A DNA stretch of 64,000 bases from Mobula hypostoma. Its lineage: Eukaryota. The notes beneath the pieces are model-generated. The model searched no databases. It was not told the DNA's origin and saw nothing but the letters and a program-made list of their open reading frames with translations. Location of the stretch: the NCBI RefSeq assembly GCF_963921235.1, contig NC_086108.1:52454001-52518000 (forward strand), written 5' to 3'. Numbering within the stretch: the stretch's first letter is position 1; every line of letters starts with the position of its first letter. The position numbers and the translations under genes are program-made. Below are positions 1-64,000 of the stretch, in pieces.

Positions 1-286
1 AAAGAGTACAGTACTTCTCTGGTGGAGTCCAGAATAAGATAGAATAATCTTAATATCAGAATTGGGTCACTTATGAGTGAAACCAATTGTCACTTTTTCC
101 TCTCAACAATTGATGGAAATGTGTGATTAAAAACTCCAAAAAAGTTGTGGATACTAAGCAATTAAAATGTTGAGAGACAAGACCAGTAGTTTTTTTGTCA
201 AGCAAGCATATCAAAACACATTAAAGAAAGGTCTCTATGCAGAGTTGACTGCAAGCTTGAAGATCTTGACCCTCTTGACCTCAGCA

Positions 287-464
287 CAGGGGTCCCCAAC
301 CTTTTTGCACCGCAGACCGGCCGACGGGGGGTGGGGAGGGGGTTAGTCAACAGTGGGCGTGACAGGGAATGAGGAAAGGTGCAGCTGACTCATATCGCCA
401 AATCATATCATTTCCTCGCAGCCCAGTAGCACATGCTTTGCAGCCCGGTGGTTGGAGACCACTG
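287..464. mobile_element. hAT (Charlie-like) MITE
   Basis: TIRs CAGGGGTCCCCAAC / GTTGGAGACCACTG; 8-bp TSD CCTCAGC(A/G); ends shared with the element at 35139-36333. Confidence 0.85.
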
Positions 465-559
465 CCTCAGCGCTGTTGATGTAAACAGGAGCATTAGCAT
501 CACCCCGCTTCCTGAAGTCAATGACCAGCTCTTCTGTTTTGATGACATTGAGGAAAAGG

Positions 560-2470
560 AGCATTCAAAGCGACTCCATCTGCACACCTAGGACAATCAG
601 ACCACACCTCCCTCACACTGACCCCACCTTACAGACCACAGATCTGCAGAGTTAAACCAACTATCAAGGCAGTACATGTGTGGTCTGCGGAAGCCACCTC
701 AATGCTACAGGACTGTTTTGACAACAGAGATTGGGGCTTGTTTGCAAAGGGAGCAGACCTGGAGGAATATGCTGGTTCAGTCCTAAGATATATTAAGTTT
801 TGCACAGAAAATGTAATAACACAAAAGACAATTAAGGTGTTTCCCAATCAGAAGCCATGGATTAACAGCAATGTGAGGGCACTACTCAGGGAGCGCGATG
901 CAGCCTTCAGGTCAGGAGACAAACAAGCCTACAGTGAAGCACGGGGGAATCTCCGCAGGGACATCAGGGATGCGAAGCGCAAATACAAATTGCGCATTGA
1001 AAATCAGTTTGATAACAACAACCCCCGCAGTATGTGGAAAGGCATCAAGGCGCTGACAGACTACAAATCCAATAATCTGCTGCCAGATGATGACGCCACG
1101 ATACTCAGAGGGAGGAGGCTGCTCCACTCATCAACCCACCTGACGATGAGTCCACACTGATCCTTAAGCAACATCAGGTGAGATCCACCCTGAGGAAAGT
1201 GAATGCGAGTAAGGTAGCTGGCCCAGACGGAGTGCCCGGCCGGGTACTGAAAGCATGTGCCGACCTGCTTGCTGAGGTGTTTACAAGTATATTTAACCTA
1301 TCACTGCAACAAGCTGTTGTTCCATCATGCCTTAAAACCTCCACCATCATCCCAGTGCCCAAAATATCAGCTGTGAAGTGCCTGAATGACTATGGCCCTG
1401 TAGCGCTGACACCCATAGCCATGAAGTGCTTTGAGAGACTTGTGCTCTCACACAATAAGGCTATAATCCCACCTGATCTGGACAAACACCAGATTGCCTA
1501 CTGGGCAAACTGCTCCACAGAGGATGCAATCACAACAGCCCTCCATATTGCTCTGACTCACTTAGAGGAACCGAACACTTATGTGAGGATGTTATTTGTG
1601 GACTTCAGTTCCGCACTTAACACAGTCTTCCCCCATAAACTGGTCAGCAAACTGAACACTCTTGGCCTTGGTTCCTCCCTGTGCTCATGGGTCATGGACT
1701 TTCTCACAGACCAACCACAGCAAGTCAGAATTGGTAAGCACACCTCCACCACCCTCATCTTAAAAATAGGCACCCCGCAGGGCTGTGTGCTGAACCCTAT
1801 GCTCTATACACTCTTCACACATGACTGCACCCCCCTCTACACCTCCAACTCCGTAATTAAATTTGCGGAGGATACCACAGTGGTTGGCCTGATCTCGGAC
1901 AAGGATGAAACAGCCTACAGGCTTGAGGTGGATCATCTGACGGAGTGGTGTAAGGACAACGACCTGGTCCTTAACACTTCTAAAACAAAAGAGATGATCA
2001 TTGACTTCAGGAGATCAAAGGACAAAGTACACCCCCCCCCCGCCATATACATGGAGAGGTAGTGGAAAGTGCGGAAAACCTAAAGTTTCTTGGAGTTATG
2101 TTGTTAAAACAGCTGACATGGACCACCAACACCTCGCTGCTTGTAAAAAAGGCACAACAAAGACTCTTCTTCCTTAGAAATCTGAACAAGGCCAAACTCC
2201 CACAAAAGCTGTTGCTTAACTTCTACAGAAGCACAATTGAAACCATCCCAACCACAGCGTGGTATGCCAGCTGCACAGCCGCTGAGCAACAAGACCTGCA
2301 TCGCGTGGTGAAGGTGGCCCAGCGAATTGTCAGGATGGAGCTCCCAGGACTGAACACCATCTATTCCAGCAGACTCAGGAGGAAAGCAATCAGAATAACC
2401 AGAGACACCACACAACCCAGCCACTCCCTGTTTGACCCGCTGCCGTCCAGCAGAAGGTTCAAGACACTAA
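560..2470 (+). mobile_element. Rex-Babar (Rex1-like) LINE with frameshifted RT; resumes at ~4408-4720
   Basis: ORFs with GPDG, PVALTPIAMKCFERLV, GTPQGCVL, KFAEDT; C-terminal RRFKTL|KARTNRLRNSFYP split by an insertion. Confidence 0.85.
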
Positions 2471-2998
2471 CTATGGCGCTATGAGGGAGGAGCTGGCCAA
2501 AGTTCAATGGAACAATACCCTAGCAGGGATGAGAGTGGAACAGCAATGGCAAGTGTTTCTGGGAAAAATGCGGAAGGTGCAGGATCAGTTCATTCCATAG
2601 AGGAAGAAAGATCCTAAGGGGAGTAAGGGGAGGCCGTGGCTGACAAGGGAAGTAATGGACAGTGTAAAAATAAAAGAGAAGTATAATATAGAAAAGACGA
2701 GTGGGAAGCCAGAGGACTGGGAAACTTTTAAAGAGCAACAGAAGGTAATTAAAAATACACGGAGAAAAAATGAGGTACGAAGGTAAACAAGCCAAGAATA
2801 TAAAGGAGGATAGTAAAAGCTTCTTTAGGTATGTGAAAAGGAAAAAAATAGTTAAGACCAAAATTGGGCTCTTGAAGACGGAAACGGGTGAATGTATTAT
2901 GGGGAACAAGGAAATGGCAGACGAGTTGAACAGGTACTTTGGATCTGTCTTCACTAGGGAAGACACAAACAATCTCCCAGATATAATAGTGGCCAAAA
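2471..2998 (+). mobile_element. CR1 LINE internal fragment
   Basis: KEDSKSFFRYVKRK...MADELNRYFGSVFTRED. Confidence 0.85.
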
Positions 2999-2999
2999 T

Positions 3000-4405
3000 A
3001 GTGGTCTGTCTGTATTGCCCTCAGCTCCTCCCTATTTCCATCTCTAAACGCCCTCTTTTTAGCGTTCAGGATGTCCTTAATATCCTTCATCACCTATGGC
3101 TTGTTATTTGAATAACAAAGGACAGTTCTTGTCAGAACATTGCAGTCCACACAGAAGTTGATGTAATCAGTGACGCACTCTGTGAGCCCATCAATATCCT
3201 CTCCATGTGGCTCACAGAGTGCCTGCCAGTCTGTCACCTCAAAACAACCCTGGAGCGTCTCATAAGCCCCCTCCGACCATTTTCTCACTGTCCTCAAGGT
3301 TGCAGGTTTACTCTTCACCAGAGGCACGTAAGCAGGGTTTTAGATGCACCAGGTTGTGATCTGACCTTCCCGGGGGGGGGGGGGGAGGGGGGAGGGGAGA
3401 GGAGCTGTATGCATCCTTAATGTTAGCGTACATCAAATCCAGAGTCCTCTCCCCTCTGGTTGTACAGCTCACATACTGCGTGAAGTTGGGCAGTGTTCTA
3501 ACCATGGTAACATGGTTGAAGTCACCCGAGATGGTAATGAGGGCACTCGGGTGCTGGGTTTGTAATCTGGCTATGACAGTGTAAATGATGTTACACGCCG
3601 ACGTCAGGTTGGCAGAGGGAGGGACGTATACCACAACCATAATTGCATGCGAGATTTCCCTTGGCAAATAATATGGCAAGAAGTTCAATATCCAGGCTAC
3701 AAACACGTTCCTTGATTGTAATATGCTCAGGATTGTACTATCTGTTGTTTACCAGAACCGCAAGCCCCCCTCCTTTACGCTTACCGCTCTCAGTGCAATT
3801 CCAGTCAGCTCGAACGGTCTGGAAGCCCTCTGTGGAAACGCTTTCATCAGGTATGTCCTCGTGCAGCCACGCCTCAGTAAAACACATGATACTGCTCTCC
3901 CGAAATGTTCTCTGACTCCTGACAAGCGCTGTCAATTCGTCCATTTTGTTCCCCAGTGATCTCACATTTCCCATGACGAGAGAGGGGAGACACGGCTTAT
4001 AACTTCTCTTCTCCATAAGCCTCTGTTGTCTCAATCCAGTCCCCTTCCCTCGCCTTTTTGATCCCCCTCTGCATCCTCTGTGTGTTTTCCTCCAGATTTC
4101 AGCCGGGATGTCCGCTGCTCTATTCACTAAGCCAGCCGGCATGAGTGCAACCAGCTGGTCCCTGGAATAAACAATGTGGCCATCCTGCTGCCACGCTAAC
4201 AAGACGTGTCTGAATATAACTATTTCCAGCGCTAAAAAAACAAGTAAAACTCTCTCCACCAGCATGTTAGAGAGGGTGCAGCTTCAACGTGTTACCATGA
4301 GAAAAAAAATACAACAAATAACCTAAGTTAAAAAGTTTAAAAGTAAGAAACTAAACGGAACAACTGTAACAGGCTGCATGCACGACCGGCACATGCGCAC
4401 TATTG
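3000..4405 (-). mobile_element. Rex-Babar LINE 5' half (5' UTR plus APE endonuclease)
   Basis: GNVRSLGNKMDEL, CFTEAWL, VYVPPSAN, SGDFNH, GRSDHNLV endonuclease motifs. Confidence 0.85.
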
Positions 4406-5027
4406 TCTAAAGGCCAGAACAAATAGACTGAGGAACAGCTTCTATCCCAGAGCTGTGGCCTCCATCACACCACTCCCACAGAACAATGACTGAAACTGTG
4501 AGCACACACATGCAGACACAAGGACTCAAATACTTGCACTAACGGCACTTTGTGCATTACTGTGATATTCTGGTGATGCTGCAACGTATTTTCTGCTACT
4601 TATCTATTTAATACTGTTTTTCTATTACTGTCGTTTTTATCTACCGCTTTATTTAATTGCCCAAGAGGAAGCCAAACGAGCTTCATTGTACCTATGTATA
4701 ATGACGATAAAGATGATTCAACTCAAGGTTGTTGTCATGACACCATGCCAAAAGGCTCTCTATCTTGTTCCTGTACTCTGACTCATCATTATTTGTGATA
4801 CAGCCTACCACAGTGGTGTCATCTGCAAACCTGTAGATGGAATTAGAGCAAAACCTAGCCATGCAGTTGTGAATGCATATGAAGTAAAGTAAGGGCCAGA
4901 AGGCCATTTGGGGTGCCATAGTTGAGGATAATCTGGAAGTGTTGCTATCTATCTTTTCTGATTGGAGTCTGTTTATCAGAAAGTCAAGGATTCAGTTGCA
5001 AAGGGAGGTTTTGAGTTAGAAGTCTTT

Positions 5028-5330
5028 TTAAAGATTAAAGTCTGTCACAAGCCTTGTGGCCCATCAGGCTGGTGCTTATGCCGGTTTCTATGGCATGAAG
5101 CAACTGAAAGTACAAGACTACCACCACCCCCCCACCGCCCCGGATAGGATGCCAGTCTATCGCGAGGTTAACCCCCAGCATTTTTGCCGGTATCCATTCT
5201 CAGCTGGGTAGACTGAAGCATTGTGTGGTTAAGTGCCTTGCTCAAGGACACACAAGCTGCCTCGGCCGAGGCCATGACCTTCAGATCGCTAGTCCAACGC
5301 CCTAACCACTTGGTCACGTGCCACAGTAGG
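5028..5330 (-). mobile_element. tRNA-derived SINE
   Basis: TSD AGAAGTCTTT at 5018-5027 and 5331-5340; tRNA-like head (GACCAAGTGGTTAGG); GTGTCCTTGAGCAAGGCACTTAACC central domain; CTTTAA tail. Confidence 0.8.
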
Positions 5331-6420
5331 AGAAGTCTTTGTTTCTCTTTAAATAGTGCAGATCAGCCTTGAATGTCTACTTGAGAATACAGCCTCAGAA
5401 AGGGTAAGACGAGGGAAAACATACCAGTCCTCATAGATGGATCAGAGGTGGAAAGAGTGAGCAATTTCAAGTTCCTGGGTGTCAATACCTCTCAGGATCT
5501 ATCCTGGGCCCAACATATCGATCCAGTTACAAAGAAGGCACAACAGCAGCTATATTTCATTAGGAACTTGAGGAGTTTTGGATATCCCCAAAGACACTCA
5601 CAAATTTCTACAGATGTACTGTGGAGCATTCTAATTGGCTGCATCGCTGTCCAGTATGCAGGGGGACGGGGGGGGGGAGCTACTGCACAGGATCAAAATG
5701 AGCTGCAGAGAGTTGTAAACTTAGCTCCACCATGAGCACTAGCCTCCATAGTATTCACAACACTTTCAAGGGGTAATGCTCCAAAAAGGCACCATCCATC
5801 ATTAAGGACCCCTAACACCCAGGACATGCCCTGTTCTCATTGCTACCATCAGAAAGGAGGTACAGGAGTCTGAAGACATACACTCAACGATTCAGGGACA
5901 GCTTCTTCCCCTCTGCCAATGGACATTGAACTCATGAACACTACCTCACTACTTTTTTATTTCTATTTTTGCACTACTTATTTTTATTTTTTTATATATA
6001 AAGCAAAGCTATATAATCGGATGATCTTGAACATGATTCGCACCGCCATTGACCCTAAGCTAAGATTCAATCAGAATGGTTTTCGGCAGAAGCGCACAAC
6101 AGTAATGCAAATACTTGCTGTCCGTAGAATCATTGAGGAAGTCAAGAAGAACAACATACCAGCCGTGCTTACTTTCACTGATTTTCGCAAAGCTTTTGAC
6201 TTCATTCACCAAGGTAAAATGTTGAAGATCCTGAAAGCTTACGGAGTGCCAGACCGTCTACTGACAGCAATAGTGTCCAGCTATACCAAAACCATGGCGA
6301 AAGTTGTACCACCAGATGGAGAAACAGCAGTGTTTGAGCTCCTAGCTGGTGTGCTGCAAGGAGACACTCTGGCACCCTACGTCTTTATAATCGTCCTTGA
6401 TTACACTCTACGTCAAGCTA

Positions 6421-6986
6421 TATGGGGTGTCAGGGAGGGGTAGCACCTCTGGTGGGGGAACATGTCGCGTCCTTTTCAGGGCGGTTAGTCCACCTTTGGT
6501 CCCCACCTGGCACTCAGCTCTCACCTGTGGCTCCCTGTAGCTGTTTGCATGCGACAGCGGCCACACCCCGGGCAACGGCTTTGACAAGCCAGCTAAACCA
6601 GGTGAGGGTAGCTGACGGGTCTCAAACCCTCGGTGAGATAGGGAGTTGTCTATCCCAGCATGTGAAGACAGACTCCGGCGGATTGAGCGGACGAGACCAA
6701 TGGAAGGTCCAACGGTCAAGAAGGCAGTCTCTGCAAGCGTCATGGAACGTGTTGAGCAGGACAAGACACAGAAGACGTCCTGGTCATCCACTGTGCCTAG
6801 TCCCATATCCAGCCGTCTAGATTCTGTCTTGCCACTGGACCCAGATGGGAATTGGGAAGAGAGAGTGAGGCTGACGCTGCGCAACTCTCCCTCACTTAAA
6901 TCCAAATCACGCGCTAGTCTCGACACCATCATTATGGTGTCGAGGTCCTCATCGACGTCAACGATGGACAAACAACAACAACAACA
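6421..6986 (+). mobile_element. Non-autonomous RTE-type retroposon with 5' HDV-like ribozyme, copy 1
   Basis: TSD ACGTCAA(G/A)CTA at 6410-6420 and 6987-6997; (CAA)n tail; 3' hairpin at 6919-6944; interrupts an RTE RT ORF; near-identical to the copy at 29529-30094. Confidence 0.9.
6424..6608 (+). ncRNA. HDV-like self-cleaving ribozyme (predicted), copy 1
   Basis: P1 GGGGTGT/ACACCCC; P2 CTCTCACCTG/CAGGTGAGGG; P3 GGC/GCC; P1.1 CC/GG; P4 GGCTT/AAGCC; J4/2 GCTAA with C6593. Confidence 0.75.
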
Positions 6987-9269
6987 ACGTCAAACTACCA
7001 AAGATCATGACAAACTTGGTTTTACCATAAAACCAGGACGAACCAAAAGGGTCAGACCAGTTATGCTCACAGATCTCGATTTTGCAGATGACATAGTCCT
7101 GCTCTCTGACCAGATGGAGGAAGCACAGCAGCTACTGACAAAAGTGGAAATTGAGTGCAATAAAGTTGGACTTCACCTAAACGCTAAAAAGACAGAGTAC
7201 ATGGCGTTTAACTGCGACGAAGGTAGTCTCAAGACCGTAAAGAATGATACCATTAAGAAAGTCTTTGACTTCAAGTACCTCGGGTCAAGAATGATCAGTT
7301 CAGAGAAGGACATAAAGATATGGAAGGCGCTGGCATGGGGGGCTATGAACAACATGAAGGAAATCTGGAAGTCAAACCTGACGAGAGGGCTTAAAAAGAG
7401 GATCTTCATAGCAGTCAGAGTCCATTCTCACGTACGGATGCAAGATGTGGACACTCACCAAGACTACGTGAAAGTCTCTAGATGGTTGCTGTACACGAAT
7501 GCTCCAGTTGGCTCTTGATGTGAGTTGGCAACAGCACATGACGAACGTCAAGCTCTATGAGGACCTATCGATGCTCACCACTAAAATCGAGTCAAGAAGA
7601 CTGTAACTAGCGGGGCACTGTCTACGCCACCCCGAGCTACCTGCCAGCCTAGTCATCATACAGGAGTCCGAGCATGGGAGGATGAACCCTGGGTGCCCTC
7701 CCAAGACTATGGTCAACACACTCCTAGAAGCCAGCGGCACGGCTAATGTAGATGAACTGAACACACTGATGAGGGAGAGGGAGAAGTGGAGAGTCCATCA
7801 CCGTGCCTGACGCTGGCCCCCTAAGCCTGAGTCAACGTAGTAGTAGTATATAAAATATATAAATAAATACATACATTATATCTTTACACATATACACACA
7901 CACATACACACACACTTAACTGTAATACAGTTTTTCTCTATTATTATGTATTGCATTGTACTGCTGCCGCAAAGACAACAGATTTCAAAATTTATGCCAG
8001 TGATATTAAATCTGATTCTGACTTCTAATAGAAAAACTTCCAATAATACAACATGCTATATATTTCACTGGACAAATTCACACAAAAATCCATGAGCCAA
8101 AGCAGAATAAATTCATAAATGAAGCCATGCACCTGTGTACTTTGATTTGGCCATTATCCAGGAATTTTATATTGATATCTTTATTCAGAAAATGGACTAC
8201 AGTTACTCATTGATTAAAACCTTTGATGGCAATAACTCTTGCAGATGGAAGTGCCATAGAAAACAAATGTAAATTGGGTCAATGTTTGCTGAGCATTTCC
8301 ATTTAAAGAAATCCAGTCACCTGAATCTTTAATTCTTCACCCCCGCTCTTTCGTCCCCTACATGTTCAAAAAAATCCAATGCAAACTCAAGGAATAGAAC
8401 TTCCATCTTCTCTCTGGGTACATTGAAACCTTCAGGACTTCCTTTCCCTCCACAGATGTAATGGTGTCTCTTAGTTTCAATTATTTTTCCTTGCATATTT
8501 CTAAATGGTGCTTTGATTTAAAGTAACTGTTACTTGAGAATTTTGGTCCACCCCTAACCTAGAGATTCCCTCTGGTGACAAAAGAGACTGCAGATACTGG
8601 AAAAGCTCCACCTCTCCTCCTCTCTGCATCTCTGTAGAACAAAGGACCCGACAGAAAATCCTGGCAATTCTGGACAATGTTTCTCACCCTCTGCATGCCA
8701 CCTTGGCTGAACAGAGGAGCACTTTTAGTAACAGACAAAGACAACTGTGCTGCTCCAAAGAGCGCTATAACAATTACCTTCGGCCATTAGGCTCTATAAT
8801 GAGCCAACCTATAGCCGGGGAAGTGGTGACCGCCTCCTGTTTGACTGAGGTAACTTATTTTTTTAATTCTTTCTTTCTTCTCTTCTAATATTTGTAAATC
8901 TGTGTTCCTGTAATGGTATTGTAACACTGTAAACACCTTTGGGATCAATAAAGTATCTAACTTTCTATCTATCTTAATATGCTTGTTTTCTCTATTGTTT
9001 CAGTGTAGGTAAGGATCCTTGATGCCAGCTCTGTTCCTGCACTTGGTGATCTTATGAACTGATGAGTGTTACAACAGTTTGTTTTTGTTATCATAACTAC
9101 TGCCTGTCACTTCTAATATTCAGATTATTCAAAACTTGTTTAGCTATATGAATGTCATGTTGATACATCTGTCAAAGTTATTGCTTGATGTCAAATGGCA
9201 GTTTTGATGAAACTAATTATACCCTCCACATTTCACAACACAACTACTTTGAAAAAAAGAGAGTAACAG

Positions 9270-9844
9270 GATATAAAAACAAGGGCGGAATGCTGAGACA
9301 TTATAAGAGACTGGTGAGGCTTCACTTGGAGTATTGTGAGCAATTCTGAGCCCCATAACTAAGAAAGGAAGTGCTGACATTGGAGAGGGCTCAAGGGAAG
9401 TTCACGAAAATGATTCTGGGAATGAAAGGCTTATCATATGAGGAACATCTGATGACTCTGCACCCTTACTCGCAGGAATTTAGAAGAATGAAGGGGGATC
9501 TCACTGAAACCTATTGAATGTTGAAAAGTCTAGACAGAGTGTAAGTGGAGAGGATGTTTTCTATAGTGGGGGAGTCGAGAATCAGAGGGCACAACCTTAG
9601 AATAGAGGGACATCTATTTAAAACGGAGATTAGGATGAATTTCTTTAGCCAGAAGGTGCTGAATCCGTGGAATTCATTGCCACAGGGAGCTGGGTGTATT
9701 TAAGATGGAGGGTGACAGATTCTTGATAAGTCGGGGTGTGAAAGGTTATGGGAAAATGGCAGGAGAATGAGGTTGAGAGCGAAAAGTATCAACCATGATG
9801 AAATGGTGGAGCAGACTCGAAGGGCCAAGTGGCCTATTTCTGGT
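9270..9844 (+). mobile_element. CR1 3' fragment
   Basis: Typical ORF2 C-terminus (HLEYCEQF..., LERAQ...) and 3' UTR. Confidence 0.8.
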
Positions 9845-10002
9845 AACATACATCAAAGTTGCTGTTGAACGCAGCAGGCCAGGCAGCATCTCTAGGAAGA
9901 GGGACTGTACCTCTTCCTAGAGATGCTGCCTGGCCTGCTGTGTTCACCAGCAACTTTGATGTGTGTTGCTTGAATTTCCAGCACCTGCAGAATTTCTCGT
10001 GT
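9845..10002. mobile_element. Penelope pseudo-LTR fold-back insertion
   Basis: Inverted arms of about 55 bp; 15-bp TSD TGGCCTATTTCTGGT at 9830-9844 and 10003-10017. Confidence 0.85.
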
Positions 10003-10559
10003 TGGCCTATTTCTGGTCCTACATCTTATGGACTCTGACAGAGTGAGAGCAGTAAGCTTAAAAGAGACAGAGCTTAAAAGTTGATCTCGGGACCTGCTTG
10101 CGAGTATATAGGAATTTAAAAGAGGAAGGTTTGCTAACTGTTAGTTAATAGTTAATGGCTTATTAGCTAATTAATAACAACAAATAAAAAGGTAAGGTCA
10201 GGGAGAGTGGCCGGAGTAGGAGTGCGGAGCTGAAGCTCAAGGAGCTTCCGTGTGAAGAGGCTGAGTAAGTGGCCCAAGTGTTGGGAATGGGAGAGGATCT
10301 TTAAAAAGGCTTTGGTGAGGAGGCACAGGTAAGGTTTTATTTTGCTGTTGATCCTCACTGCTTGATTTCAGTGTCGGCTAGGGACCAACAGCCTTGCAGG
10401 GAAATTTGCTAGTGCTACACAGAAGGGTTTAAAGTAGGTTGTCAGGGGGAGTGGAAATCTGAGCAGGAGCAAGTCATGGGATAAACCAGCAAAAACAACT
10501 TCAGTAATCAAGATAGCCAGGGCCACACAAAGTCTGATTGGAAGTAGTCAGGACAGCTT

Positions 10560-11760
10560 TATGCTTTGAAAACCGTGCTTGATGAACTTTCAGGGTTGTG
10601 TGGCCCTTGTTTTTTGAAATAACCCAAAAGGTAGATGAGGGTTGGGTAATGGATTTTTGCAAGGCTTTCAACAAGGTAGGCTGACCTGGAAGGTTAAATC
10701 CCATGGAATCCAGAGAAAGCTAACTTGGTGGATTCAACCCTGGCTTGGAGGGAGATTGCAGAAAGGTGGTAGCTGAAGGTCACTTCTCAGAATGGAAGTC
10801 AGTGATGAATGGTATGGCATGGCAAAGGAGTTGGGAGTTGGGATCCTTGGTTTTAGTATTTATACAAATGATTTGGATGCAAGTACACAAGGCTTGATAA
10901 GTACACTTGTAGATGACACAAAATTAGGAGGTGTTGATAGTGAAGGTTACTGTACAGGAGGCTTTTATCAGTGAGGAAAGAGGGCTGAGGAATAGCAAAT
11001 GAATTTCAATACAAGGAGATACAAGATGAAGCAGTTTGTAAAGTCAAACCAGTGCAGGATTTTTACTATGAATGAGAGGGCACCAGGAACAAAAGGACCT
11101 AGGAGTACTAGTGCACAGTTCATTGAGAGTAGTACCACAAGGTTGGCAGGGTGGTCAAAAGCACATTTAGCATGCTGGCCTTCATCTGTCACGGGAATGA
11201 GTATAGGAGCCTGGACAGTGTTGCAGTTGTCTAAGTTGTTGACGCCGCACTTGGAGGACTGTTTCAGTTGTACTGTTATAGGAAAGATGTGGTTAACTTG
11301 AAAAGAGTGCAGAAAAGATTTGAGGATGTTGCATAGACTAGAGGAGGTGAGTTGTAGAATGAGGTCGGCTAGGCTAGGTTTTTATTCCTTGGAACATAAG
11401 AAAATGAGGGGCGACTTTCAGAGCTTTATAAAATTAAGGGCACAGGTAAGGTGAATGGTAGCAGTCTTGTCACCAGGGTAGGGAGTCCAGAACTAAGGAG
11501 CACAGATATGGGTAAGAGGGAAAGATCTAAAAGGGATATGAGGGCCAATATTTTCACACAGGGAGGTGAGTATAAGGAATGAGCTGCCAGAGGAAGTGGT
11601 TGAGGTGATTACAATAATATTATTTAAGAAGCACTTGGGTAGGTACATGGAGGAGCATGGACTGAACGCAGGAAATTTGGGACTAGCTGGATGGGCATTG
11701 TGGTCGGCAAGGACTCATTGGGCTGAAGAGACTGGCTCTGTTGTGTATTGCTTTGACTTC
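10560..11760 (+). mobile_element. Decayed CR1 LINE
   Basis: Degenerate RT motifs (DDTKLGG) and a CR1 3' end. Confidence 0.75.
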
Positions 11761-12828
11761 AATGATCTAATAGTATATGACCCATGCCAAGACAAAGTCA
11801 AATTGTCCAGGATCTGAAACTACATCACTGAAGGACTCTTCCACAGCTTGATGAAATGCTGTCTCCTGAAAAGGCAATGTGATAGGTGTCGAATGTCATT
11901 GGATCTATACATTTTGATGTATGGGTAATGAGAGAATAGTCTGAGTCATTTATGGTACTGGGTAATTAACCTGGCTTTACTTCAACTCCCCTTCTACTCT
12001 TTTTCTATGTGTATTATCCAAACTGGATTTCCGATCATGAGGCCAATTCTGCAGCTTTCATTTATTATCTTAGTGACTCTCTTTCGTTACAGCACATTCC
12101 AAAAGATACTGTAGAATGTAAAGCAGAACAGAAAACTTTCTTACGACCACAACATCAAAGTGGTCAGATGCCCCTACAAGCAATCTCAGTGCAGCAGAGA
12201 CTTCAAATTCACTTCAGCCAAGTACCTCCAGTGTGATAACCAGGAAACAATTTAAATAATAGAGGATGAAAAGGCAGCTAATAACATTGCATCATTATTC
12301 CCTGATTACAAATAACTTGTCAATTAGGATATGTGAAGTTTTTTTTTCTATTCTAAAATGCAACACTTCTCTTGCTGGACTATTTCCAAATTAAAATCCT
12401 GGCATATGCTAAAACTGTTAAAAACCTTGGTAAGATATTTCCATTCTCCTTAAAATTAACAATTTCAAATTCAGCATTTGAACAGTATTGCAATTTTTGT
12501 ACTCACAATAAAAATGTACAAACTTGGTGATGCTGCAGTGCTGAAACCATGAAATCTACATGGATTTTGAGTGGTCATTCAGTCATCTTTTCAGTATTAA
12601 CCATACTCTGCTAGGACATTTACTTGATGCTAAAAGCAACCCCTTCTCTCTTAATAGTTACCTAATTTTTATCTGTGTATTGGATTGCCATAGTTAGTAT
12701 GATGACTGTTCAAAGCTCATGTTTATTTTTCAGTTTAAAGTGCCACTAAAAATCAATAAAGACTGTCACCTTTGCTCAAACTGCTCAACTCCTGGAGTTT
12801 ATTTATGTAAAACATCTGAAAGACTAAC

Positions 12829-12918
12829 CTGATGCTCTGCTGCCATAAGGAAAAGCAAACGTCGCAGGAGTAAAGATAAATGGGACAGCTGGTAACAATC
12901 TCCACAACAAGACTTCAC
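12829..12918 (-). CDS. FIRRM: FIRRM coding exon 16 (VKSCCGDCYQLSHLSLLLRRLLFLMAAEHQ)
   Basis: AG/GTTAGT flanked; matches human IKSCPGECYQL...MAPPHQ. Confidence 0.93.
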
Positions 12919-15900
12919 CTGAAAATAAGATACAACATTAATAAATCAAAAATGTACTAAACCAGAATGGGACTCTTCAAAAGTGATACAATTTTTCAAT
13001 ACCAATTAATACTTGGCTGAAACCTAAAACATAAATAGCAATCCAATATTGATTAATGAAAGCCATTAAAACTTCAAATTCCCCTCTTGATGGGAATGGC
13101 TCCATGGCATATACAGTATACAATATTTCTGAGAGTGTGTAAATAAGTCTTTAATCATAGATGAGATCATCAAATAACTCCATACAAAGAAACCGGGTAG
13201 CATGGATTTCAAAGGCAATGAATGATGTTGGTTGAAAAGTGGACATGGATGACAAGAAAATACTGTAGTTATTTCCTCACAGGACTGATCCAGTGAAAAA
13301 GCTCAAATTTATTTGCCTCTTGATTATTGCATGAATCAACAATAATGTTAGTTAATTGTTACAAACAACTGCAATTAATCTATAACAAACATATGAATCC
13401 TAAGATATTTGTTTCAGAAGAAAATTTAAGAAGTGATTTACTGCAATTAACACTTCGTATTTGCATGATTTCTCTGGGATATTTGTTCAAAAGATTTACC
13501 ATATTCTCAAAGTAGTTCTACAGATTTGTTTACTTAAATCTGTACTTCAAGATTTTTTGGTTTAAATCTTGTGGAGTAAATGACATCGTCACTCGGCTGG
13601 CCAAATGGTTTGACACTAAATTGTAATCTACATGTTTTCAGGAAATTCCTGAGAAACAGACAAATAGTGCAAATGAAAATCTGTCAGCATTTCAGGCTGT
13701 AGTCAGAATTTGTAAAATGGACTTTTTTAAAACAAAGAATGCCCTTTAATGTGACTAGTATAAAAGTAAAGTATCGCACCTGCTGGAAATCGAAAAAATA
13801 AAAATGAAAAAGCAGTCAGGCAACAGCGGAAGAGACAGAAATGTAATCATAGGAATTAAATTCCTACACTCGGAAGAAGATATGACATATTTTAAGCGGG
13901 TACTACTGTGTCTAAGTGAGTGCCTTTCAGTTTTTATAAACCTCTCTCTTAGCCCTTATGCAATATAGCTATCTCACAGCTATCTGGACTATTCCTCTTC
14001 TCACCCTGTCTCTTGCAAAAACGCCATCCCCTTCTCGCAATTCCTCCGTCTCCGCCGCATCTGCTCTCAGGATGCGGCTTTTCATTCTAGGACGAGGGAG
14101 ATGTCTTCCTTTTTTAAAGAAAGGGGCTTCCCTTCCTCCACTTATTAACTCTGCTCTTAAACGCATCTCCCCCATTTCACGTACATCTGCTCTCACTCCA
14201 TCCTCCCGCCACCCCACTAGCAATAGGGTTCCCCTGGTCCTCACCTACCACCCCACCAGCCTCCGGGTCCAACATATTATTCTCCGTAACTTCCGCCACC
14301 TCCAACGGGATCCCACCACTAAGCACATCTTTCCCTCCCCCTTCTCTCTGCTTTCCGCAGGGATCGCTCCCTACGCAACTCCCTTGTCCATTTGTCCCCC
14401 CCATCCCTCCCCACTGATCTCCCTCCTGGCACTTATCCGTGTAAGCAGAACAAGTGCTACACATGCCCTTACACTTCCTCCCTTACCACCATTCAGGGCC
14501 CCAAACAGTCCTTCCAGGTGAGGCAACACTTCACCTGTGAGTCGGCTGGGGTGATATACTGCGTCCGGTGCTCCCGATGTGGCCTTTTATATATTGGCGA
14601 GACCTGACGCAGACTGGGAGACCACTTTGCTGAACACCTACGCTCTGTCTGCCAGAGAAAGCAGGATCTCCCAGTGGCCACACAGTTTAATTCCACATCC
14701 CATTCCCATTCTGACATGTCTATCCACGGCTTCCTCTACTGTAAAGATGAAGCCACACTCAGGTTGGAGGAACAACACCTTATATTCCGTCTGGGTAGCC
14801 TCCAACCTGATGGCATGAACATCGACTTCTCTAACTTCCGCTAATGCCCCACCTCCCCCTCGTACCCCATCTGTTACTTATTTTTATACACACATTCTTT
14901 CTCTCACTCTCTTTTTTCTCCCTCTGTCCCTCTGAATATACCCCTTGCCCATCCTCTGGGTCCCCCCGCCCCCCTTGTCTTTCTTCCCGGACCTCCTGTC
15001 CCATGATCCTCTCGTATCCCCTTTTGCCTATCACCTGTCCAGCTCTTGGCTCTATCCCTCCCCCTCCTGTCTTCTCCTATCATTTTGGATCTCCCCCTCC
15101 CCCTCCAACTTTCAAATCCCTTACTCACTCTTCCTTCAGTTAGTCCTGACAAAGGGTCTCAGCCTGAAACATCGACTGTACCTCTTCCTAGAGATGCTGC
15201 CTGGCCTGCTGCGTTCACCAGCAACTTTTATGTGTGTTGCTTGAATTTCCAGCATCTGCAGAATTCCTGTTGTTAGCTATCTGAAAACCTCATTTGGTTT
15301 AAATTGCCAGGCAATTACCAGGAGACCAACTAGCCTAAGTGGAGGATCACTCACATGGACTGTTCATACCATCTCAACCAAATAAAGGTATGCTAATATA
15401 TACAATTAAAATCTATCCTGGCTACAGTTAATCTGAATCTGATTGAAGCATTTATAATTTTCTTTATCCAATCATTGTCTTAAATTTGAGAATGTCACAC
15501 ATGCTGTTAATCTGTTTAAAGATAAAACGTAAAATGTTGATTAACAACAGTGGAAAGATTCAGTAACACTAAGCCGATCACTAACCTGGACAGTACTGAA
15601 TAAAGGTGATATGGCAAGCCCAATCCCCATTATTCTATCATAATTAACATTCAACCTGATCAAACCCAATATAGTCAGGCCCTATACCCAAGTAATATTT
15701 TTACTAACTGAGCAAAATTGTAAACAACTTCTTCTACCTTTGAGTCCAAAACAGCACCAAACCCTCATTTATTTAAGATATATATTTCACTGCAGCAATT
15801 TCAGAAAATCAAAATAGAAACAAATTTTGGCTACTGACTGTATTTATGGCTTTTGGGAGTGGAGGAAATTAGAAGGAAATGAAAACAAATTTTGAAATAT

Positions 15901-18900
15901 TTCAATGTTTCATGCATAAAATAGCAATTCCCCTATTTTTCCATTCATCATTTCAATGCTTCAATCAAATAAATAAAAAAATGAGGCAGTTCGATTTTTT
16001 TTTGGGTTCTGGGCATTGCTAGCAAGTATAGCATTTATTGTTCATTCTTAAATGCTCTCTAGAAGAAGTTGGTGAGTCACCTTCTGAATTGCTGCTGGTC
16101 TTCTGGTGGAGGTTCTGAATAATAGGCAAAGTGTCATTAGGAAGGGAAGCCAGGATGAAGCATCAGTGATATTTTCCAAGTCTGGTAGGTGTGCAATTGG
16201 GGGTACAACCTGCAGGTGGTATTATCTGCTGCCCTTGTCCTTCTTGGTGGTGGAGATCCCAGATTTTGAAGGTGCTATTGTGGTAACCTAAGCAAGTTGC
16301 TGGGCTGCATTTTGTAGATGATATGCACTGCATCTACTGTGACACCAGTGACAGAGTGAATGAATGTTTAGAGTGGTGGATGGAGTTCCACTAAAGCGGT
16401 CTGCTTTAGTCTGAAGGTTGTCCAGATCTCACTGCATCATTTACTACAGATATGAGAATGAAATTCAGTGAAAATCCCAACTCAGTTGTAAAATACATTT
16501 TGCAAACTGCATACCAAGTCACATCACTTCACACACTATCTTAATATGGTTTTGTTTGCTTACCAGGTCAGCTACGAGGGAGACGTGATGAGCACAAAGA
16601 TCAGCACTTCCATACCTGTAAGTGAAAAAATATTACAGACTAGGAATCTACCACTAACAAAAACTGCTCCAATTCATTAATTTTTCCAACAAATTCCATG
16701 TCCCGTGACAGTTAAATGGAACTATCTAACCTCCACTTAATGCTCTGAGAACTTAAATTTATTACAGTATGTCTAGAAGAATTTTTTTAATATGTTAAAA
16801 GGAGCAGATTGAAAGGATTTGTGTAAATTACCAATCTGGTTATAATTTCATTTGCAGTACCTACCGTGCAAGAAAGCACCAAGTATCTGAAGCCAACAAA
16901 GCAGTTAATATATGAGGACCAAGTACGCCATCTAATAAAGAGCATTCCTGTAACAAAAATAAATTAGTAGTATACCGACTTCAGTTTTAAAAATAAGTTC
17001 AAGTAATGGAAATTTATAGCAATCTCAGAGTATCCTAATGTGCTTTACGTCCAAAAATGTACTTTAAGTATAGTCACTCTCATAATTCCAACTAATGCAA
17101 CTACCAATTGGCACATGAGTCTCAAGGAGAGCAGTCAAAATAATGACCAAACTCCTTTTTGTGAGGTTGGTTGAGGTATGAATATTGGTCAGGAAGTTCT
17201 CACATTTGTTTCCTTTAAACTGTGCCATGAGATCTTTTATGCTTGCACCCCAAGGGTATATGGGGCTTTTTTTTATCCCCACGCCCCAAAAGTACTTCTA
17301 ACAGATCAACCTCCTTCCACGTAGGAAAATGTCATTCTAGAATACATGTTCGATTTTGTAGAGTATGAAACTCTTTTATTCAAGGATAATAGTGTTAGCT
17401 GTGAACTAAGGCATTCAATTAGACCAAAGTACTGAGGAATAGAGCTGGAAATCACGTCTGCAATCTGTCAATGAATGGATGATCGCAAATGTAAACGTAT
17501 ATTATACCCCACATTCAGTTCAAGTGCACCGTCTCAAAGCAAAATGATGAAATAAAACATGCCATTTAAAATACAGGAATAATGTTGAAAGATGTGCCAG
17601 GACAAGTATGTTTTTGGTAAAATATTGCCAGTGTAATGTTTACACATCAGTTTGGACAAGTGACTCAGCATTACATGACATCAAAAATTGTGACCCTAGA
17701 CCACAGGTTCCCAACCTTTTTTATGCCATGGACACCTCTTAGGACAAATAGAGATAACACTCAAAATGACTTCAATAAAAATTAAAAACCATTCAAAACA
17801 AATCTGGAATGCTAGATAATTTTCCAATTACAATGATATAACAATGACATAAAATTAAAACAATTAAGTACATTTAAACCAAATGAATGATCAAGCAATT
17901 AAGAGTTATGAGGGACTGGCATCGAAGAGGAGCAGAGGCCAGTATAACCAGCAAATCTATAATGAATAGTGGGTGGGGGGGAGGGTCTGGTGACCAAGGA
18001 CAGCATAAGGTTGGTCACTAGCAAAAGTGATAGAGTGATAGAGATATCACTGATAATTAAAGTGATAGAGTATCACTGATAATTAATGCCTGCAGCTACA
18101 ATGGTTTAAGTCACCTGCAAAGGAATGGACAAACCTGACAGATGTGCAAGCACATAGGTAGAAAATCTGTCCCAGTAAGTTACCGGTCCTTCCCAGGTAA
18201 TGAACACTGGATTTATGGACAGCAAGTACCTATGAACTAGCATTTAGGAGGTCATTGGAACGGATGGGGATGGATTTCCTGGCCATTGCCAGGTAGAAAC
18301 AGGGCACTTTTACACCACCTCCCAAGCCACAACAATTGGGGACTTGTTGAGCCAAACAAAGCTGACAATCACCATTCCTGTGCCTGCTCGCTCTTTCATC
18401 ACAGCTATTTCTGCAATCCACTCCCACACCCAGTTTTTGTTCATTTCTGACTTACAAACAGTTTAATTTCAAAACAGTTCTCAGGAATGGAAATCTGTCA
18501 TAAATTGTGTACTGCCTGGATTATTGATTCATATTTACTAATTCATTTTTAAGGATGTAAGAATTATAGGCAGGAGGAGCTTTGTTACCCATTCCAAGCT
18601 GCCTTTAAGATGGTGGTAGCAAGTCACCTTCTCAACTACAATTATAAAGATAGTTGTACCTTGAACTGCTATCTAAGTGTCTTACTAGAACATGAAAGAC
18701 TGCATTTAAAATTCTAAAGATTTAGAGTCACAATGGTCCAGAACAGGCAAGGGTAGCAAATTTCCCCTCCTGAAAGACATTCCTAAAAATACAGCTAGTT
18801 CACTAAAATCTACTAATGTTGTGATCATCATTATTAAACTTACTTTTAAAAGCAAAATTAATTCAGGATTTTTAAACAGAAATTAAATTCCACAGCTGCC

Positions 18901-21900
18901 ATTGGGATTTGAATTGCATCCATGCAAATGTTGTGCAGTGTTGTCCTTTGTGTGGGGCCAGCCTCCGGCGGTCGTGGTCAACCATGGGTACTGCGCCTCT
19001 GGTAGTCACTGGTTTGTCGAGCAGCGTCGACTGTGGCTATTGAGGCTGATACTGGAACGGCAGGCTCTGCCACAGTTGCTGCATGTGTAGGGCGTCGTGG
19101 AATTGTTGTCTGCTGTCCGCTGTGCCCTCCATTTAGCTCGCTGCTCCTCAAACTGACTCAGGATCACTCGTTCACCTTGCTCTAGGTGCTGCTGAAGAGT
19201 ACCTCGCCATTAGTTGCGGTCATCTGCTGTATCCTCTCAGCACTCTGTGTTGATTTTTAAGGCTTTCATGTCGCGCTTGCAGAAGTCCTTGAAACAAAGC
19301 TGGGGTCTACCAACATTCCTCTTGTCCGTTCTCCGTAGAGGATGTCCTTTGGCAGTCTACCATCCTTCATACGACGGACGTGGCCCAGCCAGCGTAGTCT
19401 GCGTTGTCTTAAAAGTGTGAACATTGTGGAAAGTCCAGCACAGGAGAGGACTTCAGAGTTTGGGACTTTGTCCAATATATCAATGTATCAACAACAATTT
19501 TTTTGCAGGGACAAGAAACGAGAAAAAAAAACTATAACAAATAAAAGTGATTTAACTCGATAAACTGTGAAATTTTTCATTTGTCTCAGAACTCAGTACG
19601 AGTCTTCAAGAAAAATACTGTGAATACTTAAGATACATTTTAAAGAAATGTTGATGCGAGTATTACTTTTAATTATCACTACTCTCTGATAAATTTTGTA
19701 AAATATAGTACCTGCATCATAAATTAGCAATATATCAATTAAACATGAACATTCATGTTCATTCATGGCTTTGAAGACAATATCAATTTCTTTGGAGGTG
19801 CAAAATGCAAGGAAAGAAAGCTCCTTTTCAAAACAGTTCAAACACTGGAACATGTATTTTAAGTAAAAACTTACTCACCAGCTCTGGAAAATAAGTCGAC
19901 GGAATGGATGTGATAAAAGAGCATAAGTGAGTGCATACATATTCATACAAACTGACACTTTGTTGAGCCTGCCCCTTACTCGTCACACCTGGCAGCTGGA
20001 TTGGCACAGAAAGTTCCGCATGACACCTCTGTAAGTTACGAAACAATGCATGGAACAAAGGTAGACTGAAATCAAAGGAAAAGATAGAGATTAGGTTCTA
20101 ATATAGAAAACATTTCTAACCCTTAACCTTGTCCATTACATGTCATGTTAGCATATTGCTGCTGAAAACAGTTATTAATATTGCTCAAAGTCATGTAATT
20201 CTCACAGAATATCAGAAGAGTACAATACTAAAATCGTTTCATATTCGGTTAATTACAGTCCTGGAATTACAGTTGTCTGACACATAATTCAGACAAAGTG
20301 GTGGTAATTCAATCTATGGTTTTCTATTTCAGTGAAGGTTGTTTTTTTTATATAAAGGTTTGAGAATAATGTCCTCCAAGTTGCTATTGACTGTGAGAGA
20401 TATATGGATCAGAAGACAGCAAAACTAACAAAATTCCTGGGTACCAAAGCAGTTCAAACAGAGTTTAATGATAGCTCAGTTTCCTACCATTCCTGCATGA
20501 AAATTACATGTCACAGGTATGCCATATAGAAAGAAAAAGATGATCTATAATTCTATATTATACTCTGAAGAACCGGTTCACAGTACTGTTTGTGATTTTT
20601 ACACCAATGTTTATTGCTGTATCTTAATTATTAATTACATACAGTATTATACAAATGAGTTACAAGAACCTTAAACAATCTCATACAAAACTCTTAATGG
20701 TAACTCAAGCTCAGCTCAAATTATTTTAAGATTGATTTTCAAAATCTTTTGCAATATTCTTGCATGTTTTAATCTAACCATTAAAATAAAAATGGTAGAT
20801 GTTAAGGATTTTAATTGAATACTTCTCATTTGTATTTATCATGGAGAAGGACATGAAAGTTCATAAGTTCTGAGAAGAAAACAACATTATCCTGAAACGC
20901 AGGCATTTTGAAAGAAGAGGTGTTGGTAGTCATAAATTGCACAGGTGGACAAGCAGAGAAGACAGGAGAATGGTTAATGTTGTGCTTTTAGGATCCAGTG
21001 CTTTCCTGACGTATATGATTAATAAACTCTTCTCAGGCTTCCAGACGGGTACAGGTATCAATTTTAACCAGCATTTCGATAACAAACTTTGCCACCTTCA
21101 TCAGGGAGGATGCCGAGGCATGTCTAGTCCGGTGGTATATACACGCCTGTCATCCATCCCTCTGGACTGGTTAAACCTCATTTAATCCAGATTCCGCTGT
21201 CCCACCTCCCACCTTGTTTACAATCGAATTCCAGTTCTTTCTTACAGCGAGATCTTTGTCCTTGTTAAAATTCTTTTCCTCTGGTTTTATTTCAATAGTT
21301 TTCTTCACCAGGCGGTTCCAAAAACCATTGCCGTGGCACAGTAGTTTTGTGCCATCGAAGTCAATTCTATGGCCATTGCAGATGGCTACCACCGTTTTCT
21401 CTGGGTAACCCAAACGGAAACACCTCCTATGCTCCGTGATGCAGGTTTCCACCATGCACCCCGTCTGGCCGATATATGCTGCTCCACATTCACAGGGAGT
21501 CCTGTAAATGCCAGCCATCCTGAGTCCCAGGTCACTTTTGATCTGCACAAACTGTACCCGGCTAGAAGCCCAAGGACAATTTATTCATTGCGTTTTAGTT
21601 AATAAGAGCTGCAAACCAAGTCAGGAACTATGGAGCATTAGTGGTGGAAACATGGGAATTCTGAGATACAAGATTAATTTGCATTTAGAAAGACAAGGAC
21701 TGAATAGGGATAACTAGCCTGACTTTATTTGTGGGAAATCACATCTCAAAACTTAATGAATTATTAAGAAAAGGTGACTAAGAGGACAGATGAGGGCAGG
21801 GTGGTAGATGTTGTCTAAATGGACTTTAACAAGGCCTTTGACAAACCTGCAAGATTATAACACATGGAATCCAGGGTGAGTTAGCCAACTGAATACAAAA

Positions 21901-24900
21901 TTACCTTGGTGGTAGGAGGTAGAGTATGGTAGTGGAAAAGAGCTTTTTAGATTTAAGGCCTGTGACCAGAGGGGCGCCACAGGGATTAGTGCTAGTTCCA
22001 CCATTCTTTGCCATAAATAAGATTTGGATGAGAATGCAGGTGGCATCATTAGTAAGTTTACAGACAACATCAGAATTGGTGGTAAGTGGACAGTGAGGAG
22101 TGTTTTCTCACATTATAGTGGGATATTAATCAACTGAGGGTAAAGGAACGGCAGATGTAATTTAACTTAGATAAACATTTTGGGAAGTTAAGCTCGAGCA
22201 GGACAAACACAGTAAATGGCAGGGCCATCGGGAGTATTTGCTGAACAGAGCAACGTATAGGTACAAATACTTAGTTCCCCGAAAGTGGTGACAGAGGTAC
22301 TGACACACTTGTCTTCAGCAGATGGGGATGGGACATTGATACAGTAAAATAAAATGTTGTTTAGACCTCAGATGGAATATCGTGTACACTTCTGGTTGCC
22401 ACACTATAGGAAATGTATGATTAAGACAAGATTCACAAAGATGTTGTGGAGACTGAGGTTTTTTGTTATAGGATGGGATTGGATTAGATGGCACTGTTTT
22501 CCCTGAAGCAAATGAGGCTGAGAGGTGATTTTATGGAGGAATATAAAATCATGTGGGGCATAGATAGAGTAGATAGCTACAGTCCTTCTCCAATATGAGA
22601 GGGCAAATATTTAAATGGGATTTGAGGGGCACCTTTATCCCCCCACACAGAAGGAAGTGGGTACAAGAAATAAGCTGCCAGGGAAACTGGTAGATGTTGT
22701 TACAATTACAATGTTTAGACAGGTACATGGATAAGAGAGGGTTTGATGGATATAGGTCAAATGTATAAGCTCAGGTTGGCATCTTGGCCTGCATAAAGGA
22801 GTTGTATCAGTGGGCCTGTTTCCCTGCTGTAATCCTTAATGACTTTAAGTAAATGCTCACCAATATCGTTCTATTTAGCACTGTTGACTGCATGTCAGTA
22901 GCCTTCCTTTACTGGAAATGTCTAAGCTCAGAAGAGGTCACCAACTAATCAACGGCCAATCAATTTTACAGTTAATAGGTTTTTCGTTCAGCAGCATGGC
23001 TTCAATTCAGGATCAAATCTTAAATATTAGCAAACAGAGCAGATGTTCTGAAGATCAGAAGATATAATAGCCAGCACATCATATATAATTCAATATCATC
23101 TGCATTCCCTGCAATATCATGTGCATTCATCCACTGAGTTAAAGTATGTTCAGTCCACTAAAGAAATTAAACAACAGCTAATATGTTGTTCAATGTATGT
23201 ATTAATGAAGCATTATCCAAAGGTATGCAGATGCTCTTTATGATTGCCTGCATTTCTTAATACAACTAAACTGCCAGCTTTGGTTCTGTTTTCTATTATT
23301 GGTAGAGTAGCAGACCTCACCTTGGCTTTTCATCTGAAAACTGGCTACCAGAACACCAGAGGCTTTGAACTTCCTCAGACTGTGAAGGAAGCTTGTCCAT
23401 GATGTTAATCAATAGTAAACATTGTGGAAAGACCAGCTCAGAACAGGAATCTTAACATGAAAGAAAGCACACACTTAGCAAAATATCATTACCAAAATAA
23501 TAAGTGGCTGAAGCAAATTCAACAAGCTTTAACACAAAATTATGCAGTTTTCCCAGTACCTGTGCCAGCTTGACATAGTGAAACTGCAGTAGACCCACTG
23601 ATCTCAAAAGCGAAGAAACGTGGCAAACAGAAGGACAATATCCATTTCATTTAATATAAAATTAATTTAAATGTAATTGTTTTTAATTACTTCTCACTTT
23701 TCTAATCTCTTAAAAATAATTTGACATATAGATAACAGTTACTCTTAATGACAACTTTTATAGCTGTGGGTAAGGCCTCATCTGCTAGTCTGGCAATCCA
23801 GAGATGCCAAGATCGTTAGACATGCTCAGAGGCTTTGTGCTATCCTTTGAGCCATGCAAATCAGCTGGAGGCAGATTACCTATGGAAGACTGAGCCCAAA
23901 GACCTACAACAAGGTTAACAGAAGAACTGGCCCATTATTTTAATTGTGTCACTTAAAGTACATACTACAATCAAAATGCATAGTGACAACAAAGTAAAAT
24001 GTTTTCAATTTATAGATTAATGAAATACAATAGACAAATGGCACAAGTGATGGAATCCACTGTTATTGCACAGCTGTCAGGACTTTCACTACCTGCTTCT
24101 TATTCATACTAAGGTACCTTTGACTCAACAGAATCGGAAACCCAATGACTGTAAACTCTAAACAAAGACTCAAAAAGTGAAAATGAACCATTAATTTTAT
24201 AAACCAAGGACTTCAGAATTATTCAAATTTGAATGCCTCTTGCAATTATGTACATTTTTTAAATCATAGTGTTTGAAAGCATCTGTACCATCGGGAAGGA
24301 GGTACAGAAGCCTGAAAGCACACACACAGCAATTCAGGAACAGCCTCTTCCCCTCTGCCATCTGATTTCTGAATGGACACTGAACCTGTGAACACTACTT
24401 CACTACTTTTTTACTTGTTTTTGCATTACTTATTTAACTATTTAAAAGACATATATATACTTAACGTAATTCAGTTTTTCCCCCCTCTATATTTATTTAT
24501 CATGTATTTCATTGTACTGCTGCCGTAAAGTTACCAAATTTCACGACATGCCGGTGATATTAAACCTGATTTTGATGGGCTCAGGGCCAAGACCAATTAT
24601 TCTGAAAAATACAAATAAGCTGTATAGCTGATCTGTATTATCTCAGAAAATTACATTTTCCCTATCCTCATTGATAGGCGAAGATTGTTGATATGTTTCA
24701 GTAATATTTTCATCAGTAGCTCCTGTTTTCCAACTGTGATGAAGGCTTCTCTTCATTAAAGGAAAAGTTGTTTTGCAAATCATATACATTTCTATTCGCA
24801 AGTTTAAATGAAAACTGTAAAATGCAGATTCAACTCAATATTTAGCCTAACCCAGACTATTTATTTGAAAGAGATTAAATCCATGCTAGACCAAAACTCT

Positions 24901-27900
24901 TTGGACTCACCCAGACTATCTAGTAACACTCTCTCCACAAAGGGCCTGTAGGACATCAGCTGCGAGACAAGAGCATCCAGTGCAACTGGGACAATGCAGG
25001 CAATCTGGTCATAAGATCCATTGGGCAAAATAGGTGCATATAAACTTGGAGGTAATTTACTGCAGAAAAAAATAGCTAAATTATTACAATACAAATTAGT
25101 TGTATTAATTACAGGAAGGCTATAAATAAGGTTGAAAGAGTGCAGAGAAGGTTTACAAGGATGTTGCCGAGACTTGAGAAACCCAGTTACAGAGAAAGGT
25201 TGAATAGGTTAGGACTTTATTCCCTGGAGTGTAGAAGAATGAGGGGAGATTAGATAGAGGTATATAAAATTATAATGGGTATTGATAGAGTGAATGCAAG
25301 CAGGCTTTTTCCACTGAGGCAAGGGGAGAAAAAAACCACAGGACATGGGTTAAGGGTGAGGGGGGAAAAGTTTAAAGGGAACATTAGGGGGGGCTTCTTC
25401 ACACAGAGAGTGGTGGGAGTATGGAATGAGCTGCCAGACGAGGTGGTAAATGCGGGTTCTTTTTTAACATTTAAGAATAAATTGGACAGATACATGGATG
25501 GGAGGTGTATAGAGGGATATGGTCCGTGTGCAGGTCTGTGGGGCTAGGCAGAAAATGGTTCGGCACAGCCAAGAAAGGCCAAAAGGCTTGTTTCTGTGCT
25601 GTAGTTTCTATGGTTCTATAGTTACCACATTTCCAATTTATATTTTCACTTTTCTTTCATTTAAAATAGTTATTTTCTTGCATTCTCACAGCTCCAGTCC
25701 ACAAACAAGTGTTGGAAAAAAGGTTTGTTCCCAGATTATTTTAGTTCAATGAAACTACTACTGGAAAATGTGCAAAAAGTCGCTGGAAAAATTTTTGTGT
25801 TTTCTTTCAGATGTCTAGTATCAGCAACTTAAAACTAAGAGAATCACCAGAATGTAATACCAGAGTTCCTGGTGTTATAACGTTCACTATAACAACATTT
25901 ATTATTATTTACACAATGCAACTGTATGCAAAGAAAGATAATGTGAAGATTCAGTTCCATTTCCTTCCTACATTCAATAATCATGCATCTGCACTGCCAA
26001 CAGACATCAACAGTAAAAGGAAAAGAGAAAACAAAGATCAAATGCAAGGGAAAAGCATACAGTTAATGGCATGACCCTAAACAGCACTGATGTAAGGAAG
26101 ATTTTGGGATACAAATCCATACTTCCCTATAAGTGGCCATACAAATAGTGATAAAGAAGGCAATTGGCAAACTTGCCTTCATTGCTAGGGAGCTAGAGTA
26201 CAAAAGTCAGGAGATCAAGTTACAGTGATATAAAATTTTGGTTAGGCCACACTGGGAGTATAACATGCAGATCTGGTTACCCCATCACAGGAATGATGTG
26301 AAGGCTTTGCAAAGGGTTCAGAAGTTTACCAGAATGTTGTCTAAACAGTATAAAGAGATTAGACAAATGTGGCTTATTTTCTCCAGAGCCTCAGAAGCTG
26401 AGAGGAGACCTGACAGTAGTCTATAAAATTGGGAGAGGTTTAGATAGGGTACAGAATCAGAATCTTTATCACAGAGTAGAAATATTGAAGACAAGTAGGC
26501 ATACCCTTAAGGTAAGAGGGGCAAGTATTTTTTTTTCCTCTCAAAAGAGAGTGGCAGATGCCTGGAATTCACAGCCAGCAGAGGCAAGGGAAGCAGATAC
26601 AACAGTGGCATTCAAGATGCTTTCAGATAGGCACATGCATATGCAAGGAATGAGGGGTATGGATCATGTGCTGGCAGAAGACTTTAACTTTGTATCGTGC
26701 TTGGCACAGTCATCATTGGCTGAAGGGGTATTTCTATGTTGTAATGTTTTAAGTTGTTCTATGATCTAAAGGAGTAAATAAATAAAAACAATCTGTCCCA
26801 TTCCATATTCAAACAAATCATTCTCAGAAGCAAGACAATTGTATTAGCTAATTAACATAAATCACAATTTATAGTTATTATAAAGTTAGATAAAATGAAT
26901 TTTTCATATTTTGATTTACTGCTGCTCAACATGCAGTCTTACCTGTACAGCTGAAGGTAAAGGTGGTGTAATAAGCGACAAGATGTTGAAAGGAAATCAT
27001 TAAATTCCTAAATTGAAGAATAAATCAGAAATCAGAATTTAAGATTTGTGCCATTTTCATAATATAATCAGAAACATGATTTATAGAGTTGGTTTAACGG
27101 AACAGATGATATACATTTTACCTTAACTATTATGCAAGCAATTAGTTTACATAAAGGTTGATTAAAACTGTTAAATAAAAATGTGATTTTTAGTTAATAG
27201 TTTTCTGAGAGAGATACTGGTATATCTGAACATAATTGCAGAAAATACCAAACAGCACTAGTTACAGTATATCATCATAAATGACTTGTTATTAAAGGTA
27301 TGTGCTGTTTTACATAAGACTGAGCTAAACCCAATGTAAAAGAAATATTATTTGTTCCTGGCAAAAGGCAGTGAATGAAGACAGTATGATCTTCAACAAT
27401 AATGTCCTGCATCTTTCAAATACAATGCCACCAAAGACTTTATGAAGAGGAATGGGAGAGAATGGCGGGTGTAGAGTCCCTTCAATAAAACTTGTTGTAT
27501 TAGTCAAGCCCTCTAGCAAAGCCACCAAAACTTGGGAGGTTTCTCAAAATTTGAATACTAATGAACGTTTGAAGTTTTGAAGTGACAATGGTGCAATATA
27601 TTCACAAAATTCTACAGCACCTGATAATAATAGGTTATGTTACCTTTACATAGTGCACGAGTGTATTGGTGAAAAATCGGCACAGCTTCATTGTCTTTTG
27701 GAAGAGTTTACAATCGGTACTGTTGCCATTTTCCTTGAAAAAAGCAAATGCCCAGTAATACATGAACCTTAATACTTTCAGATCAAATGTTAAGGCTATT
27801 TATTACAAACCTGCGAACAGTAACTCAAATTAAAGAGTAATCCATTAGCAATTTACCAACACAACATTCTTTAACTGATTTTTTGGAATGTAAAGATTTT

Positions 27901-30900
27901 AAGAACAAACTAGGAGTGCTGAATGAAACAATATAAAAATTTCAAAACAGCATACATTCAGGGAACATGAGATACAGAGTCAGAGAGCTGTACAACACAG
28001 AAACATGTCCTTTGGCCCAATTTGTCCAGACCAACCTAGGTGCCTTCCCCAGTTAACTGGCCCATATTCCTCTAAGCCCTTCCAATCCATGTACCTATCA
28101 GAATGTCTTTTAAACATTGTAGTTGTGTCTGCTTCTACCACTTCCTCTGGCAACTTGTTCCATGTACCCAACACTATCTGTGTGGAAAAAAGTGTCCTCA
28201 GGTCCCCTTAAAGTCTATCCCCTCTAACCTGAAATGAATGCCTCTAGGTTTACACTTCCCTAATATGCGAATAAAAGACTTTTACCATCCAACCAACCTA
28301 CAATTCTCCATGATTTTATAAACTTGTACAAAGGCAGTCTCAGCCACCTTCCCAACCCAACCAGTCTCTTCTTATAACTCAAGCCCTCCAATCCCAGCAA
28401 CAACTTTGCAAATTGTTTCTGCACCCTCCAAGTCTTAAGCACATCCTTCCAAGAGTACCTAGTACAGCACAGGAATGCACCCTTCAGTTCATGATGTTGT
28501 GCTGAACTGCACACTGTGCAAAGGGTAAATATATATAGCCAAGGTGCCTAAACTTTTGCACAGTATTGTAGTATTTTGATGTAATGCTCTGTATTGCTGC
28601 CGCAGAAAAAAAGTTCATGACATGTGAGTGATGATAAACCTGATTCTGAAATAGGTCTCTATTGTGGACTGAGAGTGGGAAGGGGACAGGGAGAGGGGAA
28701 TCATGGTTGGCAAAAGGGGAAGGGAGAGGGTAAAGAGTGGGATGCACCAGAGACATTCTATAATGATCAATAAACCAATTGTTTAGAATCAAATGACCTT
28801 GCTTGGTGTCTCAGGGCTGGGTGTGCACCCGTGCAACACCCCCCCCCAACCTTGGCACACCTTCTCTGCCACCTGTCCCACATCCCTCCTGTGGCACTCT
28901 ACCCTATCCACTCCCAACATCCTTTGCTCCTGCCAGATTTACAAACTCGCTCTCCGCACCAATTTGACAAATACAGTACTGTGTAAAAGCCTTAAGCACC
29001 CTAGCCTTTTACACGCACCTAAGCCTTTTGCACAGTATGTAAATAAATGCTCAACTAAACTAAGTTGGTCTCTTTTTATCCCCCAGTCTAAGACAGGAGG
29101 CATTGCATTTAAAGTGAGATGAGCTAAATGCAAAGATGTCTGAGATATCTATTACCTCAGTCACTGCACTACATTGAAATCACTTTTTTAAACCTCTCTT
29201 TATAATGCTCTTTACATTGTAAATACATGTTGGTATTTATGTATGTTCTACTCCATATCCATACTTCAACCTTTCAGTTTATTTTTTATATAATTCTTTA
29301 CTCTTATAATTGAATAAATGTTTTTTTGTTGCATGGCAAGCCAGCACACCACAGCAAATTCCTAATACATGTGAATGTATATGGCAAATACAGTTGATCC
29401 TTCATCCTCAAGACCTCTTAGATAGGCATATTAATGTGCAGAGAGTGTAGGGATATGCAGAAGGGATATAAATGACACATTGTCCAAAGTTAGGAAGTAC
29501 AATAAATCCAGATCATCTACGTAGCAGGGGTATATGGGGTGTCAGGGAGGGGTAGCACCTCTGGTGGGGGAACATGTCGCGTCCTTTTCAGGGCGGTTAG
29601 TCCACCTTTGGTCCCCACCTGGCACTCAGCTCTCACCTGTGGCTCCCCGTAGCTGTTTGCATGCGACAGCGGCCACACCCCGGGCAACGGCTTCGTCAAG
29701 CCGGCTAAACCAGGTGAGGGTAGCCGACGGGTCTCAAACCCTCGGTGAGATAGGGAGTTGTCTATCCCAGCATGTGAAGACAGACTCCGGCGGATTGAGC
29801 GGACGAGACCAATGGAAGGTCCAACGGTCAAGAAGGCGGTCTCTGCAAGCGTCGTGGAACGTGTAGAGCAGGACAAGACACAGAAGATGTCCTGATCATC
29901 CACTGCGCCTAGTCCCATCTCCAGCCATCTAGACTCTGTCTTGCCACTGGACCCAGATGGGAATTGGGAAGAGAGAGTGAGGCTGACGCTGCGCAACTCT
30001 CCCTCACTTAAATCCAAATCACGCGCTAGTCTCGACACCATCATTATGGTGTCAAGGTCCTCATCGACGTCAACGATGGATGAACAACAACAACACGTAG
30101 CAGGCTGCTAGAAAATGGCAGTGGTAAAAGAAGTTTTAATCAAAATATGAAAAAAATATGAAGAAAGAAGAAAGATTTCCTAGGTTGACACCTCTAGGAA
30201 GTATGCACACAGGGATAATATTGGCTTTGTGCAAAGCTGTCCCAAAAGCAAATAATTTTTAATTTGAGTTTATATATGTAAATATACATACGTACTCACA
30301 CACACATTAGAACATAATTTCAGAAAACACAAAAGATAGCACTTGCACTTTCACTTCCAAAATCATCTTAAAAGACGTCCTTTAAGGTATGTGGTGATAA
30401 TAATATGCTCTGCCAAATATCGGACACATATAAGCTTTTTAAAAAAAAGATGGAATTAATAATTACCACTGCTGTAGGCTGGTTCATTTGTTCAGCTAAA
30501 TGCAAGCATGAGTTGAAGGAATAGAGAATGTCCTCACAAAGACCAGCAACAAGTCCATCATGTGGCAGCTTACTCTCCAGCAATGCCCGGTGCTTCACAC
30601 TTATTCTGAAACAGAATGCCGAACTATTAAAACAGAATCTGATTTACAGCTATGGTGTAAAACCATTTTCTCTAATAATCAACTGAATGAAAGCATTTCT
30701 GAAATTTTCATGAAAGGCTGCTACAATTTTATTTCTATAGAGCCCCCTAGTGGGACAGTTGTGCTGCCACTCAGTACATAATCCTAACAGCAGTGTAACT
30801 TCCACATCTTTTTCCTGCCCAATCACTAATTGTCTAAATAGCCAAAAATTAAATCAATACAATCATTTCTGGAAACAGTGCTAAAATTGAATGACAAAAT

Positions 30901-33900
30901 AATTATTTTCATACACTAACTTTAATTTCCTGTTAGCACAGAAAATTAAGAACAGACAAAAATATATTCATTAATATAATTTGTACTTACTTAATAAGAA
31001 ACTTCCATGTATTAGCATGTAGAGCATGGTCCATCTTAGAAATGATTGAACATATTTCCAAAACACTGTGAACCACTTGAAAATGGGAGAATTTTAAAAT
31101 AAGTTGTTTTGGAATAAATTATGGAAACCTTGCAGAAATAACAGACATTAAACTCAAAACAGAATATTCTGAACTGACCTGTCACCATAGATGCAATATC
31201 TTCAGTAGTGCTCGTTGCCAATTCCAGAACTATCCTATCCAACAATTCCATGAACTGTTTTTGAAGGGAATATGCCTCCTTAAATAAGGACTGCAATATG
31301 TCTGCAACCAAATGCAATCGACCACTGTACAAGGTCTCACTCTCCTAAGAACAGATTTTAAAAAGTTATCATCAACAAAGTGAACTATCTCTGGGCAAGA
31401 AAGTAGTTTATCAACTTACTGGCATATTATTAGTACAAATTTAGTATGCTTGGTAGAAACTCAGATTTGATTATGGTCTGGATTGTTTTAGAAGTCAGTT
31501 ATTTACACACCTGACAAGTTACGTTGAACAGCTGTAGAAATACTCCAAAGGAACTTTATCTCCCTTTTACTAATTCTGCAAAATAATTATGCTGATCTGA
31601 GAAAGGAATGAAACTAAACATAACGTGGAGAGGAATGTTTCTTTGAGGAACAAGTGAATCAGGCAACCTTTTAAAGAGTAAGATGTATTTGCATTGTACC
31701 AAATGTGCCTAATTGCCACCTCCACTTTGAAGGAATACAGGATGGATGATAATATCAGTAAAGTTTATATTCCATGCACAAATAGAATAAAAACAAGTGC
31801 AAGCCTTGCTTTACAGCTATTATTTCAATAAAGATGGATGAGATTTGCCACTATCTTTTAATATTATTTAGATCTTCAGCATCTGCATTACTATACTTCC
31901 TGTAAAACAAAATCCCCTCTCTCTAACCCCCCTTCTAAAAAAGGAAAACAAAAAGAAACACAACAGGGATGTTACTGCTGTCAGTACAAGAACCCCAAAG
32001 ATTGCCTTCTTAAAAAAGGATCAGGACATGACTATAAGTGAAACATTTAAAAAATTAAACAGGGAAATTTTTTAAAAATCCGCCTCACCTTGCAGTGACA
32101 AAAGATATTCTTGAGGACATGAAAAACCGCCAAGGATAGTGAATGAATGTTTTCCAAAGCTAAAGCTTCCTCAAATTTGCACATATGATGTACAAAGCTC
32201 ATCAGAATCTCCAGAATCTCGATCTGGGACTGTATAAAAAGTAACAGAAATCATATAAACAAGTTTGCAGAAGATAATGGACATATGCTGATCAATCACA
32301 TAACTTCTAAAGAAACGAGTATGGCCTCAAAATGTGGTTTCAAATAACAGTCAGAGCATATCCAGAGCAGGCAGATCATAATGTTATAGTGCAACCCTGA
32401 TTTGATGCTGGTATTGCTAAACTCATGCTCACCACTGTAGCAGATGTCCTATATTGCAATTATACAACTCAATACATCTTCAGTAGCAGGAAGGAAGCCT
32501 CAGCAACTCCCTTCTCCTTGCTGCCCAAACTATTTGTGGGATCATTAATTAAGGATATGCTCAAGTACAAGCTAACCTGCCACTGCCCACTGAGCCAAAG
32601 TACTTGTAATCTTTTTCTTCAACATCACTGCCAATACAGTCTCTACCATGCTATTGATCTAAGTGAGAATGAAACACCTATCACTGATCAAAAAAAGTAT
32701 GCAATCGGTAAATATTAAGCAATTCTTCTTGACCTGGATTACCCTGGCATAGCCTGAATGTCTTGTCAGAACATACACACAACACATCGTCAAATCTTGT
32801 CAGGCATGTGGTTGGATAACCAGATTGATCATTGGGTCCATTCAGGTTAGTTGCCAATTGACTATTACTAACTGTTACTATAATTGTACACGTATTTTGT
32901 TCTGGAAAAAAAAAGAGTTCTTGTAAAACCTGCAGAGAATGATATACCAGGCACTGAAGAACTTGTTCTGAACTGGTTGCATCACCATCGGTATGGAGGG
33001 GTGACTGCACAGGATCAGAGAAAGCTGCAGAATGTTGTGGACTCTGCCAGTTCCATCGTGGGCACTAGTCTCCTAGCATCCAGGACACCTTCTAAAGGTG
33101 TCATCCAACATTAAGGACCCGCATCACCCAGGGCATGTCTGCTTTTCATCGCTACCATCAAGGAGGAGGTACAGAGCCTTAAGACACACGCTCAACCTTT
33201 CAGGAGCAGCTATTTCTCCTCTGCCATCAGATTTCTGAATGGACAAGTATCCACAAACAACACCTCAGTATTTCCCCCTCTCTTTTTGCACTACTTACTC
33301 AAGTCAATTTTCTTTTTTTATATCTACTTCTTATTGTTATTTTTTTTTTATTATGTAGTGCACTGTAGTGCTGCTGCAAAGCAACAAAATTCACAACACA
33401 TGCCAGATATATTATCTGAATTTGATAATTCAGAAGGAATTGAAAATAAAACAAAAGCCTTGAGTTGAGCACAGTCAGATAATGGTTGATGTGTTGTGAC
33501 AACGCCACTTACAATCTGAGTATTAAATTAAACTATTAGAAGAGGATTAATAATAAAATAAGAACAGTTTAGACTTGAAAGATCCTACCTGTATAGTGTT
33601 CCGCAGTGCTGTCTGCAGGCCCGTGTTCTGACTGGACAACTGTCTTATGTGTTGCAATAGCTCATTTGCAAGTTCATCAAACAATGTCATTACCTAGCAC
33701 AAAGTAAACCACTCTGAGCTTTCAACTGGGAAATTATATATGGTTTGTTAAAGCAAAAGAGTTATTAAGACATCAAAAACCATGCAAGGATGACACTAGC
33801 ACCCTGCTGATTCATTTCAACACTTGGCCCTCCAGGCCAAACACTCACAGATGTGTACCCTGCAAGTAATGTCTGGTCTGCTGAGTGTTACAAGCACCCT

Positions 33901-36900
33901 TTGTTTATCAGCTTTCTGACATCTTTCATATTTTGCTGTCATGTTGGTTGCCACGGTAGCGTAGCGGTTAGCGCAACGCTATTACAACGCAGGGTGTTCT
34001 GGAGTTCGGAGTTCAATTCTGGTGTTATTCTGAAAGGAGTCTCTGTACGTCCTCACTGTGCAGTGCAAGGGCTTTCCCCAGGTCCTCCAGTTTTCTCCCA
34101 CTCTCCAAAGATATACCAGGTAGGTTAGTTGATCTTTGTAAATTGTCCCATGATTAAGTCAGTGTTAATCGGGTTTGACGGGGCTTGCTGGGGTGGTGGA
34201 ATGGAAGTGCCTACTCTGTACTGTATCGCCACATAAATAAATAAACAAACAAACAAATATCTACGTGGGCTTGCACTATGAGTACCAAACTCTGGTGTGA
34301 ACTCCTACCTTCCACATTAGCGCACCAGGACACCAGGAGATGAAAAACTGGCACAAACTGTCTGCCTCCCTATTGCTACATGGTACACCACGAGAGGTCT
34401 GCTGCAAATCCCTGCCCTCCCCTCCCTTAGCATTCAGTAAGCCATGAACTGCACATGGCTCAGTGTGGAGATACCGCTTGTGAAGGATGTGTTTATGGGC
34501 TGGGGCAAGCAGCGAAGCTTCTCAGCACCAATTTGCAAGTCTCAGGCTGGGCAGGTCAACCACCCAGCTGGAAAAGTAACAGAATACACGGGAAAGAGGC
34601 AAGTTTCCAAGTTTGTAGTATTTAATTGGACAAAAAATACAGGGCAAAGTTGAAAATTTACATACCTTGGGCAATACATGAGAGGAAAAGGTCTGTTCTA
34701 TCTCAGAAAGCGTGATGTGGGGCAAGAACTTCTCTGTGAGAATCTTCAATGTTCCTTTAAAGAATTATAAAATGACTTAGAACCACAGATTCTTAGTTTA
34801 CGAGTCTGTTTTACTTCATAAAAGAGTACTCTACGTGTCAAGATTGTTTAATAGCATTTTCTGTATTCTGTAAAGAAGAATGAAATACTTGTTACTCTGG
34901 ATATGCTGCAGCACAAACAAATACGAAATATAGGAATGTACTAACAATTTTTTAAAAACACAATAAATATAATACATAAGACTTCTTATATAAATAGATT
35001 GATTGTATGTCCGTAAAGTGATACTGGGCAGTACATAAGTGACTGACAGGAAATAATAAAGTAGTGGTGGAGATGTTGATCAGCCCTACTGCTTGGGGAA
35101 AGTAGCTTGTCAGGATACTCTCTACTATGCATCTATAGCAGGGGCCACCAACCTTTTTTTTGCACTGCGGACCGGTTTAATATTGACAATATTTTTGCAG
35201 ACTGGCTGACCCAGGTGGGGGGGGGGGGTAGGGTTGACAATGGAACAAGATTAGTAGTCAAATACGTTGGGTTTACCCCCAATAGACTACAATGACCATG
35301 AAGACTTGCGCAGGCACCAGTACGCAGGCGTGCTCCTGCCGATTCTTTTCCACAAATCGGTTTTGGCGATTCTGTTTGGGGTGGGGTTAATCTCGACCGG
35401 AATATAGGTGATGTGGCTAATACACTCAATTTCGTTTCTAAAAGGGTTTATCTAACGAATTTAATATTAAACACACAGCGCATATTTTCCTCGCATGAAT
35501 ATAGTGATGTCAATTATCAGGGGAGGACAGGGGAGCTTGAAGTAAGTGTTGAACGAACTTCCAGTAGAAGTGGTAGAGGCAGGTTCGATATTATCATTTA
35601 AAGAAAAATTGGATAGGTATATGGACAGGAAAGGAATGGTGTGTTATGGGCTGAGTGCAGGTCGGTGGGACTAGGTGAGAGTAGCGTTCGGCACGGACTA
35701 GAAGGTCAGAGATGGCCTGTTTCCGTGCTGTAATTGTTATATGGTTATATAAGTCAATAGCATCATAACATTTTAAGTAACGTTTGGATATTAAACACAC
35801 AGCACATATTTTCCCGTATGAACATATAAAATCATTGCAACACACCAATATCGCTGAATCAGTGGGAGCCCTGGGCTTGTTTCCCGGCAACAAGACGGTC
35901 CCATCGAGGGGTGATGGGAGACAGCGATACTCGAAGGGAGTTCCTTATGTCCAGTCTATTCCGCAATTTAGTTTCCATTGCATTCATTGCAGAGATATGT
36001 TGGAAATGGAAGCAACGTTCTCAGTGATTTCGTGGCTATCTCAGGAGATATTTAGCCTTGACTTTGATCCAGAATGCCGGCAGAGATGTTATGTCAAACA
36101 TACTTTTCAGCCCACTGTTATTTGCAAGCTCAAGGAGTTGACCTCTTTCCCGCTCTGACATGGATGATGCACGGATAATGACCTCCCGTGCGTTGAAGCT
36201 CAACATTGCGTGACAGGGAATGAGGAAAGATGCAGCTGACTCATATTGCCAAATCATATCGTTTCCTCGCGGCCCGGTAGCGTATGCTTTGCGGCCCGGT
36301 ACCGGTCCGCGGCCCAGTGGTTGGGGACCCCTGATCTATAGAATGCCGTGAGTATGGATGCACAAAGTCCAGCTCTCTTCAGCCTCCTCGGAAAGTAGAG
36401 GTGTTGGTGAACTTTCTTGACTGTGTAGGATGTGTCTGGGACCATGAGAGTTTGTGTGTGATGTGCACTCCAACATGCACATGTGCGCTATGTATTTCCA
36501 ATATCTATTTGCAACAGCACATCTCTTTAACCAAACTAAAGGATACTAAATATAACATGAAGAATTTAAACAGGAATAGGTCAGAACATTTAATTTAATG
36601 CTAAAATTATGTAACAAAAATAATACAGTGGAATGACAGAATTAAGAGACAAAGGATAACGAGGAGGAAGAAAACTGGATTAAGGAAGAGATTATACCCA
36701 ACATGTCAAAATAATTCCCAATTTTTTTTTAAATTTGAAGGAATGAGACTCAATATTAGCAAAAATAAAACTTCAACTGTCAGGAGTTGTTTAGTGCTAT
36801 ATTGTTTTCTCACAGCATTAAAAAAATCATTTCCACTTGAATGAACAAGTCCCTATTATTTCCAGTTTATCTTGTAGGTATGTACCAAATATTCCCACTT

Positions 36901-39900
36901 ACACATTTATTTTAAATGTCACATCTGCTGATAAGATACTGATGTTGAAAAAACTTTAAGGAACAAGACTAGATAGATCCATCCTAGAAGTTGTTGTACA
37001 ACTTGCTTGGTAATAAGTACGGAGTTGTTAATGCTACAAAAGGTAGTGGATTTGGCACAGCCCATCATTAACCCCTTCTAATCATTGAGCACATCTACAT
37101 GAATGCTGTCATAAGGAAGCACCACACAGTCCATGCTCTTTTCTCGCTGCTGCCATTAGGTAGAAGGTACAAGAGCCTCAGGACTTGCAGCACCAGGTTC
37201 AAGAACAGTTACTACCCCTCAATCATCAGGCTCTTGAACAAAGGGATTAATTACACTCAGTTGCCCATCAATTGGGATCTTCCCAAAACCACTGTTCACA
37301 CTTTAAGGACTCTACCTTGTTATCTCATGTTCTTGTTATTTATTACTATTTATTTATATTTGTAGTTCGTTGTCTTCTGCACTCTAGTTGATCTTTCACT
37401 GATCCTGTTATAGTTACTATTCTGTAGATTTCCTGACTATGCCCACAGGAAAATGAACCTCAGGGTTGTATGTGGTGACATGTATGTACTCTGATAATAA
37501 CATTTAAACTTTGGACTACAAAACATCTGGGCATTCCAGATAAAACCCAACTTAAAACAAATATTCCACACAATAACTAACACATAATTTAATTTAACAA
37601 ATGATAACTGTCTTTGTGCAACTTTGAATGCATTTGACTTTTGTCAAATCAAATAACCAAAAGAAGGAACTCAAGTTTTCACGAGCACATCATTCTTACA
37701 AAAAGTTCTCACAGGATCAGCACATTTTGTAAAATGTGTATCAGATTCTAGATCATGGATGGCAAATCATTTGGTGAATGTGCCCAAATTGGCAATAATC
37801 TTCTAAATATTTCTTTACATGCCGTAGTAATTTTGATCAGAGATTATCATTGATTAATGAATTTGTAACAATAGTTGTGGACTTTTTATTAAGGAAAATA
37901 ATGGATTCTGTTACTTATTTACATGTATTTATTGTTTTATTGTCAATAAAAGTATAACAGACATTGAAATAAATGAAGGATTTTTGAAAATCTGTTCAAA
38001 AATTAATATAAATCTTTTAAACTAACAATTGAAAAATAACCTCATTTCTAAATAGTATAAAACATAAGAAGTGTTTCTGTGAAATTATAAGCTTTGCTGC
38101 ATATTCATAAAGGAAAATAAACACTTTACCCTCAGTGAGACTTCTGTTGCTGCACTAACGACAAGTGTTTTATATACTTTATAGTCGCCAAACAATTGAT
38201 ACTAAAACGTACAATCATCACAGCGATATTTGATTCTGTGCTTCCCGCTCCCTGAATTACAAATCAATAGTAAATATTAAAAATTCAAATTATAAATCAT
38301 AAATAGAAAATAAAAAAATGGAAAGTAAGGTAGTGCAAAAAAATTGAGAGGCAGGTCTGGATATTTGGAGGGTACGGCCCAGATCCGGGTCAGGATCCGT
38401 TCAGCAGTCTTATCACAGTTGGAAAGAAGCTGTTCCCAAATCTGGCCGTACGAGTCTTCAAGCTCCCGAGCCTTCTCCCGCAGGGAAGTGGGACGAAAAG
38501 TGTGTTGGCTGGGTGGGTCACGTCCTTGATTATCTTGGCAGCACTGCTCTGACAGCATGCAGTGTAAAGTGAGTCCAAGGACGGCAGATTGGTTTGTGTG
38601 ATGCGCTGTGCCATGTTCACGATCTTCTGCAGCTTGTTTTGCATTGTTTTGAGAACTATGCATGTAGTAAACATCTCACCTTCCTCAGGTTGCAAAAAAA
38701 TCGTTTACCACTTCATTTGCCGGTAAAGATGATAATGATGTATCTTTTTATTATTGGTGGAGTTTAAAGAATCAAGGGTAGTATTGCATGCTATCTTGGG
38801 CATGCATTCCCTGTTCTAGATAATTCTGTTGCTGGTTCATTCACTGAAAGAAGTAAGTACCCTACTTACTTTCAGTCGCCAAATCTCCCAGGCAACCAAC
38901 TCTACCTTATCCACCAATTCCACTGACAGAGTACCAATCCATATAGAACGCATTCACAAACCATGTGTGTGATTAAACTTTCATTCATAGTAAAGGCAAA
39001 TTTGAAAAAATATTAAGAAAATTAATACAGCCTCTTGAGCTAGAGAAAAAGTGAAAGCAGTTAGAGGCGTATAATATACAAGTAGAAAATAACAGTCGAT
39101 TATTATTCCATTTCTAGGTTCCTTCATATAATTAGAGTGCTTTATTGAAGAAACAAAGACTGTTAATGTGTTTAACCACTACTTACGCAATTGTTTGCTA
39201 CCACTCTCGCTACATTGGTATATGGAGTAAGTAATGTTAAGGAGAATATTACTATTGAAATTATTGAAAGCTGAGAACTTACAACAAACTACATCATTTA
39301 AAGCCAATATTGATGTTCAGTGAGATGTGGATTATCCTTATTCAGCAGAATAATCACATAAATGGTCTCTAATGCATTCATTGCTGCATCTTAACCAGCC
39401 TACATAAAAAAAGGCATTTGTCCAATCAACTTGAAATTGAACAGAGCTCAACTCCACTGCAATCAAGATGGAATTAAAATGTTCAGAGGATTATTCTGGA
39501 CAGTAAAATCCTAGAAATTATTTTTTGCTTTGTTCAAAGTCAAAATGTACAGGAATGAGATAGCTGAGGCACTCCCATACCAAGAATAACTGGGCACAAA
39601 TTATAGTTGTAGAAGATCAGCTTAATATATACCGTGCAACTGGACTAGTAGACTTTCACCTTGACCAGGTCCAGCCAGATCCCCAAACCCATTCTCAAGG
39701 CAATTTCCTTCTCCCTAGCCGTTAGCATCAATGTCACTAAATACACATATCTTCATTATAAAGACTATCATCTTCTACCTCCAAAACGTCATTTGTTCTC
39801 ACTCCTCCCTCAGATCTGCTGCTGAAAAACATCAGATCTTTTTCTACTTGCACACTCCTTGCCAGTTGTAGGCCTTAAGAGACTGGAAGCATTAGCTCAC

Positions 39901-42319
39901 CAGACAAATTTCAGCTGCATACTACCTTGTCCATTGATCCATTACTCTATTCTTACTGACCTACCTCAGCTTCCCTCCCACAGAGCAACAAACTATCAAT
40001 GTTCATTCTCGCTAAAAATTTCATCACAGATACTAGTTACTGTGCAAATTTATGCTACGAGAATCTTCAAGCAAGCTAGATTTCTGGTTGTGATTTTGAC
40101 AAAATAATCCTTAAACATGTTAATTCCTTACCCAATATAATTGAACACATGTTGTCAGATAAAACTGTTTTGCTATACTAGTTTTGTTAATATGTTTGCA
40201 ATAGAGTCACAGAGCACTAAAGTACAGAAACAGGTCCTTCGGCCCATCTAGTCCATGCTAAACTGAATTTCTAACTAAACCCATTGACCTGCACCTGAAC
40301 CATAGCCCTCCACACCCCTCCCATCCATGTACAATTCCAAACTTCTCTTAAATGCTGCAGTAGAACCCACATCCACCTCTTCTGTTGGCAGCTTGTTCCA
40401 GACTTGCACCACTCCCTAAGTGAAGAAGTTCCCTCTCAGGTTCCCCTTATGTATTTCACCTTAACCTATAACCTCTAGTTCTGGTCTCACCTAACCTCAG
40501 TCGAAAAAACCGGCTTACATTTATTCTATCTATACCTCATAATTTTGTATACCTTCTGCAAAACTCCCCTCATTCTCCTGTGCTGCAGGGAATAAAATCC
40601 TAACCTATTCAACCATTCCTGTAACTCAGATCAACTAGTCTCAGCAACATCCTTGAACATGTTCTCTGTACTCTTTCAATTTTCTTGATATCTTTCCCAC
40701 AGGTAGGTAACTGGAACTGCATTCAGTACTCCAGATCTGGCTTCAGTGAAGTTTCATACAACTTCAGCATAATATCCCAACTCCGAGACTCAATACTTTG
40801 ATTTATGAAACCCTATGTACCAAAAGCTTTATTTACAACCATGTAAGATCATAAGATATAGGAGCAGAATTAGGCCATTCAGCCTATCGAGTCAGCTCTG
40901 CCCTTTCATCGTGGCTAATCCTGGATCCCATTCAACACCATACAGCTGTCCTCTCACCATATCCCTTGATGCCCCAACCAATAAGGAATCTATCAACTTC
41001 TGCTTTACACCCACATGGCCTCTACCACAGGCTGTGGCAGAGAATTCCACACTCTTTGGCTAAAAAAAATTCCTCATTACTTCTGTTCTAAAAGGTCACC
41101 CCCTCAGTTTTGAGGCTATGCCCTCTAGTTCTAGATACCCCCACCAGAGGAAACATCCTCTCCTCATCCGCCCTATCTGGGCCTTTCAACATTCGGTAGG
41201 TTTCAATGAGATCCCCCTGCATTCTTCTAAATTCCCGTAAGTACAGGCCAAATGTTCCTCATATGTTAATCCCTTCATTTCCGGAATCATCTTCATAAAC
41301 CTCCTCTGGACTCTTTCCAATGACAATACATCCATCTGAGATAAGGGGCCCAAAACTGTTGGCAACACTCCAAGTGCAGCCTGACTAGTGTCTTATAAAG
41401 CTTCAGCATTATCTCCTTGCTTTCATATTCTATTCCCCTTGATAAATGCCAACATCACACTTGCCTTCTTTACCAGAAGACTCAACCTGTGAAATTAGCT
41501 TCTGGGGGGTTTGCATGAGTACCTCTGCACCTCTGTTGTTTAAATTCTCTCCCTATTTAGATAAGGGTCTGTGCTATTGTTCCTTGTACCAAGTGCATTA
41601 TATCCACCATAAATCTACCTGTAACACCACTTTTAAAGTTATGGATCTGTATTCTCGGAACCCTCTGATCTGTTGTTCTCCCCAGTACCCTACTGTTCAC
41701 TGTGCAAGTCTTACCAGGCTGTTCACTGTGTAAATCTTACCAGGCTTTGTCCCCTCAAAGTGCAACACCTCACATTTGTCTGCATTAACTAAATTCCGTT
41801 TACCATTTTTCCTGCTGGTTCAGATCCCACTGCAAGCTTCGATACCCTTCCTCACTATCCACTACACCCTCAATCTTGGTGTCATCCACAAATTTGTTGA
41901 TCCAGTTTACTTTGTCATCCAAATCATTAATATAAATGGCAAACAACAATGCACTGATCCCTCTGTCACACGACTAATCACAGGCCTCCAGTCAGAGAGG
42001 CAACCAACTTGTATCTCTTCCCCCGTTAAGCTAATGTTGATTCCATTTATCCACCTCAACCTGATTGCCATGTGACTAAACCTTCTAGACCAGTCTCCCA
42101 TGTGGGACTTTGTCAAAGGCTTTGCTATTGTCCATGTAGATAACATCCACTGCTTGTCCTTCATCAATTTCCCCGATAATGGTTAGACACAGCCAACGTA
42201 TAATACCAAGTGAAACCATGAAAGGATATGATAAGTTCAGGCAGAATTGCTTCCAGCTTTTTCATACATATCTCCTCGTTCCACTGGGAAACTTCTTCTA
42301 TTAAAGATTTCTGGGACAT
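12829..42319 (-). CDS. FIRRM: FIRRM / C1orf112 (FIGNL1-interacting regulator of recombination and mitosis), first 16 coding exons; 3' part apparently outside the window
   Basis: Manually spliced exons (minus): 42319-42230, 39226-39187, 34754-34666, 33693-33589, 32229-32089, 31344-31179, 31075-30991, 30605-30467, 27733-27644, 27007-26943, 25059-24911, 23450-23321, 20065-19879, 16947-16865, 16615-16564, 12918-12829. Total 1701 nt, phase-consistent with no stops. Peptides such as LFKEAYSLQKQ, HANTWKF, LCEDIL, KLCRFF, PPSLYA and WCFLARYG match human C1orf112 as recalled. Confidence 0.95.
13975..15273 (+). mobile_element. Penelope-like element, 3' part (GIY-YIG endonuclease plus pseudo-LTR)
   Basis: GVIYCVRCSRCGLLYIGET; TSD TAGCTATCT at 13966-13974 and 15274-15282; degenerate hammerhead near 15143-15177. 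Confidence 0.9.
16564..16615 (-). CDS. FIRRM: FIRRM coding exon 15 (YGSADLCAHHVSLVADL)
   Basis: AG/GTAAGC flanked. Confidence 0.93.
16865..16947 (-). CDS. FIRRM: FIRRM coding exon 14 (ECSLLDGVLGPHILTALLASDTWCFLA)
   Basis: AG/GT flanked; WCFLAR motif. Confidence 0.93.
18945..19473 (-). mobile_element. RTE (BovB-like) 3' fragment
   Basis: RRLRWLGHVRRM.DGRLPKDILYGE; C-terminal CxxC...H zinc finger; RTE-type 3' end. Confidence 0.85.
19879..20065 (-). CDS. FIRRM: FIRRM coding exon 13 (LPLFHALF...LYEYVCTHLCSFITSIPSTYFPEL)
   Basis: AG/GTGAGT flanked. Confidence 0.93.
21020..21600 (-). mobile_element. Second Penelope-like family fragment (GIY-YIG)
   Basis: GIYRTPCECGAAYIGQTG...EH; hammerhead-like CTGATGA...GAAA at 21104-21074. 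Confidence 0.8.
21640..22840 (+). mobile_element. Decayed CR1 LINE
   Basis: MDFNKAFDK-like motif and CR1 3' region. Confidence 0.7.
23321..23450 (-). CDS. FIRRM: FIRRM coding exon 12 (SCSELVFPQCLLLINIMDKLPSQSEEVQSLWC...)
   Basis: AG/GTGAGG flanked; matches human FPQCLLL...MDKLPSQ. Confidence 0.94.
24911..25059 (-). CDS. FIRRM: FIRRM coding exon 11 (KLPPSLYAP...LDALVSQLMSYRPFVERVLLDSL)
   Basis: AG/GTGAGT flanked. Confidence 0.93.
25130..25620 (+). mobile_element. Young CR1 3' fragment
   Basis: ERVQRRFTRML...FFTQRVVGVWNELP; TTCTATGG-type tail. Confidence 0.85.
26040..26770 (+). mobile_element. Decayed CR1 3' fragment
   Basis: VRPHWEY...WLPH...LQRVQK. Confidence 0.75.
26943..27007 (-). CDS. 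FIRRM: FIRRM coding exon 10 (EFNDFLSTSCRLLHHLYLQLY)
   Basis: AG/GTAAGA flanked. Confidence 0.92.
27644..27733 (-). CDS. FIRRM: FIRRM coding exon 9 (ENGNSTDCKLFQKTMKLCRFFTNTLVHYVK)
   Basis: AG/GT flanked, 90 nt. Confidence 0.93.
27975..28450 (-). mobile_element. Decayed CR1 3' fragment
   Basis: WNKLPEEVVEADT. Confidence 0.75.
28510..29040. mobile_element. Tc1/mariner-like MITE remnants
   Basis: Repeated (TA)CTGTG(C/T)AAAAG / CTTTTGCACAGTA inverted termini. Confidence 0.55.
29529..30094 (+). mobile_element. Non-autonomous RTE-type retroposon with 5' HDV-like ribozyme, copy 2
   Basis: Perfect TSD ACGTAGCAGG at 29519-29528 and 30095-30104; (CAA)n tail; colinear with copy 1. Confidence 0.9.
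29536..29720 (+). ncRNA. HDV-like self-cleaving ribozyme (predicted), copy 2
   Basis: Same pairings as copy 1; P4 CGGCTT-CGTC-AAGCCG; candidate catalytic C29705 in GCTAA. Confidence 0.78.
30467..30605 (-). CDS. FIRRM: FIRRM coding exon 8 (ISVKHRALLESKL...LCEDILYSFNSCLHLAEQM...)
   Basis: AG/GT flanked; matches human LCEDILFSFHSCLQLAEQM. Confidence 0.93.
30991..31075 (-). CDS. FIRRM: FIRRM coding exon 7 (VHSVLEICSIISKMDHALHANTWKFLI)
   Basis: AG/GTAAGT flanked; 103-nt intron to exon 6. Confidence 0.95.
31179..31344 (-). CDS. FIRRM: FIRRM coding exon 6 (ESETLYSGRLHLVADILQSLFKEAYSLQKQ...)
   Basis: AG/GT flanked; strong match to human YSGCLHLVSDLLQALFKEAYSLQKQ. Confidence 0.95.
32089..32229 (-). 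CDS. FIRRM: FIRRM coding exon 5 (SQIEILE...LENIHSL...FCHCK)
   Basis: AG/GT flanked, 141 nt. Confidence 0.92.
33589..33693 (-). CDS. FIRRM: FIRRM coding exon 4 (VMTLFDELANELLQHIRQLSSQNTGLQTALRNTIQ)
   Basis: AG/GT flanked, 105 nt; LSSQN...LRN motif. Confidence 0.92.
33948..34258 (+). mobile_element. tRNA-derived SINE (V-SINE/HE1-like)
   Basis: A-box-like TAGCGTAGCGG, B-box-like GAGTTCAATTC, (AAAT/AAAC)n tail. Confidence 0.7.
34666..34754 (-). CDS. FIRRM: FIRRM coding exon 3 (TLKILTEKFLPHITLSEIEQTFSSHVLPK)
   Basis: AG/GT flanked; matches human FLPH...EQTFFSQVLPK. Confidence 0.93.
35139..36333. mobile_element. Non-autonomous hAT (Charlie/Buster-like) element with a transposase remnant and an internal CR1 fragment
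   Basis: TIRs CAGGGG...CCCCTG; 8-bp TSD ATCTATAG at 35131-35138 and 36334-36341; minus-strand remnant LLELANNSGLKSMF...LPAFWIKVK. Confidence 0.88.
38170..38640 (-). mobile_element. Rex-Babar 3' fragment
   Basis: KLQKIVN...KIIKDVTHP...LFVPLPCGRR...NSFFPTVIRLLN. Confidence 0.8.
39187..39226 (-). CDS. FIRRM: FIRRM coding exon 2 (SIYQCSESGSKQL), 40 nt
   Basis: Preceded by TCCTTAAC branch site and AC acceptor; followed by GTAAGT; phase fits exon 3. Confidence 0.85.
39227..42229 (-). other. U12-type (minor spliceosome) AT-AC intron of FIRRM
   Basis: 5' splice site ATATCCTTT (42229-42221), branch site TCCTTAAC (39243-39236), 3' end TTAC; joins exons 1 and 2 in frame. Confidence 0.9.
40200..42165 (-). 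mobile_element. Nested CR1 fragments inside the U12 intron
   Basis: CR1 3' ends at about 40200 and 40845; LERVQRRFM motif. Confidence 0.75.
42230..42319 (-). CDS. FIRRM: FIRRM coding exon 1 (MSQKSLIEEVSQWNEEICMKKLEAILPELI)
   Basis: ATG at 42319; resembles the recalled N-terminus of the long human isoform (MSQ...LEELSSWPEELC); ends at the U12 donor ATATCCTTT. Confidence 0.85.
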
Positions 42320-42659
42320 CCTTAAAAAGTCTTCACTTTGAAAATTCTCCGGTTTACCTTTAAAAGGTACAATAAGTCTCCTCAGCGAAAGCTCAGAAGT
42401 CAAACCGGTAGACGACTGACATTTCAACCAAAGAGTGGTGCACAGGGACTGCTCCTGAAGTCAATTACACACAAGCTTCCTCCAGTGCGGGAACGGATCA
42501 CCCAGTTCGACATGATCTTTCCAGTTTTTGTTCGTTCAGATGATCATCTTCATTTTGTACATGTAGCTGCAGGATGCCTGATCCATTCTTCCAACCCAGC
42601 CCCACGCTTCCCTCCACGGCAGTCAAATATTTCTATCCCAGCAGCCTTTGGGAACTGAC

Positions 42660-42800
42660 ATCAGGAGCGAACGAAACCTACTGCGCATGTACACACCGGA
42701 CACCCAGCTTCGGCAATGCGCATGTGCATCAATTGAATCGTCGCGCATGTGCAGAGAGATTCCTAGAAATCCTTCCGGGTTTGCTTCAATAACAGGTTAG
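42660..42800 (-). promoter_or_regulatory. FIRRM promoter with three NRF1-like motifs and an ETS/GABP-like site
   Basis: TGCGCATGTACA (~42682), TGCGCATGTGCA (42717-42728), CGCGCATGTGCA (42742-42753) and CTTCCGG (~42772), in a locally CpG-rich stretch about 400 nt upstream of the ATG. Confidence 0.65.
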
Positions 42801-43019
42801 GTAACGTCTATGTAGAGGAATCTGCAGTCTCCGTGACTGGTGCCTATTTTTTTTTTCCATGTTATTAAGGAAATGACAGGAACTAAGCCGAAGAAAAAGG
42901 AACAGGACAGTTAGGATAAACACAATATATTTTGCAGATGCTGGAAATCTTGAAGCAACACACGTAAAATGCTGGAGGAGCTCAGCGAGTCAAGCTGCAT
43001 CTATGAAGAGAAATAACCA

Positions 43020-43052
43020 GTCGACGTTTCGGGTCAAGACCCTCATCAGAAC
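43020..43052 (-). ncRNA. Minimal type-I hammerhead ribozyme in a Penelope pseudo-LTR fragment (~42930-43052)
   Basis: GTT-CTGATGA-GGGT(CTTG)ACCC-GAAA-CG-TC-GAC. Confidence 0.65.
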
Positions 43053-43289
43053 GGAGATGAGGAACTTCTTTAGCCAGAGAGTCGTGAAACTGTAGAATTC
43101 GTTGGCACAAGCACAGTGGAGGCCAAGTCAATGGGTATATTTAACGCAGAGGCTGATAGGGGGGCATGAAGGTGAGAAGGGGGGAGATTGGGGCTGAGAG
43201 AGAAAATGGATCAGCCATATTGAAATGGCAGAGCTGATTCGATTGACCAAATGGTCTAATTCTGCTCCTATGGTATAAGCCAGAATAAG

Positions 43290-46225
43290 AAGTTTATGAA
43301 GGCCAATGTGCCAAAAGCTTTCTTTACGACCCAGCCTACATGTGATGCCATTTTCAATGAATTATGGATCTTTAGTCCCAGATCACTTTGTTCTACCACA
43401 CTCTCAGTACCCTACATTCACTGTATAAGACCATATTCGTTGATCCAGTTGACCACATTACTATCCAGATCATTGATATAGATGACAAAAGACGGACCCA
43501 GCACTGATCCCCATGAAACTCCACAAGTCACAGGCCTCCAATCCTTGTCAAATGCCTTACTAATGCCTTATTGTAGCCCATTTCAGCAACATTCACTGCC
43601 TTGCCTTCATCATCTTTCCTGATAATTTCCTTGAAAAGCTCTATAAGAGATTGCATGAAGCCATGCTGACTATCCTTAATCACATGTCTATCCAAATAAT
43701 CATACATCCAGTCCCTTAGAATATCTCACAATAACGTTCCCACTACTGATGTCAGGCTCACTGGCCTATAATTTCCTGGTTTAACTTTAGAGCCTTTCTG
43801 AAACAGCGTAACATTGGTTATCCTCCAATCCTCTGGTACCTCACCTGTCACGGAGGATGATTTAACTATCTCTGCTAGGGCTCCTGCAATTTCTGCACTT
43901 GTCTTCCGCAGGGTCCGAGGGAACACCTTGTCACACCCTGGGGATTTGTCCACCCTAATTTGCCTTAAGACAGCAAACACCTCCTCAGACTCAATGAGCC
44001 GAATAGCCTACTTCACCTATATCTTATGGTCTAACCATGAAGTTGATGCTGTTTTGCCTCACTTCTATAGACCCTGTGTCCATACAAATGCAAAAATTTC
44101 ATCTAAGATCTCCCCCATCTTTGAGGACCAATTTTGCCCTTGCAATCCTTTTGCTCTTAACATATCTGCAGGATCCCTTGGGATTCTCCATCACTTTGTC
44201 TGCTAGAGCAACCTCATGCCTTTTCTATCCCTCCTGATTTCCTTCTTAAGTGTTCTCTTGCATTTCTTATTTTCCATTGGCACCTCATTTTTTCCTAGCT
44301 GCCTGTACCTGCTATGCATCTCCTTTATTTTTCTAATCTCTCTTGAAGACCAAGATTCCCTACACCTGTTATCTTTACTTTTTATTCTGACAGCCATCTA
44401 CAAGCTTTGTATGCTCATAATTTTACAATTGAAGGCCTCCCACTTACCAAGTACACCTTTGCCAGAAAGCAACCTATCTTAAGCCACACTTGCCAGATCT
44501 TTTCTGATGCCACCAAAATTGGTCTTTTGCCAATTTAGAATCTGAACCCATGGGCCAGGCCTATCTTTTTGCATAGTTACTTTGAAATTAATGGCATTAT
44601 GATCACTAGATGCGAAGTGTTCCCCTACACACCAACTTCTGTCACTTAACCTGTCTCATTTGCTAATAGCAGATCGAATATTAAACACTCTCTTAGAAAC
44701 ATGGAAAACCTACAGCACAATACAGGCCTTTCGGCCTACAAAGCTGTACCGAACATGTCCTTACCTTAGAAATTACCTAGGATTACCCATAGCCCTCTAT
44801 TTTTCTGAACTCGCTGTACTTGTCCAGGCAGCCCATTCCATGCACTCACCACTCTCTGCGTAAAAATACTTACCCCTGACATCTCCTCTGTACCTACTTC
44901 CAAGCACCTTAAAACTGTGTCCTCTCGTGTTAGACACTTCAGCCTTGGGAAAAAGCCTCTGACTATCCACATGATCAATGCCTCTCATTATCTTATACAC
45001 CTCTATCAGGTCACCTCTCATCCTCCGTCGCTCCAAGGAAAAAAGGCCGAGTTCACTCAACCTATTCTCAAAAGGCATGCTCCCCAATCCAAGCAACATC
45101 CTTGTAAATATCCTCTGCACCCTTTCTATAGTTTGCACATCCTTCTTGGAGTGAGGTGACCAGACTCAATCCCATGATTGATGAAGGCCAATGAACCGTA
45201 TGCTTTCTTAACCACAGAGTCAACCTGTGCAGCAGCTTTGAGTGTCCTATGGACTCGGACCCCAAGAACCCTCTGATCCTCCACACTGCCAAGAATCTTA
45301 CCATTAATACTATATTCTGCCATCATATTTGACCTGCCAAAATGAGACACCTCACACTTATCTGGGTTGAAATTCATCTGCCACTTCTCAGCCCAGTTTT
45401 GCATCCTATCAATGTCCCGCTGTAACCTCTGACAGCCCTCCACACTGTCCACAACACCCCTAACCTTTGTGTCATCAGCAAATTTACTAACCCATCTCTC
45501 CACTTCCTCATCTAGATCATTTATAAAAATCACAAAGAGTAGGGGTCCCAGAACAGATCTCTGAGGCACTCCACTGGTCACTGACCTCCATGCAGAATAT
45601 GACCCAGCTACAACCACTCTTTTCCTTCTAGAGGCAAACCAATTCTGGATCCACAAAGCAAGGTCCCCTTGGATCCCATGCCTCTTTACTTTCTCAATAA
45701 ACCTTATATGGGGTACCTTATCAAATGCCTTGCTGAAATCCATATACACTACAACTATTGCTCTACCTTCATCAGTGTGTTTAGTCACATCCTCAAAAAA
45801 TTCAATCAGGCTCATAAGGCACGACTTGCCTTTGATGAAGCCATGCTGACTATTCCTAATCATATTATGCCTCTCCAAATGTTCATAAATCCTGCCCCTC
45901 AGGATCTGCTCCATCAACTTACCAACCACTGAGTAAGACTAACTGGTCTACATTTTCCTGGACTATCTGTACTCCCTTTCTTGAATAATGGAAATACCTG
46001 CAATACTGAAATCCTCTGGAACCTCTCCCATCCCCATTGATGATGCAAAGATCATTGCCAGCGGCTCAGCAATCTCCTCCCTCACCTCCCACAGTAGCCT
46101 GGGGTACATCTCATCTGGTCCCAGAGACTTATCAACTTGATGCTTTCTTAAAGCTCCAGCACATCACCTTTCTTAATATCTACATGTTCAAGCTTTTCAA
46201 TCCACTGCAAGTCATCCCTACAATT
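43290..46225 (-). mobile_element. CR1 LINEs (an older fragment at 43290-44690 and a younger one at 44695-46225)
   Basis: 267-aa RT ORF with QHGF, DFSKAFDKVPH, GVPQ.SVLGP, KFADDTK. Confidence 0.9.
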
Positions 46226-46228
46226 ACC

Positions 46229-47796
46229 AAACAACAGGAATTCTGCAGATGCTGGAAATTCAAGCAACACACATAAAGGTTGCTGGTGAACGCAGCAGGC
46301 CAGGCAGCATCTCTAGGAAGAGGTACAGTCGACATTTCAGGCCGAGACCCTTCGTCAGGACTAACTGAAGGAAGAGTGAGTAAGGGATTTGAAAGTTGGA
46401 GGGACAGGGGGAGATCCAGAATGACAGGAGAAGACAGGAGGGGAAGGGATAGAGCCAAGAGCTGGACAGGTGATAGGCAAAAGGGATACGAGAGGATCAT
46501 GGGACAGGAGGTCCGGGAAGAAAGATGGGGGGGGGGGACCCAGAGGATGGGCAAGGGGTATATTCAGAGGGACAGAGGGAGAAAAAGGAGAGTGAGAGAA
46601 AGAATGTGTGTATAAAAATAAATAACGGATGGGGTACCAGGGGGAGGTGGGGCATTAGCGGAAGCTAGAGAAGTGGATGTTCATGCCATCAGGTTGGAGG
46701 CTACCCAGACGGAATATGAGGTGTTGTTCTTCCAACCTGAGTGTGGCTTCATCTTTACAGTGGAGGAGGCCGTGGATAGACATGTCAGAATGGGAATGGG
46801 ATGTGGAATTAAAATGTGTGGCCACTGGGAGATCCTGCTTTCTCTGGCGAACAGAGCGTAGGTGTTCAGCAAAGCGGTCTCCCAGTCTGCGTCGGGTCTC
46901 ACCAATATATAAAAGGCCACATCGGGAGCACCGGATGCAGTATATCACCCCAGTCGACTCACAGGTGAAGTGTTGCCTCACCTGGAAGGACTGTTTGGGG
47001 CCCTGAATGGTGGTAAGGGAGGAAGTGTAAGGGCATGTGTAGCACTTGTTCCGCTTACACGGATAAGTGCCAGGAGGGAGATCAGTGGGGAGGGATGGGG
47101 GAGACGAATGGACAAGGGAGTCGCGTAGGGAGCGATCCCTGCGGAATGCAGGGGGGGGGGAGGGAAAGATGTGCTTAGTGGTGGGATCCCGTTGGAGGTG
47201 GCGGAAGTTACGGACCCGGTTGGACCCGGAGGCTGGTGGGGTGGTAGGTGAGGACCAGGGGAACCCTATTCCTAGTGGGGTGGCGGGAGGATGGAGTGGG
47301 AGCAGATGTACATGAAATGGGGGAGATGCATTTAAGAGCAGAGTTGATAGTGGAGGAAGGGAAGCCCCTTTCTTTAAAAAAGGAAGACATCTCCCTCGTC
47401 CTAGAATGAAAAGCCTCATCCTGAGAGCAGATGCGGCGGAGACGGAGGAATTGCAAGAAGGGGATGGCGTTTTTGCAAGAGACAGGGTGAGAAGAGGAAT
47501 AGTCCAGATAGCTGTGAGAGTCAGTAGGCTTATAGTAGACATCAGTGGATAAGCTGTCTCCAGAGACAGAGACAGAAAGATCTAGAAAGGGGAGGGAGGT
47601 GTCGGAAATGTACCAGGTAAACTTGAGGGCAGGGTGAAAGTTGGAGGCAAAGTTAATAAAGTCAACGAGCTCTGCATGCGTGCTGGAAGCAGCGCCAATG
47701 CAGTCGTCGATGTAGCGAAGGAAAGTGGGGGACAGATACCAGAATAGGCACGAAACATAGATTGTTCCACAAAGCCAACAAAAAGGCAGGCATAGC
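46229..47796 (-). mobile_element. Penelope-like element, same family as 13975-15273, longer copy
   Basis: GIY-YIG ORF; pseudo-LTR with hammerhead-like CTGACGA...GAAA. Confidence 0.9.
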
Positions 47797-47809
47797 TTGT
47801 AAAAATAAA

Positions 47810-49010
47810 GGGATCCTTTTTGGATTAGCTACTGGTGGCTAGTGTTCCACAAGGATTTATAATGGGATAGCTTCTTCTAACGTTGTATGTCAACAGTTTG
47901 ATGGGCTGATACTCAGATGGGTGGAGGCGCAGGTAGTGTTGAGGAAGCAGAGAGGCTGCAGAAGGACTTAGATTAGGAGAATGGGCAAAGGAGTGGATGG
48001 AATGCAGTGTCAGGAAGTGCATGGTATTGTACTTTGGTAGAAGGAATAGAAGCATAGACTATTTTCTAAACAGAGAAAATTCAAAATCCGAGGGATTTGG
48101 GAGTTCTCGTGCAGGATTCCCTAAAGATTAATTTGCAAGTTTAATATGTGATGAGGAAGCAGAATGCAATGTTAGCATTCATTTCAAGAGGACTAGAATA
48201 TAAAAGCAAGGATATAATGTTGAGGCTGTGTAGGGCACTGTTGAGGTCTCACTTGGAGTATTGTGAACAGTTCTGGTCCCCTTATCTAAGAAAGGATGTG
48301 CTGACTTTGGAGAGGCTTCAGAGTAGGTTCATGAGAATGATTCTGGGAATGAAAGGATTATCATATGAGAAGCGAATGAAGGCTCTAGGCCTGTACTCAC
48401 TAGGATTTAGAAGAATGATTGGGCATCTCCATCGAATATTGAAAAGCCATGATAAAGTGGATGTGAAGAGGCTGTTTCCTTTGATGAGCGAGTCTAAGGC
48501 CAGAGGGGACAACCTCAAAAGATAGGGATGTCCATTTAACTCAAAATTCAAAGTAAAATTTACCATCAGAGTACATACTTGTCACCACATACAACCGAGA
48601 TTCTTTTTCTGTGGGCATACTTAACGAGTAAAAATTCCTGCAGCCTGTAGTAGGTCGATTTTTCCTTTCAGTAAGGCTGAGGGAGGGGATCTTGGGCTTA
48701 AAAAGGTTGATGACCGCTACTGTAGAGAGGTGCGGATGTACACCGGCCCCATGTTCGAAGAACGGAGATAAGGAGGCATTTATTTCGCTGGAGGATGGTG
48801 TATCTGTGGAATTCATTGCCACATGAGGCTGTGGAGCCCAGGTCATTAGGTGCATTTAAGCTAGAGATTGGTATGGGCTTAATTAGTCAGAGTGTGAAAG
48901 GTTATGGGGAGAGGGCAGGAGAATAGGGTTGAGCGGGAATTAGATAAGCAATGATGAAATGGCAGAGCAGACTTGATGGGCCAAATGGTTTAATTCTGCT
49001 CCTTTGTCTT
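47810..49010 (+). mobile_element. Decayed CR1, interrupted at about 48540-48770
   Basis: LAFISRGLEYKS...HLEYCEQFWSPYL. Confidence 0.8.
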
Positions 49011-49107
49011 GTGATATAAGTAATATTTAATGCATGTTTCAGGTTAGAAATAGGTCACTTTATGAAATTGGTTGTATTTCTAAAGAAACAAGAATCTGGT
49101 ATTCATA

Positions 49108-49416
49108 AGCACAAGAAAATCTGCGGATGCTGGAAATCCAAAACAACACACACAAAATACGCTGGAGGAACTCAGTAGGTCGGGCAGCATCAGTGGGAAA
49201 GATCGGTCAACGGTTCGGGCCGGAACCCTTCGTCGGGACTGATGCTGCCCGACCTGCTGAGTTCCTCCAGCGTGTTGTGAGTGTTGCTTTGACCCCAGCA
49301 TCTGCAGATTATTTGGTGTTAACACACACAAAATACCTGAGGAACTCAGCAGGCCAGGCAGCATCTATGGAAAAAAGTAAACAGCGTTTTAGGCCAAGCC
49401 CTATCATCAGGACTTG
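49108..49416. mobile_element. Composite Penelope pseudo-LTR insertion
   Basis: 14-bp TSD ATCTGGTATTCATA at 49094-49107 and 49417-49430; inverted arms; decayed hammerhead cores. Confidence 0.75.
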
Positions 49417-51239
49417 ATCTGGTATTCATAGGTGTAAACTCTGCGCAGTATTGATTGAAACCTACTGTTGAGCTTGTTCAGATGCATCTATTTCATGCTG
49501 AAACATTGAAATGAGATAGAAGATCATGATGACCCATCAGCTTATTCTATCAATCATTGTGATTTCACTGTATCCCTTGACATTGTTCATTAATAAACGT
49601 CAAGTGTAAGATCAACAACTGACTGAGCCTCAATTTGCATTTGTGGAATAAAGTTCCAAACTTTAAACTGTTCCTAACTTTACTCCTCGAAAATTCGACC
49701 TTAATTTTTAGACAAAAAAAAACTTTCTTCCAGGGTTCTCAATCTCTCTAATTTCAATTAAACCACTCCATTACCTTTTACATTTAAGGAAATACACCTG
49801 TAGTTTGTGAAACCTCTCAAAATATGATATTTGGGTTGAGGTATCATAATCTCCATTGCGCTTGAGAAAAAACAATATTAGTGTGCCAGGTGTGGTGTAA
49901 ACATCACCATTTTTGCTTGTGTATGTTTATGGTCAATTCTTGGAATCACAATGATCAGCCGTTGTATATAAAAGTAAACGTAACCTGGACAAGATAAAAA
50001 TTAAACCATTAGAAGTTTACTTTAAGACTATTGTCAGGTCTGGGTTTCATATGAAGCTAATTGTTGAGTGTAAGTAAATAAAATTGCTTTTATTTTAAAG
50101 CCTGTGTTATGTTTCCCTCATAATGCTTATTGTCTGCCATACTGGTGGGGAGGAGAATTTGTATGTGTTGCCACATGTTTCCTGGAGCTGATGTACAGAA
50201 TAAATACTGTTAATAGCCATGATTCATGTCATTTAATTAAGTGGACAAATGTGTCATCCACAATTACAACAAATACTTACCCTTAGTTTAAAGCGCACTA
50301 AAATGTGACTTGTTCAGGTTGGTAATATCATAATGGAAAGTTGCCTTAAGTTATTAAGGCATTATGTCTGGGGTAATGAGATTAATGAGGAATTGAAGAT
50401 CGTGTTTAATTATAGTTCAACCATACATGAATATAGCCTTACGAAACAGTGTTCCTCTGGTGCCAGGGTGCAAAACACATTGACGACATTAACATAGCAC
50501 AAATAGCACATATGGTTACAATTTCATAAAAACATAGTCACAAAATAATACAGCAAAAGTCATTGAGTGCAGAATTACTGTAGAATTCATGGTAAGTTGC
50601 CCTGGTTCAGCTTGTTCTTCCACCAAGTGAACACTGGAGGGCAGCACTGATGGGAGGGGTCAGCCCCCAACACCAGTATGGATTCCACAGTGCCCATAGA
50701 ATCTCTCCCACACCGCCTCTACATTTCCTTTCCTGGGTGGCTGCAACAGGCTACCCTGCAGCATGGACTTAGTCCCCTCCACAACCAAGGCAACGCAGCT
50801 CCTCTGTCGTTGGTGTCGCCAGTGAACCAGACCTGCAGTATTCGATGTTACCAATATCCAACAGGGTCTTGTGATCACAATAAAAGACAATCATTCGCAC
50901 ACCCGTCCAATGGTACACGCCAAGTCCGGATGACAACACAACAATGATATGCAATAAGTCCAGCTCCATCGCTATCAAGCAACTCACTGATGGGTTAGCC
51001 CTGCAGTACTTAATGTTCTTAGTATCCAGCAGTGACTTTTGATTATAAAAAATACTTACAAAACAAACAAACAAATCTTTGACTGGACCTAAAGTGGCCA
51101 CTGCATCCAAGTGTGCTGCCATCTAGAGGCAGGGAATAGTTTATGTGCTGCACTATAGCCAACTAGCTGCACAGGTTTGGTTCTCATTGCTGTCCCAAAT
51201 ACTCTATATTGAGCAATCAGGCACCACAGTGTGCAGTTT

Positions 51240-54200
51240 TAGACCATAAAACCCATAAGATATTGGAGCAGAATTAGGCCATTTGACCCAGAGTATGCTC
51301 TGCCATGTGATTATGACTGATCCATTTCCCTTTCAACCCCATTCCTCAGCCTTCTCTCTGTGACCTTTGACACTCTGACTTATGAAGAATCTATCAGTCG
51401 TCATCTTAAGTTCTCTCAGTGACCTGGTCTCCACAGCCACCTGTGGCAAATGTATTCCACAGATTCTGGCTAAAGAAATTCCTCCTCATATTTGTTCTAG
51501 GTGGATGTCCCTCTATGGTGAAGTTGTGCCCTCTGGTTTTAAACTCCCCCATGCTAGGAATCATACCCTCCACGTCCATTCTATCTAGGGCTTTCAACAT
51601 TTGATAGGTTTCAATGAGAGTCCCTCTCACTCTTTTAAATTCCAGTGAGTACAGGCCCAGAGTCATCAAACACTCCTCATATGATAAGCCTTTCATTCCT
51701 GAAATCTTTTTCACAAACCTCCTTTAAACCCTCCCCAATGTCAACACACCCTGTCTTAGATAAGAGGCACAAAACTGCTCACAATACTCCAAGTGAGGTC
51801 TCACCAGTGCTTTATAACCCTCAGCATTACAGCCTTGCTTTTATATTCTAGTCCTCTCAAAATGAATGCTAACATTTACCTTCCTCACCACTGACTCAAC
51901 CTACAAGTTAACCTCTAGGAAATCCTGCACGAGGACTCCCAAGTCGCTTTGCACCTCATATTTTAGAATTTTCTCCCCATTTAGAAAATAGTCTACGCTT
52001 TTATTCCTTCTACCAAAGTGCATAACCATACACTTCCTGACACTGTATTCCATCTGCCACGTGGTTCCCCATTCCCCAAATCTGTCCAGGTCGTTCTGTA
52101 CACCCCCACTTCCTCAACACTACCTGCCTCTCCACCTCTATTTGTATCATCCGCAAGCTTGGCCACAAAGCCATCAATACCATCATTCAAATCACAGACA
52201 TGCAGTGTAAAAAGAGGGCAGTCCTAATACCGACCCCTATGAAACACCGCTAGTCATTGGCAGCCAAACCAAAAGGATCCCTTTATTCCCACTCTTTGCC
52301 TCCTGCCAATCAGCCAATGCTCTATCCATGCTGGTAACTTTCCTGTTATACCCTGTGAGGCACCTTGTCAAAGGCCTTCTGAAAGTCCAAGTACACAACA
52401 TCCATCGATTCTCCTTTGTCTGTGAGGTGAGGATGTCTGTTGGTCAGAATTGACCATGGGTATTGCGTCCTAGCTGCCCAGATATGCAAGCCTGGGCAGT
52501 ATGATATGGAGAGCAAGCTGTTGCCCATATAGCAAGCTCCCCCTCTCCACACAACTGAAGAACCCAGAGGAACAGCAGAGACTGATACGGTTTGGTACCA
52601 GCAACATCGCGGGAGTTGCTCAGCATTGAACTCAATGTAGGACTGCCTTAGCGACTCCAGCTCCAGATTTTTCCCTCGGGGTTTACTCCCGATCTTCCCC
52701 ATGAGTGGGTATAGCCACAAGTTACTGAAGTTTGAAATCATAGTTTTCCTTTTCCTAGATGAGCTGACAAGCCCCGTCTGCCCAAAGCAACTGGTTTTAA
52801 GGCACCAGTAACCCACCTTTGCCCCTTCTCCTGTCAGTAGAAATGGTTCCACTGGGTTTGATAACTAAGCCGCACATGAAGGCCAGGAGCTGGTCTTGGT
52901 TGTCAAAGGCTATTTACGGCACACGCCATTGGGAGCACTTTAATAGGTAGTGGGAGCTTGTCCCCGTTATCACCCCTGGCTGTAACAACCTTAAGGATCC
53001 TTTGTCTATCCTGCTTGTTATTTCCTCAGAGATTCCAATAGATCTGCCAGGGAAGATGTTCTCATAAGAAACCATGCTGACTTTGGCCCATTTTATCACG
53101 TGGCTCCAAGTACCTCGAAACCTCATGCTTAACACCAAAATCTTCTCAATTACTGAGGTCAGGCTAACTGACCTATAAGTTCCTATCTTCTGCCTCCCTC
53201 CCTTCTTGAAGAGTGGAGTGACATTTGCAATTTTCCTGAGCTCCTGAACAGTGTCAGAACCTATTGATTCTTGAAAGATCATTAGTAATGTCTCCACAAT
53301 CTCTTCAGCTACCTCTGTCAGAACCCTGGGGTGTAGTCTATCTACTCCAGGTGACTTATCTACCTTAAGACCTTTCAGCTTCCCAAGCACCTTTTAATAG
53401 CAACTGCACTCACTTCTGCCCCCGGCACTCTCAAACATCCAGCATACTAGTAGTATCCTCCACAGTAAAGACTGATGCAAAATACTTATTCATTTTGTCT
53501 GCCATCTCCCTGTCCCCGATTACTACCTCTCCAGCGTCACTTTTCAGCAGTCTGATATCTACTCTTGCCTCTCTTTTACTCTTTATATATCTGAAAAAAC
53601 TTTCGGATTCCTCTTTGATATTATTGGCTAGCTTACCTTCATGTTTTATCTTTTCATGGCTTTTATCTTTTTATGGCTTTTTTAGTTGCCTTCTGTTAGT
53701 TTTTAAAAGCTTCCCAATCCTCCAACTTCCCACTAATTATTGCTCTATTATATGCCCTCTCTTTTGCTATTATGTTGGCTTTGACTTCCCTTGTCAGCCA
53801 TCATCATGTCATCCTGCCTTTAGAATACATCTTCTTCTGCTTTGGGATGTATCTATCCTGCACCTTCTGAATTGCTCCCAGGAACTCCAGCCATTGCTTC
53901 TCTGCTGTCATCCCTGCTACTGTCCCCTTCCAATCAACCTTGGCCACCTCCTATCTAATGCCTCTGTATTTCCTTTTACTTCACTGCAATACTGATATAT
54001 CTGACTTTAGCTTCTCCATCCCAAATGGCAGGGTGAATTCTATCATATTATGATCACTGCCTCTAGAAGGTTACTTTACCTTAAGCTCTCTAATCAACCA
54101 CCCAGTCCAGAATACCTGAATCTTTAGTGGGCTCTGCTCTGTGCTGTACGTCAATAAAGAAATAAGCTGCACAAAAAAAAACCATCTCATGGCATTCTAC

Positions 54201-54855
54201 AGATTCTCTCTCAGGATGCAAAATTAACACCAGTCTGATTTTCCCAATCTACCTACATATTGAAATCCGTCATGACTATTGCAACACTGTCCTTTTGACA
54301 TGAGTTTTCCATCTCCCATTTTAATTTGTGGCCCACATTCTGGCTACTGTTTGGAGGCCTGTATGTAACACATATCAGGGTCTTTTCACCCTTGCAGTTC
54401 CTGAACTCTACCCACAATTCTAACCTTTCTAAGGATTTGATTTCGTTTGTTACCAACAGAGCCACCCCACCCCCTCAGACTACCTGCCCGTAGCTTTGAT
54501 ACAATGTGTATCCTTGTATGTTAAGCTCCCAACTACTGTATAATCTTTTTTCAGCCACAACTCGGTGATGTCCATGTCATACCTGCCAATCTCTAACTGC
54601 TCTACACGATCATCTATTTTATTTCATATACAGCGTGCATTCAAATCCAACACCTTCAGTTCTGTATTCGTCGCCCTTTTTGATGTTGTCTGCATATTAC
54701 ACTGCAACTCATTTCACTGACTGCAATTTGCCCTATCATCTGCCTGTCCTCTCTGACACTCTCGCTATACACTGCCTCTGCTTGTATACCAACTGCCTCA
54801 TCCTCAGCCCTGTCATTCAGTTTCCCACCCCCTTGCCAAATCACTTAAACCCTCC
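51240..54855 (-). mobile_element. Long decayed CR1, host of the 52422-52997 insertion
   Basis: LADDT, DFQKAFDKVPH, YRSVSLTSV and YRPPNS motifs. Confidence 0.85.
52422..52997 (-). mobile_element. Second non-autonomous RTE-tailed retroposon family, inserted in a CR1, with a decayed HDV-like 5' domain
   Basis: TSD TCCTTTGTCT at 52412-52421 and 52998-53007; 3' end shares ACCATGGGTA(T/C)TGCG with the RTE fragment at 18981; no long ORF of recognisable identity. Confidence 0.8.
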
Positions 54856-54857
54856 GC

Positions 54858-55395
54858 AACATAGAAAATTAGATGCAGCAGTAGGCCATTCGGCCCTTCG
54901 AGCCTGCACTGCCATTCAGTATGATCATGGCTGATCATCCAACTCAGAACCCTGTACCTGCCTTCTCTCCGTACCCCCGATGCCTTTAGCCACAAGGGCC
55001 ATATCTAACTTCCTCTTAAATATAGCCAATGAACTGGCCTCAAGTTTCCTGTGGCAGAGAATTCCACAGATTCACCACTCTCTGTGTGAAGAAGTTTTTC
55101 CTCATCTCAGTCCTAAAAGGCTTCCCCTTTATCCTTAAACTGTGACCCCTCGTTCTGGACTTCCCCAACATCAGGAACAATCTTCCAGCATCTAGCCTGT
55201 CCAATCCTTTTAGGATTTTATACGTTTCAATAAGATCCCCCCTCAATCTTCTAAATTCCAGTGTGTATAAGCCTAGTTGATCCAGTCTTTCTTCATATGA
55301 AAGTCCTGCCATCCCAGGAATCAATCCGGTGAACCTTCTTTGTACTCCCTCTATGGCAAGAATGTCTTTCCTCAGATTAGGGGACCAAAGCTGCA
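54858..55395 (-). mobile_element. Young CR1 3' fragment
   Basis: WSPNLRKDILAIEGVQRRFT...FFTQRVVNLWNSLP. Confidence 0.88.
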
Positions 55396-56879
55396 ACAAT
55401 TCTAGCAAACCCATCTGCAAGAATATTAATCTCCTTGCTAAGAAACAGTATTCCTGCCATACAGAGAGAATAGCAAAGGTTCACCACTTTGTTACTAGGC
55501 TGAAGAACCACAGCACAAGGGGAGTTTTAGTCAACCAGGTTTCATATTCATTAGACGTTGAAAGATTGAGAGAGAATCTAATTGAAACTGATAAAATTTT
55601 GACAGGCCTAGGCAAATGAAATGTTTGGAGGATGTTTATCCTGCCTTGTGCATTAAGAACAGGGGCTCATGGCTTCAGATTACAGTACAAGAATTTAGCA
55701 CAAATGAGAAGTTTCTTCAGAGGGTAGTGAACCTGTAAAATGCACAATGATGGAGGGCTGTGAAGTTAGACCACTGATGAAGAAAATTCTAGATGCAAAA
55801 GGATTCAATGGCGATGGGACAAAAAGTAGGAATATGGTATTGAGAAGGATGATCAAGCTGAAAGGGACACCTAATATTCCATAGCAATGCATGTCATGGA
55901 ACTAGAGAAAATGAATAAAAACAAATGAATGGTTATTTTAAAATATATTTTACCATACTTAGTGATAGTCATTGTAAAACTTCCTTATAAAAATTGTGCA
56001 TAATTTATGTTTACGTTTTCTTGCAAATGCTTATTTGACACTATATTCCTGTAAGCTGCTGGAATTTAGCTTTTCATTGCACATGTGCTTATGATAATAC
56101 ATTTGACTTTGATTTCCATTCATTTTTGGGACAGACCTCTTGGGAAAAGAGATTTCTGGCTGGAAACAAATTATGTTTCATATCAGAGTATTACATTATG
56201 ATGCCAAATATTGAAATGTAAAGTCCTACAGACATTGCATTAATCATGAGGGTGTTGAAGTCTACCAAGCTTCAAAACAACTATCATGCATCACAAAAAG
56301 TAATAATCCAAAATCATAAAGCAAAAAAAAATTACTAATATTTTTCAAAACTAAATGCTCTACCAGGAAACATACAGCAGAGCTTTAAGGTCTATTCTTA
56401 ACCTTGGAATTTGACGGTTTTGTATTTTTTCAGGACTGTGTGGAGGGAGCAATAATTTATATTATTTGTATTTCTAAATTCAAGCGACTAGACTTTGCCC
56501 TCACCTCTAGCTATGCATTTCGGAACTAATAATTGGAAATTTATGGGCATTCCCATTCCTTCCCGAGGTCTCGCTCAACTGTAAAATTTTGGTGGGGCTT
56601 GGATTCGTTATCACTCGGTAACCCAAAAAGAAGATGCAATGGCAAAGAAATTAACAGATGCCGAATTCCAGAGGCCGTCTCACAAGCATCTCGTCAGTAA
56701 AGCCAGTCTCAGAGCTCCAGTCCCCAAGGTTCACTCCTATCCTCCGGTACGGTCGCTGTGGAGTTGCACGTTCACCCTCATACCGACGAACACCAGAAAA
56801 TCTGCAGGTGCTGGAAATCCAAAGCAACACACACAAAATGCTGGAGGAACTGCTGAGTTCGTCCCGCATCTTGTGTGAG

Positions 56880-57630
56880 TTGCTCCCGGTTTCCTCACGG
56901 CTCCCAAAGAGAGCGGGTCGGTAGGTGAGGGATGTGGAACGAATGGAATTGGATTCGTGGTAGATGGTCGGCGAGGACGTTACCGTGCCGTATCTGTCTA
57001 TGTGCTCTTCAGTAAAATGGCCCTTGTTTCATTCTTAAATATGTTAATTACAATGAAGATTCGCATGGCACCCCCTTGAAACGACCCTCGACTCCACAAC
57101 GCGCTTATTTATTTCCCGCCATCTCTGAGTTCCGGCTCCTAGCCCGCAAACCACACACTCAGCCAAAATGGACCCCTTAATGTTCGCTAATTCACATCCT
57201 GAGGAGATTTATACCAGTCGCGCAAAAATGAGACCTTGACTCTGCAGTTAAAAAAATACATACGTTCTCATCATTGTCGGTCTGAACTGCAATAAAAATA
57301 AAGCCAGGCAGTTAAACGACGAAGCAGGCATTCTCGGCAGACGGCTCATTGGGACTTGAAACTTGGAACGAGAAAGGGCGCCAAGCTCCGTTGCTAAGCG
57401 GGTGAGTGTGTGGTTTGGTGTTGGTACCGGGGCTCGGACATCGTGCCGAGAGGCCCCCGAGTGCCGCGGAGAAGAGGGAGTGATAGACATGCCAGGCTTG
57501 TCCACCGGTCTCTGGCTAAGAGGGAACGGGAGGAAGAAACTGTGAGGGAGAGAGAAAAGGGAGGGAATGAGGGGAGGGGAGGGGGCGGGGAGCAAGAAAA
57601 ATCTTTATATCGCTTGGCCTTCCAGGTAAT
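56880..57630 (+). promoter_or_regulatory. USP1 CpG-rich promoter and probable non-coding first exon(s)
   Basis: CpG enrichment; E2F-type TTTCCCGCC (57112-57120) overlapping a YY1-like CGCCATCT; donor candidates CGG|GTGAGT (57402) and CAG|GTAATC (57626). Confidence 0.65.
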
Positions 57631-58149
57631 CCCACACAGGGGTTTTAAACAAAGTTCTTTTGAACTCTTGGCACTGTTGTAAGAAGTCGTAAGTTAATAA
57701 CTGAAAGGAGCAAAACAGCTTGGAGAGAAAGTAGAGAAAATAAATTCATTATTTATGTATAAATGAGACGCTTTTTAGAACAGATGTTATTCATAAGTTG
57801 AATTCACTAGACTTCGGAGATGATGTGGGCCGTAGCTGGGCACTCCAACTAGATTACATTGATCAGATTTTAACATTTAGCGTTTGTGATTTAGAATCTC
57901 GTACAAATCTTTCAGTAATTCGTCACTATTGTCAGCGGTATAATCTAAGCAATAACTTAGCTTCTCCTCTTCGAAGCTAAAGTCATCCATGTCCATGTGT
58001 TTATTGATGACAACCTCTACTATCTCGACCCTTGTGTCTTTGTTTAGTTTTTGACTATTTGCTAATAATGAGTACTAAGTTCTTCTTAACAGAATGGCTA
58101 AAAGAACTTAATCATATTCTCGAGTTAATGGTTCATATTCTTGAGTTGA

Positions 58150-59930
58150 GTTCGTTGTGTGAGATGTGGAAACTTTGGGAGACCTCCAGTGTCCAGATAA
58201 CTCTGAGCTCCAGATAACTACATCTGCTCGAATTGTACCAAGCTTAAGTTCCTTAAAGACAGTGTAAAGGAACTGGAGCAGCAGCTCGATGACGTTCTGT
58301 TCAAAAGGAAGAATGAGAAGTTGATAGATAGGAGCTACAGGGAGCTAGTCACCCATTAGTTTCAGGAAGCAGATACCCGATTGTCAGGAGAGGGAAAGGG
58401 AATAGGCAACAAGTGCTGAGTACCCTTGTGGCCATTTCCCTCAATAAGTATACTGCTTTGAATCCTATTGGGGTGTTGATCAACCTACCAGAGGGTATCC
58501 ACAGCAAGCAGGTCTCCACCACTGAGTCTGGATCTGTTGCTCAGAGGGAGGAGGGGAAGAAGAGGTGAGTTGTATTATAAGGAGGTTTGTTGGTTAGTGG
58601 AACGGAAGGGGGGGGGGTTCTATGGACGAGAATGAAAATTTTGGATGGTTTGTTGCGCCCTGAGTGCCAGGGTCAGGGATATCTTGGATTGAGTTCATAG
58701 CATTCTTAAATGGGAGGATGAGCAACCCGAGGTCCTGGTCCATGTAGGTAACAATAACAGGTAGGGTGGATGATGCAGTCCTGCAAAGTGAATTCAGGGA
58801 GTTAGGTGCTAAGTTAAAGGACAGGACCTCGAGGGTTGTGATCTCATGATTGCTACTGGTACCACGTGCTAGTGAGACCAGAAATAGTAAAATCATACAG
58901 TTTAACACATGGCTAAGGAGTTGGTGCAGGAAGGAGGGCTTCATATTTTTGGATTATTGGGCTCTTCCAAGGAAGGTGGGAGCTGTACAAAAGGGATGAT
59001 TTGCATCTGAACTGGAGGGGGACTAATATCCTTGTGAGAAGGTTTGCTAGTGCTGCACAGGGGTGGGGGGTGGGGTTGAACTAGAGAGTTGCAGAAGGAG
59101 GATGGGAACCAGAGTGCCAGAACAGATAGATGAGTGGTTGTGGAGAAAGATGTTGTTAAGCTGACATACAAAGTTAGGAATCAAAAGGTTGAGCAAAGTG
59201 GGACTAATGTTCTGAGCAGCATATATTTCAATGCCAGGAATAATGTAGGGAACGTGGATCAGCACGTAGAACAATGACATTATACCTACCAGTGAGACTT
59301 GATTGCAGGAGGGTCGGAACTGGCAGCTCAATGTTCTGGGTTCCGTTGTTTTACATGCGACCAAGTGGGAGGGATTAAAGGAGAGGGGTGGTATTACCAG
59401 TCAGGGAAAATGTCATGGTAGTGCTCAGTCAGGACAGATTGGAGATCTTGTCTAGTGAGGCTTTATGGGTGGAACTGGGGAATAAGGTATTACCACGATG
59501 ATTGGGCTATATTGTAGACCAACCAACAGTCCATGGGACTTACAGGCACAAATTTTTAGAGAGGTTGCAAATTGATGCAAGAAACATGAGGTTGTGATAG
59601 TACGGTGATTTTAATTTTCCACATTAACTGGGACTCCCATACTGTAAAAGGACTGAATGGAAAGAGTTTATAAAATGTGTCCAGGACAGTTTCCTTAATC
59701 AGTACGTAGAAGACCCAACTAGAGAGAGTGTGATACTAGATTTTCTTTAAGGAAAGGGACAGGACAGGTGACAGAAGTTTGTATAGGGGAACACTTTGCA
59801 TCTAGTGATCATAATGCCATTAGTTTCAATGTAATTATGGAAAAGGATAGGTTTGGTCCTCGAGTTGAGATTCTAAGTTGGAGAAAATCCAATTTTGATG
59901 GTACTGTATCAGATCTGGCAAGTGTGGATT
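58150..59930 (+). mobile_element. Decayed CR1 5' part (ORF1 esterase-like region and start of ORF2)
   Basis: VCC.LSARVRD..., VHVGNN, DDLHLN, YFNAR and GDFNFP-like remnants. Confidence 0.7.
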
Positions 59931-60529
59931 GTGGTAGATAATGTTCTTATAAAATATCTCTGCATCTCTATTGCATCTATATCATTTTTATAAATGGTGG
60001 TAACCCAAGTTGTGTGCAGTATTTCATGTGTAATCTATAATGCTGTGGTGCAGGTGTAATGTAATTTCTGTACCTTTCAATCATGTCCTTCCACAAATAA
60101 ATCTTAGTGCTTGGTTTTGACTCTTTGCTACCCTATAGTGTAACTTATTGAATGTACTCCAAGGTCCTTTTGAATCCTTCTCTGCTTCTCCCCATCCTGG
60201 TTCACAACTTTCAACTAATTATCTCCTTATTCTTCCTAGCAGAATATACTGTCTCACATTTACCTGTGTTGAGCCTTACCTGTCATTTATTTTCTAATTC
60301 TGCAAACTTTTTTAAAGTCCTCTTGAAATTTGTTGTAGTCCTTTTCCAGTTTGACAAACATTGTTATACATAGATTTAGAAACACTATTATAGTTTCCGA
60401 AATCAAAACCATTAATGTAAGTTAGGAATTGGATAGTCCCAGCACTGATCTTTGTGGAACATGTGTATCGATCATCCTGTATTGTGAAGAGTTTGCTCCA
60501 ACTTTCACTTTTTTTTGAAGCCAGTTCCC

Positions 60530-62200
60530 TCAGTGGAGGAAAGTTCAAAGGAGGAAATGTATACTGTACACTTAAATTTAAAATCAACAATTTGTAAGAT
60601 TTTGGTTACAAATGAGGTCCTCTACTTGGGTATTAAAGTTAATACTTCCCTATCATCTGTGGTTAAAACAAATTACTCTTTAATTTTGAAAAAATAGAGG
60701 AAGGTATTAATAGATGGAGACACCTGCCAGCATCAGTCCCAGCCCGTATATCGGTCATTAAAATTAACACCTTACCCCGCACTAATTTTATTAGCTCAAT
60801 GATCCCACTTGCACCTCCAGCAGGATATTGGCAAAAACTGGATTCCTTACTACGATGCTATGTTTGGAATGGTAAACGACCCAATATAAAATGGTCAGCT
60901 CCACAATTCAAAAAGTCGGATGGGAGATTGGCATGTCCAAATTTTAAATTGTATCACTGGGCATTTGTATTAAAAAGTCTTAGCTATTGGATGGAGGAGG
61001 ATAAAGTTTCATCATGGAAAAATATAGAACAAGAACTAATAGCACCAATAAGGTTGAAGGACTTTCTCCTTATAGGTATGTCTACCAAAAAATGTGATTT
61101 GTATTTGGTCCAATATTAACCCATATGCTACAAGTGTTTAGAGCAGCAGAAAAATTCCTAAAATTTAAAAGAGTATCGTGCAAATCATCCCCATTATGGA
61201 ACAATAATCATCTTCTATCTGGGGGGAAACCATTCACTAACAGAACTTGGGAAGATAAAGGTATTACTACTCTTCAAGATATTAATGGGACAAGTACTAT
61301 CCTTAGCTTTCAAGAACTGGTATCTCGATATAATATTGATGAACACTCTTTTTTTCTACTTCAGAGTAAGATCAGCTTGTAAAGCCTACGGCGTTCCCTG
61401 GGGGTCAGATTTAAAGGACCATCCCATTTAAAGTTGGATACAGAATGCTCCAGGACAGATAGTGTCATACATCTATGATTAAACTCACAGAAATATGTGC
61501 CCACGTCAGGAATGAAACCCTGGGATAGGGGCATATCTGAACTGGGACAAGACTTAGACTGGGATGCGATTTGGGATAATGCTGCCAGTGCTTTGAAAAC
61601 CCAAATCATTGGTACATACACTTGAAATTTTGTCATAGAGCATACTTAACACCAAGAATTAGACATCAAGGGTATGGGGATGTCCAGGGGTTTTTGGTTT
61701 GTGAGGGAAGGTTATCAGTACTCTTACAGAACTAACGGGGGTACAATTACCAATGGACCCCGCTGTACGTCTTCTAAATGATGACTCCCACCTTTCCCTT
61801 ACGGAAAAATCATGCAAAGTCTGGCTGGAAGGCCTGACTGCAGCTAAGAAGATTAATCCAGCATTGGAAACCTCTCCATGGAATTTCAAATACTCACTGG
61901 CTTTGGAGCTTTTTGGACATTTCTTACCTGGAACTTTCATCAGCAAGAGTAAATGATGCACGACCAAACACAATTTTATGTGGACAAATTTGATATCTAA
62001 CTTAAAAGATCTTTTGTTAAAATAGAAATGCTTTGTCTGTGTATGCACTACTATTCAGTTGGTTGGTGGAGGGGAGAGGGGTGGAGGGGGGATGGTGATG
62101 AAGGTTGGGGGGTGGTTGTGATAAGCAGTCAAAATGTAATTAGCAACTGGTTGTATTGAATGTAATTTCTTGGTGTTGCAATAAAAGATTAGTAATAAAT
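60530..62200 (+). mobile_element. L1/Tx1-like LINE 3' part
   Basis: YLGI..., YVWNGKRPNIK...GRLACPNFKLYHWAF, PLWNN; AATAAA near 62180. Confidence 0.8.
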
Positions 62201-62976
62201 AATTTGTAAGATTTTGTCTTTTAGGAGTATTTCCTAATAGGACATTACACTGTGAAATAGAAATCATATCATCATTTCTGACAAATTATAATGTTTAAGA
62301 AACTCGGAATTATTTTGTTAGGCTTCCCAAAAGGAAACTTTTGTTTGATTGTTTTAATTGTATATTTTGCCAACTGCTCTGGCAAATAAGTTATTCTATT
62401 AATGAGCATAATTAGAAACCTATTTATATGCCAGGTCTCCATCATCCTTTCAGGCGGTGCGTTACAAAGTATAATCATTGTTTCCTTAAGAATCCTCTTC
62501 TCTCTTGGTTTTATTCAACACTTTGAATCTGTATACTCTGGTTCTTGAATATCTGTTAATCATTTATATGGAATTTAATACAGTCACAATACTCAGTGAA
62601 ATCACAAAGTAACATCAACTGACTTTTCATAAAACATGTTAATTTATATTTGTTTGAAATTCTTTTAGCGACATATTCTTTCACTGCACGTAGCATTTGT
62701 AATTAAAGCTAGCAATATTCGTGTTTTCCTGATAGGGTGATAGGATTTATGTGTTTAGTATGGTACAAGGTTGGATTCAGGTGTCTGGCAATGTCAGCAG
62801 ATACTAAATTTGCATTTTGATCCATTTCCTAATTTGATTTTCGTACTGGTTTCATAAAGCAACTTAAAGAGATCTGTAACAGGCTTTAAACAATTCATAA
62901 TGCACTAAATTCATATACTTAACAAGATCATAGTTATCTAATCCACAATATTTGTTTCTGTTTTCTAGTGAAGAGG

Positions 62977-63140
62977 ATGCCTGGCCTAGTCCAGAACGAG
63001 TGTAATGGAAGGGGGAGCCCTAACAAAAGAAAACGACTTTCCCTTAAATTCTTTCAGAAAAAAGAAGCCAAACGAGCTCTTGATTTTACTGAGAAGGAAG
63101 AAACTGAACACTGTCCTTCAGAGCCAAAAAGGCCAGATAA
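62977..63140 (+). CDS. USP1: Ubiquitin-specific peptidase 1, first coding exon (MPGLVQNECNGRGSPNKRKRLSLKFFQKKEAKRALDFTE...)
   Basis: Acceptor TTTTCTAG ending at 62968, donor GTATGT at 63141; RLSLKFFQKKE.KRALDF matches the USP1 N-terminus as recalled; gene continues beyond the window. Confidence 0.93.
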
Positions 63141-63651
63141 GTATGTTGCAATATTTACTACACATATAAAGTTTTGCAAACTAAATTTTGCTATCATCAG
63201 CATTATTTGGTTTATTTTTTTCAATCAAGATAACTATACATAGCTACATCATAAATGTGCCCTCAAGTGTTGAAATAATAAGGGAACTTTCTAGATTGTT
63301 TGTCATGTTGTGCCATTTTGTTTCTTGAACTTCAGCTTATCAGCACAGGTGGTCTCTGGTTTCAGATTGAAATGCTAGGACACAGAAAGAAGCCACCTGC
63401 CTCAGTGAATCCCTCCTGGTGCCAGTCCCATATCACCCTCTTTCCTTTAACCTTGCTGGTTATTTTCCCAAAAGCGCCTATCCAGTTTTGAAAACCTTCA
63501 TTGACTGTCTCCATCATCCTTGCTAGCAGTGAGTTACAAATTACAAAATTCTATTTTCTTAAAAATTTTGTCATTGCTTGGTTTTCATTCAGTACTTTGA
63601 ATTTGTATCCTCTGCTTCTGTCATATGCACAAGTACATATGCAATTCTGAA

Positions 63652-63869
63652 AAGCAACACACATAAAAGTTGCTGGTGAACGCAGCAGGCCAGGCAGCAT
63701 CTGTAGGAAGAGGTGCAGTCGACGTTTCAGGCCGAGAGTCCTGATGAAGGGTCTCGGCCTGAAACGTCGACTGCACCTCTTCCTACAGATGCTGCCTGGC
63801 CTGCTGCGTTCACCAGCAACTTTTATGTGTGTTACTTGAATTTCCAGCATCTGCAGAATTCCTGTTGTT
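63652..63869. mobile_element. Penelope pseudo-LTR fold-back insertion with an intact minimal hammerhead (63737-63772, +)
   Basis: TSD TGCAATTCTGAA at 63640-63651 and 63870-63881; near-perfect inverted arms of about 85 bp; AGTC-CTGATGA-AGG..CCT-GAAA-CG-TC-GACT. Confidence 0.85.
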
Positions 63870-64000
63870 TGCAATTCTGAATATCTTATTAAGTAAGGAG
63901 ACAGGGCGGGTGACAACTGTGTAGGACCTTGTGATCATAATTTTATTAATTTCAAGATAATTATGGAGAAGGATGGGACTGGTCCTTGAGATTCTAAATT

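Follow-up and report, generated by a model that had tools for sequence, protein, structure and literature searches.

We conclude that the 5′ end of a short retroposon in the genome of Mobula hypostoma is probably an HDV-type, self-cleaving double pseudoknot in which an intact 8-nt L3 is followed by a predicted hairpin of 5–7 bp. The element has defined boundaries and a target site duplication (TSD), keeps the core positions of HDV-like ribozymes, and shares its near-universal insert with the members of two LINE families. Judged from sequence, we are dealing with a real structural variant, common to the whole family, of a ribozyme type already known, and the copy in our window is a damaged one. 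By the window we mean the whole 64,000-nt stretch analysed (contig NC_086108.1, 52,454,001–52,518,000, forward strand), to which all positions below refer (Table 1); published systems are compared as far as their accessible text goes.

The window element, which we assign to family A, is a non-autonomous retroposon with an HDV-type 5′ end. It interrupts the reverse-transcriptase (RT) frame of a host LINE, with RVT_1 recognized on either side, and the empty site present in 11 of 11 other copies of that LINE fixes the 11-bp TSD and places the start of the element at 6421. A TSD combined with a short-repeat tail marks family A as a non-autonomous retroposon, as does its likeness to autonomous elements: the 5′ part is 77–81% identical, over 230–375 nt, to the 5′ ends of all six LINE stretches compared, and these partners carry a Pfam endonuclease and RVT_1. 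We take the partners to be RTE elements, on account of their length of about 4 kb and the order of their domains, the endonuclease preceding RT. The 3′ ~200 nt of family A found no match among the six full-length LINE stretches. The 3.5-Gb genome has at least 2,734 candidate loci of the family; across the 197-nt query, the 40 best of them show 97–100% identity. Near its 3′ end the element contains a near-perfect 26-nt inverted repeat (6919–6944, + strand), also present in the 29.5-kb copy, which is possibly an RT recognition hairpin.

Table 1. Positions of the family A element, its HDV-like core and related features in the window
Feature	Position	Strand	Evidence
Family A retroposon, ORF-less, about 570 nt, (CAA)n tail; first ~280–373 nt resemble LINE 5′ ends	6421–6988	+	TSD, empty sites, LINE likeness
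TSD, 5′ copy; 11 bp, differing from the 3′ copy at one position	6410–6420	+	Empty sites in host-LINE copies
3′-terminal 3 nt of the upstream unit (9 nt when complete), the likely P1 5′ strand of full-length copies; first 6 nt missing in the window copy	6421–6423	+	Copy comparison, empty sites
Second copy of the P1-matching heptamer; predicted partner in the J1/2 helix (P1.2), possible fallback P1 strand	6424–6430	+	Folding
Long structured J1/2 domain (P1.2), predicted	6425–6516	+	Folding
P2, 5′ strand; 11 bp, one bulge on the 3′ strand	6518–6528	+	Folding, alignment
P3, 5′ strand	6529–6531	+	Window sequence, alignment
Canonical part of L3 (HDV positions 20–27)	6532–6539	+	U20, C21, C22 and G25 present
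Extra hairpin; 6-bp stem, 7-nt loop	6540–6558	+	Sequence, folding, alignment, genome pattern counts
P3, 3′ strand	6560–6562	+	Window sequence, alignment
P1, 3′ strand (P1′), 7 nt	6563–6569	+	Sequence, descriptor
P1.1, 3′ strand (GG); partner 6533–6534	6570–6571	+	Alignment
P4; outer pair mismatched in the window copy	6576–6591	+	Alignment
J4/2, CNRA; putative catalytic C at 6593	6593–6596	+	Descriptor, sibling letters
P2, 3′ strand	6597–6608	+	Folding, alignment
Second family A copy, 97% identical; complete upstream unit with one P1 mismatch	29527–30095	+	Sequence comparison, TSD
Family B element; same layout, unrelated 7-bp stem (52871–52855), no P4; decayed copy	52421–53000	−	Sequence, descriptor, alignment

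The host LINE (5998–7849, + strand) is 5′-truncated and ends in a (GTA)n tail. Its family (L134, L135 and L171–L195) is conserved at a 5′ end of another kind, marked by tandem pentamers, which has also spread as ORF-less copies of ~270 nt (2,280 candidates); with its own 5′ end, none of 25 copies of this family passes our HDV descriptor. A broken LINE at 552–2484 (+ strand) combines RVT_1 with a C-terminal domain of the ALKBH8_N type.

Following the long J1/2, the element presents an 11-bp P2, a 3-bp P3, an L3 of the form U-C-C-x-x-G, a 7-nt P1′, the GG of P1.1, P4, CNRA and P2′, that is, the HDV-type order P1-P2-P3-P3′-P1′-P4-P2′ with P2 stacked on the 3-bp P3. U20 and G25 are in place in L3, as are the putative catalytic C and the A in the CNRA junction, and L3 positions 21–22 can form P1.1 with the GG after P1′ (90.6% of cells paired in the alignment, without covariation). 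The C at the catalytic position and G25 are each found in 29 of 29 family A siblings. Position 24 is U in the window copy and in nine of these siblings and C in the other 20, and the outer P4 position 6591, A in the window copy, is G in 18 of 29 siblings, the pair being mismatched in 11. Published descriptors allow an L3 of 7–8 nt, a C at position 24 and a J1/2 of up to about 51 nt (RNArobo supplement, PMC4870747), so that this layout is missed on both its loop and its junction, and U24 of the window copy departs from them as well; we have accordingly classed the element as a variant that would act like the HDV-like family and not as a descriptor member. The suggestion in the earlier note that searches with a fixed L3 would pass over it is borne out by these limits and by Rfam, in which 0 matches were obtained at the gathering score (and four weak, unrelated ones at E≤10).

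That note had described a 28-nt loop enclosing a 6-bp hairpin between the P3 strands, and the window sequence agrees exactly in coordinates and pairs: the loop at 6532–6559 divides as 8+6+7+6+1 nt, and the arms 6540–6545 and 6553–6558 form five Watson–Crick pairs and one U·G around a 7-nt loop. The extra length, 18–20 nt, lies between position 27 and P3. The 8-nt L3 is intact, the hairpin is appended at its 3′ edge, and the active-site residues are not replaced. As reference length the note had given about 7 nt for HDV and CPEB3; L3 has 7 nt in CPEB3 and 8 nt in genomic HDV (bioRxiv 10.1101/2022.09.22.508989, PMC1874588); J1/2 and P4, which it had named as the main sites of natural expansion, are both given as expandable in the figure legend of a review (PMC8256844). 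Taken singly, the stem is borderline against chance: when the 20-nt insert was shuffled, at least six pairs closing near both ends arose in 1,052 of 20,000 trials (p~0.05), and among 500 dinucleotide shuffles 129 equalled the window copy's stem in folding. The case for the hairpin rests on its context.

This context is, in the first place, the uniformity of the family, in which the L3 insert is a family-wide trait. Genome-wide pattern counts gave 2,861 copies with the long loop against five with the short one. A descriptor of our own, with the HDV-like layout and an L3 left free at 7–40 nt, had 38 matches in 986,802 bases of selected loci, in which L3 was always 26 or 28 nt, and none in 1,024,000 control bases; in an enlarged set of loci (1,457,220 bases) it had 43, with L3 of 28 nt (29 matches), 26 nt (12) or 27 nt (two) and none shorter, these loci having been picked for likeness and being thus enriched, so that the counts speak to uniformity and not to frequency. 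A hairpin-less subfamily was considered and rejected, the five short-loop copies being worn and each different from the others. The loci L166–L170 are five worn copies of subfamily C from which the hairpin is missing, some losses having apparently occurred between short direct repeats. The scan of viral contigs gave no match with the pattern and none in a LINE protein search, and of ten pattern matches in prokaryote genomes none passes the descriptor, which marks those matches as chance. A variant with a different hairpin loop, noticed in sequencing contigs, was not found in the genome, where each of the 13 matches differs from a known loop by point changes or small deletions; in 53 contigs of another organism a C-to-T change at 6541 retains pairing as U·G.

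In the second place, the same core stands at the 5′ ends of two LINE families of ~4 kb that have an endonuclease frame and an RT frame and share 64–73% DNA identity with one another and about 60% in RT, and it recurs in subfamily C and in one metagenome contig (L091). Comparing the subfamily majorities, U20, C21, C22, G25, the catalytic C and A78 are constant and L3 positions 23–24 variable, and the loop of the insert differs in both sequence and length, five pairs of the stem being preserved. Position 24 is A in subfamilies C and D, contrary to the published descriptor, and the majorities of subfamilies C and E fail the descriptor. The metagenome locus (WLWI01004976.1:4456–5736) is an intact relative that shares the 5′ unit and the core but has a rewritten J1/2 helix; its LINE 5′ sequence is ~85% identical to LINEs of the M. 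hypostoma genome, which makes it a candidate for horizontal spread.

Covariation and folding give a more mixed picture of the stem. Within an alignment of 17 copies (16 distinct) the extra stem is 97.6% paired; five of its six pairs vary on one side only, two-sided changes are absent, and seven of the 17 rows are gapped at two inner stem pairs. P4 has three pairs with two-sided changes, between subfamilies, and P2 (98.9% of cells paired) and P3 (100%) show scarcely any variation, so that they lend little independent support. The stem energy is no better than that of shuffles in the family A, D and metagenome copies (127, 337 and 375 of 500 for those besides the window copy). Nearest-neighbour folding, in which pseudoknots are not scorable, was applied to six of eight chosen sequences, the two without a descriptor match being left out. 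When the active-site bases were left unconstrained, the stem formed with a probability of 0.14–0.18 in the window copy, 0.24–0.48 in two relatives and 0.77–0.99 in two others, and P3 was frequently out-competed; with L3 20–25 held free, the probability was 0.90–0.95 (0.90 in the window copy). For a C24 sibling the unconstrained value was 0.42–0.48. In the window copy U24 lets the 3′ arm of the stem pair with L3 23–26, burying G25. These ensembles, the disruption of P3 in several relatives and the lack of two-sided covariation in the stem could mean that the ribozyme is real and the insert a folding switch, an attenuator whose pairing with P3 or with the active-site part of L3 would slow or gate cleavage. 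We consider this unlikely, given that the rival pairing needs U24, the minority letter among siblings, that the stem dominates once L3 20–25 is held free, and that the stem of a second family is stable in every setting.

That second family, family B, is in our view the strongest sign that an L3 helix is a real design feature. It shares no significant sequence with family A, is represented by at least 5,292 candidates in the genome and begins at its own P1 strand; its P1 has 6 bp, P4 is absent, and a 7-bp stem occupies the same place in L3. Pairing of this stem is kept in 321 of 364 cells (52 of 60 copies), just 1 and 4 of 500 shuffles gave an equally good fold, and its probability is 0.99 under every setting; two of 30 selected copies pass the descriptor, with an L3 of 27 nt. 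The recurrence of the layout at 52.4–53.0 kb, proposed earlier, consequently holds for the family and not for the copy in the window, whose P3, P1.1 and stem are all broken. The broader proposal of a structural variant is sustained as regards the HDV-like layout, the structured extension of L3 and its presence in a second, unrelated family, and is tempered by the intact canonical L3, the absence of two-sided covariation and the rival pairing. No autonomous partner for family B was found. Three loci (L139, L148 and L152) form a separate subfamily of family B, distinguished by its 5′ sequence and by the loop of its stem, and two of them (L148 and L152) are intact minimal HDV-like layouts without P4.

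Turning to the cut site, family copies have a 9-nt unit ahead of the heptamer found at 6424 in the window copy, and the first seven bases of this unit match P1′ as well. The true 5′ strand of P1 is likely to be this unit, which would place the cut 9 nt upstream of 6424. The sequence shared by family loci starts at the first G of the unit (majority letter 0.34–0.59 before it and 0.69–0.97 within, 64 of 89 loci being anchored), and the upstream register of P1 is predicted to be 8.4–11.8 kcal/mol more stable in three of three sequences, leaving the J1/2 helix whole; this placement agrees with the P1.2 and extended P2 of drz-Agam-2 (PMC4908430) and with the duplicated P1 strands at R2 junctions (PMC3774820). 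A perfect unit is present in 26 of the 64 anchored loci. Against this placement, the variant with a P1 mismatch, as in the 29527–30095 copy, occurs in seven of them, which implies that a source element carried that mismatch; about a quarter of R2 ribozymes, too, are mismatched at the top of P1 (PMC3774820). TSDs could be called in 22 of 31 copies, with only four starts exactly at the upstream G, seven inside the unit and 11 further upstream (a spread from −3 to −26), and in none of these 22 calls does the element start at the second unit. It could be argued that the cut falls instead at the second heptamer, the upstream unit being a junction by-product and the window copy complete, as that heptamer pairs perfectly with the 3′ strand of P1 and R2 junctions are known to bear duplications in tandem at the 5′ side (PMC3774820). 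Such a cut seems to us very improbable: all 30 family A loci retain at least 2 nt of the upstream unit, a unit with letters that have no counterpart in the second one, the LINE families and the metagenome relative begin with the same upstream unit, and 8–12 kcal/mol of J1/2 pairing would be lost. With P1 formed by the upstream unit, the expected strand (6–7 bp, beginning with G at the element's 5′ end) is truncated in the window copy and only the internal duplicate can pair. The window copy is therefore likely to be impaired, with poor or nil cutting predicted, because six of the seven upstream P1 bases are gone, U24 opens the rival pairing with G25, and P4 is mismatched.

Position 27 of HDV is reportedly extruded and dispensable. 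We suggest that the extra hairpin, which would close at the P3 end and point away from the active site, is a tolerated peripheral domain keeping the 18–20 extra bases off the core, considering that the active-site bases stay in register when it is placed after position 27. P1 and P2 may be pinched together by the long helix of J1/2 and the 11-bp P2, as in drz-Agam-2, and the cut would free the element RNA from read-through transcripts and give it a defined 5′ end from which it could be reverse-transcribed, a role described for the ribozymes of R2, L1Tc and RTE elements (PMC6765202). Alternatively, the insert may abolish catalysis and the fold may be a relic with another job (promoter, translation start or protein binding), the 5′ end being set by the transcription start or by RT. 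The scattered 5′ starts and the departures at P1 or position 24 in some subfamilies would fit a relic, as would the fact that no HDV-like ribozyme with an L3 helix or such a loop was found in the literature text searched, a body of text from which figures are absent and beyond which an earlier description is possible. We nevertheless rate loss of catalysis as decidedly improbable, since conservation between the diverged LINE families is limited to catalytic-type positions and helices, and two unrelated families each start at their own P1 G.

An active, tolerated helix would have consequences beyond this element. L3 belongs to the active site of HDV, and the search patterns used for censuses give it a fixed length. 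Should active natural ribozymes tolerate a helix added at this point, HDV-like ribozymes in animal retrotransposons have been counted incompletely, and engineering would have an additional insertion point adjoining the core. Going further, we put forward tentatively, with a little more doubt than belief, that HDV-like ribozymes accept peripheral domains naturally at a third place besides J1/2 and P4, namely the 3′ edge of L3, which at least two retrotransposon lineages unrelated in sequence would use, that a large class of active animal ribozymes has been missed by every fixed-L3 search, and that the helix tunes folding or the rate of cleavage. The genome itself offers test material: copies that are intact, others that differ in the stem, and five in which the hairpin has been deleted naturally.

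Finally, several described systems resemble the one presented here. HDV-like ribozymes have been placed on the 5′ ends of RTE elements (Ruminski 2011, as cited in PMC5786205 and PMC6765202), and those of R2 (PMC3774820) and of L1Tc/SIDER (PMC3185411, PMC4035085) share with ours the 5′ position, a P1 of 6–7 bp and a variable J1/2 and P4, the duplicated P1 strands at R2 junctions being likewise shared (PMC3774820); the variation described in the accessible text on these non-LTR ribozymes concerns J1/2, P4, J1/4 and small shifts of L3 spacing (Nasonia R2), and not an L3 helix. The bipartite ORF-less RTE derivatives (Kojima, 2018; PMC5786205) are likewise short, with a 5′ part derived from a LINE 5′ UTR, a short-repeat tail and a TSD, and differ from family A in that the 3′ ~200 nt of the latter match none of the six LINE stretches. 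With drz-Agam-2 (Webb et al., 2016; PMC4908430) our elements share the double-pseudoknot core, a paired long J1/2 (P1.2), short linkers and a P2 of 11–12 bp; its available text mentions no L3 insert, whereas L3 has 26–28 nt here. In comparison with genomic HDV and CPEB3, our elements have 18–20 additional nt ahead of P3 and a long J1/2, and family B lacks P4, but U20, C22, G25, P1.1 and the CNRA junction are held in common, and in the main family B subfamily the first seven L3 residues are those of CPEB3.

What the first reader, a model, noticed from the sequence alone, without database searches (positions are those of the whole stretch)
29529..30094. Young non-coding retroposon whose 5' end is a complete HDV-like ribozyme (copy 2, best preserved)
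Seen in the sequence: a ~560-bp element with a perfect 10-bp TSD and a (CAA)n tail, no pol III A/B boxes and no recognisable protein. Its first 185 nt give every HDV double-pseudoknot element in the correct order: P1 GGGGUGU (starting 29536) / ACACCCC, P2 CUCUCACCUG / CAGGUGAGGG, P3 GGC/GCC, L3 starting UCC pairing with the GG after P1 (P1.1), GGGCAAC as in genomic HDV, P4 CGGCUU/AAGCCG, and J4/2 GCUAA (C29705). The predicted cleavage site G1 lies within 7 nt of the left TSD. Established: HDV-like ribozymes process the 5' ends of R2, R4 and RTE non-LTR retrotransposons, and ribozyme-headed non-autonomous derivatives exist in insects. Inference: this is a ribozyme-headed, promoter-independent SINE-like family, released from read-through transcripts by self-cleavage and mobilised by an RTE LINE. 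I know of no description of it in cartilaginous fish, but could not search.
Basis: partly seen in the sequence, partly recalled or inferred. Interest (0 to 1): 0.9.

Follow-up and report, generated by a model that had tools for sequence, protein, structure and literature searches.

The report
Ribozyme-headed retroposon family, cut site shifted

Summary
Window 29527-30094 is a ~568-bp non-coding retroposon with target-site duplications and an (AAC)n tail. A second copy lies at 6419-6982. The genome search flagged 3538 candidates.

A structural descriptor hits only this family in 569 kb of real DNA, and nothing in 5.12 Mb of random sequence.

Two older sister families (M, O) in the same genome carry the same head. 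Core strands are unchanged, P4 changes by compensatory substitutions, and the J1/2 insert keeps the same fold.

Two parts of the interpretation need changing.

1. Copies do not begin at G29536. They begin 9 nt upstream at a tandem copy of the P1 strand (GGGGURU-AU-GGGGUGU). Of 1693 heads, 1208 have G at that position, and 0 of 31 inspected copies start at G29536. The likely cleavage site is therefore G29527.
2. The RTE family examined shares nothing with the element. The partner LINE is unknown.

Catalysis is untested. Rfam models do not reach threshold, and L3 carries an unusual hairpin insert.

The parts
29519..29528 (+). Left target-site duplication ACGTAGCAGG. The last two G may belong to the element instead, acting as microhomology.
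   Evidence: identical 10-mer at 30095-30104.
29527..30094 (+). Whole retroposon copy of family Y, A-variant at 29532.
   Evidence: 40 of 40 scored genomic matches are 97-100% identical over at least 558 of 566 nt.
29527..29533 (+). GGGGUAU, the proposed true P1 5' strand. G29527 is the proposed first base after the cut. This subfamily has an A-C mismatch at 29532; most family members have G there.
   Evidence: 5' ends of copies. Pairing with 29675-81 is shown.
29536..29627 (+). J1/2 insert, a ~90-nt hairpin.
   Evidence: MFE folds of the window copy and of three family consensus sequences give the same architecture. Pairs change on both sides between families (columns 54/91 GC 17, AU 11; columns 60/86 GC 17, AU 8).
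29630..29639 (+). P2 5' strand CUCUCACCUG.
29641..29643 (+). P3 5' strand GGC.
29644..29671 (+). L3 is UCC-CC-G-UA, then a hairpin (GCUGU 29652-56 with ACAGC 29666-70), then G. C29645 and C29646 are the 5' side of P1.1.
   Evidence: The hairpin is kept in all three families with different loops (the U-A pair becomes U-G in family M).
29672..29674 (+). P3 3' strand GCC.
29675..29681 (+). P1 3' strand ACACCCC.
   Evidence: the same in the Y, M and O consensus sequences.
29682..29687 (+). GG (3' side of P1.1) followed by GCAA of J1.1/4. The seven letters GGGCAAC (29682-88) match my recalled genomic HDV sequence; families M and O have GGUAAAC and GGUACAC.
   Evidence: The HDV letters are recalled, not taken from a call.
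29688..29703 (+). P4 hairpin CGGCUU-CGUC-AAGCCG.
   Evidence: Covaries between families: Y CGGCUU/AAGCCG, M CCGUCU/AGACGG, O CCGCUU/AGGCGG (inferred CpG-restored). 3 of 6 pairs change on both sides.
29704..29710 (+). J4/2 GCUAAAC with the candidate catalytic C29705.
   Evidence: GC is kept in all three families (M: GCCAAA). A weak Rfam RF02682 partial match covers 29669-29715.
29711..29720 (+). P2 3' strand CAGGUGAGGG.
29724..29745 (+). Hairpin just behind the ribozyme, CCGA(C)GGGU-CUCAA-ACCCUCGG.
   Evidence: Read from the consensus sequences. The base of the stem is CCGA/UCGG in Y and M and CCGG/CUGG (one A-C mismatch, at a decayed CpG) in the printed O consensus; individual O copies have CCAG/CUGG (L053, L067).
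29746..29906 (+). Central domain shared with sister families (about 82% identity to M and 72-74% to O over element positions 1-380).
29907..30082 (+). Family-specific 3' domain ending ..GUCAACGAUGGA(C/U)G.
30083..30094 (+). (AAC)4 tail.
30095..30104 (+). Right target-site duplication.
6419..6986 (+). Second copy of family Y. It lacks the first ~4-5 nt, its P4 closing pair is mutated, and it is inserted into the RT coding region of an RTE fragment. Flanking repeat is ACGTCAA.

Best explanation
The element is one copy of a young, non-coding, non-autonomous non-LTR retroposon family. The first look flagged 3538 candidates, and at least ~1700 copies have an intact head motif. The family belongs to an older superfamily that also includes families M and O in this genome and has relatives in other organisms.

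Its first ~195 nt encode an HDV-like double-pseudoknot ribozyme with two peripheral additions:
- a ~90-nt structured hairpin in J1/2;
- a ~19-nt hairpin inserted at the 3' side of L3.

Proposed mechanism, in order:
1. The element is transcribed as part of a longer RNA (inferred).
2. ACACCCC (29675-81) pairs with the 5'-most GGGGURU (29527-33), and the RNA cuts itself immediately 5' of G29527 (inferred).
4. The cut RNA therefore starts exactly at the element's first base and keeps the whole ribozyme. An unidentified LINE copies it by target-primed reverse transcription from the (AAC)n end. This leaves 6-13-bp target duplications and, often, a few untemplated bases in front of GGGG (shown).
For: (1) All HDV-type elements are present in the right order at the stated coordinates. 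The descriptor finds only this superfamily in 569 kb of real DNA and nothing in 5.12 Mb of random sequence or 20,000 composition-matched sequences.

(2) A 24-nt P2/P3/L3 motif occurs 5619 times in the genome at up to 2 mismatches, against 0 for the reversed control. Thirty sampled loci fall into families M (10 loci, 83-92% pairwise identity) and O (20 loci, about 66-77%).

(3) Between the Y, M and O consensus sequences, the P1 3' strand, P2, P3, UCC..G of L3, GG of P1.1 and GC.AAA of J4/2 are kept. P4 changes at 3 of 6 pairs and every change keeps pairing. The L3 hairpin and the J1/2 hairpin keep their fold with different letters.

(4) On 31 real copies, 88.8% of cells pair in this model, against 36.9-54.8% when partners are slid by 1-3 columns. 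0 of 500 shuffles reach the observed paired share or covariation score.

(5) 5' ends. Of 1693 heads with an intact 24-mer, 1208 have G at -9 and 485 do not. Of the 100 listed, I count 67 GGGGTGTAT and 13 GGGGTATAT. Of the 100 listed, 91 still end in AT and at most 5 show no leader remnant. 0 of 31 inspected copies start at the G29536 equivalent. Several have untemplated bases between the TSD and GGGG. The R2 literature describes the same pattern for ribozymes that cut at the element's own 5' end (PMC3774820, passages read).

(6) The leader is inherited, not regenerated. The A/G difference at 29532 separates copies while the downstream repeat stays GGGGUGU.

(7) Contigs of four public runs from other organisms cover the element from 29528-29544 onward, and none covers 29450-29521. 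In one organism a related, very abundant family keeps the core with another P4 version.
Against: - No cleavage assay and no RNA 5'-end data exist. All sequencing runs served were assembled contigs, none on record as RNA.
- No Rfam HDV-type model reaches its threshold. The best is RF02682 at 13.4 bits against a gathering score of 44, E = 4.4, covering only the 3' core. Six M and O loci gave nothing.
- L3 is 28 nt with a hairpin. I know of no HDV-like ribozyme with this, and I did not check the point in the literature.
- G1 pairs with C, not with U as in my recollection of HDV.
- In the window's own subfamily the proposed P1 has an A-C mismatch at position 6.
- P1, P2 and P3 show no covariation at all. 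For the M and O loci, the invariance of P2/P3/L3 was imposed by how I sampled them.
- The alternative register with the downstream P1 pairs as well or better on the alignment (91.9%).
- The nested MFE is not unusually stable (z = -0.90).
- A sharply defined 5' end could also come from a transcription start.
- The covariation rests on only three lineages.
Confidence: 0.6

Rival explanations
1. The same ribozyme uses the downstream GGGGUGU (29536-42) as P1 and cuts 5' of G29536. The 9-nt leader would then be incidental.
For: The downstream P1 has 7/7 Watson-Crick pairs in every family consensus, whereas the upstream strand of this subfamily has a mismatch. On alignment A1 the downstream P1 helix is 88.0% paired against 74.5% for the upstream one, though part of that gap comes from 5'-truncated rows. 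The descriptor finds this register in all 21 hit loci.
Against: Cleavage there would remove the leader from the template, yet the leader is inherited, including its subfamily-specific A/G at 29532. It is present in Y, M, O and in other organisms' contigs. 0 of 31 inspected copies start at G29536, and at most 5 of the 100 listed leader-deficient copies do. The GUGUC part of this strand sits in a J1/2 basal stem that is kept through changes in all three families.
Confidence: 0.12
2. The head is a conserved structured 5' module, for example a protein- or RT-binding domain or an internal promoter, that has an HDV-like topology but does not cleave in vivo. Transcription initiation at G29527 would then define the 5' end.
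For: A defined 5' end with occasional extra bases is also what a fixed transcription start gives. The Rfam models fail. The L3 insert and the G1-C pair depart from the canonical ribozyme. By the abstracts listed (PMC3383444), L1Tc/NARTc show that one 77-nt head can be both promoter and ribozyme, so structure conservation alone does not prove catalysis.
Against: It does not explain why the first 7 nt of the RNA are complementary to the 7 nt that immediately follow P3, nor why the positions that form the HDV active site (UCC..G, GG, GC.AA) are the ones kept while P4 and the peripheral loops drift. No pol III box or tRNA-like head was found. A scan for sigma-70-type promoters is not relevant here, and no eukaryotic promoter tool was available.
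Confidence: 0.22
3. An RTE LINE mobilises the family.
For: RTE is by far the most abundant LINE sampled (115,189 first-look candidates). RTE tails here are also triplet repeats ((GTA)n). By my recollection of Ruminski et al. 2011 (not held), ribozyme-headed RTEs exist in insects.
Against: The full-length RTE L043 (TSD ACCCTGCCTG, start TCGTTCG.., ATG at about +30) has no ribozyme head. Sensitive alignment of the element against it gave only chance matches (best E = 2.0). The 3' ends differ. Only one RTE family was examined.
Confidence: 0.15
4. A chance resemblance to the HDV fold in a GC-rich repeat.
For: GC-rich sequence forms many helices. The MFE z-score is unremarkable.
Against: Descriptor controls gave 0 hits in 5.12 Mb of random sequence and 0 in 20,000 composition-matched sequences. 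The motif persists with compensatory change in families that are only 70-82% identical overall.
Confidence: 0.02

Closest known systems
HDV-like ribozymes at the 5' end of R2 non-LTR retrotransposons (Eickbush and Eickbush 2010, recalled; Eickbush, Burke and Eickbush 2013, PMC3774820, passages read)
   Same: A double-pseudoknot ribozyme sits at the very 5' end of a non-LTR element. P1 sets the cut site. P1 and P1' can be separated by 23 to over 700 nt, so a ~90-nt J1/2 is within the known range. Where the cut is at the element's own end, 5' junctions are variable and carry untemplated bases, as seen here.
   Different: R2 is autonomous, site-specific for 28S rDNA and released from an rRNA co-transcript. 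This element is non-coding, dispersed and high-copy. Its L3 carries a hairpin insert, and it has a tandem second copy of the P1 strand.
L1Tc / NARTc of Trypanosoma cruzi with the Pr77/L1TcRz head (PMC3185411, PMC3383444, PMC4035085: abstracts in the listing only)
   Same: It is a dispersed element family whose short non-autonomous member carries the same HDV-like ribozyme at its first nucleotides, cutting at +1 of the element.
   Different: That head is a compact 77-nt ribozyme which doubles as an internal promoter. It occurs in trypanosomatids and its autonomous partner is known. Here the head is ~195 nt, the host is a vertebrate, and neither a partner nor promoter activity is known.
R2 SIDEs, internally deleted non-autonomous R2 derivatives (PMC3414825: abstract in the listing only)
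   Same: Non-autonomous elements that keep the parent's 5' ribozyme and its 3' RT-recognition end.
   Different: They are defined by shared ends with a known parent and by rDNA specificity. No parent was found here, and insertion sites are dispersed.
Genomic HDV ribozyme (sequence recalled, not from a call)
   Same: It has the same order of helices. L3 starts UCC..G, P1.1 is CC/GG, the seven letters GGGCAAC follow P1, and J4/2 is GC.AA.
   Different: Here G1 pairs with C and not U. P3 is GGC/GCC. L3 is 28 nt and not 8. J1/2 is ~90 nt. HDV is a circular RNA replicon, not a retroposon.
Canonical SINEs (tRNA-, 7SL-, 5S- or snRNA-derived heads with an internal pol III promoter)
   Same: Short, non-coding, high-copy, TSD-flanked, with a LINE-type 3' end and a simple-repeat tail.
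   Different: No tRNA-like or other known small-RNA head was found. At 568 bp it is long for a SINE, and its head is a ribozyme-like fold.

Membership tests
HDV-like self-cleaving ribozyme | Nested double pseudoknot: P1, P2, P3, P1.1 and P4 in the canonical order, with the P1 3' strand directly behind P3 | tested here: met
   The descriptor hits only this superfamily and none of the random controls.
HDV-like self-cleaving ribozyme | Active-site letters: C in J4/2 followed by .AA; L3 beginning UCC with a G three positions on; GG after P1 for P1.1 | tested here: met
   C29705 in GCUAAA, U29644 C C.. G29649, and G29682 G29683. All are kept in the Y, M and O consensus sequences. Which positions count as defining is recalled; PMC8256844 (passage) says only that six nucleotides are invariant.
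HDV-like self-cleaving ribozyme | Helices supported by covariation | tested here: inconclusive
   P4 changes on both sides at 3 of 6 pairs, and the peripheral hairpins covary. P1, P2, P3 and P1.1 never covary. There are only three lineages, and the M and O loci were sampled on a P2/P3/L3 motif.
HDV-like self-cleaving ribozyme | Cut immediately 5' of the first base of P1, so the product starts with P1 | tested here: inconclusive
   Genomic copies start at the first G of the upstream GGGGURU, as expected if that strand is P1. This is indirect; no RNA ends were seen.
HDV-like self-cleaving ribozyme | Short L3 (about 7-8 nt), as recalled | tested here: not met
   L3 is 28 nt in Y and O and 26 nt in M, consisting of 8 nt plus a hairpin plus G.
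HDV-like self-cleaving ribozyme | Match to a curated Rfam model at its gathering score | tested here: not met
   No match at gathering score in the window. The best match was RF02682 at 13.4 bits against 44. Six M and O loci gave none. The long inserts are a likely reason.
HDV-like self-cleaving ribozyme | Divalent-metal-dependent self-cleavage | not testable with these tools
   Needs a bench assay.
SINE (pol III-transcribed) | Head derived from tRNA, 7SL, 5S or snRNA with internal A/B boxes | tested here: not met
   ARAGORN finds none. Rfam finds none. The B-box-like GGUUAGUCC of family Y is not kept in M or O.
Non-LTR retroposon made by target-primed reverse transcription | Target-site duplications, a simple-repeat 3' tail, variable 5' junctions and many dispersed near-identical copies | tested here: met
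   The script found a flanking repeat of at least 6 nt in 28 of 31 copies; the shortest ones are doubtful.
Internally deleted LINE derivative (SIDE / NARTc type) | 5' and 3' ends shared with an autonomous LINE of the same genome | tested here: inconclusive
   No LINE with this head or tail appears in about 570 kb of held sequence. The LINE abutting the head in L075/L077 is a later insertion. A whole-genome search was not possible.
RTE-mobilised retroposon | 3' end homologous to an RTE 3' end | tested here: not met
   There is no similarity to the one RTE family examined. Other RTE families were not tested.

The most novel reading that the evidence does not exclude
A long-lived superfamily of promoter-independent retroposons in a cartilaginous-fish genome makes its own 5' end with an HDV-like ribozyme of a new architectural subtype. 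The subtype has a hairpin inserted in L3 and a ~90-nt J1/2 hairpin whose base sequesters a tandem duplicate of the P1 strand, which could act as a decoy or a backup. Thousands of potentially active self-cutting units would then be scattered through host transcripts.
Probability: 0.4. Interest if true: 0.8.

Novelty: new variant of a known kind. Interest (0 to 1): 0.66.

Why it matters
Ribozyme heads are known on R2, RTE and L1Tc-type elements and on a few of their short derivatives. I found no description of one on a high-copy dispersed retroposon of a vertebrate. Four full-text searches turned up none for cartilaginous fish; Repbase and Dfam could not be searched.

If the head cleaves, three things follow:
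- The range of HDV-like architectures widens, because an L3 insert would have escaped the usual fixed-loop motif searches.
- The three dated families provide a natural series for studying ribozyme evolution.
- Thousands of sense-oriented copies in introns and UTRs would be cutting host RNAs.

The tandem P1 strand gives a directly testable question about how the cut site is chosen.

Tried and rejected
- **RTE as partner.** The window's RTE fragment (6008-7845) and the full-length copy L043 share nothing with the element.
- **A LINE abutting a family-O head in L075/L077.** Six other copies of that CR1/L2-like LINE continue upstream without the head, and the rest of the O copy lies 8 kb downstream. 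It is therefore a later insertion and not a partner.
- **Scan of all held sequence (~570 kb) for further heads or tail-like ends.** Only members of the three families turned up.
- **Pattern search for the DNA upstream of tail-like ends outside the family.** It was not run, so the partner LINE remains unidentified.
- **RNA evidence.** No RNA holder was listed among the 24 runs. The four runs laid were contigs and cannot show RNA ends.
- **Rfam.** Nothing at gathering score, only a weak partial RF02682 match, and nothing for the M and O loci except a chance mir-551 match.
- **Open frames of the element.** The 196-aa minus-strand frame and two plus-strand frames gave no Pfam family except DUF746 at E = 0.034, below its cut-off. 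The plus-strand frame is not kept in family M (read). The frames were rejected as coding.
- **MFE z-scores.** They do not support or exclude a pseudoknotted fold.
- **Earlier notes of this scan.** None concerns this element.
- **Ruminski et al. 2011.** The paper is not held; what I say of it is recalled.
Full report
**What is at the coordinates.**
- GGGGUGU 29536-42 is complementary to ACACCCC 29675-81.
- P2 is CUCUCACCUG 29630-39 with CAGGUGAGGG 29711-20.
- P3 is GGC 29641-43 with GCC 29672-74.
- L3 begins UCC, and its two C can pair with the GG that follows P1.
- GGGCAAC lies at 29682-88.
- P4 is CGGCUU/AAGCCG with a CGUC loop.
- J4/2 is GCUAAA with C29705 (indexing checked).
- The 10-bp repeat ACGTAGCAGG flanks the element at 29519-28 and 30095-104.
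- The tail is (AAC)4.

A second copy, 96.99% identical, lies at 6419-6982 inside the reverse-transcriptase frame of an RTE fragment. No tRNA-like head is found. No Rfam family reaches its gathering score. The open frames have no Pfam family above noise.

**Is it more than chance?**
I wrote a descriptor that asks, in order, for:
- a 7-bp P1;
- a P2 of at least 6 bp;
- a 3-bp P3;
- CC/GG for P1.1;
- a P4 hairpin;
- C.AA in J4/2.

L3 was allowed 6-35 nt and J1/2 up to 150 nt. The descriptor hits one site on both strands of the 64-kb window, which is this one. In 568,942 scanned bases of fetched loci it hits only heads of this element superfamily (21 loci). It hits nothing in 5.12 Mb of first-order Markov sequence, and nothing in 20,000 random sequences with the composition of the head. 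The nested MFE of the + strand, which cannot include pseudoknots, is not unusually stable (z = -0.90; 40 of 200 shuffles fold as well).

**The family.**
The window's own genome (3.48 Gb) gave 3538 first-look candidates. All 40 scored matches are 97-100% identical over at least 558 of 566 nt. This is a young, high-copy family, which I call Y. A script found a flanking direct repeat of at least 6 nt in 28 of 31 copies; the shortest ones are doubtful. Tails are (AAC)n of variable length.

**Sister families.**
Contigs of four public runs from other organisms were laid on the element. They showed related elements, and in one organism a very abundant family that shares 29603-29680 with C29647A and C29648A. 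A pattern for that variant of the P2/P3/L3 24-mer matched 5619 places in this genome at up to 2 mismatches, against 0 for the reversed control. That count includes family Y, which differs by exactly two letters.

The 30 loci returned all lie on one contig and all match the pattern perfectly. They fall into two families:
- family M: 10 loci, 83-92% pairwise identity, about 525 bp;
- family O: 20 loci, about 66-77% pairwise identity.

Y is about 82% identical to M and 72-74% identical to O over element positions 1-380. The last ~190 nt are family-specific. The 3' ends are variations on one theme..GAUGGACG(AAC)n in Y..GAUGGACAACCACC in O and ..CCAGAUGCGACCUAA in M.

**What is kept and what varies.**
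These comparisons come from the three majority consensus sequences and from a 31-sequence alignment of real copies (A1). A1 holds 8 of the 31 Y copies, all 10 M loci and 13 of the 20 O loci. The seven O loci left out are 5'-truncated, or in one case a segmental duplicate.

| Feature | Y | M | O |
|---|---|---|---|
| P1 3' strand, P2, P3, UCC..G of L3, GG of P1.1 | kept | kept | kept; P1.1 reads AG in the printed consensus (decayed CpG) |
| J4/2 | GCUAAA | GCCAAA | GCUAAA |
| P4 | CGGCUU/AAGCCG | CCGUCU/AGACGG | CCGCUU/AGGCGG |
| J1.1/4 with the preceding GG | GGGCAAC | GGUAAAC | GGUACAC |
| L3 hairpin stem | GCUGU/ACAGC | GCUGU/GCAGC | GCUGU/ACAGC |
| L3 positions 4-5 | CC | AA | AA |

- In the O consensus as printed, P4 reads AGGCAG and the bases after P1 read CCCCAG. 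I take both for decayed CpG sites; the O row of the table shows the restored forms for P4 and J1.1/4.
- In P4, three of six pairs differ between families and every version pairs. RNAalifold and the pair count show the same: columns 187/200 are CG 8, GC 7, UG 4, UA 3; columns 189/198 are CG 18, UA 8; columns 190/197 are UG 10, CG 9, UA 8.
- The L3 hairpin keeps its stem with different loops (9 nt in Y and O, 7 nt in M).

The ~88-nt stretch between the downstream GGGGUGU and P2 folds, in three independent MFE predictions, into the same long hairpin. It has pairs that change on both sides: columns 54/91 are GC 17, AU 11, and columns 60/86 are GC 17, AU 8.

For the whole model, 88.8% of cells pair, against 36.9-54.8% with partners slid by 1-3 columns. 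0 of 500 shuffles reach the observed paired share or covariation score.

Limits of this evidence:
- All of it amounts to three lineages, so the number of independent events is small.
- P1, P2, P3 and P1.1 never covary.
- The invariance of P2/P3/L3 in M and O was imposed by the sampling pattern.

**Where the RNA begins.**
In all three families the element starts GGGGUGU-AU-GGGGUGUC.., a tandem copy of the P1 5' strand. The window's subfamily has GGGGUAU.

In the 31 Y copies, the position equivalent to 29527 is G in 22, and upstream of it the letters are random. None of the 31 copies starts at the G29536 equivalent; all keep at least 5 nt of the 9-nt leader. Between the TSD and GGGG there are often extra bases, for example CATAGCAT, ATATTTT, GT or C.

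Two complementary pattern counts give an unbiased picture. Of the copies with an intact 24-mer GGGGTGTCAGGGAGGGGTAGCACC, 1208 have G nine bases upstream and 485 do not. Controls gave 0.
- Of the first 100 listed with G, I count 67 GGGGTGTAT, 13 GGGGTATAT and 20 others, most of them one change away.
- Of the first 100 listed without G, 91 still end in AT. These are short truncations within the leader. At most 5 show no leader remnant.

So there is a pile-up of 5' ends at G29527 and none at G29536.

The leader is inherited and not rebuilt at each insertion, because its A/G difference at 29532 separates copies while the downstream repeat stays GGGGUGU. If the RNA were cut at G29536, the leader would be lost in one generation.

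The upstream GGGGURU can pair with ACACCCC just as the downstream one does (7/7 in M and in the majority G-variant of Y; 6/7 with an A-C mismatch here). The GGGUGUCAGG of the downstream repeat forms the basal stem of the J1/2 hairpin with CCUGGCACUC (29618-27). That stem is kept through changes in M (GUGUC(U)AGG/CCUGGCGC) and O (GUGUCC(A)GG/CCGGACAC).

The simplest reading is as follows. P1 is 29527-33. It is followed by three linker bases, the J1/2 hairpin 29537-29627, two linker bases and then P2. The cut falls 5' of G29527.

The R2 literature states three relevant points (PMC3774820, passages read):
- P1 pairing sets the cut site.
- P1 and P1' can be 23 to more than 700 nt apart.
- Elements cut at their own 5' end have variable junctions with untemplated bases.

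All three fit what is seen here.

**Caveats on this register.**
- On alignment A1 the downstream P1 helix is better paired than the upstream one (88.0% against 74.5%). Part of that gap comes from rows whose 5' end is truncated and replaced by flank.
- The window's own subfamily amplified despite the A-C mismatch.
- A fixed transcription start would give the same distribution of 5' ends.

**Departures from the canonical ribozyme.**
L3 is 28 nt. Its first eight nt (UCC-NN-G-UA) match the length and key letters of the HDV loop as I recall it. Then comes a 19-nt hairpin and one G before P3'. G1 pairs with C and not with U.

Rfam's HDV-type models do not reach threshold. The only match is RF02682 (the F. 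prausnitzii HDV-like ribozyme) at 13.4 bits against a gathering score of 44, E = 4.4. It aligns the 3' core ..GGGCAACGG..CCGGCUAA. Six M and O loci gave none. The long inserts are a plausible reason, but these results count against simple membership.

RNAalifold also proposes a nested alternative in which UGUGGCU (29638-44) pairs with GGCCACA (29671-77). This extends P3 at the expense of P1 and P2. It never varies, so nothing can be said for or against it.

**Who moves it.**
The RTE family of this window is 5'-truncated at about 6008, and its ORF ends about 30 nt before a (GTA)n tail at about 7838. A full-length copy of it is L043, with TSD ACCCTGCCTG and ATG about 30 nt from its start. Neither has a ribozyme head or any similarity to the element; the best chance match has E = 2.0.

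One family-O head (L075/L077) is followed by a CR1/L2-like LINE. Six other copies of that LINE continue upstream without the head, and the remainder of the O copy lies about 8 kb downstream. It is therefore a nested insertion.

No LINE with this head or tail was found in the ~570 kb I hold. Further whole-genome sampling was not possible. The partner is unknown.

**Comparison with what is known.**
Ribozyme-headed non-LTR elements and short derivatives that keep the head are established. These include R2 and its SIDEs and L1Tc with NARTc (abstracts listed), and RTE and others according to Ruminski et al. 2011, which is recalled because the paper is not held.

This element works like those, but it is not a demonstrated member of any of them:
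- No parent LINE was found.
- It has a different host group. Earlier notes of this scan call the genome a ray's; I did not test that.
- Its copy number is much larger.
- Its ribozyme has an L3 hairpin insert and a tandem P1 strand.

Four full-text searches found no description of an HDV-like ribozyme on a retroposon of cartilaginous fish. Repbase and Dfam could not be consulted, and most subscription journals are not in the library.

**Verdict.**
The ribozyme-headed retroposon is well supported by comparative evidence.
- The cut site should move to G29527.
- The RTE partner is not supported.
- Catalysis is inferred and awaits a simple bench test.

Noticed in passing
window 6008-7845: A 5'-truncated RTE-clade LINE fragment with an RT motif (..GVLQGDTLAPYVFIIVLDY..) and a (GTA)n tail at about 7838. 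It is split by the second copy of the retroposon at 6419-6986. The genome holds 115,189 first-look candidates for this RT piece.
   Followed up: partly
L043 2196-5310: A near-intact RTE copy with an 863-aa open frame, TSD ACCCTGCCTG and ATG about 30 nt from its 5' end. It has no ribozyme-like head.
   Followed up: partly
window 552-2484 (+) and 3308-4283 (-): Fragments of CR1/L2-like LINEs with RT and endonuclease frames. They are unrelated to the finding.
   Followed up: no
window 29517-30107 (-) and 6408-6989 (-): The whole element is open on the minus strand (196 and 193 aa) in both copies, with no Pfam match. I take this for chance in GC-rich sequence, but it is unexplained.
   Followed up: partly
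window 29724-29745: A hairpin directly behind P2. The base of its stem is CCGA/UCGG in Y and M and reads CCAG/CUGG in individual family-O copies (L053, L067), so RNA structure beyond the ribozyme may also be conserved.
   Followed up: partly
window 29638-29644 with 29671-29677: RNAalifold proposes an alternative 7-bp helix, UGUGGCU/GGCCACA, that would compete with P1 and P2. It could be an inactive conformer. It is invariant, so it cannot be tested here.
   Followed up: no
L073 and L074 (same contig, about 16 kb apart): Two family-O copies with 97% identical flanks over more than 1.5 kb, which indicates a local segmental duplication.
   Followed up: no
L077 700-7320: A nest of CR1/L2-like LINE insertions (ORF1 with an esterase-like domain, endonuclease, RT) inside an old family-O copy.
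   Followed up: partly
runs X9, X10, X11, X14 laid on window 29450-30150: Coded organisms C to F hold related elements. In organism F the core 29594-29690 has far higher summed contig depth than the rest, with several different flanks. This suggests more ribozyme-headed families there.
   Followed up: partly
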